Assembly: GCF_003334255.1 (NCBI RefSeq)
Contig: NZ_QOWU01000141.1
Source: Escherichia coli
GTDB lineage: Bacteria; Pseudomonadota; Gammaproteobacteria; Enterobacterales; Enterobacteriaceae
Reading direction: 5' to 3' (one strand)
Length of the DNA: 2,037 nucleotides
Of the stretch, positions 1-2,037 are shown in pieces. Within the stretch, counting starts at the first letter, position 1; every line of letters begins with the position of its first letter. The position numbers and the translations under genes were made by a program. The notes under the pieces were generated by a model. The model worked only from the letters and a program-made list of their open reading frames with translations. It had not been told where the DNA came from and did no database searches.

Positions 1-846
1 AACCAGATGGACCCGGTGTACACGCCGGCGCGAAAAATCCACCTGTACCACTGCGACCATCGCGGCCTGCCGCTGGCGCTCATCAGCACGGAAGGGGCAA
101 CAGCGTGGTGCGCAGAATATGATGAATGGGGCAACCTGCTGAATGAAGAGAACCCGCATCAGCTGCAGCAGCTTATCCGGCTGCCGGGGCAGCAGTATGA
201 TGAGGAGTCCGGCCTGTATTACAACCGCCACCGCTATTATGACCCGCTGCAGGGGCGATATATCACTCAGGATCCGATTGGACTGAAGGGGGGATGGAAC
301 CTGTATGGATATCAATTGAATCCGATATCAGACATCGACCCCCTGGGTTTATCTATGTGGGAGGATGCAAAATCGGGGGCATGTACTAATGGTCTTTGCG
401 GCACACTATCCGCTATGATAGGTCCAGATAAATTTGATTCTATAGATAGCACCGCATATGACGCCTTAAATAAAATAAATAGCCAATCTATTTGCGAAGA
501 TAAAGAGTTCGCTGGTTTAATATGTAAGGATAATAGTGGCAGATATTTCTCAACAGCACCTAACCGAGGAGAAAGAAAAGGATCATATCCATTCAATAGC
601 CCTTGCCCTAATGGTACTGAGAAAGTATCAGCTTATCATACTCATGGTGCAGATAGTCATGGAGAATATTGGGACGAAATATTTTCAGGTAAAGATGAGA
701 AAATAGTTAAAAGTAAAGATAACAATATCAAGTCATTTTATTTAGGTACGCCCAGTGGTAATTTTAAAGCAATAGATAACCACGGGAAGGAAATAACAAA
801 CAGAAAAGGATTACCTAATGTCTGCAGAGTTCATGGTAATATGTAA
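1..846 (+). CDS. rhsA: Rhs-family polymorphic toxin, C-terminal portion (5' end lies upstream of the window): end of conserved core plus variable C-terminal toxin tip
   Basis: The frame is open from base 1 (aac cag atg...), so the M at 7 is internal. The translation ...[35 protein letters not shown]...DIDPLGL is the hallmark end of the E. coli Rhs core. GC is about 58% in bases 1-60 and about 32% in bases 421-480, the typical core/tip contrast. Stop TAA at 844-846. The rhsA symbol is inferred only from the yibA-like gene downstream; the core is nearly identical among rhs paralogues, so it could be another rhs copy. Confidence 0.9.
352..846 (+). other. Variable Rhs C-terminal toxin domain (Rhs-CT), about 165 aa, function unknown
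   Basis: Everything after DPLGL (codons at 337-351) is AT-rich and not recognisably core. It contains 7 cysteines ([37 protein letters not shown]) and a His-rich patch, [16 protein letters not shown] cannot assign a toxin family from sequence alone. Confidence 0.75.
806..810 (+). promoter_or_regulatory. Shine-Dalgarno-like AAGGA for the immunity ORF, located inside the toxin coding sequence
   Basis: AAGGA with a 7-nt spacer to ATG 818. Confidence 0.5.
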
Positions 847-1201
847 AAAAATATTGTTTAGGAACTGTGTCATTGTATCTTTGTTTGTTTTTACATACAA
901 CACATGGGCGCAGTGTAATAATAATATTAAAATAATGCGCAAGTATGAAAGTGAAGGTAAATATACCGTTAGAAATTTGGTTAAAAATAAAGCTATAGCA
1001 TTGGAATTAGCTGAGATATATGTTAAGAATCGTTATGGACAGGATGCCGCAGAAGAAGAAAAACCATACGAAATCACTGAGTTAACAACAAGTTGGGTTG
1101 TTGAAGGTACCATTCACTCAGACCAAATTGCTGGTGGGGTTTTTATTATAGAAATAGGCAAAAATGATGGGAGAATTCTGAATTTTGGCCACGGAAAATA
1201 A
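818..1201 (+). CDS. Putative cognate Rhs immunity protein (RhsI), possibly NTF2-fold-like, with a possible N-terminal signal peptide
   Basis: 127-codon ORF in AT-rich DNA, where chance ORFs are short. AAGGA at 806-810 sits 7 nt before ATG 818. It overlaps the toxin stop by 29 nt, the usual toxin-immunity arrangement. The N-terminus [23 protein letters not shown] is hydrophobic. The C-terminal part ([17 protein letters not shown]...PYEI...SWVVEGT...[22 protein letters not shown]) resembles the motif pattern I recall for NTF2-fold immunity proteins. Alternative starts are ATG 833 and ATG 935. Confidence 0.7.
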
Positions 1202-1292
1202 GTATGTAAGGATAATCAAACATCGTGTGCGCTGATGGCAGAGTAGGTGGAGGACTCCAGACAGTCAAACGATAGAAAAAGATAGCCTTTAT

Positions 1293-1297
1293 GGAGG
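1293..1297 (+). promoter_or_regulatory. Shine-Dalgarno GGAGG for the yibA-like gene
   Basis: GGAGG with an 8-nt spacer to ATG 1306. This favours 1306 over the upstream in-frame ATG at 1291. Confidence 0.6.
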
Positions 1298-1305
1298 TTC
1301 CTGCA

Positions 1306-1689
1306 ATGTCAAATACATACCAGAAAAGAAAGGCAAGTAAAGAGTATGGTTTATATAATAAATGTAAGAAACTAAATGATGATGAATTATTTCGCTTACT
1401 TGATGATCGCAATTCCTTGAAAAGGATTTCATCTGCCAGAGTATTACAGTTAAGAGGGGGGCAAGACGCTGTTAGATTGGCAATTGAATTCTGCACTGAC
1501 AAAAATTATATCCGTAGAGATATCGGAGCATTTATACTCGGGCAAATATAAATTTGCAAAAAATGCGAAGATAATGTTTTTAATATTTTTAACAATATGG
1601 CATTGAATGATAAGAGTGCTTGCGTTCGAGCTACGGCAATCGAGTCAACGGCCAGGGAAAGATCATCAAAAGTTCACTTTTTGCACTAA
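1306..1689 (+). pseudogene. yibA: yibA-like HEAT-repeat protein (putative Rhs-associated immunity or lethality-reduction protein), disrupted by an in-frame stop and a 3' truncation
   Basis: Translation from ATG 1306 (MSNTYQKRKASKEYGLYNKCKKLNDDELFRLLDDRNSLKRISSARVLQLRGGQDAVRLAIEFCTDKNYIRRDIGAFILGQI) matches my recollection of the E. coli YibA N-terminus. TAA at 1549-1551 interrupts the frame. The same frame then continues as ICKKCEDNVFNIFNNMALNDKSACVRATAIESTA, still YibA-like, before changing to RERSSKVHFLH and stopping at 1687-1689. Full-length YibA is about 280 aa as I recall; only about 128 codons are present. Confidence 0.75.
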
Positions 1690-1784
1690 ATAATTCGCAT
1701 TTTATGTTTAAAAATTGAGATATTCCTTATTACCTGAAGCTGTTTTTTATTGCTTATACATGATCAAATACTCCTTACCTAATT

Positions 1785-1790
1785 AAGGAG
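1785..1790 (+). promoter_or_regulatory. Shine-Dalgarno AAGGAG for the ISAs1-family transposase
   Basis: AAGGAG with a 6-nt spacer to ATG 1797. Confidence 0.65.
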
Positions 1791-1796
1791 AACAAA

Positions 1797-2037
1797 ATGG
1801 AACTTAAAAAATTGATGGAACATATTTCTATTATCCCCGATTACAGACAAACCTGGAAAGTGGAACATAAATTATCGGATATTCTACTGTTGACTATTTG
1901 TGCCGTTATTTCTGGTGCAGAAGGTTGGGAAGATATAGAGGATTTTGGGGAAACACATCTCGATTTTTTGAAGCAATATGGTGATTTTGAAAATGGTATT
2001 CCTGTTCACGATACCATTGCCAGAGTTGTATCCTGTA
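1797..2037 (+). CDS. ISAs1-family transposase (H-repeat-associated protein), N-terminal 80 codons, 3' end beyond the window
   Basis: Translation [80 protein letters not shown] closely matches the N-terminus of E. coli H-rpt proteins (YhhI/YdcC/YbfD family) as I recall them. No stop occurs before the window ends. Confidence 0.9.

Follow-up and report, generated by a model that had tools for sequence, protein, structure and literature searches.

Layout and distribution of the rhsB locus

The 3' end of rhsB in Escherichia coli encodes a toxin tip behind a conserved core, and the locus raises the question which kind of enzyme this tip represents and in which compartment of a target cell it would act. 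We analysed a window of 2,037 nt (the whole stretch of DNA under study), whose sequence matched E. coli K-12 MG1655, as well as many other strains, with 100% identity. The window runs from the rhsB 3' end over yhhH and a yibA-like HEAT pseudogene to yhhI (ISEc1), with the following features:

1-846, + strand: 3' end of rhsB (RefSeq annotation), frame 1, stop codon at 844-846
1-351, + strand: 3' end of the conserved rhsB core, 100% identical to MG1655 rhsB (Pfam RHS, E=4.3e-16)
37-147, + strand: match to PF03527 'RHS protein' (Pfam)
337-351, + strand: DPLGL motif at the end of the core, located in the rhsB frame
352-846, + strand: RhsB-CT toxin tip, 164 residues plus stop codon, 17.9 kDa, pI 6.5, 6 Cys
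448-804, + strand: DUF4329 (PF14220), the Tox-JAB-2 domain with a JAB/JAMM-like fold (Pfam, tip residues 33-151)
505-507, + strand: E52, invariant Glu, predicted general base of a JAMM-type site
637-645, + strand: H96-T97-H98, H[ST]H motif with two predicted zinc ligands
685-696, + strand: S112-G-K-D115, SxxD motif, Ser predicted to stabilise the intermediate, Asp the predicted third zinc ligand
806-810, + strand: Shine-Dalgarno-like AAGGA, 7 nt upstream of the yhhH ATG
818-1201, + strand: yhhH (RefSeq), candidate immunity protein of 127 aa, overlapping rhsB by 29 nt
818-910, + strand: putative Sec signal peptide of YhhH, residues 1-31 (KK, hydrophobic run, TWA↓Q; here and below the arrow marks the putative cleavage point)
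995-1198, + strand: Imm-NTF2-2 domain, YhhH residues 60-127 (Pfam, E=3.4e-26)
1291-1656 (RefSeq 1306-1656): yibA-like HEAT-repeat 'lyase' pseudogene, internal stop at 1549-1551
1797-2037: start of yhhI, ISAs1-family ISEc1 'H-repeat' transposase

The GC content was 56.7% over positions 1-351 versus 36.6% over 352-846, and this drop at nt 352 is the usual signature of an Rhs core/tip junction. The core ends in PxxxxDPxGL with the last motif position at nt 351, composition and conservation change abruptly at the junction, and yhhH follows immediately downstream as a small immunity gene. An earlier reading of the sequence alone had placed a variable Rhs toxin module of roughly 165 residues after DPLGL. 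The module was borne out, with a tip that starts at nt 352 and matches DUF4329 in Pfam, and its length came out at 164 residues plus stop codon.

Of 5426 complete E. coli genomes, 2676 contained 80% or more of the window. The tip together with yhhH reached a coverage of at least 80% in 2685 of the 5426, mostly with at least 99% identity, whereas the rhsB core had matches in 5341 genomes. In several E. coli strains (hits H1-H3, H16 and H30) an IS1 element was inserted in rhsB near the tip. Annotations of such interrupted genes give the tip its own entry as 'DUF4329 domain-containing protein' and include chimeric IS1-DUF4329 open reading frames (P0008, P0009).

The pseudogene at 1291-1656 matched the 'putative lyase' model PRK09687 (E=3.5e-31). 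In strain 98200 yibA was intact (843 nt) and followed directly on a frameshifted yhhH-like gene (L003, 4059-5382), which indicates that the window holds a decayed second, orphan immunity-type module. An AT-rich segment (1690-1796) separates the HEAT pseudogene from yhhI, and yhhI appears to close the array downstream of rhsB.

The tip belongs to the DUF4329/Tox-JAB-2 family

A Pfam search with the tip returned DUF4329 (PF14220) with E=2e-39 and 134.6 bits over model positions 2-114 of 116. This family was named Tox-JAB-2 by Zhang et al. 2012 (PMC3482391), who described a deaminase-like JAB fold with conserved 'E, H[ST]H, S, D' residues, Rhs carriers, and an immunity family called 'Imm-NTF2 family 2'. 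The RhsB tip is a member of Tox-JAB-2, with the motif, the Rhs carrier and the Imm-NTF2-2 partner of a founding-type representative. It is thus an object catalogued in 2012 and not a new effector class.

The sequence-only reading had not recognised the tip as a known nuclease, deaminase or ADP-ribosyltransferase and had regarded it as an uncharacterised effector. No characterised tip of these three kinds was indeed matched, but Pfam assigns the domain to DUF4329 and the protein is the known RhsB of K-12. Likewise, the literature that we found contained no measured activity, although the family itself had been catalogued. The profile HMM search which that reading proposed as a check therefore gave a confident match to a family that is catalogued, not characterised.

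Other resources contributed little. NCBIfam gave no match for the tip, and PHROGs only a weak one to a family of unknown function (E=0.005). When the tip and the DUF4329 profile were searched against PDB sequences, only chance matches or the Rhs-core tail came up, and no DUF4329 structure. No nuclease family or motif was found in the tip by Pfam, NCBIfam or PDB sequence searches. A word-indexed homologue search with the tip retrieved copies from E. coli and Salmonella only, and an exhaustive search of 1.84 billion representatives yielded 757 DUF4329 homologues at E<=1e-3.

Residue conservation was evaluated in two alignments, comprising 111 (local alignment) and 60 (A1) DUF4329 domain segments. 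In both of them N43, S46, E52, G55, P70, G73, P86, H96, T97, H98, F111, S112, D115, T133 and P134 were invariant or nearly so. The E, H[ST]H, S and D residues that define the family were all present in the tip and 97-100% conserved among the 111 homologues: E52 was found in 111 of 111 local sequences and was invariant in A1 too, H96, T97 and H98 were conserved in 99%, 97% and 99% (more than 90% in A1), and S112 and D115 in all 111. The association with Imm-NTF2-2 also holds for the partner of this tip, while it fails in some clades of the family.

All five residue types of a JAMM site occur in order, with a spacer of 13 residues between H98 and S112 instead of the canonical 7, and this spacer is longer still in the VgrG/PAAR clade of DUF4329. 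As judged from the aligned sequences, E52...H96-x-H98...S112-x-x-D115 is the predicted JAMM zinc-hydrolase constellation with a spacer of 13 rather than 7. The His-rich patch pointed out earlier does exist (tip residues 95-109, nt 634-678), but only H96 and H98, two of the five histidines of the tip, are conserved in the family. The histidine of SHGE was also considered as part of the site; we dropped it from the metal site, as H103 is conserved in only about 5% of homologues. A deaminase reading was dropped as well, the tip being devoid of the [HC]AE ... PCxxC zinc motif.

Structure prediction, also suggested as a check by the sequence-only reading, resulted in a confident AlphaFold2 model of the tip (pLDDT 95.0, pTM 0.89) with a predicted JAB/JAMM fold. 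The best structural matches of this model were peptidases, namely PfJAMM1 (5ld9, score 8.1), BRCC36 (5cw3, 8.1) and AfJAMM (1r5x, 8.1). These were followed by the CBASS peptidase Cap3 (9ild, 7.5), RadC (2qlc, 7.3), AMSH-like Sst2 (7.3), Rpn11 homologues (7.1-6.5), CSN5 (6.6-6.4) and BilC (6.4), and cytidine and tRNA deaminases scored about 5 or lower. In the structural search none of the matches was strong enough for a solved DUF4329 structure. The modelled tip thus has the MPN/JAB fold, and the structural matches independently confirmed, at the level of a predicted model, the JAB assignment of 2012. A Foldseek search against viral structures found generic JAB/RadC-like and unnamed proteins and no functional lead.

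The identity of the tip to JAMM/MPN+ isopeptidases (AfJAMM, PfJAMM1, Rpn11, CSN5, BRCC36, AMSH) and to Cap3 and BilC was 10-20%. It differs from these enzymes, whose spacer between HxH and Ser is 7 residues, in its spacer of 13 and in an extra N-terminal helical region with the invariant N43 and S46. Moreover, it has no ubiquitin-like partner, and its context is that of a toxin which is secreted and probably acts in the periplasm. RadC-like JAB domains, which belong to a cytoplasmic protein, showed no specific sequence similarity to the tip in Pfam. To our knowledge, the activity of RadC itself is unsettled.

Cysteines of the tip

Seven cysteines had been counted in the sequence-only reading, but the tip has six (C11, C16, C48, C58, C85 and C158). 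Only C58 and C85 are widespread in the DUF4329 family; in the alignment they occurred together in 46 sequences, and C58 occurred alone in 1. The other four were restricted to the RhsB/RhsD clade, in which tip residues 1-24 form a clade-specific helical extension containing cysteines. Most members of this clade kept both C48 and C158, and both were replaced in one sequence (P0043). For RhsD-CT (P0040) the alignment placed a serine at position 158, and its C-terminal '...SSVCIPYHD' suggests a misalignment. Taken as sequence patterns, the cysteines are compatible with up to three disulfide bonds. A rule by which toxins of the C58/C85 type always have an exported partner was considered and dropped, given a toxin of this type with a non-exported neighbour (P0129) and, from the other side, a Y/C-type toxin with an exported one (P0059).

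YhhH and its relatives carry putative export signals

YhhH was identified as an Imm-NTF2-2 protein by Pfam, and a PDB sequence search with it gave no match. Its N-terminus leads from basic residues through a hydrophobic run to small residues at -3 and -1, followed by ↓QC. The hydrophobic start that had been described as signal-peptide-like for the open reading frame 818-1201 was hereby confirmed; signal peptides were judged by eye and hydropathy throughout. Among close homologues of YhhH the N-terminal segment was 42-58% identical versus 75-80% in the mature part, and despite this divergence the hydrophobic character and a GWA or TWA end were kept. In the AlphaFold2 model of YhhH, residues 1-50 had a pLDDT below 55 and residues 55-127 formed a folded alpha+beta domain. 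The 29-nt overlap with rhsB and the AAGGA element suggest translational coupling of tip and immunity protein.

Among the closest known systems is RhsD-CT/YbbC. Its DUF4329 tip shares about 52% identity and the six-cysteine pattern with that of RhsB, and YbbC, the Imm-NTF2-2 protein encoded downstream, shares about 50% identity with YhhH. The paralogue YbbC starts with MKYSSIFSMLSFFILFA↓C, a lipoprotein-type signal (ILFA↓C), unlike the signal-peptidase-I-type signal of YhhH. An Enterobacter-type YhhH homologue starts with ...LITAIIYLFITSESA↓ISS, which is a putative signal as well. The genomic context of four metagenomic Rhs-DUF4329 toxins was sampled, and the downstream proteins of all four had export-type signals. 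The respective N-termini were MRRSAQLLVSLLLVLGQSVAPAVSSA↓RE (L004, Imm-NTF2-2), KNNKIFMIVFIGSIFYMGVYFG (L008, Imm-NTF2-2), MKTVCLLVIAISVVFVVS↓C (L009) and KSHKVLIIAAFLTFVGLSF↓C (L010).

The Imm-NTF2-2 genes of L004 (2840-3184) and L008 (2867-3193) adjoin DUF4329 Rhs toxins in environmental metagenomes, so that Imm-NTF2-2 is not restricted to 'E. coli only' as in the table of 2012. The account by Zhang et al. 2012 predicted a nuclease and did not note export signals, whereas we observed export-type signals of Imm-NTF2-2 proteins in all lineages examined. In the same survey Tox-JAB-1, a sister clade, was described with a lipoprotein immunity protein. Tox-JAB-1/Imm65 of Bacteroidetes resembles the system studied here, as it combines an Rhs tip of the JAB fold with an immunity protein that bears a signal peptide and lipobox; by description it differs in its Pfam family, its NxxxE motif and its restriction to Bacteroidetes.

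A variant of YhhH (P0235, 22 member sequences) has an N-terminal segment without hydrophobic core, MSAEFMVWAQCNN... If protection by YhhH depends on export, strains with this variant may lack immunity, or their yhhH may be in decay.

As a rule, an immunity protein that is exported points to a target in the periplasm. The idea that the tip acts in an oxidising compartment, voiced earlier on the grounds of its cysteines, is supported by the export-type N-termini of the partners together with the co-occurrence of C58 and C85 (46:1).

Weighing envelope attack against a nuclease

In our best explanation, which we lean towards with some reserve, the RhsB tip is a DUF4329/Tox-JAB-2 toxin with a JAB/JAMM zinc-hydrolase fold that would attack the envelope from the periplasm and would be blocked there by exported YhhH. 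The current literature label is a different one, according to which the JAB-like domain is a cytoplasmic RNase or DNase that cleaves nucleic acid, as proposed for RadC, and is neutralised by YhhH. The nuclease prediction of Zhang et al. 2012 (PMC3482391) drew on an analogy with RadC; these authors argued that the family has not conserved the ubiquitin-tail tunnel known from JAB peptidases, and favoured a nuclease role. Our literature search, with most subscription journals outside its scope, covered the activity of DUF4329, Tox-JAB-2, RhsB-CT, YhhH, YbbC and JAB-type T6SS effectors and retrieved in-silico mentions only. The introduction of an eLife paper counts Tox-JAB-2 as one of the 'characterized' nuclease domains, with reference to Ma et al. 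2017, and in-silico papers call DUF4329 an RNase with the same source. As far as two reviews of Ma et al. 2017 describe that work, its experiments concerned Rhs-CT1, CT3 and CT5 only, and a 2024 preprint calls activity and substrate 'still unknown'. The 'RNase/DNase' labels for DUF4329 thus trace to a prediction.

We consider a cytoplasmic nuclease unlikely. The immunity proteins of this clade carry export-type signals, and the periplasm offers no nucleic acid substrate; a nuclease role is therefore hard to reconcile with the N-termini of the YhhH clade partners. The non-exported immunity protein expected for a nuclease toxin was, by inspection, not what YhhH and its relatives displayed. Moreover, neither Pfam nor NCBIfam gave a nuclease-family match, the best structural matches were to peptidases, and the acidic-to-neutral pI (6.5 for the tip, 6.1 as the family median) points weakly in the same direction. 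The main new point of this analysis, read from the N-terminal sequences, is that the putative export signals on the partners conflict with the nuclease label of the literature.

A second alternative, which appears improbable, keeps the peptidase or isopeptidase activity and places it in the cytoplasm, where the toxin would cut a cytoplasmic protein or a peptidoglycan precursor (UDP-MurNAc-peptide, lipid II). The hydrophobic N-terminus of YhhH would then be a membrane anchor, or YhhH would intercept the toxin in transit. The JAMM fold and motif speak for this alternative, two bacterial JAB enzymes, Cap3 and BilC, act as peptidases in the cytoplasm, and some clades have non-exported partners; a precursor that is present on both sides of the membrane could reconcile both kinds of partner. 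However, the hydrophobic run has positive charges in front of it and is followed by small residues at -3/-1 (TWA, GWA, SSA) or by lipoboxes, a pattern which indicates that the NTF2-like domain is exported and does not face the cytoplasm. The co-varying cysteines likewise fit an oxidising compartment.

That the tip is a decayed or inactive relic is very improbable, for although K-12 and B strains are described as without T6SS genes (PMC6730261), the PAAR trace at the N-terminus of K-12 RhsB covers 19 residues and is non-significant (E=0.24), and the pseudogene that forms the downstream module is interrupted by ISEc1, the open reading frame of the tip is intact with all catalytic-motif residues, the tip with yhhH is kept in those 2685 of 5426 complete genomes including pathotypes that carry a T6SS, and the argument concerns deployment in K-12 and not the identity of the domain.

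The first 500 residues of K-12 RhsB (L001, 2611-4110) contain DUF6531 (E=7e-18) and RHS repeats. The PAAR match covers the end of the motif only, which would fit a truncation of the PAAR domain in the annotated protein.

Proposed mode of action

Aspartyl autoproteolysis is established for Rhs/TcC proteins. By analogy, the YD-repeat shell of RhsB would enclose the tip, and autoproteolysis after DPLGL would set it free. In strains with a type VI secretion system the tip would then be delivered into neighbouring cells; the locus is probably idle in K-12, which is described as lacking a T6SS. The localisation of the immunity protein places the presumed site of action in the periplasm of the target cell, where the three cysteine pairs could be oxidised. 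At the predicted active site, H96, H98 and D115 would be the ligands of the zinc ion, with E52 as the activator of water and S112 as the stabiliser of the intermediate, and an envelope substrate would be hydrolysed at an amide or isopeptide bond in a zinc-dependent reaction. In sibling cells YhhH, exported via its signal peptide, would block the toxin in the periplasm.

JAMM enzymes cleave isopeptide bonds to lysine epsilon-amines. Candidate substrates are speculative and include the stem or cross-link bonds of peptidoglycan, the linkage of Lpp to peptidoglycan, or a protein of the envelope. Judged by analogy, the Lpp-peptidoglycan link and peptidoglycan cross-links may be the closest periplasmic analogues of JAMM substrates, and this is speculative too. 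As a tentative and on balance doubtful extension, Rhs-borne Tox-JAB-2 toxins with exported partners could be periplasmic JAB isopeptidases that cut an isopeptide-type bond of the envelope, for instance the Lpp Lys-epsilon-amine-mDAP link or a peptidoglycan cross-link. The proposed RhsB-CT would resemble the Tae/Tai and Tge/Tgi systems, which are T6SS cell-wall amidases acting in the periplasm with exported immunity proteins. Those effectors have NlpC/P60 and lysozyme-like folds and their activities were shown experimentally, whereas that of RhsB-CT is predicted.

Clades with other carriers and partners

DUF4329 was also found fused directly to VgrG and to PAAR (L006, 394-3660; L007, 2501-3733). 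Partners without export signal occurred in three sampled relatives, a cadherin-type toxin (P0129), a VgrG fusion (P0100) and a PAAR fusion (P0070). The downstream proteins of the VgrG- and PAAR-fused toxins were homologous to each other and had no export signal, and the PAAR-fused toxin carried about 20 extra residues between HxH and SxxD. The VgrG/PAAR-fused clade may therefore have a different target or compartment. An in-silico paper tabulates Salmonella SPI-6 DUF4329 toxins with 'No/CdiI' partners, which we take to mean that the partner has a CdiI-like domain and lacks a signal peptide. The DUF4329 family as a whole probably spans more than one compartment or substrate, and our envelope conclusion applies to the Rhs/Imm-NTF2-2 clade that contains this tip.

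Implications

If the nuclease label is right, the exported immunity proteins of this clade need explaining. If instead the envelope hypothesis holds, these toxins would represent a new enzymatic class among cell-wall-targeting effectors. Should the more specific isopeptidase proposal be true, they would be the first known case of JAB/JAMM enzymes acting on the bacterial cell wall, and the 'RNase/DNase' label on hundreds of annotated effectors would be overturned. RhsB-CT and YhhH are encoded in the most-studied bacterium and are present in about half of the complete E. coli genomes.

Follow-up and report, generated by a model that had tools for sequence, protein, structure and literature searches.

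YhhH of Escherichia coli, the probable immunity protein to the RhsB toxin tip, is predicted to be exported, which points to a possible envelope-acting JAMM-type toxin

We analysed a 2,037-nucleotide stretch of E. coli DNA (hereafter the window) in which a short gene overlaps the end of an Rhs toxin gene. The open reading frame at 818–1201 on the plus strand is yhhH (RefSeq annotation, with the name assigned via BlastRule). The explanation that we consider likely as a whole is that YhhH is an immunity protein exported through the Sec pathway and that the RhsB tip encoded upstream of it is a JAMM-type toxin acting in the cell envelope. The ORF itself is no discovery, since the gene, its family and its toxin pairing are already in databases.

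The rhsB–yhhH–yhhI region of E. coli K-12 is 100% identical to the whole window. A DPLGL motif (nt 337–351) closes the RhsB core, and past nt 350 the GC content falls from 0.60 to about 0.35. The 3' end of rhsB corresponds to ORF 7–846 within the window. Scanning the window for Rfam families, promoters and terminators gave no signal above background. The features discussed below are:

1–351, plus strand: end of the GC-rich conserved RhsB core (NCBIfam RHS_core and Rhs_assc_core; Pfam RHS; RefSeq rhsB)
352–846, plus strand: RhsB C-terminal toxin tip (DUF4329/Tox-JAB-2 domain at nt 448–804)
505–507, 637–645, 685–687 and 694–696, plus strand: JAMM-type residues E, H-T-H, S and D, respectively
523–525 and 604–606, plus strand: covarying Cys pair within the toxin tip
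806–810, plus strand: Shine-Dalgarno sequence AAGGA for yhhH, read from the sequence, within the rhsB CDS
818–1201, plus strand: yhhH CDS, 127 codons and stop (ORF list; RefSeq CDS WP_001271686.1, identical coordinates)
818–910, plus strand: predicted Sec (signal peptidase I) signal peptide, residues 1–31 (hydropathy, −3/−1 rule, homologues)
911–1198, plus strand: predicted mature periplasmic YhhH, 96 aa (Imm-NTF2-2 at residues 60–127, nt 995–1198)
1306–1656, plus strand: yibA-like HEAT-repeat 'lyase' pseudogene (NCBIfam PRK09687, positions 1–81 of 285)
1797–2037, plus strand: 5' part of yhhI, an ISEc1/ISAs1-family (H-repeat) transposase (NCBIfam transpos_ISAs1; RefSeq)

The original prediction placed the start of the gene 29 nt inside the toxin gene and gave it a ribosome-binding site of its own, and both are seen here: yhhH and rhsB overlap over 818–846, and AAGGA lies 7 nt 5' of ATG 818. 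Since this Shine-Dalgarno sequence sits inside the last rhsB codons, translation of the two genes would be linked. The AAAAGGATTACCTAATG block of the Shine-Dalgarno region is unchanged in a 70%-identical Salmonella homologue whose flanking sequence differs, and the block with ATG 818 is perfectly kept there. Among the three ATG codons that had been left as candidates (818, 833 and 935), the first is favoured, because M1 is nearly invariant among YhhH homologues and its Shine-Dalgarno sequence is conserved, whereas M6 and M40 are each replaced in some of them (by I and L, respectively, in the homologue P0072). Between the K-12 and Salmonella DNAs there is also a 3-nt indel 5' of M40 that is in frame and keeps the frame open, and ATG 935 is preceded by aataatattaaaata, which lacks a Shine-Dalgarno sequence. 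As read from the sequence, the start of yhhH is ATG 818.

These observations bear directly on the reading in which YhhH is a cytoplasmic immunity protein of 88 aa translated from ATG 935 (M40), with the hydrophobic 5' part being untranslated or an accidental frame in AT-rich DNA. The Pfam domain is indeed confined to residues 60–127, gene callers have produced many 88-aa versions, and a few relatives, such as P0174, are genuinely signal-less. The conserved start region, the open frame across the indel and the signal-type N-termini of most distant relatives and of the paralogue YbbC (see below) make this reading very improbable.

Residues 60–127 of YhhH match Pfam PF15631 (Imm-NTF2-2) over the full model (positions 1–68 of 68; E=3.4e-26, score 91.6), so the NTF2-type immunity profile expected for the protein was recovered, and the motifs named for it could be located as WVVEGT (93–98), GG (106–107), DGRIL (117–121) and HGK (125–127). 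NCBIfam and PADLOC contained no family model matching YhhH, and a search of solved structures with its sequence found none. At E≤0.001, the family comprises 510 relatives. In the AlphaFold2 (AF2) model, the YhhH core consists of two helices and four strands over about 70 residues and does not reach the size of a full NTF2 cone; Foldseek returned no PDB match to the model below E=0.2. The fold neighbours of the model include protease-inhibitor modules, namely PepSY domains, FTP propeptides and cystatins. The likeness to the PepSY/FTP propeptides of M4/M36 metalloproteases and to cystatins is at fold level only (identity 12–21%), and Pfam PepSY does not match YhhH.

The reading of the ORF as an immunity gene is borne out by its Imm-NTF2-2 membership and by its overlap with a DUF4329/Tox-JAB-2 Rhs tip, a toxin-immunity pairing tabulated by Zhang et al. 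2012 (PMC3482391). That work describes the same pair, with the E. coli proteins as founding members. On the basis of sequence and gene order, the RhsB C-terminal toxin probably has yhhH as its cognate immunity gene, and YhhH would bind and inhibit the toxin. Zhang et al. 2012 (PMC3482391) listed Imm-NTF2-2 as 'E. coli only', left a signal peptide unmentioned and favoured a nuclease activity for the toxin, whereas the 510 relatives found here carry signal peptides or lipoboxes in most of the 122 that were scored.

The N-terminus of YhhH has the layout of a Sec signal peptide. The n-region contains K10, K11 and R15 (net charge +2), the h-region extends over 11 residues from C17 to Y27 (best Kyte-Doolittle means 3.13 in a 9-residue and 2.75 in a 10-residue window), and the c-region N-T-W-A places T at −3 and A at −1 ahead of Q32, with cleavage predicted between A31 and Q32. 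By our heuristic, this N-terminus has the charged n-region, the h-region of 7–15 residues and the small −3/−1 residues of a Sec/signal peptidase I substrate. The charged KK and the T-W-A-Q-C segment noted in the original prediction thus stand, but its hydrophobic run of about 16 residues does not, because R15 and N16 interrupt the stretch and leave a core of about 11. Atypical for a signal peptide are the long n-region of K-12 YhhH (15 residues, including E4) and its short h-region. The Salmonella homologue, with the N-terminus KK-IFVCGLIIISLLFIT-HNGWA followed by D at the predicted cut, has an h-region of about 15 residues and is a cleaner example. In this homologue (P0069, 70% identical overall) the N-terminal segment is more divergent than the mature part. 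A hydrophobic N-terminus is retained in homologues at 65–72% identity, and W30-A31 is invariant while the remainder of the segment diverges. The lipoprotein (signal peptidase II) pattern [LVI][ASTVI][GAS]C is absent from K-12 YhhH: the only nearby cysteine is C33 (W-A-Q-C, no lipobox), where homologues have NGN or DSS.

We scored N-termini across the family with a conservative and crude heuristic that called OmpA and PhoA positive and LacZ and TrxA negative but missed MalE, with shuffled sequences as the control. Of 122 diverse relatives whose N-terminus was long enough to score, 101 (83%) were called as having a signal peptide or lipobox-type N-terminus, compared with 11% of shuffles; 70 of these are signal-peptidase-type, 27 carry a lipobox and four are hydrophobic only. 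Among the apparent exceptions, P0156 (locus L007) has a mis-called start, and translation from an in-frame Met further 5' yields a textbook signal; the signal-less member at locus L006 is a degraded orphan. P0174 (locus L009) is genuinely without a signal, with a stop codon just 5' of it, and belongs to a minority of such members. The K-12 paralogue YbbC, placed by RefSeq in the 'YbbC/YhhH family', has the same domain and a similar size. Its N-terminus, MKYSSIFSMLSFFILFAC, is unrelated in sequence to that of YhhH but of the same signal/lipobox kind; given its lipobox-like L-F-A-C, YbbC may be a lipoprotein instead of being soluble in the periplasm. The original prediction's signal-like N-terminus therefore finds backing in W30-A31, in YbbC and in the relatives, and these sequence comparisons support export as a trait of the YhhH family.

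Export could also leave YhhH anchored in the inner membrane by an uncleaved N-terminus (a type II signal anchor), with its domain in the periplasm. The positive charges preceding the hydrophobic stretch would give an N-in, C-out orientation, residues 3–45 form a single continuous helix in the AF2 model, and the ORF downstream of another DUF4329 toxin (L014) has a TM-like segment of about 20 residues. However, with 11 residues in K-12 and 15 in Salmonella the hydrophobic core falls short of a typical membrane span, and cleavable or lipobox signals of the classic kind predominate among the relatives. The −1 residue of the W-A site is invariantly small and −3 is T or G, which indicates selection for a signal-peptidase site. 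We regard anchoring as unlikely and favour cleavage and release of YhhH into the periplasm.

The arrangement of toxin and partner recurs beyond K-12. A DUF4329 toxin gene is followed by an Imm-NTF2-2 gene in the same order in Salmonella (L003, where the overlap is again 29 nt), in the YbbC-like locus L016, where the ybbC-like copy lies directly 3' of the toxin gene, in an orphan module (L006) and in a metagenomic locus (L013). The earlier suggestion that an exported immunity protein implies an envelope-acting toxin was further strengthened by five divergent DUF4329 toxins, as the sequence of each downstream ORF appears to start with a signal or anchor (four positive and one borderline by the heuristic). 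The downstream protein at L011, from Salmonella, starts MKFLIFIFMVCTVCNAFG. In a profile comparison with Imm-NTF2-2 it showed no homology, and the signal peptides alone align. Since this partner is not detectably homologous to YhhH, exported partners would have arisen independently. PAAR-RhsA-DUF4329 was reported in more than 150 serotypes by a 2023 Salmonella survey. The immunity partners of DUF4329 Rhs effectors were scored 'No' for a signal peptide or TM segment in a Salmonella survey; contrary to that score, the L011 protein, the sole survey-type partner that we read, has a clear signal-like start.

The toxin tip matches Pfam PF14220 (DUF4329/Tox-JAB-2) with E=2e-39, and we counted 781 DUF4329 toxins. 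Its model has a JAMM/MPN fold, with JAMM peptidases as the best structural matches; a search of solved structures with the toxin sequence gave chance internalin matches only. Every one of 65 non-redundant homologues has E51 and H95-T96-H97; S111 and D114 are found in 64 of them. The tip thus combines the E/HxH/S/D motif of JAMM/MPN+ enzymes with a predicted JAB fold and looks like an active JAMM/MPN metalloprotease. Cys57 and Cys84 occur together in 15 toxin homologues, are both missing from 49 and occur singly in one (counts that ignore phylogeny), and this co-occurrence suggests a disulfide.

The identity of the target is where our reading departs from the literature. Zhang et al. 2012 (PMC3482391) likened the toxin JAB domains to RadC and proposed that they are nucleases, which implies a cytoplasmic target. 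In several genome surveys, Rhs effectors with a DUF4329 tip from E. coli and Salmonella are called RNases; Ma et al. 2017 is the source cited for this label, which goes back to the 2012 conjecture. We found no experiment supporting RNase activity, or nuclease activity more broadly, in any paper that our search returned, and our literature search on YhhH, YbbC, DUF4329, Tox-JAB-2, PF15631 and JAMM with type VI secretion returned surveys and screen hit lists and no functional experiments.

Could YhhH be exported and the toxin still attack nucleic acid in the cytoplasm, with interception in the periplasm before the toxin crosses the inner membrane? The RadC argument and the repetition of 'RNase' in later papers speak for such a scheme, but JAMM peptidases are what both the best structural matches and the zinc site, with E/HxH/S/D complete, point to, and the putative disulfide would fit an oxidising compartment. 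It would also leave the producer's cytoplasm unprotected against a nuclease, and the immunity proteins of known nuclease Rhs, CDI and colicin toxins are cytoplasmic. We therefore judge a nucleic-acid target improbable. Immunity proteins built for export, together with an intact JAMM peptidase site, indicate that this toxin class probably hits the cell envelope and not RNA.

In the mechanism that we propose, translation of yhhH would start at ATG 818 from the Shine-Dalgarno sequence within the final rhsB codons. Residues 1–31 would act as a Sec signal peptide, and signal peptidase I would cut after T-W-A to yield a periplasmic YhhH of 96 residues. Its small alpha+beta domain (Imm-NTF2-2; cystatin/PepSY/NTF2-like fold) would bind and block the RhsB tip, a predicted JAMM/MPN-fold zinc hydrolase. 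Following type VI delivery, the toxin would act in the periplasm or envelope of the target cell, the location that an exported immunity protein makes most likely, and most plausibly as a peptidase or isopeptidase. The producer's cytoplasm would need no antidote, as the Rhs shell would enclose the tip and the toxin's target would lie outside the cytoplasm.

Such a division of labour has precedents. Small inhibitors such as Tai, Tsi1, Tsi3, Tgi and Tli, which are exported by Sec or are lipoproteins, are encoded beside genes for envelope-targeting T6SS effectors; they neutralise the effector in the periplasm, and the producer's cytoplasm needs no antidote. Their effectors are amidases, glycosidases and lipases, usually delivered as cargo, whereas here a JAMM-fold domain ends an Rhs protein, and YhhH is unrelated to these inhibitors in sequence. 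Another parallel is Imm65, the immunity family that partners Tox-JAB-1, the other JAB toxin clade on Rhs proteins, for which a signal peptide and lipobox have been described (Zhang et al. 2012, PMC3482391). Imm65 belongs to another fold and family and is limited to Bacteroidetes, but as both it and YhhH bear predicted signals, export of the immunity partner appears to be common to both JAB clades.

How far the pair is in use in K-12 is a separate matter. K-12 is not known to carry a type VI system, and for that reason the pair may lie idle in this strain. Taken further, this would make it a relic in that strain, silenced, undeliverable and unselected, whose signal-like N-terminus has no present function. 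The paralogous ybbC region has been reported to be bound by H-NS and StpA, the window itself contains a pseudogene and an IS element, and IS1 insertions and chimeras occur at the locus in other strains. Against this, the catalytic residues of the toxin are all intact, and yhhH is an intact ORF that shows 99% identity or more across 2617 complete E. coli records; its segment (window 700–1250) is present in more than 3100 of 5426 complete E. coli genomes. We find the relic reading rather doubtful, and it concerns activity in one strain, not what the gene encodes.

A broader idea, which we put forward tentatively as a possibility, is that DUF4329/Tox-JAB-2 Rhs tips are periplasmic JAMM-type metallo(iso)peptidases that cut an amide bond of the envelope and that YhhH-type proteins are their exported PepSY/cystatin-like inhibitors. 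If so, possible substrates would include peptidoglycan cross-links and the bond joining Lpp to peptidoglycan, the tips would represent the first class of JAMM enzymes that bacteria deploy against one another and that cut an extracytoplasmic substrate unlike ubiquitin, and YhhH-type proteins would form a large, mostly overlooked inhibitor family. Confirmation would re-annotate a widespread effector class and add a new enzymatic mode against the cell envelope.

Two further observations concern recombination and decay at the locus. The E. coli variant P0055 has a different hydrophobic N-terminus, which was considered as independent support for the signal peptide and rejected, as DNA alignment identifies the variant as a recombination chimera: an rhsC-type tip, together with roughly the first 30 codons of its ybfB-like membrane immunity gene, is joined to yhhH exactly at W30-A31. 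The yibA-like HEAT-repeat pseudogene, which has an internal stop according to RefSeq, lies outside the toxin-immunity pair and is likely the remnant of a different immunity cassette.

Over its full 2037 nt the window is 100% identical by megablast to E. coli K-12 MG1655 and to many other strains. Its annotated features are as follows.

+ strand: 3' end of rhsB, the last 846 nt of the gene within the window (K-12 RefSeq record)
818-1201, + strand: yhhH, exactly (K-12 RefSeq record)
1306-1656, + strand: "lyase" pseudogene, yibA-like HEAT-repeat (RefSeq, internal stop; NCBIfam PRK09687)
1797-2037, + strand: 5' part of yhhI, an ISEc1/ISAs1-family (H-repeat) transposase gene (K-12 RefSeq record)

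The DPLGL motif (nt 337-351) closes the Rhs core, and GC content is 0.60 in the core and drops to about 0.30-0.40 beyond nt 350, which is the classic Rhs core/tip boundary. The pseudogene directly 3' of yhhH (1306-1656) aligns to positions 1-81 of 285 in PRK09687 only, and appears to be what is left of a displaced Imm-HEAT-type immunity cassette. The start of yhhI (1797-2037) flanks the tip and immunity region.

The original prediction that yhhH is an immunity gene with NTF2-like motifs is correct, and the pairing is already published. Residues 60-127 of YhhH match the whole Pfam Imm-NTF2-2 model (PF15631, E=3.4e-26), the C-terminal motifs WVVEGT, GG, DGRIL and HGK are all present, and the tip of RhsB is recognised as DUF4329 (PF14220, E=2e-39). 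Zhang et al. 2012 (PMC3482391) renamed this domain Tox-JAB-2 and gave "Imm-NTF2 family 2" as the immunity family paired with it. The same paper calls Imm-NTF2-2 "E. coli only", makes no mention of a signal peptide in that family, and puts forward a nuclease role for toxin JAB domains. Later EHEC, STEC and Salmonella surveys repeat an "RNase" label without experiments, and one of them states the activity and substrate of the DUF4329 effector as unknown. The searchable literature yielded no functional work on YhhH, YbbC or any DUF4329 toxin; yhhH turns up there in screen hit lists only. Gene, family and toxin pairing are already known, and the added value is modest; the main addition is family-wide evidence pointing to export of these immunity proteins, which speaks against the RNase label that has been copied so widely for DUF4329 Rhs effectors.

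In the mechanism that we consider likely, yhhH would be translated from ATG 818 by coupling to the end of rhsB, and Sec would export its product, with cleavage after A31 leaving a 96-residue mature protein in the periplasm that would block RhsB tips arriving from sibling cells. The tip would be a JAMM-type zinc hydrolase, most plausibly cleaving an envelope amide bond. No antidote would be needed in the producer's own cytoplasm, since the Rhs shell encloses the tip and the tip's target would lie beyond that compartment. Of this scheme, gene identity, family membership, gene order, start codon and fold come from the analysis itself; export, cleavage, binding, compartment and substrate are inferred. 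K-12 is not known to have a type VI system, so the rhsB-yhhH pair may be idle in this strain, a real if doubtful possibility; idleness would, however, leave what yhhH encodes unchanged.

As predicted, the ORF begins inside the end of the toxin gene (818-1201, 127 aa, 29-nt overlap with the rhsB frame) and has its own RBS, AAGGA at 806-810, 7 nt 5' of ATG 818. M1 is nearly invariant among homologues at 65-90% identity, and both internal Met residues are replaceable, with M6 changed to I and M40 to L in the homologue P0072. In the 70%-identical Salmonella copy (locus L003), the SD and start block AAAAGGATTACCTAATG is identical while flanking codons differ, the 29-nt overlap is again present, and the sole indel 5' of M40 is of 3 nt and in frame. 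Inspection of the sequence upstream of ATG 935 revealed no SD. For these reasons ATG 818 is the best-supported start from sequence comparison, and initiation at 935, which would yield a cytoplasmic immunity protein, is very unlikely. Two E. coli proteins of 323-324 aa (P0333 and P0334) carry DUF4329 and Imm-NTF2-2 in one chain, apparent toxin-immunity fusions that probably arose by frameshift within the 29-nt overlap. Several strains carry IS1A insertions in yhhH and the rhsB tip or next to them (nucleotide matches H1-H3 and H16; proteins P0301 and P0304), and some of these protein calls join IS1 transposase fragments to DUF4329.

From this start, the YhhH N-terminus comprises the basic residues K10, K11 and R15, a hydrophobic core of 11 residues (C17-Y27; mean hydropathy 2.75 in a 10-residue window) and a putative cleavage context with T at -3 and A at -1, followed by QC. 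The charges, core and TWAQ-C of the predicted signal are therefore present, but the run of 16 continuous hydrophobic residues is not, since R15-N16 interrupt it. Close homologues retain the hydrophobic character despite sequence drift, with W30-A31 invariant, and the Salmonella protein has a cleaner signal than the K-12 version (MFAESMAICKK-IFVCGLIIISLLFIT-HNGWA, then DSSN after the putative cut). The paralogue YbbC has an N-terminus unrelated in sequence that is signal- or lipobox-like (MKYSSIFSMLSFFILFAC, then NETAVYG), and a YbbC-like copy also sits 3' of a DUF4329 gene. The homologue P0055 was set aside as support: its hydrophobic N-terminus is different, but was acquired by recombination from a ybfB-like membrane immunity gene, with the junction exactly at W30-A31. 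In the chimera, at the rhsB locus (L004:5480-6190; E. coli GCA_045584835.1), an rhsC-type Cys-rich tip and the first ~30 codons of its ybfB-like gene run in frame into yhhH, the switch falling precisely on TGG-GCG (W30-A31); the hybrid immunity gene is probably mismatched, because the toxin there is no longer DUF4329.

Searched exhaustively with HMMER, 1.84 billion representatives yielded 510 YhhH relatives at E<=0.001, and we surveyed the N-termini of the top 150, of which 122 had 20 or more residues ahead of the domain. Signal-type N-termini occurred in 83% of the 122 (70 signal-peptidase-type, 27 lipobox, 4 hydrophobic segment only), compared with 11% of shuffled versions. The heuristic is conservative (OmpA and PhoA accepted, LacZ and TrxA rejected, MalE missed), and several of the sequences it rejects are plainly lipoproteins cut short or have a mis-called start. 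In the short member P0156, an upstream in-frame Met restores a textbook signal (MEHWIINRKPLIQILFLSLFLTMPLVSRA, then AS); the remaining short signal-less members are one degraded orphan and one genuinely without a signal. Close homologues, YbbC and the wider family together support a signal peptide in YhhH. An uncleaved signal anchor is unlikely given the cleavage context and the 70 signal-peptidase-type relatives. The genuinely signal-less Imm-NTF2-2 member, at L009:3309-5630, is one of a series of small ORFs beside an ADP-ribosylglycohydrolase gene, in what looks like a poly-immunity locus. Loci L005 and L006 (3400-8222) look like orphan-module arrays: an orphan DUF4329 fragment adjoins T6SS genes (tssF and tssG in both, an ImpA_N-domain, tssA-like gene in L005) together with an Imm-NTF2-2 gene of 73 aa whose N-terminus is degraded, and in L005 the pair comes after a full Rhs gene bearing a different tip.

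With an exported immunity protein, the toxin would be expected to act outside the cytoplasm, and mutually independent observations are in line with this. Five divergent DUF4329 toxins (30-37% identical to RhsB-CT) are each followed by an ORF with an N-terminal signal or anchor, listed here by locus.

L011, 678-980 (Salmonella): N-terminus MKFLIFIFMVCTVCNAFG
L012 (E. coli): N-terminus MKAIQCCYFLALVSSHLMAG, borderline by the heuristic
L013: N-terminus MKFLIKVIVIIFCIGNLGFAK, weak Imm-NTF2-2 match
L014: TM-like segment of ~20 residues
L015: N-terminus MKAILQSPIGRLMAVTICLTAGSAQRADA

Profile comparison of the L011 protein with Imm-NTF2-2 found no similarity beyond the signal peptide, which suggests more than one origin for exported partners. 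Zhang et al. 2012 (PMC3482391) also describe Imm65, which partners the second clade of JAB toxins, as a lipoprotein. Table 2 of a Salmonella survey (PMC10469887) enters "No" for TM or signal peptide in DUF4329 Rhs immunity partners, in contrast with the MKFLIFIFMVCTVCNAFG start of L011:678-980, which may or may not be the gene tabulated there. Tip residues Cys57 and Cys84 (523-525, 604-606) occur together in 15, singly in 1 and not at all in 49 of 65 non-redundant DUF4329 domains (raw counts, kinship ignored), a pattern typical of a disulfide, probably clade-specific, which would fit an oxidising compartment. That YhhH intercepts the toxin in the periplasm and the final target is nevertheless nucleic acid, in line with the published nuclease proposal, seems improbable to us.

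The AF2 model of YhhH (pLDDT 88.9, 97-sequence alignment) has a long N-terminal helix (3-45) spanning the signal peptide, a flexible link, and a compact core of two helices (58-73, 75-80) and four strands. A Foldseek search of the model against the PDB gave nothing significant. The model's structural neighbours include PepSY domains (FoxB 7.3, YpeB 7.1, YpmB 6.1) and M36 and M4 metalloprotease propeptides (6.2, 6.0), so the predicted NTF2 fold appears to hold in the broad cystatin/NTF2-like sense but not beyond it. Several of these nearest neighbours are extracytoplasmic protease-inhibitor modules, a lead that would fit a role for YhhH in inhibiting a toxin of metalloprotease fold.

Follow-up and report, generated by a model that had tools for sequence, protein, structure and literature searches.

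Does the abrupt change in base composition near the 3'-end of an Escherichia coli rhs gene mark the place where an exchangeable toxin cassette was joined to a conserved core, and at which base does the joint lie? The stretch of DNA analysed here (the window, 2037 bases) is 100% identical to E. coli K-12 MG1655. In the RefSeq annotation it contains the last 846 bases of rhsB, yhhH, a pseudogene described as 'lyase / HEAT repeat', and the start of yhhI, and the rhsB locus has the nik operon on one side and yhhJ-rbbA on the other. All features described below lie on the + strand of the window. An initial annotation had placed a sharp compositional break at bases 290-360 and taken it as the mark of a swapped CT/immunity cassette attached to a conserved core, with an exchange point near base 300. 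According to our analysis, bases 290-360 very probably represent the seam of a mosaic gene, K-12 rhsB, in which a GC-rich multi-copy core is joined to an AT-rich exchangeable cassette.

The core/tip junction of rhsB is already known; it is a textbook feature, and all of it has been published. In the description by Hill and colleagues, each K-12 rhs gene consists of a G+C-rich core (approximately 1200 aa) and, behind it, an A+T-rich divergent 'core-extension' of 130-177 aa (summarised in PMC2935791). The GC contrast between core and tip, a low-GC trough downstream, and the displacement of tips were reported by Jackson, Thomas, Parkhill and Thomson in 2009 (PMC2935791), and according to a review of Rhs structure, GC content and codon bias are not the same in tips and shells (PMC8636562). 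Among the K-12 rhs elements defined by Hill (rhsA-E), the window is rhsB itself: the core, the 164-aa extension, the small downstream ORF, and the H-repeat (ISEc1) all match. There is no difference in kind from these descriptions. Our analysis adds the junctions at 299/300, at approximately 1208, and at 1254 as well as pan-genome counts.

The 3'-end of the rhsB core, which carries the Rhs-associated core domain, occupies bases 1..351 (RhsB residues 1131-1247; 100% identity to K-12 rhsB). The NCBIfam model RHS_core (NF041261) gave a full-length match to RhsB residues 1-1247 with 2643.8 bits at a cut-off of 2000, and Rhs_assc_core (TIGR03696) matched residues 1170-1247 with 83.2 bits, ending in the motif PxxxxDPxGL. 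Both profiles terminate at the final L of DPLGL (residue 1247, window base 351). A match of the Pfam family RHS (PF03527) to the core was obtained with 4.4e-16. Judged from its sequence, the Rhs-associated core domain should provide the YD-repeat shell with its C-terminal plug and its aspartyl autoprotease. The C-terminal tip of RhsB follows at bases 352..846. It comprises 164 aa and carries a DUF4329/Tox-JAB-2 domain.

The compositional break is far beyond chance. A single-changepoint likelihood scan of the window resulted in a log-likelihood ratio (LLR) of 30.8, whereas 500 shuffles averaged 2.7 and reached 7.9 at most, and hence the uniform GC profile that would have contradicted the initial annotation was not found. 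Its GC values of about 58% for bases 1-60 and 32% for bases 421-480 were exact (58.3% and 31.7%, respectively). By segments, the GC content amounted to 59.0% in bases 1-300, 45.8% in bases 301-420, 34.7% in bases 421-846, and 33% in yhhH, and values of 35-36% were retained as far as the window's end. The break assigned to bases 290-360 is thus real, but the fall does not take place over a few tens of bases as had been stated. It spans approximately 130 bases, with one visible step around 300 and another around 420, from 58% (241-300) to 43-50% (301-420) and then to 32% (421-480). The best changepoint for all bases was located after base 413 (2-log-likelihood support 292-431). At third codon positions in the rhsB frame, the changepoint was located after base 363 (support 300-381), where GC3 dropped from 0.69 to 0.24 with an LLR of 30.4. 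Calculated over the whole rhsB gene, the core had a GC3 of 0.72 and the tip one of 0.25. A model with two changepoints (257 and 427) was not adopted, as it gained only 3.3 where 95% of the null simulations reach 5.2. A second recombination point near base 418, suggested by a match restricted to bases 352-418 (H60) together with the changepoint at 413, was also rejected, since this match in fact reflects an IS1 insertion/deletion in strain 58-3.

A break of this kind may in principle arise from protein composition rather than from history, if the codons for Gly, Arg, Asp, and Pro in the shell are replaced by those for Lys, Asn, and Ile in the toxin. Amino acid usage does leave a trace in the profile. 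The GC plateau at 352-420 exists because the first approximately 23 codons after DPLGL are rich in Gly, Ala, and Cys; these residues keep GC at codon positions 1 and 2 at about 0.55 through bases 361-420, which blurs the step in total GC, whereas GC3 has already fallen to 0.3-0.4. The largest shift, however, is that at synonymous third positions, from 0.69-0.72 in the core to 0.24-0.25 in the tip, and GC at positions 1 and 2 changes little by comparison. Since the break is strongest at synonymous sites, amino acid composition does not explain it. Low GC moreover also extends to yhhH, the intergenic DNA, and yibA. An origin of the break in protein composition is therefore extremely improbable.

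Which side of the seam deviates from its surroundings is a separate matter. The core has a GC content of 62% and a GC3 of 0.72 versus 55-59% and 0.64-0.67 in the flanking nik and rbbA genes. The core itself is thus compositionally atypical, and consequently the GC contrast alone is silent on which of the two sides is foreign. Half of the contrast between core and tip comes from the core. Hence, the anomaly could reside mainly in the core, either through a foreign GC-rich origin or through GC-biased gene conversion, for which approximately 5 core copies per genome give scope, while the tip would be ordinary AT-rich accessory DNA. Nevertheless, with 36.6% GC and a GC3 of 0.25 the tip lies approximately 20 points under the flanking genes, and thereby further below its neighbors than the core lies above them. 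A predominantly core-centered origin also is compatible with tip exchange, which is demonstrated independently by the strain comparisons described below. We consider this explanation partly true, and somewhat unlikely as the main account of the break.

The exact position of the joint was derived from the 3'-ends of the five K-12 rhs genes, which were aligned and in which identities were counted. Over bases 13-299, identity to the window amounts to 97% for rhsA and 96% for rhsC. Over bases 300-351 these values decrease to 62% for rhsA and 67% for rhsC, and beyond 352 both genes are unalignable, with identities at the random level of 12-35%. Mismatches to rhsA and rhsC are few up to base 288 and dense from base 300 (300, 301, 303, 307-309, 314, 315, and onward). 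The same limit was found by megablast when the orthologous rhs gene of strain RIVM_C039629 was compared with K-12 rhsB: homology stops at position 6299 of locus L001, which is window base 299. Both comparisons place the homology breakpoint, i.e. the left junction of the cassette, at 299..300, in agreement with the exchange point near base 300 proposed initially. The remark that the residues just before DPLGL differ from those of K-12 RhsA also holds when the RhsA and RhsB sequences are compared. The rhsD gene was considered as donor of the core-like bases 300-351 and rejected, because identity to all four paralogues is alike (62-69%). As this segment is equally unlike all four, its donor core is not identifiable from K-12 alone.

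On the right side, homology to two related cassettes (L009 and L010) ends approximately 8 nt past the stop codon of yhhH, near base 1208. A spacer of 45 nt (1209..1253), defined by the homology limits on both sides, separates this end from the remnant of an older tip. At base 1254, a near-identical match to the 3'-terminal 32 nt of K-12 rhsA sets in, which continues into yibA. Bases 1254..1285 are thus left over from a tip of the rhsA type, the earlier occupant of this position. The yibA-like pseudogene, which encodes a HEAT-repeat protein, covers 1306..1652 according to the alignment with K-12 yibA (1306-1656 in RefSeq). A TAA at 1549-1551 lies in its frame, ISEc1 cuts it at 1652/1653, and the NCBIfam model PRK09687 matches residues 1-81 only. 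The left end of ISEc1 (H-repeat; 1653..2037) was deduced from the H-repeat copies ydcC and ybfL, whose common sequence starts at base 1653, and from RefSeq. The transposase gene yhhI starts at base 1797 (NCBIfam transpos_ISAs1 match and RefSeq).

In the simple displacement model, the displaced tip keeps a fragment of its core, and insertion takes place via a circular intermediate (Jackson et al. 2009, PMC2935791). No core fragment was found in the window in front of the 32-nt remnant of the rhsA-type tip. The event in K-12 looks like a replacement accompanied by deletion, or like an insertion after which a later deletion removed the rest.

Comparison with other strains provided evidence that tips are exchanged on this core. 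The core end (bases 1-299) was found in 19,850 places, which belong to 3,888 genomes out of the 5,426 complete E. coli genomes; the median is 5 per genome. For the tip together with yhhH (bases 352-1201), 3,063 places were counted, with a median of 1 per genome. At a coverage of at least 80% it is present in 2,684 of the 5,426 genomes, which is about half of them, and in 2,642 genomes its identity is at least 99%. Consequently, at most about one seventh of the core ends carry the RhsB tip. The linkage of the same CT to all rhs cores, which had been named as a refuting observation, is thereby contradicted. A probe for the junction at the nikR locus was recovered at a coverage of at least 80% in 2,111 genomes, fewer than those bearing the tip, and was therefore left unused as a denominator; the intergenic region evidently varies.

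At the orthologous locus, other strains carry other tips. In RIVM_C039629 and WP8-S17-ESBL-08, the nikR-linked rhs gene shares 96% identity with K-12 rhsB as far as base 299 and then continues into a different tip. Approximately 2.5 kb downstream in the nikR-yhhJ locus of both strains, the RhsB tip persists as its final 87 nt. It is accompanied by a yhhH with a frameshift, by yibA in intact form, by a further orphan rhs fragment, and by a remnant of ISAs1. In loci L006 and L012, yibA is intact at the position corresponding to the pseudogene of the window. Displacement predicts that orthologous cores differ in their tips and that former tips lie downstream; this was seen in these two loci, and K-12 itself retains the rhsA-tip remnant and yibA.

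Related tips also occur on other cores. Within K-12, the RhsB tip is most closely related to that of RhsD (nucleotide identity 62-64%), while the RhsD core is only 80% identical. The immunity gene of the RhsD tip, ybbC, is annotated as a paralogue of yhhH. Further DUF4329 tips were found on cores of the RhsA/B/C type, the RhsD/E type, and the Salmonella type. An orphan cassette with 74% identity preserves the overlap of 29 nt between toxin and immunity genes. Altogether, four independent comparisons, namely those of the paralogues, the orthologous locus, the copy numbers, and the other core lineages, support a swapped tip/immunity cassette with an exchange point at approximately base 300, as had been suspected from composition.

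These comparisons also bear on the possibility that no exchange took place and that the tip is an old, vertically inherited sequence which diverged rapidly or drifted towards AT, e.g. as silenced DNA, while the cores were homogenised by gene conversion. The identity of 96-97% among the rhsA, rhsB, and rhsC cores in this region fits concerted evolution, and the limit at 299/300 could equally be the edge of a conversion tract. However, the tips of rhsA, rhsB, and rhsC are mutually unalignable and encode different domains, and hence are not diverged copies of one sequence. The near-uniformity of the RhsB tip among the 2,642 genomes mentioned above and the invariance of its catalytic residues across distant homologues indicate conservation rather than decay. 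Homologous tips on different core lineages, the strains in which the same locus bears another tip upstream of RhsB-tip remnants, and the remnant of an rhsA-type tip behind the cassette in K-12 likewise argue against vertical descent, which we regard as very improbable. Exchange of a cassette remains the preferred explanation.

With the exchange point defined, three landmarks are seen to be nested in this region: the recombination joint at 299/300, the GC3 changepoint with its support at 300-381, and the domain and predicted cleavage boundary at 351/352. The functional domain boundary is located 50 nt downstream of the exchange point. The first of two DPxGL motifs, DPIGL (271..285), lies on the core side of the breakpoint and contains D1221, the predicted first catalytic aspartate. 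The motif PxxxxDPxGL, read from the sequence at residues 1238-1247 (322..351), lies on the cassette side and contains D1243 (337-339), the predicted second catalytic aspartate, within DPLGL. Initially, DPLGL had been assigned to 331-351. These bases encode DIDPLGL, and DPLGL proper corresponds to 337-351.

In characterised Rhs effectors, the C-terminal plug is an aspartyl autoprotease whose cut behind PxxxxDPxG[L/W/F] sets the encapsulated toxin free (PMC8765631, PMC8636562). Cleavage after DPxG[LWF] in related Rhs proteins requires Asp (PMC8636562; PMC8765631), and neither cleavage nor killing takes place once one of the two aspartates is mutated (PMC8765631, PMC8636562). The catalytic dyad of P. 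protegens RhsA consists of D1324 and D1346 (PMC8765631). D1221 and D1243 of RhsB show the same spacing of 22 residues, and by homology a catalytic role can be inferred for them. By analogy with the related proteins, RhsB is predicted to cleave itself after L1247 (351/352). The crossover point lies in the sequence between D1221 and D1243. The first aspartate therefore is resident in the core, and the cassette brings the second aspartate together with the predicted scissile bond; a catalytic role of both residues is suggested by homology. Each tip may therefore bring its own half of the autoprotease active site and its own scissile bond.

The relationship of RhsB to the type VI secretion (T6SS) Rhs effectors is close with respect to the shell. 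P. protegens RhsA (7q97), P. laumondii Rhs1/Tre23 (7pq5), P. aeruginosa Tse5 (8cp6), and A. baumannii Tse15 (8uy4) have the YD-repeat shell in common with RhsB, and a phmmer search of the RhsB shell against characterised effectors resulted in E-values from 1e-127 to 1e-38 (Tse5 3e-127, P. protegens RhsA 1e-85). They also share the PxxxxDPxGL boundary and the two aspartates with RhsB, the spacing being that of P. protegens RhsA. The characterised effectors encapsulate their toxin and release it by self-cleavage, whereas for RhsB this is predicted by analogy only. Unlike these effectors, RhsB has neither a significant PAAR domain nor a neighboring vgrG or eag gene. DUF6531 is present, and PAAR_motif matched only residues 2-20 with E = 0.18. 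In the neighborhood, which consists of the nik operon, yhhJ, and rbbA, no vgrG, eag, or T6SS genes were found. K-12 is generally held to be devoid of a T6SS. The vestigial PAAR match and the lack of flanking T6SS genes make delivery in K-12 doubtful, and delivery is the weakest link of the mechanism proposed below.

The content of the cassette fits the usual order of a variable C-terminal toxin followed by its immunity gene, since the DUF4329 tip is followed by an overlapping gene of the Imm-NTF2-2 type. The first part of the tip (352-420) is a Gly/Cys-rich linker common to enterobacterial DUF4329 tips. The DUF4329/Tox-JAB-2 domain follows at 448-804 and contains the JAMM-type residues E1299, H1343-T-H1345, S1359, and D1362. 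The tip matched the Pfam family DUF4329 (PF14220) with 2e-39. The predicted cognate immunity gene yhhH is located at 818..1201 and overlaps the end of rhsB by 29 nt; its product matched PF15631 (Imm-NTF2-2) with 3.4e-26. Tox-JAB-2, which is equivalent to DUF4329, has been described as partnered by Imm-NTF2-2 (Zhang, de Souza, Anantharaman, Iyer and Aravind 2012, PMC3482391). RhsB and YhhH resemble this system in the domain, in the signature (E, H[ST]H, S, D), in the C-terminal position on an RHS carrier, and in the pairing with immunity. The conserved linkage suggests that the tip and YhhH form a cognate pair.

An exhaustive search for the domain yielded 757 cluster representatives with E-values up to 0.001, in which DUF4329 is located C-terminally in carriers of approximately 150 to more than 7,000 residues. 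In an alignment of 83 sequences, E52, S112, and D115 were conserved in all 83, H96 and H98 in 82, and T97 in 81. These conserved residues (E, H[ST]H, S, D) correspond at sequence level to the JAMM signature, found here together with a match to the Tox-JAB-2 profile. For the tip, a JAB/MPN (JAMM) fold is predicted, and the folds closest to this model are isopeptidases. No solved structure for Tox-JAB-2/DUF4329 was detectable by sequence, and the literature searched on RhsB-CT/YhhH, RhsD/YbbC, and Tox-JAB-2 contained only in-silico mentions and no experimental study. The toxin most likely is a zinc-dependent hydrolase of the JAMM type, as far as its conserved residues indicate.

Both published assignments of an activity to Tox-JAB-2, namely as a nuclease (PMC3482391) and as an 'RNase' (PMC10469887), are predictions only. 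An alternative is that the DUF4329/Tox-JAB-2 tip acts in the periplasm as a JAMM-type (iso)peptidase and not as a cytoplasmic nuclease or RNase. This reading is based on the hydrophobic, signal-like N-termini of YhhH, of YbbC, and of a homologue with 68% identity to YhhH, on the lipobox-like LFAC of YbbC, on six cysteines common to the enterobacterial tips, and on the isopeptidase-like folds. We regard it as unlikely on the whole. A periplasmic site of action would suit a peptidase better than the published nuclease and RNase predictions.

The following course of events would account for the structure of the locus. A single-copy cassette of approximately 0.9 kb, extending from base 300 to about base 1208, would have been joined to the resident core by homologous recombination inside the last approximately 50 nt of core-like sequence. 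It would have introduced the second DPxGL motif with the scissile bond, the Gly/Cys-rich linker, the DUF4329/Tox-JAB-2 toxin domain, and the overlapping yhhH, and would have supplanted nearly all of an earlier rhsA-type tip, of which 32 nt and the partner yibA were left. The latter was truncated later by ISEc1. In the protein, homology with characterised Rhs effectors suggests that the tip is folded within the shell and cut after L1247 by the D1221/D1243 dyad. If delivered, the released tip would act as a zinc-dependent JAMM-type hydrolase on its substrate in the target cell, and YhhH would shield the producer; toxicity, immunity, substrate, and delivery route are argued here by analogy with these systems.

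Compared with the displacement model of Jackson and colleagues, the locus is alike in its exchangeable tips on a conserved core, the low-GC trough, the tip remnants, and the strain-variable tips at one locus. It is unlike this model in that the rhsA-type tip of K-12 rhsB was not shunted downstream intact but is almost wholly deleted, with 32 nt and no core fragment remaining. In addition, the model stresses exchange within clades, whereas DUF4329 tips were found here on both the RhsA/B/C and the RhsD/E core subfamilies.

The junction matters mainly as a positive control, since a mosaic junction was recognised from composition alone and its exchange point was placed within a base or two. For specialists, our analysis provides base-level coordinates of the left and right cassette ends in K-12 rhsB as well as those of the replaced tip's remnant. 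The site of toxin action is the sole loose thread that deserves their attention. Also of interest to them is the crossover between the predicted autoprotease aspartates, by which the cleavage site would travel with the toxin. Beyond this, the findings restate the established picture that Rhs toxins diversify by swaps of AT-rich toxin/immunity cassettes on a conserved GC-rich delivery shell.

Behind the RhsB cassette, the stretch from 1254 to 1652 holds a remnant of an rhsA-type tip, of which the final 32 nt are kept, followed by a yibA-like gene. This yibA copy carries an in-frame TAA at 1549-1551 and is cut short at 1652/1653 by ISEc1 (H-repeat), whereas yibA is intact at the equivalent position in two other strains, RIVM_C039629 (L006 6540-7382) and WP8-S17-ESBL-08 (L012 16483-17325). 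The left end of ISEc1 (1653-2037) starts at base 1653 with CAGGGAAAGATCATCA, and its sequence is common to the ydcC copy beside rhsE (L005, from about 5683 onward) and the ybfL copy beside rhsC (L003, from about 8700 onward).

The conserved cassette end and the rhsA-tip remnant are separated by a spacer of 45 nt (1209-1253), which matched neither the cassette nor the remnant. GC content is locally higher here, about 47-48% in the 60-nt windows covering the spacer. A Chi site, GCTGGTGG, is located on the plus strand at 1130-1137, inside yhhH and about 120 nt ahead of the 1253/1254 junction. It is made up by conserved I-A-G-G codons, and at least one Chi site occurred in only 4 out of 200 shuffled versions of the window.

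In-frame internal deletions of rhsB are encoded by some E. coli genomes (proteins P0001, P0003, and P0006). In these forms the first 66-72 residues or so are fused straight to the core end or to the DPLGL motif, after which the tip comes next; the entire shell is lost, and the junctions lie inside window positions 1-351. In several strains IS1 is inserted in the RhsB tip or just past its end (hits H1-H3; L007 6076-6773). Strain 58-3 has its tip cut by IS1 at about window base 418 and lacks all sequence from there up to yhhJ. At the other end of the protein, the RhsB N-terminus (L001 2611-2700) reads MSGKPAARQGD and thus includes a literal 'PAAR'. The Pfam PAAR model matched this region with its last 20 or so positions only (E = 0.18), and DUF6531 follows next. 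The PAAR of RhsB looks vestigial or truncated.

Two DUF4329 orphan tips are arranged in tandem on a Salmonella enterica subsp. salamae contig (L008 1161-1724 and 2298-2970), with 70% and 75% nucleotide identity to the window, respectively. An Imm-NTF2-2 gene sits between them, and a TseH/Imm58 pair is found upstream of both. The pattern of low GC in the tip is repeated on this contig, where it amounts to 0.39, well under the 0.52 of the attached core fragment.

The gene yhhH (818-1201) overlaps the stop-codon end of rhsB by 29 nt, an arrangement conserved in a 74%-identical cassette. Its relatives are ybbC (L004 5582-5950) and a homologue at another locus with a related cassette (L009 2302-2685). 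All three proteins possess a signal-like hydrophobic N-terminal segment before the Imm-NTF2-2 domain; in YbbC it is accompanied by LFAC, which is lipobox-like. Furthermore, the enterobacterial DUF4329 tips have six Cys in common. Taken together, these sequence features of the immunity proteins and tips hint that the toxin, the RhsB-type DUF4329 tip, may act in the periplasm, which runs contrary to the published nuclease/RNase predictions for the DUF4329/Tox-JAB-2 toxin.

Follow-up and report, generated by a model that had tools for sequence, protein, structure and literature searches.

The annotated rhsB-yhhH toxin/immunity junction of Escherichia coli: a conserved 29-nt overlap across which the immunity gene probably initiates from its own Shine-Dalgarno sequence

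We report the computational analysis of the junction between an Rhs toxin gene and its downstream immunity gene in a stretch of Escherichia coli DNA of 2037 nt, referred to throughout as the window, which a sequence search shows to be 100% identical over its whole length to E. coli K-12. The left part of the window holds the 3' end of rhsB (1-846), a reading frame that is open at the left window edge and 100% identical to the K-12 gene, in which Pfam places an RHS match at residues 11-47 (E = 4.3e-16) and a DUF4329 match at residues 148-266. It is followed by yhhH (818-1201), which encodes 127 amino acids, ends in a stop codon at 1199-1201 and carries at residues 60-127 (995-1198) an Imm-NTF2-2 domain (PF15631, E = 3.4e-26, model positions 1-68 of 68). 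Both genes, and all of the features described within them below, lie on the plus strand.

The end of the Rhs core is marked by a DPLGL motif of the PxxxxDPxGL type (337-351), downstream of which lies the AT-rich C-terminal toxin region; past position ~350 of the window the GC content falls from 0.60 to about 0.31-0.38. This region contains the DUF4329/Tox-JAB-2 toxin domain (448-804; PF14220, E = 2e-39, model positions 2-114 of 116), whose sequence shows an HTH motif at 637-645 and, further downstream, an SGKD motif. Zhang et al. (2012, PMC3482391) equated DUF4329 with Tox-JAB-2, whose motif comprises E, H[ST]H, S and D, and listed Imm-NTF2-2 as an immunity partner of Tox-JAB-2. The locus has the make-up of an Rhs polymorphic toxin module, with its core-end motif and shift in composition, its C-terminal toxin domain and its downstream immunity gene of the partner family, and the Pfam and literature assignments (PMC3482391) bear out the toxin/immunity pairing that had been proposed in an earlier reading made from the DNA letters alone, called here the sequence-only reading. 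In the literature Tox-JAB-2/DUF4329 is described as a putative nuclease or RNase (PMC3482391, PMC10469887, bioRxiv 10.1101/2024.03.05.583533). A literature search found no experimental study of RhsB-CT/YhhH, and neither the toxin nor the immunity profile had a meaningful match among PDB sequences.

Downstream of yhhH lies a yibA-like HEAT-repeat gene (1306-1689), broken by an in-frame TAA (1549-1551) and annotated as a pseudogene; in some E. coli strains an IS1 is present in this region (matches H1-H3). The window closes with the start of yhhI (1797-2037), the ISEc1 (ISAs1-family, 'H-repeat') transposase gene, which has a strong AAGGAG upstream at 1786-1791 and which is the H-rpt classically associated with the RhsB element. 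An Rfam scan of the window found no element, and a minus-strand ORF of 43 aa (811-942), with nothing supporting it, was set aside.

The yhhH frame is +1 relative to that of the toxin (818 mod 3 = 2 against 7 mod 3 = 1) and is open from 818 to 1201. Its ATG (818-820) is made by the toxin codons AAT-GTC (N271-V272) and is the first start past an in-frame TAA at 794-796. The Shine-Dalgarno sequence, AAGGA (806-810), falls within the toxin codons K267 (AAA) and G268 (GGA) and is separated from the ATG by a 7-nt spacer (811-817). The rhsB stop codon, TAA (844-846), also provides the third base of yhhH codon C9 and the first two of K10, and in the dual-coding overlap (818-846) toxin codons N271-M279 and the stop thus share their bases with yhhH codons 1-9 and the first two positions of codon 10. 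The sequence-only reading had described exactly this arrangement, a 29-nt out-of-frame overlap with the Shine-Dalgarno sequence and start codon of yhhH inside the last codons of the toxin gene, and on re-checking every one of its positions is correct. The boundaries in RefSeq NC_000913.3 are identical (3623427 for the end of rhsB, 3623399 for the start of yhhH), so that the observation amounts to a rediscovery of existing annotation: the overlap is the rhsB-yhhH junction of E. coli K-12, already annotated and already known. We also considered slippage or frameshifting at a run of seven A residues (845-851) and dismissed it; the run lies past the toxin stop and is not conserved, as the L003, L007, L013, L016 and L018 copies read TAAGAAG.

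Comparison of the overlap in homologous loci had been put forward as a check in the sequence-only reading, and we made it on a set of eight distinct loci that range from near-identical copies to 65% protein identity and include one Salmonella-type copy as well as metagenomic ones. In all eight, AAAGGATT and the ATG are invariant, the toxin TAA lies at +26 from the ATG and the overlap measures 29 nt, an identical register throughout. A scan of genome contigs for further related loci yielded three loci only, which added no diversity. Two of the copies (L010, L011) are 100% identical to yhhH and lie on short contigs of metagenome-assembled genomes assigned to unrelated taxa, Lachnospiraceae and Flavobacterium psychrophilum, and the third locus of the contig scan is an rhsD-ybbC copy in an 'Alistipes' bin; in all three cases the bin has probably been contaminated with E. 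coli DNA. Only the yhhH lineage has the 29-nt overlap.

The sequence-only reading had also held that the overlap constrains the last residues of the toxin, and here the comparison reverses the claim: the toxin tail motif is conserved without the overlap, and it is the N-terminus of YhhH that takes up the substitutions. The motif, GLPNxCR[IV]H, reads GLPNVCRVH in the window, GLPNQCRIH in L024, a locus with a 1-nt overlap, and GLSSVCIPYH in RhsD, where the genes are separated by a 39-nt gap. Sixteen variant alleles were found in the overlap, seven of them synonymous in the toxin and nonsynonymous in the immunity protein, one the reverse, and eight altering both proteins; six of these eight sit in the last three toxin codons. 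The variants at YhhH residues 2-8 (S/F, A/V, E/K/G, F/Y/S, M/I, V/A/I/T and I/V/T) are such as would be expected for the n-region of a signal peptide. Judged by this pattern of substitution, it is mainly on the toxin frame that selection acts in the overlap. Among the third positions of toxin codons between 760 and 843, 18 of 28 vary, and the three that fall in the Shine-Dalgarno sequence and the ATG (807, 810 and 819) are all invariant (hypergeometric P = 0.037), which may be a trace of the immunity-gene signals, a modest one with three synonymous sites and this P value. The toxin residues K-G and N-V account in part for the conservation of AAGGA and of ATG 818.

Residues 1-31 of YhhH (818-910) form a predicted Sec signal peptide, with an n-region ending in KK (residues 10-11), an h-region CVIVSLFVF, a c-region TWA and predicted cleavage before Q32, a call made heuristically from hydropathy and motif. 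The Kyte-Doolittle maximum is 2.75, at residue 17, against 1.61 for a protein starting at M40. The same layout is kept in homologues of 65-72% identity, in which GWA precedes N or D. Further afield, 860 family members were recovered when 1.84 billion representatives were searched with a profile, and an N-terminal hydrophobic segment is present in 38 of the 39 full-length distant members sampled (P0117-P0237), nine of which have lipobox-like motifs; in the paralogue YbbC the signal is of the lipoprotein type, with the lipobox LFAC (L008:1817-1870). Neither proteomic nor localisation data on YhhH turned up in a literature search. From these sequence features we infer that YhhH is an exported immunity protein, and the Imm-NTF2-2 immunity family as a whole appears to be exported.

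Three in-frame ATGs, at 818, 833 and 935, were considered as the start of yhhH, and the Shine-Dalgarno sequence is present only at the first, for which the predicted pairing with the anti-Shine-Dalgarno sequence is -5.4 kcal/mol. A public data set bears on the choice. INRI-seq (PMC9825163) applies retapamulin profiling to synthetic transcripts translated in vitro, which cover -30 to +153 of each gene, and its Table S3 of non-annotated starts lists for yhhH a single, out-of-frame ATG at +23 (89 CPM, four of five replicates, in-vivo Ribo-RET signal 0), with no start at +15 (ATG 833) or at +117 (ATG 935), the latter position being inside the tested transcript. The +23 position corresponds to an ATG-TAA 'start-stop' formed by the toxin codon M279 and the stop (841-846). 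We rejected this as a functional element, the signal being seen in vitro only and the ATG being ACG in L014, GTG in L016 and GTA in L018, and regard the signal as fortuitous initiation where the RNA is A-rich and unstructured. There is no entry for yhhH in the TRAINSPOTTER supplements.

Initiation at the most distant of the three ATGs, M40 (935-937), would give an 88-aa cytoplasmic immunity protein, make the upstream 117 nt non-coding and turn the overlap into an annotation artefact. Long gene overlaps are often mis-annotations, the Pfam immunity domain does not begin before residue 60, and several database entries are truncated to 88 aa. Against this, ATG 935 has no Shine-Dalgarno sequence (+0.9 kcal/mol), is TTG in L004 and L006 and is not among the INRI-seq starts, and the stretch upstream of it behaves as coding sequence. 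Its 39 codons (818-934, 28% GC) are free of stops, as happens in just 2.2% of composition-matched shuffles (P about 0.02), with two and six stops in the other two frames; dN/dS is 0.33-0.59 at YhhH residues 11-39 (dS about 0.75-1.1 in diverged pairs), compared with 0.15-0.28 in the immunity domain; and the indels found in the N-terminal region of intact copies are 3-nt, in-frame ones only. These codons encode the signal peptide whose counterpart is seen in 38 of 39 distant relatives, and because initiation at 935 would remove so conserved an element we regard that start as scarcely credible. The sequence-only reading had named translation from ATG 935 as the finding that would make the overlap irrelevant, and the missing Shine-Dalgarno sequence, the TTG of the L004 lineage and the loss of a selected, family-typical signal peptide all disfavour it.

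A start at M6 (833-835) retains the signal peptide. It would produce a 122-aa precursor with a short, more typical n-region (MVICKK) and a 14-nt overlap, and ATG 818 would in that case arise incidentally from the Asn-Val codons of the toxin. Several observations are in keeping with this: YhhH residues 2-5 vary freely, each change being synonymous in the toxin, and residues 2-8 are without purifying selection of their own; toxin coding largely fixes ATG 818; the toxin third position at 834, the T of this ATG, is invariant too; and some database entries (P0034, P0047) are 122 aa long. It is nevertheless very unlikely, as there is no Shine-Dalgarno sequence at 833 (-2.4 kcal/mol), INRI-seq reports no in-frame +15 start, and the codon is ATA in the L004/L005/L006 lineage, in which the ORF from ATG 818 stays intact. 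ATG 818 is the best-supported start of yhhH and presumably the one that is used; against it counts that the in-vitro signal listed for the transcript in Table S3 falls at ATG 841.

The sequence-only reading took the overlap to point to translational coupling. In this account, ribosomes that end rhsB at the TAA (844-846) either go back 26 nt to ATG 818 or hold the site open for initiation, and synthesis of the immunity protein is tied to that of the toxin. In its favour, rhsB and yhhH run in the same direction, neither promoter nor terminator was detected between them, the register of the overlap is strictly conserved in the eight loci, and in the orphan copies L016-L019 an unrelated ORF fused in frame to a toxin remnant ends at the same TAA. 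There is also a precedent in the 34-nt coat/lysis overlap of phage fr, from which a bidirectional scanning model was derived (Adhin and van Duin 1990, as cited in PMC10666635). The distances speak against it: coupling by termination-reinitiation has been predicted for stop-start distances of -8 to +10 nt, a range that excludes the start at 818, which precedes the stop at 844 by 26 nt; in native E. coli pairs a distance of +14 nt cuts reinitiation by 40-80% and one of +38 nt all but abolishes it; and overlaps of -4, -1 and -8 nt dominate, longer ones being rare (PMC10666635). Nor is there an RBS-occluding structure for a translating ribosome to melt, since the fold of 760-880 (121 nt) has an energy of -16.9 kcal/mol (z = -0.10 against shuffles) with no RBS-masking structure, just a 3-bp hairpin touching the yhhH Shine-Dalgarno sequence. 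Orphan immunity copies keep their initiation region although the toxin ORF is gone, indirect evidence against an obligate dependence on its translation; in one of them, L007, the upstream frame has only 31 codons. Relatives of the same family use quite different junctions, a 39-nt gap with its own Shine-Dalgarno sequence in rhsD-ybbC and a 1-nt overlap in L024, and the Rhs junctions of K-12 are heterogeneous, at +20 (rhsA-yibA), -1 (rhsC-ybfB), +39 (rhsD-ybbC) and -29 nt (rhsB-yhhH). Coupling is thus unsupported at this junction, and we consider it unlikely. A stronger form of the idea, that the overlap is a selected dual-coding element in which the toxin tail doubles as ribosome binding site and start codon and terminating ribosomes move back 26 nt to reinitiate, we consider quite unlikely; backward reinitiation over such a distance would be unusual. 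Were it to operate, it would provide a native example, on a chromosome, of reinitiation far back from the stop, in which immunity output is tied to every completed toxin molecule, and would also account for the ~60 nt of toxin 3' end that is found in all of the orphan immunity cassettes.

The reading that we favour, with a probability of roughly 0.6, is that of an annotated rhsB-yhhH toxin/immunity module in which yhhH starts at ATG 818 by means of its own Shine-Dalgarno sequence, is co-transcribed with rhsB and yields an exported product, with an overlap dominated by the toxin frame. A simple consensus scan of the plus strand found no sigma-70-like promoter or terminator in 1-1400, including the region between rhsB and yhhH, so the two genes are likely to be co-transcribed, most probably on one transcript. 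The conserved codons of the toxin tail would form the initiation signals of yhhH, K-G providing AAAGGA and N-V providing AATGTN, and translation would proceed by ordinary Shine-Dalgarno-directed initiation at an unstructured, A-rich site, independently of the ribosomes that finish rhsB. The overlap would exist because the n-region of the YhhH signal peptide, which is probably dispensable, reaches back into the 3' end of rhsB; the toxin frame would dominate selection there and the N-terminus of YhhH would tolerate the amino acid changes that result. As a consequence, the initiation region of yhhH would be inherited as one piece with the final ~60 nt of rhsB.

Orphan copies of the immunity gene (L007, L016-L019 and L009) retain the Shine-Dalgarno sequence, the ATG and the toxin stop without the toxin gene. 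We suggest that they keep this short remnant of the toxin because their initiation signals are made of its conserved codons, though expression of L018 and L009 is uncertain since both are frameshifted. Two independent orphan lineages lose homology to the toxin at one point, ~58-60 nt upstream of the immunity ATG and just before the very conserved TTTTAAAGCAATAGATAA; the point corresponds to ~757-760 in the window, ~816 in L007, ~1960 in L016-L019 and 2501 in L009, and on this alignment both lineages may have recombined at a common edge of the immunity cassette. In L016-L019 the ORF to which the toxin remnant is fused in frame is a pentapeptide-repeat ORF. The orphan arrays L016-L019 and L009 have an intact yibA-like HEAT gene after the yhhH homologue, and from this gene order yhhH and the HEAT gene seem to travel as a poly-immunity block.

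Several known systems help to place the junction. The closest is rhsD-ybbC of E. coli K-12, which has a toxin of the same family with a similar tail (PGLSSVCIPYHD, up to the stop codon) and an immunity gene directly downstream with an N-terminal export signal; YbbC and YhhH are 56% identical over 96 residues. It differs in having no overlap, with AAGGAG as the Shine-Dalgarno sequence of ybbC within the 39-nt gap, and in its predicted signal, which is of the lipoprotein type (LFAC) where that of YhhH is of the signal peptidase I type (TWA|Q). The canonical -4/-1 coupled pairs (Huber et al. 2019, PMC6728339; PMC10666635) are likewise co-directional and tightly packed, with products that are needed together, and L024, a distant Rhs-DUF4329/Imm-NTF2-2 pair, has just such a TAATG 1-nt overlap; at rhsB-yhhH, by contrast, the stop comes 26 nt after the start, beyond the range of -8 to +10 nt. 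The coat-lysis overlap of phages fr and MS2 is more similar in form, being 34 nt long and out of frame with the downstream start preceding the upstream stop, as far as its description in PMC10666635 goes. Translation of the phage lysis gene is, by that same secondary account, experimentally dependent on termination of coat translation, whereas yhhH, as known from its sequence, has a good Shine-Dalgarno sequence of its own in an unstructured region.

Immunity proteins with a Sec or lipoprotein signal, encoded by genes that adjoin the effector gene, occur in T6SS effector/immunity pairs that act in the periplasm, such as Tse1-Tsi1 and Tae/Tai. The rhsB-yhhH pair resembles these in its adjacent, signal-bearing immunity gene and differs from them in its toxin, Tox-JAB-2 being in the literature only a putative nuclease or RNase.

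For the annotation of such loci, the overlap by itself is weak evidence of translational coupling, and the 127-aa model of YhhH, with its 29-nt overlap, is probably right. For the family, the apparent export of the Imm-NTF2-2 proteins implies a periplasmic site of action, and a periplasmic target, for the uncharacterised Tox-JAB-2/DUF4329 toxins, at present labelled putative nucleases or RNases. This, and the making of the immunity gene's initiation signals from toxin codons, could be of use to those working on polymorphic toxins.

What the first reader, a model, noticed from the sequence alone, without database searches (positions are those of the whole stretch)
1202..1305. Relatively GC-rich spacer between the immunity gene and the yibA-like gene
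The 104-bp spacer has a GC-rich centre (catcgtgtgcgctgatggcagagtaggtggaggactccagacagtc, roughly 55% GC) flanked by coding DNA of about 33% GC. It may be a recombination scar where the CT/immunity cassette was joined to the yibA module, or it may hold a promoter for the downstream gene. I see no convincing sigma70 -35/-10 pair or terminator hairpin in it.
Basis: seen in the sequence. Interest (0 to 1): 0.3.

Follow-up and report, generated by a model that had tools for sequence, protein, structure and literature searches.

The report
Recombination scar in Rhs toxin locus
The 104-bp gap is a patchwork scar left when one toxin/immunity cassette replaced another at an E. coli Rhs locus, and its GC-rich middle is leftover Rhs core and toxin coding DNA; this is an ordinary by-product of a known process, not a new element.

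Summary
Window 1202-1305 is a 104-bp non-coding gap, and its centre (1221-1266) is 58.7% GC against about 34% around it. One stretch inside the yibA fragment is equally GC-rich.

The window is E. coli K-12 rhsB-yhhH-yrhC(yibA-like)-ISEc1, not rhsA. The gap is a mosaic of four pieces.
- 1202-1208: tail of the DUF4329-tip/yhhH cassette.
- 1209-1253: decayed 5' edge of an orphan Rhs core fragment, which explains the GC. Related contigs (L024-26) continue from here into an intact core fragment.
- 1254-1285: last 10 codons plus TAG of an RhsA-type (Ntox34) toxin tip.
- 1286-1305: native 20-bp rhsA-yibA gap with yibA's GGAGG.

The homology breakpoint is 1253/1254, inside the GC-rich centre. About 2975 of 5426 complete E. 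coli genomes carry this same junction, at the rhsA or the rhsB chromosomal site. 1756 keep the intact RhsA-tip-yibA cassette.

The "recombination scar" reading is supported. No sigma-70 consensus promoter, terminator, Rfam family or unusual RNA fold was found. Transcription starts could not be checked.

This is an instance of the known Rhs tip-displacement process, so interest is low.

The parts
1..349 (+). 3' end of the conserved, GC-rich Rhs core of rhsB (57% GC), up to the DPxGL...DPLGL boundary
   Evidence: Identical to K-12 rhsB.
350..846 (+). RhsB-type variable toxin tip (DUF4329), AT-rich
   Evidence: Pfam PF14220, E = 8e-40. 36% GC.
818..1201 (+). yhhH, an Imm-NTF2-2 family immunity-type gene that overlaps the rhsB end by 29 nt
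   Evidence: PF15631.
1202..1208 (+). Tail of the tip/yhhH cassette (GTATGTA), shared with distant yhhH-type cassettes
   Evidence: Homology to the Salmonella and other cassettes (L012, L019-23, 77-78% identity) ends at window 1208.
1209..1253 (+). Decayed 5' edge of an orphan Rhs core fragment. The GC-rich part is 1221-1253 (60.6% GC). The old core frame reads ..S C A L M A E * (TAG 1244-1246). GGTGGAGG lies at 1246-1253.
   Evidence: In L024-26 the homologous linker continues past GGAGG into ATG plus a core fragment. The L024 linker against Rhs core gives z = 8.8, 0 of 1000 shuffles, and alignment A3 shows the colinearity. The window 33-mer against core directly is 69% identical, z = 2.2-3.0.
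1253..1254 (.). Recombination or deletion breakpoint, with at most 1 nt of microhomology (A1254)
   Evidence: Alignments A1 and A2. BLAST end-points are 1254 on both sides.
1254..1285 (+). Remnant of an RhsA-type (Ntox34) toxin tip: the last ~10 codons (..S R Q S N D R K R) plus TAG at 1283-1285
   Evidence: 94% identical to the end of K-12 rhsA (HSRQSNDKKR*). The Ntox34 model reaches residue 194 of the last 199.
1286..1305 (+). Native 20-nt rhsA-yibA intergenic leader, with Shine-Dalgarno GGAGG at 1293-1297, 8 nt before the ATG
   Evidence: Same 20-nt gap in K-12 rhsA-yibA (L006 1018-1037) and in L002.
1306..1652 (+). yibA-like pseudogene (yrhC, b4552): 97% identical to yibA, with a TAA at 1549-1551, cut by ISEc1
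1652..2037 (+). Left end of ISEc1 (H-repeat) with the start of the transposase gene yhhI (ATG 1797)
   Evidence: window 1652-1700 matches the ISEc1 end in L010.

Best explanation
The gap is a non-functional recombination scar made of four pieces of older DNA.

The likely history is as follows. An Rhs locus once carried an RhsA-type (Ntox34) toxin tip followed 20 bp later by its immunity gene yibA. A foreign cassette then took over the end of the rhs gene. It consisted of a DUF4329 tip, yhhH, a short linker and the edge of the next orphan core fragment. Almost all of the old toxin tip was lost. This happened either at that moment, by an illegitimate right-hand join, or afterwards, by a roughly 0.7-kb deletion of the displaced core fragment plus tip.

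What remains between yhhH and yibA is the cassette tail, about 45 nt of decayed Rhs core (GC-rich because Rhs cores are GC-rich), the last 32 nt of the old toxin gene, and yibA's own 20-nt leader with its ribosome-binding site.

What is shown:
- the mosaic structure;
- the breakpoint at 1253/1254;
- the existence of both unrecombined 'parent' continuations;
- the wide distribution of this one junction.

What is inferred:
- the order and number of steps;
- that the only working signal left is yibA's Shine-Dalgarno, with yibA (where intact) transcribed by read-through from rhs-yhhH, since no terminator intervenes.

In this window yibA is a pseudogene, so even that signal is idle.
For: - **Locus.** The window is 100% identical to K-12 rhsB-yhhH-yrhC-yhhI.
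- **Right side.** Window 1254-1652 is 97% identical to K-12 rhsA-3'end/yibA. The homology starts abruptly at 1254, which corresponds to 32 nt before the rhsA stop.
- **The retained tail is toxin coding sequence.** Ntox34 covers RhsA up to 5 residues from its end.
- **RhsA-tip and yibA are one cassette.** yibA neutralises the toxic RhsA C-terminus (Vlazny & Hill 1995, as cited in PMC3150448).
- **Left side.** L024-26 (YhhH relative, 83% aa identity) are 88-89% identical to window 223/442-1254. They then continue into ATG plus an Rhs core fragment instead of the rhsA tail.
- **The linker is core-derived.** z = 8.8, 0 of 1000 shuffles; colinear with the codons W-L-A-Q-C-G-L-T-V.
- **Other relatives.** More distant yhhH relatives are followed directly by orphan core fragments after the same TATGTA tail.
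- **Composition.** The core is 57% GC and the remnant 60.6%.
- **Distribution.** 2971 of the 2979 genomes with the yhhH end run through the same junction. About 2975 carry the whole gap. 1756 keep the intact RhsA-tip-yibA junction.
- **Two chromosomal sites.** The same gap sits at the rhsA site with full-length yibA in strain M1. Two alleles differing by 3 SNPs share the junction.
- **No other element.** No promoter consensus, terminator, Rfam hit or unusual fold was found. A 3'-end mapping study lists no RNA 3' ends there.
- **Fit to the literature.** The pattern matches the published tip-displacement model (PMC2935791).
Against: - No intermediate (yhhH-linker-core fragment-RhsA tip-yibA) was found in 5426 E. 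coli genomes, in two metagenome scans, or in the contigs fetched.
- Direct similarity of the window's 33-45-mer to Rhs core is only marginal (z = 2.2-3.0; no signal with a stricter scoring). Its core origin rests on transitivity through L024-26, which are short contigs from unidentified organisms.
- One nucleotide of microhomology says nothing about the joining mechanism.
- The absence of a promoter rests on consensus scans only. A weak sigma-S RNA polymerase SELEX peak lies about 20-130 bp away.
Confidence: 0.85

Rival explanations
1. The gap contains a promoter, perhaps sigma-S dependent. It would give the downstream orphan immunity gene yibA (or the yrhC/yhhI region in K-12) its own transcription, independent of rhs.
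For: Genomic SELEX lists a weak sigma-S holoenzyme peak (intensity 3.3) between yhhH and yhhI at old-MG1655 coordinate 3621930, which is about window 1328 by my conversion (PMC5493296). A lenient scan finds TGGCCA(1186)-19 nt-GATAAT(1211-1216), 9 of 12 matches.
Against: The consensus scan finds no site in 1202-1305, and finds fewer sites in 700-2037 than in shuffles (3 against 6.3). The lenient candidate has a poor 19-nt spacing and lies at the AT-rich edge, not in the GC-rich centre. The SELEX peak is weak, was measured in vitro, has roughly 100-bp resolution, and is centred inside the AT-rich yibA fragment. No TSS data could be retrieved.
Confidence: 0.1
2. The gap is ordinary, vertically inherited intergenic DNA belonging to a single yhhH-yibA operon. 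The GC bump is then a chance fluctuation.
For: The gap is highly conserved (at least 97%) wherever yhhH and yibA are adjacent. An equally GC-rich 46-mer occurs inside the yibA fragment.
Against: Each half has an independent continuation elsewhere. The 3' half is the end of the rhsA coding sequence in 1756 genomes. The 5' half continues into an Rhs core fragment in L024-26. Homology breaks sharply at 1253/1254.
Confidence: 0.03
3. The GC-rich centre encodes a structured RNA, a small peptide or a protein-binding site that acts on yhhH or yibA expression.
For: GGTGGAGG (1246-1253) looks like a ribosome-binding site. TGGAG-GA-CTCCA spans the junction as a short inverted repeat.
Against: No start codon follows GGTGGAGG in the window; in L024-26 it precedes the orphan's ATG, which has been deleted here. 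Fold z-scores are 0.08 and 0.48. There is no Rfam match at E <= 1. The inverted repeat has a 2-nt loop and cannot form a hairpin.
Confidence: 0.02

Closest known systems
Rhs C-terminal tip displacement and orphan arrays (Jackson et al. 2009, PMC2935791; orphan rhs-CT/rhsI modules, Poole et al. 2011, PMC3150448)
   Same: An incoming tip/immunity cassette takes over the end of the rhs gene. The earlier immunity gene (yibA) persists downstream. Core-derived DNA marks the start of the displaced unit. The GC-rich core contrasts with AT-rich tips. The same arrangement is shared by many strains.
   Different: In the model, the displaced tip survives intact behind a core fragment. Here nearly all of it has gone: about 45 nt of core edge and 32 nt of toxin 3' end remain, leaving an immunity-only orphan. 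The intact intermediate was not found.
K-12 rhsA-yibA toxin/immunity cassette (Vlazny & Hill 1995, cited in PMC3150448)
   Same: Window 1254-1652 is 97% identical to the end of rhsA, the 20-nt gap and the first 347 nt of yibA. The Shine-Dalgarno and its spacing are the same.
   Different: Only the last 10 codons of the toxin are present. yibA here carries a premature TAA and is cut by ISEc1 (pseudogene yrhC).
K-12 rhsD-ybbC-ylbH and Salmonella yhhH-like arrays (immunity gene followed directly by an orphan core fragment)
   Same: A YbbC/YhhH-family immunity gene is followed within a few nucleotides by GC-rich Rhs core DNA.
   Different: There the core fragment continues for hundreds of bases into another tip. 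In the window it stops after about 45 nt. The 10-nt match to ylbH (GCGCTGATGG) turned out to be coincidental, because it falls at a different core position.

Membership tests
Recombination junction within an Rhs tip/immunity array | The left flank is continuous with one cassette type in independent genomes | tested here: met
   Window 223/442-1254 is 88-89% identical to L024-26, and 704-1208 is 77-78% identical to the Salmonella and other cassettes.
Recombination junction within an Rhs tip/immunity array | The right flank is continuous with a different cassette type, with an abrupt change of homology | tested here: met
   Window 1254-1652 is 97% identical to K-12 rhsA-3'end/yibA, with no homology upstream of 1254.
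Recombination junction within an Rhs tip/immunity array | Unrecombined continuations of both sides exist elsewhere | tested here: met
   The linker continues into a core fragment in L024-26. The rhsA tip continues upstream in 1756 genomes.
Recombination junction within an Rhs tip/immunity array | Core-derived DNA lies at the head of the displaced unit | tested here: met
   By transitive homology: L024 linker against core, z = 8.8, 0 of 1000 shuffles. The window 33-mer against core directly is only 69% identical, z = 2.2-3.0.
Recombination junction within an Rhs tip/immunity array | An intermediate with the whole displaced tip (core fragment + Ntox34 tip + yibA behind yhhH) is observed | tested here: not met
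   Not found in E. coli complete genomes, in two metagenome scans or in the fetched contigs. This does not define the family, but it would fix the number of steps.
Sigma-70 type promoter | -35 and -10 hexamers at 16-18 nt spacing | tested here: not met
   No site in 1202-1305. The best lenient candidate has a 19-nt spacing, 9 of 12 matches.
Sigma-70 type promoter | A mapped primary transcription start | not testable with these tools
   The TSS tables were truncated or not held.
Intrinsic terminator | A GC-rich hairpin followed by a T run | tested here: not met
   None in the gap. No RNA 3' ends are listed there in PMC7815308.
Known structured RNA (Rfam) | A covariance-model match | tested here: not met
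   0 matches at E <= 1 over the whole window. Fold z-scores are 0.08 and 0.48.
RhsA-tip (Ntox34) / YibA toxin-immunity cassette (for window 1254-1305 plus yibA') | The tail codons belong to the toxin domain, and the immunity gene follows after 20 nt with its own SD | tested here: met
   Ntox34 PF15606 covers residues 120-194 of the last 199. The gap and SD are identical in layout to K-12 rhsA-yibA. The immunity function itself comes from the literature only.

The most novel reading that the evidence does not exclude
The loss of the displaced toxin, with its immunity gene and Shine-Dalgarno left flush against the new cassette, was selected rather than accidental. On this reading it is a route by which Rhs loci purge orphan toxins but keep a read-through-expressed stock of old immunity genes. 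The scar, possibly helped by a weak sigma-S promoter nearby, would then be the expression link for orphan yibA in roughly half of E. coli strains.
Probability: 0.15. Interest if true: 0.35.

Novelty: already known. Interest (0 to 1): 0.15.

Why it matters
It matters little beyond bookkeeping. The result gives a base-resolved example of how Rhs toxin tips are swapped in the best-studied bacterial genome. It explains a compositional oddity as leftover coding DNA. It shows that K-12's rhsB downstream region was inherited from an rhsA-type locus. For annotation, 1254-1285 should be read as a toxin-gene remnant, and yrhC as an orphaned, then inactivated, immunity gene. If orphan yibA is expressed through this scar in strains where it is intact, those strains would stay immune to Ntox34-armed neighbours. 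That would be a modest but testable ecological consequence.

Tried and rejected
- **ylbH idea.** I first thought the GC-rich piece matched the start of the K-12 ylbH core fragment, through a shared GCGCTGATGG. The multiple alignment later showed that the 10-mer lies at a different core position, so it is coincidence.
- **Strict similarity test.** A strict Smith-Waterman test of the 45-mer against all loci then held gave no signal (23 against 22.7 +/- 1.9). The homology appeared only through the bridging loci L024-26.
- **Genome-contig scan with YhhH.** It returned only two identical copies on mis-binned MAG contigs.
- **Two metagenome pattern scans.** These looked for the linker with a different continuation and found nothing.
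- **Search for an intermediate.** I checked P0048, P0056, H136 and H152. All showed either the same junction or main rhsA genes with internal deletions.
- **TSS look-ups.** The Cappable-seq table was truncated, ROSE had no entry, and Thomason 2015 is not held.
- **Hill-lab papers.** PMC176749 and PMC176868 are not held, so I cannot say whether this junction was described in the 1990s.
- **14-nt repeat.** TATGTAAGGATAAT (521-534 and 1203-1216) has p of about 0.03 and is not conserved as a pair, so it is probably chance.

Full report
**What the window is.** The 2037-base window is 100% identical to the E. coli K-12 rhsB region. RefSeq annotation places the following features:
- the rhsB 3' end, up to 846;
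- yhhH at 818-1201;
- a yibA-like pseudogene (yrhC, b4552) from 1306;
- the ISEc1 transposase gene yhhI from 1797.

It is rhsB (between nikR and yhhJ). The same yhhH-gap-yibA arrangement does occur at the rhsA chromosomal site in other strains (strain M1).

**The observation.** The gap 1202-1305 is 104 bp and 45% GC. The quoted centre lies at 1221-1266 and is 58.7% GC. yhhH is 33.3% GC and the yibA fragment 35.0%. Only 0.3% of 46-nt windows in the AT-rich part of the window reach that value, but 1616-1661 inside the yibA fragment ties it. The bump is real, but composition alone would not prove anything.

**Right half of the gap.** In genomes with a K-12-type rhsA, only the 3' part of the gap is present, and the homology starts abruptly at window 1254.
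- 1254-1285 matches the last 32 nt of the rhsA coding sequence. rhsA reads HSRQSNDKKR-stop; the window reads SRQSNDRKR-stop, with TAG at 1283-1285.
- 1286-1305 is the native 20-nt rhsA-yibA gap, with GGAGG at 1293-1297, 8 nt before the ATG.
- From 1254 to 1652 the window is 97% identical to K-12 rhsA-end/yibA.

The RhsA C-terminus is an Ntox34 toxin domain whose Pfam model reaches to five residues from the end. The retained codons are therefore genuine toxin coding sequence. The literature reports that yibA neutralises the toxic RhsA C-terminus (Vlazny & Hill 1995, as cited by Poole et al. 2011, PMC3150448). RhsA-tip, the 20-nt gap and yibA are thus one native toxin/immunity cassette, and the window holds its truncated remains.

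**Left half of the gap.** In E. coli, 2971 of the 2979 genomes that have the yhhH 3' end run straight through the same junction. The donor context therefore had to be sought elsewhere, using contigs that encode YhhH relatives.

The more distant relatives (65-72% aa identity; Salmonella L012 and L019-23) share homology with the window only up to 1208, seven bases past the stop codon. In most of them (not L022) a GC-rich orphan Rhs core fragment then follows directly.

The closer relatives L024-26 (83% aa identity; 88-89% DNA identity over 800-1000 nt) share the whole 5' half of the gap, including the GC-rich stretch. Their homology ends exactly at 1253/1254. After GGAGG they continue AGGTGTGC-ATG into an orphan Rhs core fragment ([19 protein letters not shown]...) carrying an unrelated tip.

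That linker is itself decayed Rhs core. It is colinear with the core codons W-L-A-Q-C-G-L-T-V that lie upstream of the [11 protein letters not shown] anchor. Its alignment score is 20.75 against 8.2 +/- 1.4 for shuffles, with 0 of 1000 shuffles reaching it (z = 8.8).

The window's own 33-mer is 69% identical to the core at the same position. Taken alone, that is only marginal (z = 2.2-3.0). Its core origin therefore rests on the chain window -> L024 -> core.

This explains the GC content: the Rhs core is 57% GC, and the remnant at 1221-1253 is 60.6%.

**Anatomy of the gap.**

| Window coordinates | What it is |
|---|---|
| 1202-1208 | Cassette tail |
| 1209-1253 | Decayed 5' edge of an orphan core fragment (old frame S-C-A-L-M-A-E-stop) |
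| 1253/1254 | Breakpoint, with at most 1 nt of microhomology |
| 1254-1285 | Tail of an Ntox34 toxin gene |
| 1286-1305 | yibA leader with its Shine-Dalgarno |

It consists of the core remnant plus the first bases of the toxin tail.

**History (inferred).** The pattern fits the published tip-displacement model, in which an incoming tip with its immunity gene and some core DNA shunts the resident tip downstream (Jackson et al. 2009, PMC2935791).

In this case the resident RhsA tip was almost entirely lost. That happened either in the same event, through an illegitimate right-hand join, or later, through a deletion of roughly 0.7 kb. I found no intermediate that would decide between the two.

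The junction arose once. Two alleles that differ by three SNPs (1216, 1230, 1286) share it. It is present in about 2975 of 5426 complete E. coli genomes, at either the rhsA or the rhsB chromosomal site. 1756 genomes keep the intact RhsA-tip-yibA junction, and K-12 has both.

In the window, the orphaned yibA was later inactivated by a TAA at 1549-1551 and by ISEc1 at about 1652.

**Function.**
- No sigma-70 consensus promoter or terminator lies in the gap.
- A lenient scan gives only TGGCCA-19 nt-GATAAT at the AT-rich 5' edge.
- There is no Rfam match, and folding is no better than shuffles (z = 0.08 and 0.48).
- A 3'-end mapping study lists no RNA ends there.
- The only experimental hint of promoter activity is a weak in-vitro sigma-S RNA polymerase peak near window 1328 (PMC5493296). 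The coordinate conversion is mine.
- TSS tables could not be consulted.

The GGTGGAGG at 1246-1253 is the counterpart of the motif that precedes the orphan's ATG in L024-26. In the window nothing follows it.

The most likely working content of the gap is therefore just yibA's own Shine-Dalgarno. It would be used, where yibA is intact, on read-through transcripts from rhs-yhhH. That is inference, and it is moot in K-12 rhsB.

**Comparison and verdict.** This is an instance of a known process in a heavily annotated locus. The scar interpretation is right. The promoter alternative is unsupported but not experimentally excluded. The base-level dissection, and in particular the point that the GC-rich piece is a core-fragment edge, may not have been spelled out before. 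I could not read the 1990s Hill-lab papers to check. It does not change the understanding of Rhs systems, so interest is low.

Noticed in passing
L024 761-900 (also L025, L026): The orphan Rhs core fragment behind the yhhH relative has an SD-like GGAGGAGG and an ATG. Both were created inside what was core coding DNA (the QMDP/QIEP codons). This orphan toxin fragment may therefore have its own translation start signals.
   Followed up: partly
window 1771-1790: The inverted repeat CTCCTTAATTAGGTAAGGAG covers the Shine-Dalgarno of the ISEc1 transposase gene yhhI (ATG 1797). The scan scored it as a minus-strand terminator-like site. It could be a hairpin that limits transposase translation.
   Followed up: no
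window 521-534 and 1203-1216: A 14-nt exact direct repeat, TATGTAAGGATAAT, occurs once inside the rhsB tip and once right after the yhhH stop. It has p of about 0.03 in Markov simulations and is not conserved as a pair in related cassettes, so it is probably chance.
   Followed up: yes
window 1549-1551 and ~1652: The yibA-like gene (yrhC) carries an A>T change that makes a TAA where yibA has AAA. It is also cut by the left end of ISEc1 at about 1652. That makes two independent inactivating events.
   Followed up: partly
window 1291-1308: A at 1291 (G in rhsA-type loci) creates an in-frame ATG 15 nt upstream of the yibA ATG, overlapping the Shine-Dalgarno. This is why the mechanical ORF list starts the ORF at 1291.
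   Followed up: no
window 818-846: The yhhH start codon lies 29 nt inside the end of rhsB. This overlapping toxin/immunity arrangement suggests coupled expression.
   Followed up: no
window ~1328 (U00096.2 3621930): A published genomic SELEX lists a weak sigma-S RNA polymerase binding peak between yhhH and yhhI (PMC5493296). The position falls in the AT-rich start of the yibA fragment.
   Followed up: partly
L010 3332-8657 (strain M1, rhsA chromosomal site): ISEc1 is inserted in the middle of the main rhs core in this strain. In K-12 it sits in yibA'. The same IS therefore hits Rhs loci at different points.
   Followed up: no
L004 / L014-16 / L033-35: Long orphan stacks lie upstream of the yhhH-like gene: a hypothetical gene, an NTF2 immunity gene, DUF6258 and pentapeptide fragments. 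The yhhH variant there is about 10% diverged, yet the gap itself is 97% identical. This suggests the gap and yibA region were homogenised by recombination.
   Followed up: no

Follow-up and report, generated by a model that had tools for sequence, protein, structure and literature searches.

Full-length yibA neutralises the toxicity of the RhsA C-terminus (Vlazny and Hill, 1995, as summarised in PMC3150448). Toxins of the Ntox34 type pair with Imm-HEAT immunity proteins (PMC3482391). Toxin tips are common to different rhs loci (Jackson et al., 2009; PMC2935791), and orphan rhs-CT/rhsI modules have been described directly 3' of a full rhs/immunity pair, from which they differ in toxin/immunity type (PMC2935791; Poole et al., 2011, PMC3150448). 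A typical orphan module comprises part of the Rhs core together with a whole toxin tip and an undamaged immunity gene. In Escherichia coli K-12, the rhsA locus has an intact yibA, which provides immunity to RhsA. The closest described counterpart of the sequence studied here is yrhC (b4552), an MG1655 pseudogene that is mentioned in passing in PMC4738310.

We analysed a stretch of 2,037 bp of E. coli DNA (the window), which is the rhsB-yhhH-yhhI region. Its sole mismatch to K-12 MG1655 is at position 1590 (T, not G), and strain G1/2 (NZ_CP060083.1) matches the window at 100% over 1100–1800, the T at 1590 included. All features described below lie on the plus strand unless stated otherwise, in the order rhsB 3' end, yhhH, a yibA relic and ISEc1/H-rpt with yhhI. 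The rhsB 3' end (7–846, from the RefSeq annotation of the identical K-12 sequence) consists of the end of the Rhs core followed by the rhsB-specific C-terminal toxin tip of DUF4329 type. Its residues 1–115 are matched by the NCBIfam models RHS_core and Rhs_assc_core, and its blastn homology to rhsA runs out near window position 324. The length of rhsB varies, with 4,056 nt in OSUCMP42NDM, 4,116 nt in Z1323CEC0013 and 4,236 nt in K-12. Directly 3' lies the small ORF yhhH (818–1201), which overlaps rhsB by 29 nt and is annotated as yhhH in all matching genomes. From its position, yhhH is presumed to be the cognate immunity gene of rhsB; a diverged relative at the same position is named ‘NTF2 fold immunity protein’ by PGAP. 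In some genomes an IS1 insertion interrupts the equivalent of the window, so that the match falls in two pieces over ~2.8 kb.

The rhsB-CT/yhhH module ends with a spacer (1202–1253) that has no homology to the rhsA locus by alignment or blastn. Homology to rhsA-yibA starts at 1254, which sets the left junction of the relic at 1253|1254 (alignment and blastn), and extends to 1652 at 97.0% identity (blastn). Its first 32 nt (1254–1285) align to the 3' end of K-12 rhsA and encode the final 10 codons of the rhsA-type (Ntox34) toxin tip with its TAG stop; they are the sole remnant of the cognate Ntox34 toxin. The 20-nt rhsA-yibA intergenic spacer (1286–1305) is the same as the spacer upstream of yibA, where K-12 also has 20 nt between the end of the rhsA CDS and the yibA ATG, and it includes a Shine-Dalgarno sequence, GGAGG, at 1293–1297, 8 nt ahead of the relic ATG. 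The yibA-like coding remnant, in the yrhC pseudogene region, occupies 1306–1652 and covers codons 1–115 plus 2 nt of 280, with 97.7% identity to yibA nt 1–347. We conclude that 1254–1652 is very probably the dead remains of an rhsA-type toxin/immunity module, lying 3' of the working rhsB-CT/yhhH pair of the RhsB element and disabled by ISEc1 truncation and by a nonsense codon, K82*.

A consensus scan for a promoter or terminator belonging to the relic itself returned no convincing promoter upstream of 1306, and promoter-like sites were fewer in the window than in shuffled sequence. No Rfam family reached its gathering score for a structured RNA in the window. A minus-strand ORF at 1146–1502 (118 aa, TTG start) is regarded as arising by chance in the AT-rich sequence antisense to yibA. 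In the ISEc1 leader, 1771–1790 can form a 7-bp hairpin (CTCCTTA-CCTAAT-TAAGGAG); the Shine-Dalgarno sequence of yhhI, which has its ATG at 1797, makes up the 3' arm. A terminator scan flags this hairpin on the minus strand, and it may occlude translation of the transposase.

The frame that starts at 1306 translates to 1689 as MSNTYQ...ILGQI*ICKKCEDNVF...AIESTARERSSKVHFLH*, and K-12 YibA (280 aa) reads ILGQIKICKKCEDNVF at the region of the first stop. The original prediction, made from the letters alone, had placed a lysine of YibA under the TAA at 1549–1551, changed by one A-to-T substitution, and had asked for an alignment to full-length yibA. That alignment bears it out: reference YibA has Lys-82, encoded by AAA, with no natural stop at this codon, and AAA differs from TAA only in the A-to-T change at 1549. 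The protein length of roughly 280 aa given in that prediction agrees with the 280 aa of the YibA structure (PDB 1OYZ). Residues 1–116 of 1OYZ align to the fragment with E=3e-70, and 112 of the 116 aligned residues are identical. The NCBIfam model PRK09687 scores 158 bits on the relic over profile positions 1–117 of 285, where the curated cutoff is 275 bits, and Pfam HEAT_2 gives a marginal match (E=0.012). The relic falls short in both length and score because 158 bits is below 275 bits and no yibA 3' half is present in the locus.

Compared with YibA (b3594; PDB 1OYZ), the relic has the same start codon, the same ribosome-binding site and the same upstream rhsA tail. It differs in length (41%), in the TAA that interrupts its frame at codon 82, in having no adjacent Ntox34 domain and in its place at the rhsB rather than the rhsA locus. 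It is thus a homologue of the YibA/Imm-HEAT family that lacks the full length, the uninterrupted frame and the adjacent Ntox34 tip of a member. The comparison with orphan modules is similar. The relic stands directly 3' of a complete rhs gene with its own immunity gene and is of the other toxin/immunity type; where a typical orphan module has a core piece, a complete tip and an intact immunity gene, the relic has 32 nt of tip, no core and the broken 5' part of an immunity gene. The earlier description of an orphan immunity gene holds in this sense, since only the last 10 codons and stop of an rhsA-type tip precede the relic and the neighbouring working pair is rhsB-CT/yhhH.

The original prediction is borne out in each of its particulars and its reading is supported, but the relic is an already known, annotated pseudogene, real but ordinary. 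ORF 1306–1551 is MG1655 yrhC (NC_000913.3, 3,623,887–3,624,132), between yhhH and yhhI, and the two are the same feature with sequence identical save for base 1590. The reference annotation of yrhC ends at the TAA. PGAP extends the pseudogene to 1656; it annotates 1306–1656 as ‘HEAT repeat domain-containing protein’ or ‘lyase’, with an internal stop, incomplete and missing the C-terminus.

After the first stop, the frame had been described as remaining YibA-like for 34 codons and then diverging to a stop at 1687–1689. The 34 codons are I83–A116, and the frame does stop there, but the truncation is an exact junction, 1652|1653, with the left end of ISEc1, not a gradual divergence. Homology to yibA stops at 1652 and blastn homology to ydcC, an ISAs1-family copy, starts exactly at 1653; dozens of IS copies in unrelated contexts (ydcC, ybfD and others) begin to match at window 1652–1654. 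The left inverted repeat of ISEc1, CAGGGAAAGATCAT, starts at 1653, and the right end is CAGGGCAAGATTAC (reverse complement). The two ends are 1,291 bp apart in K-12 and the inverted repeats are imperfect. ISEc1 has the marks of a discrete element: terminal inverted repeats, a transposase and the same left end in unrelated contexts. The left part of this element, also called H-rpt, fills the window from 1653 to 2037 (annotation and blastn) and includes the transposase gene yhhI from 1797, annotated as a 378-aa ISEc1 family transposase. The ‘divergence’ after codon 116 appears because the yibA frame runs into ISEc1 (1653–1689, read as RERSSKVHFLH) up to the TAA at 1687–1689. In its position at the right edge of an Rhs element, ISEc1/H-rpt (ISAs1 family) shows no difference from what is known; it is the truncation agent or boundary and lies outside the relic.

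We looked for the rest of yibA in 14 kb around the K-12 locus with blastn (word size 7) and tblastn and found no other piece; therefore the 3' 59% of the gene has been lost, not merely separated. Two independent lesions had been proposed, and they are the nonsense codon K82* and the loss of codons 117–280. Among 40 evenly sampled records, the nikR-yhhJ site without an RhsB element held a hicAB toxin-antitoxin pair in 10, and at least one sampled record, WL297, has no insert there. The 67 nt directly to the right of ISEc1 in K-12 are absent from the sampled nikR-yhhJ sites that lack RhsB. An empty nikR-yhhJ site was considered as an account of the IS-proximal deletion and set aside: the site is variable (hicAB, empty or Rhs), and this is insufficient by itself.

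With a junction-specific query, the truncated junction was found in 1,815 of 5,426 complete E. coli genomes. Only three of these 1,815 (OSUCMP42NDM, MFDS1016424 and S6aCHROMc) match a K-12-type test sequence with AAA exactly. In an even sample of 60 records, 54 scored 99.5%, one mismatch to the AAA query, which is also the score of the K-12, C600, BL21 and W3110 records in the sample, all of which carry TAA. This sampling, in which TAA is judged from the identity score to the AAA query rather than from the base read in each record, shows that the great majority of truncated copies have TAA, close to fixation. Full-length yibA occurs in about 2,950 genomes (2,952), and among the best matches to relic-type queries that were fetched, only two full-length copies have TAA, those of Z1323CEC0013 and 1919D62. 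A third candidate, MARGA_3, was rejected as it is intact and has AAA. The TAA is real, old within the RhsB element lineage and essentially confined to the truncated copy.

Full-length yibA also occurs next to rhsB-type modules. At the rhsA site, which lies between yibF and yibH, many genomes have an rhs gene with the rhsB tip, yhhH, the same 52-nt junction and a full-length yibA, either intact or mosaic to varying degrees. We estimate ~1,100–1,200 genomes with an rhsB tip at the rhsA site, extrapolated from 11 of 50 evenly spaced rows. One of the rhsB-type genes at this site, in P27_L1_05.20, is itself a pseudogene with an internal stop. Two haplotypes, KSC207 and RM10042, have a full-length orphan yibA 3' of yhhH with the same −1 frameshift in an A9 run at nt ~696, which suggests that the stranded immunity gene is inactivated repeatedly even at full length.

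The truncation probably came first and the TAA second. This order is more economical because truncated copies with AAA exist and because the full-length TAA alleles switch haplotype at the edge of the relic homology. The reverse order, which we consider possible though unlikely, would have the TAA arise in a full-length orphan yibA 3' of yhhH at the rhsA locus, the dead gene being then copied to rhsB and cut by ISEc1; reversion or short patches of conversion would then account for the three truncated copies with AAA. Strain 1919D62 speaks for the reverse order: at its rhsA locus, rhsB-CT-yhhH precedes a full-length yibA that has TAA and every relic-type SNP, and the strain has no RhsB element at nikR-yhhJ. 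However, its allele is one of only two with TAA among the full-length copies examined (from the 2,952 genomes), and both lose the relic-type haplotype where the relic homology ends. The 3' part of the 1919D62 gene equals the intact MARGA_3 allele, and the yibA of Z1323CEC0013 is identical to that strain's own relic over the 398 nt that the two share. The truncated AAA copies also keep relic-type markers on both sides, at 1500 and 1617.

As read from its sequence, the relic is incapable of making a functional immunity protein. If it were expressed, the product would be at most 81 of 280 residues, as the original prediction had it. Such an 81-aa peptide could be made, since the start codon ATG and the Shine-Dalgarno sequence are intact and the relic is probably still co-transcribed with rhsB-yhhH. 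That 1306–1551 is instead a functional small gene, encoding an N-terminal HEAT fragment with a partial immunity or regulatory role, is very unlikely. The intact ATG with GGAGG 8 nt upstream would fit such a gene, as would the presence of TAA in nearly all 1,815 genomes with the truncated copy and the limits of yrhC in NC_000913.3, which are exactly those of the ORF. However, the near-fixation of TAA follows equally from common descent of one RhsB element, and the fragment is only 29% of a 280-aa HEAT-repeat solenoid, with a PRK09687 score far under the cutoff. Both the reference annotation and PGAP call it a pseudogene, and the same genome also has an intact yibA. It is a reasonable inference that the relic is no longer under selection and is selectively neutral as a gene, for which the few substitutions after the lesions are no proof.

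The relic had been described as a decaying gene. That part stands for K82* and the truncation but not for the seven other coding differences from K-12 yibA, which are an allelic haplotype. The K-12 relic has eight coding differences from K-12 yibA (Q19K, H35R, S64T, K82* and four synonymous) and three differences from rhsA-yibA upstream of the ATG, 11 sites in total. The window adds L95F (TTG to TTT at 1590, where K-12 and all yibA alleles examined have G), downstream of the stop, for nine coding differences from K-12 yibA. All of these except K82* and L95F are also present in full-length yibA copies at the rhsA locus, and since the SNPs are common to full-length copies they are an allelic haplotype rather than damage. 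The intact yibA of MS1665 has Q19K and H35R, and the full-length yibA of RM10042 has all relic-type differences up to 1500; S64T was seen only in fetched full-length copies that are each themselves disrupted. Only K82* and, in the window, L95F look like damage after orphaning.

Comparison of the flanks supports the same conclusion. Between the K-12 rhsB locus and rhsB-CT-yhhH loci with intact yibA at the rhsA site, none of ~1,560 nt differs up to window 1359, whereas past 1359 there are 8 differences in 293 nt (Fisher p=3.6e-7). We give hardly any credence to the idea that all eight K-12 differences (nine in the window) arose by accelerated pseudogene decay in place, without recombination. The differences do cluster in the pseudogene, but full-length yibA copies have the same SNPs in graded subsets (MS1665, whose gene is intact, the RM10042 type and 1919D62), and four of the eight K-12 differences are synonymous. 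The flank without differences from the P27-type loci includes a 104-nt non-coding spacer and synonymous sites, and it is against this flank that the excess in the 293 nt is significant.

The weakest alternative, in which TAA is an artefact of sequencing or assembly, or a mutation private to one strain, and codon 82 is really open, can be dismissed. TAA is one base from AAA, and the truncated copy does have AAA in three genomes. However, those three are the only exact matches to the AAA version among 1,815 independent complete assemblies, and the sampled remainder score like K-12 and other TAA strains; codons 117–280 are missing even with AAA.

Among rhsA-locus alleles, the change from relic-type to K-12-type SNPs falls in four different intervals: 1292–1359, 1410–1457, 1501–1548 and after 1617. 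MS1665 switches at 1410–1457, RM10042 at 1501–1548 and 1919D62 after 1617. In Z1323CEC0013, the full-length yibA has no difference from the strain's own rhsB-locus relic from −51 to +347, TAA included, where the two K-12 copies differ at 11 sites, and the strain keeps the rhsA tip at its rhsA locus. Its rhsA is split by the insertion of one A (+1) where the Ntox34 tip begins (−427 from the yibA ATG), and the end of its rhsA core, −687 to −507 from the ATG, has rhsB-type SNPs at 9 of 9 sites. From these alignments, we read the rhsA-locus patterns as homologous recombination and gene conversion in which the relic would serve as a patch of homology, with the direction of transfer inferred. This reading agrees with the sharing of tips between loci (PMC2935791). 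The staircase of haplotype switches could also come from allelic recombination between the rhsA loci of different strains, with the relic not the donor.

Among the cores themselves, K-12 rhsB and rhsA have one difference from ~400 bp to 3.2 kb upstream of the window start, and the rhsA-locus cores of other strains differ from the K-12 cores at 0–12 sites per 200 nt. The near identity of the K-12 cores fits concerted evolution by intragenomic conversion.

Taken together, two separate events disabled the relic. The left end of ISEc1 (1,291 bp) abuts yibA nt 347, with all downstream yibA gone, and a separate A-to-T event turned Lys-82 into TAA. The sole ‘activity’ left to the relic would be its 399 bp of DNA homology with rhsA-yibA, which with the Rhs core would bracket the CT/immunity cassette and be used in homologous recombination between the rhsB and rhsA loci. 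More specifically, we put at about even the chances that the relic's 399 bp act as the right recombination arm and the Rhs core as the left, moving rhsB-CT/yhhH into rhsA, and that the relic is occasionally the conversion donor of the nonsense codon to a working yibA, as in Z1323CEC0013.

As a gene finding, this adds nothing, as the same two lesions are already in the K-12 reference annotation and in PGAP. The details of recombination are an incremental illustration of known Rhs dynamics. The value of the relic is modest: it offers a clean case, open to dating, of the evolution of Rhs toxin/immunity loci, in which the arrival of a new tip/immunity cassette strands an old immunity gene that is then clipped by an IS and then struck by a nonsense mutation, while the relic still appears to exchange sequence with a functional paralogue 143 kb away. 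Should the recombination reading be true, pseudogene stubs of this kind can shape which toxin tip is found at which locus, and gene conversion from them can disable an immunity gene that is still live.

Follow-up and report, generated by a model that had tools for sequence, protein, structure and literature searches.

How did a yibA-like gene of Escherichia coli come to end at the very first base of an H-repeat (H-rpt), and at which Rhs locus did this happen? The question is raised by a stretch of 2,037 nucleotides, hereafter the window, in which a yibA-like block is directly followed by the beginning of an insertion element and its transposase gene. An earlier note, made from the sequence alone, had assigned the stretch to RhsA because of the yibA similarity and, since H-repeats are associated in K-12 with RhsB, RhsC, RhsE and RhsF but are not known from RhsA, had interpreted the H-repeat as a strain-specific rearrangement in which an ISAs1-family element was inserted into the yibA-like gene.

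When the whole window was compared by megablast with 5426 complete E. coli genomes, full-length matches were obtained in thousands of records, including K-12 MG1655, to which the window is identical, base by base, at 2036 of 2037 positions (99.95%). The sole change is a T for G at position 1590, located outside the H-repeat in the adjoining pseudogene; over positions 1560-1800 of the window, the T is common to seven genomes of the 5426-genome set. The gene order around the MG1655 match is nikR-rhsB-yhhH-yibA' (a HEAT-repeat pseudogene)-yhhI-yhhJ. Both nikR and yhhJ are located outside the window, and placement at RhsB comes from the mapping onto MG1655 and from the junction counts: the yibA'/H-rpt junction (1805 genomes) goes together with the H-rpt/yhhJ junction (1837 genomes), while the version of the RhsB-type tip found at the RhsA locus is followed by a full yibA, without H-rpt. 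By this position between nikR and yhhJ, and by its RhsB-type tip followed by yhhH, the window is the distal part of a K-12-type RhsB element, and not of RhsA. Given the near-complete identity with the RhsB locus of MG1655, positions 1653-2037 correspond to the left end of the canonical, already described H-rptB or ISEc1 (yhhI, b3484), which is annotated by RefSeq in K-12 as "yhhI: ISAs1-like element ISEc1 family transposase". The list of H-repeat carriers given in the earlier note includes RhsB, and the copy in the window is precisely that one; with the same left junction found in 1805 of the 5426 complete genomes, the rearrangement is not specific to one strain. For the K-12 copies we use the classic H-rpt nomenclature, following secondary citations.

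All features of the window are encoded on the plus strand. The 3' end of rhsB (positions 1-846; ORF 7-846, in agreement with the MG1655 annotation) comprises the end of the conserved core, marked by a PxxxxDPxGL motif at about 340-355, and an RhsB-type C-terminal toxin tip. The first 324 bp of the window display 94-95% identity to both the RhsA core and the core fragment located downstream of it. The tip is followed by the small ORF yhhH (818-1201 in the ORF list; "protein YhhH" in RefSeq), presumed from its position to be the cognate immunity gene. The first 29 nt of yhhH (818-846) overlap the end of rhsB in a different frame, the usual tight coupling of toxin and immunity genes. A search of the full length of the window against Rfam (E <= 1) revealed no non-coding RNA, and a promoter scan of the window returned no more sites than were found in shuffled sequence.

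The yibA-like block (1254-1652) is 97% identical (388/399 by blastn) to yibA of the K-12 RhsA locus, and is composed of 52 bp of upstream region and the first 347 of 843 coding nucleotides, with its ATG at 1306. Similarity ends exactly at 1652, after ...GTCAACGGC, which refines to 1652/1653 the boundary that had been placed near 1654, and truncates the gene at codon 116 of 280. Upstream of this point, an in-frame TAA is present at 1549-1551, where intact alleles have AAA. The YibA profile NF007244 matches residues 1-81 only, before the TAA, with 108.9 bits for a cutoff of 275, and no 280-aa ORF is present; the block is likewise a pseudogene in RefSeq. Judged by its coding sequence, the yibA' of the window is a dead pseudogene remnant of a HEAT-repeat RhsA-immunity gene. 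Intact YibA (HEAT-repeat protein, PRK09687) has been reported to neutralise the C-terminal toxin of RhsA (PMC3150448).

The H-repeat starts at position 1653. Its left terminus, CAGGGAAAGAT (1653-1663), was defined by aligning the ends of the five K-12 copies (H-rptB with H-rptE, H-rptC1, H-rptC2 and H-rptC3); self-comparison had returned mostly chance pairs and missed such short termini. The right terminus, ATCTTGCCCTG, lies beyond the window, so that the element measures 1291 bp and ends at window-equivalent position 2943 (7653-8943 in the MG1655 RhsB locus extract, L001). The two terminal repeats are complementary at 10 of 11 positions. The 385 bp located in the window (1653-2037), whose boundaries are common with H-rptE and H-rptC2, are identical to K-12 H-rptB, and the neighbours rhsB, yhhH, the yibA-like pseudogene and yhhJ are the same. 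H-rptE (ydcC, labelled ISEc5 by RefSeq) and H-rptC1 to C3 (ybfQ, ybfL and ybfD) represent the same 1291-bp unit with CAGGG...CCCTG termini and 95.5-97.9% identity (97.9% between H-rptB and H-rptE, 95.5% between H-rptB and H-rptC2) and, like H-rptB, they are found at the distal end of Rhs elements with flanks devoid of a duplication. The H-rptC copies are nested or truncated and contain stops, while H-rptB and H-rptE are intact. At the K-12 RhsC locus (extract L003, 4657-7280), the left end of C2 interrupts C1 at its position 380, and C3 begins 25 nt inside the element, directly after the right end of C2.

In the ISfinder scheme, members of the ISAs1 family are about 1.2-1.5 kb long and possess short imperfect terminal inverted repeats starting with CAGGG. 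A simple insertion of such an element is flanked by a target-site duplication of 8-10 bp. The size of H-rptB and the ends that it has in common with the other four K-12 copies conform to this description, and the element carries a single ORF for an ISAs1-type DDE transposase, so the family assignment made in the earlier note holds. A target-site duplication is lacking at H-rptB, and also at H-rptE; this absence bears on the history of the copy, and not on its family membership. As had been proposed, the transposase ORF starts with an ATG at 1797 preceded by a strong ribosome-binding site, AAGGAG at 1785-1790 with a 6-nt spacer. The first 80 of the 378 codons of yhhI are located in the window (1797-2037), the gene running off its end, and these already match NF033564 ("ISAs1 family transposase") with 65.5 bits (E = 4e-18); full-length YhhI covers this NCBIfam equivalog profile entirely (1-314 of 314) with 412.4 bits for a cutoff of 70, and contains the Pfam domains DDE_Tnp_1_assoc (PF13808, E = 1.9e-33) and DDE_Tnp_1 (PF01609, E = 1.7e-29). 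With dN/dS values of 0.19 in comparison with ydcC and 0.06 in comparison with H-rptC2, the yhhI ORF is, by codon comparison, intact and under purifying selection. A 7-bp hairpin that includes the yhhI Shine-Dalgarno sequence (CTCCTTA-N6-TAAGGAG, 1771-1790) was identified by a scan for terminator-like structures and by RNA folding (-8 kcal/mol, z = -2.7). The seven H-rpt copies compared all possess this hairpin, which might sequester the ribosome-binding site and dampen translation of yhhI from transcripts that read through into the element, as happens in other insertion sequences.

On the right side of the element, the adjacent 66 bp (L001 8944-9009, window-equivalent 2944-3009) correspond to the right terminus of IS1397, a member of the IS3 family, located in REP-like sequence upstream of the yhhJ stop. 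Genomes lacking RhsB resume homology to the yhhJ side directly after this IS1397 stub. With yibA' on its left and the IS1397 stub on its right, the H-repeat thus truncates a gene-like unit on both sides. The yibA'/H-rpt left junction, counted as window positions 1560-1800 at >= 80% coverage, is present in 1805 of the 5426 genomes, about a third, which is about 85% of the 2112 genomes with an Rhs element at nikR. The right end of H-rpt (last 47 bp) joined to the IS1397 stub was likewise counted in 2112 genomes, these equal numbers being totals and not matched genome by genome; the full-length right junction is present in 1837 genomes. On these total counts, the right end of H-rpt seems to be a constant part of the RhsB island.

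A second source of evidence is the comparison with RhsA and with the RhsB loci of other strains. In 1185 complete genomes, an RhsB-type tip and yhhH precede a complete yibA. For STEC1590 and MS1665, the two that were opened, the tip/yhhH/yibA block maps between yibF and mtlA, at the RhsA locus (L005 and L006, 4711-10249), and its yibA allele corresponds residue for residue to the remnant in the window, except for the stop codon and the change at 1590. This block thus occurs at RhsA and RhsB loci in different strains, and yibA-like sequence is not diagnostic of RhsA. The RhsA-locus gene of STEC1590 and MS1665 is called rhsB by PGAP, so that the locus cannot be deduced from the gene name. The K-12 RhsA locus contains a decayed H-rpt remnant between the Imm57 pseudogene and yibH (L002, about 7200-7430), with 78% identity over 225 bp (H-rpt positions 428-651) followed by a right-end-like tail; it was detected by blastn with a 500-bp sub-sequence (E = 2e-46) and in the orthologous loci of STEC1590 and MS1665, and was missed when the whole 20-kb locus was used. 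H-repeat sequence is therefore not wholly absent from RhsA, and the layouts of RhsA and RhsB are alike overall.

Several strains possess a longer array at RhsB. The locus of TUM1223 (L007, 12312-23432) encodes a yhhH-like pseudogene, a full-length yibA, an Rhs fragment, an IS1 and H-rpt, while those of ETEC4067 and CFSAN018748 contain yibG, an Rhs fragment and the Imm57 pseudogene, followed by H-rpt. In these long-form loci, homology to the array downstream of RhsA stops 3 bp before the left terminus of H-rpt, whose right flank does not differ from that in K-12 and whose sequence is 95% identical to the K-12 copy, with an internal deletion of 713 bp. The Imm57'/H-rpt junction is found in only 23 of the 5426 genomes. 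Measured on an RhsA-type array or on TUM1223, the DNA missing between the equivalent of window position 1652 and the left end of H-rpt amounts to about 3.0-3.1 kb. Other features of these loci may be noted. The main Rhs gene of CFSAN018748 is followed directly by yibG (L010, 1245-7673); at RhsB, other strains combine different main toxin tips with nested subsets of the same orphan array, a pattern of C-terminal displacement and deletions; and IS1 insertions recur in the RhsB region of several strains, as well as in H1-H3 and strain 55989.

The model put forward in the earlier note, in which an ISAs1 element jumped into an intact yibA-like gene and merely split it, is in agreement with the junction itself, since the left terminus of the element and the truncated gene to its left meet with base precision (the 30-mer across the junction reads ATCGAGTCAACGGCCAGGGAAAGATCATC), and with a transposase ORF that is intact and under purifying selection. 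The part of this model that concerns a precise junction stands; the part that concerns a simple insertion does not. The sequences flanking the element, gtcaacggc| on the left and |aatacaggac on the right, are unrelated and contain no target-site duplication. Beyond the right end of the element no yibA sequence follows: the last 496 bp of the gene are missing there, and the flank is composed of the IS1397 end and then yhhJ. The split-gene form, with the right end of H-rpt followed by the yibA remainder, was found in 0 of 5426 genomes. When the left and right flanks were joined and used as a query, an uninterrupted empty site was likewise found in 0 of 5426 genomes, the single match covering both flanks (83%) being an IS1B-mediated deletion in which part of yibA' and most of H-rpt are gone. 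As a complete account, simple insertion is already contradicted, and we consider this model very unlikely. The possibility, also raised beforehand, that H-repeats mediate the deletion of downstream orphan toxin/immunity modules is supported, rare RhsB loci having kept a full yibA and about 3 kb of orphan modules between the point equivalent to the junction and an H-rpt with the same right flank.

We therefore consider it probable that H-rptB is resident in the RhsB island and that the K-12 yibA' junction is an IS-adjacent deletion, reached by a one-step or a two-step route. A new neighbour at one end of an IS, the old neighbour at its other end and the lack of a duplication constitute the signature of such a deletion. 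The limits and family of the element, the lack of a duplication, the loss of the yibA remainder, the unchanging right flank and the existence of longer arrays are observed; H-rpt itself would probably have made the deletion. The ancestral RhsA/B-type order would have been core, tip, immunity gene, yibA, a yibJ-type fragment, yibG, another fragment, Imm57 and H-rpt. In the K-12-type RhsB lineage, the left terminus of H-rpt would then have been joined to nucleotide 347 of yibA, with the loss of the orphan modules in between, a segment of about 3 kb comprising the 3' part of yibA, the yibJ-type Rhs fragment, yibG, another Rhs fragment and the Imm57 pseudogene. This might have occurred in one step, by intramolecular transposition of the left end of H-rpt into yibA, or in two steps, a second H-rpt first inserting into yibA and then undergoing homologous recombination with the resident one. 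The first approximately 25 nt of the left subterminal region, the only part that discriminates between the routes when the copies are compared in 100-bp bins, the long-form copies being internally deleted, exist in two types, one found in H-rptB and H-rptE and the other in the H-rptC copies. The K-12 RhsB copy has the H-rptE type (CATCAAAAGTTCAC), unlike the long-form copies, which are of the H-rptC type (CACGTAACGCTAC); this speaks against a one-step event from the same copy and mildly favours the two-step route or a later exchange between copies. The rarity of the long form (23 genomes) also speaks against the deletion model, and, given their 713-bp-deleted H-rpt, none of the present long-form loci is a literal precursor of the K-12 form.

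The polarity of the change can also be read in the opposite direction. The K-12 form would then be ancestral at RhsB, a segment comprising the core, the CT-b tip, yhhH and the 5' part of yibA having been copied from an RhsA-type element and placed, through illegitimate or RecA-dependent recombination, beside an H-rpt that was already present, and the long arrays would be later conversions by RhsA. The numbers (1805 genomes as opposed to 23 with the long form) favour this reading, as does the presence of the same CT-b/yhhH/yibA block in 1185 genomes at the RhsA locus with an allele matching that of the window, a placement seen in the two loci opened; recombination between RhsA and RhsB is documented as well (PMC2935791). 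However, import of a long array requires homology on the right side, where RhsA offers only its 78% decayed H-rpt remnant, while the H-rpt of the long-form loci has 95% identity with the K-12 copy and carries the RhsB-specific right flank; and a truncated gene fused to an IS terminus is a derived, IS-associated breakpoint either way. We regard an ancestral K-12 form as unlikely. Two further readings concern the role of the element itself. In the first, yhhI would be a domesticated transposase, a functional part of the Rhs element and no longer a parasitic IS gene. The fixed position of H-rpt in 2112 genomes, the same number as for the RhsB locus, and an intact ORF with a dN/dS below 0.2 would be expected in that case, as would the fact that H-rpt transposition has reportedly never been observed (PMC3032704). 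The intact terminal inverted repeats speak against it, as do the several copies per genome at varied sites, many of them decayed or nested, which is ordinary IS behaviour, and the internal deletion of the RhsB copy in lineages that have kept the locus, so that we give domestication almost no credence. That H-rpt is an active, deletion-prone or co-opted agent which trims Rhs orphan arrays, and not a passenger, is a reading prompted by the equal counts of 2112, by the selected transposase and by the truncated genes (yibA and IS1397) that abut both of its ends; it seems to us highly improbable, and if true, ISEc1 would shape which immunity genes a strain retains.

The preferred reading, an IS-adjacent deletion, has parallels in known systems. 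Adjacent deletions mediated by insertion sequences such as IS1 are textbook behaviour: the element retains its former flank at one end and is joined to a new target at the other, with loss of the DNA in between and without a duplication on its two sides, all of which is found here as well. The RhsB locus itself offers an actual example of an IS1 deletion, the one that removed yibA' and most of H-rpt, whereas the ISAs1-family case is deduced from comparative anatomy. In the D2 O-antigen cluster of Salmonella enterica, an H-repeat remnant is located at a recombination junction for which a replicative transposition model was proposed, with K-12 yhhI as the reference (PMC3715488). Both cases have an ISAs1-family H-repeat exactly at the breakpoint between two ancestries, interpreted as IS-mediated recombination and not as a simple insertion. 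They differ in outcome, two gene clusters having been joined in Salmonella (cointegrate model), whereas about 3 kb were lost within a single array at RhsB.

For the discovery of new elements the window offers little, its H-repeat being the reference copy of K-12 RhsB that is annotated in every RefSeq K-12 genome. Its interest is in the junction, which is to be seen as a fixed and widespread deletion scar and not as a fresh insertion. As such, it provides a natural example of an orphan immunity gene, yibA, lost next to an insertion sequence, and bears on the erosion of Rhs immunity repertoires.
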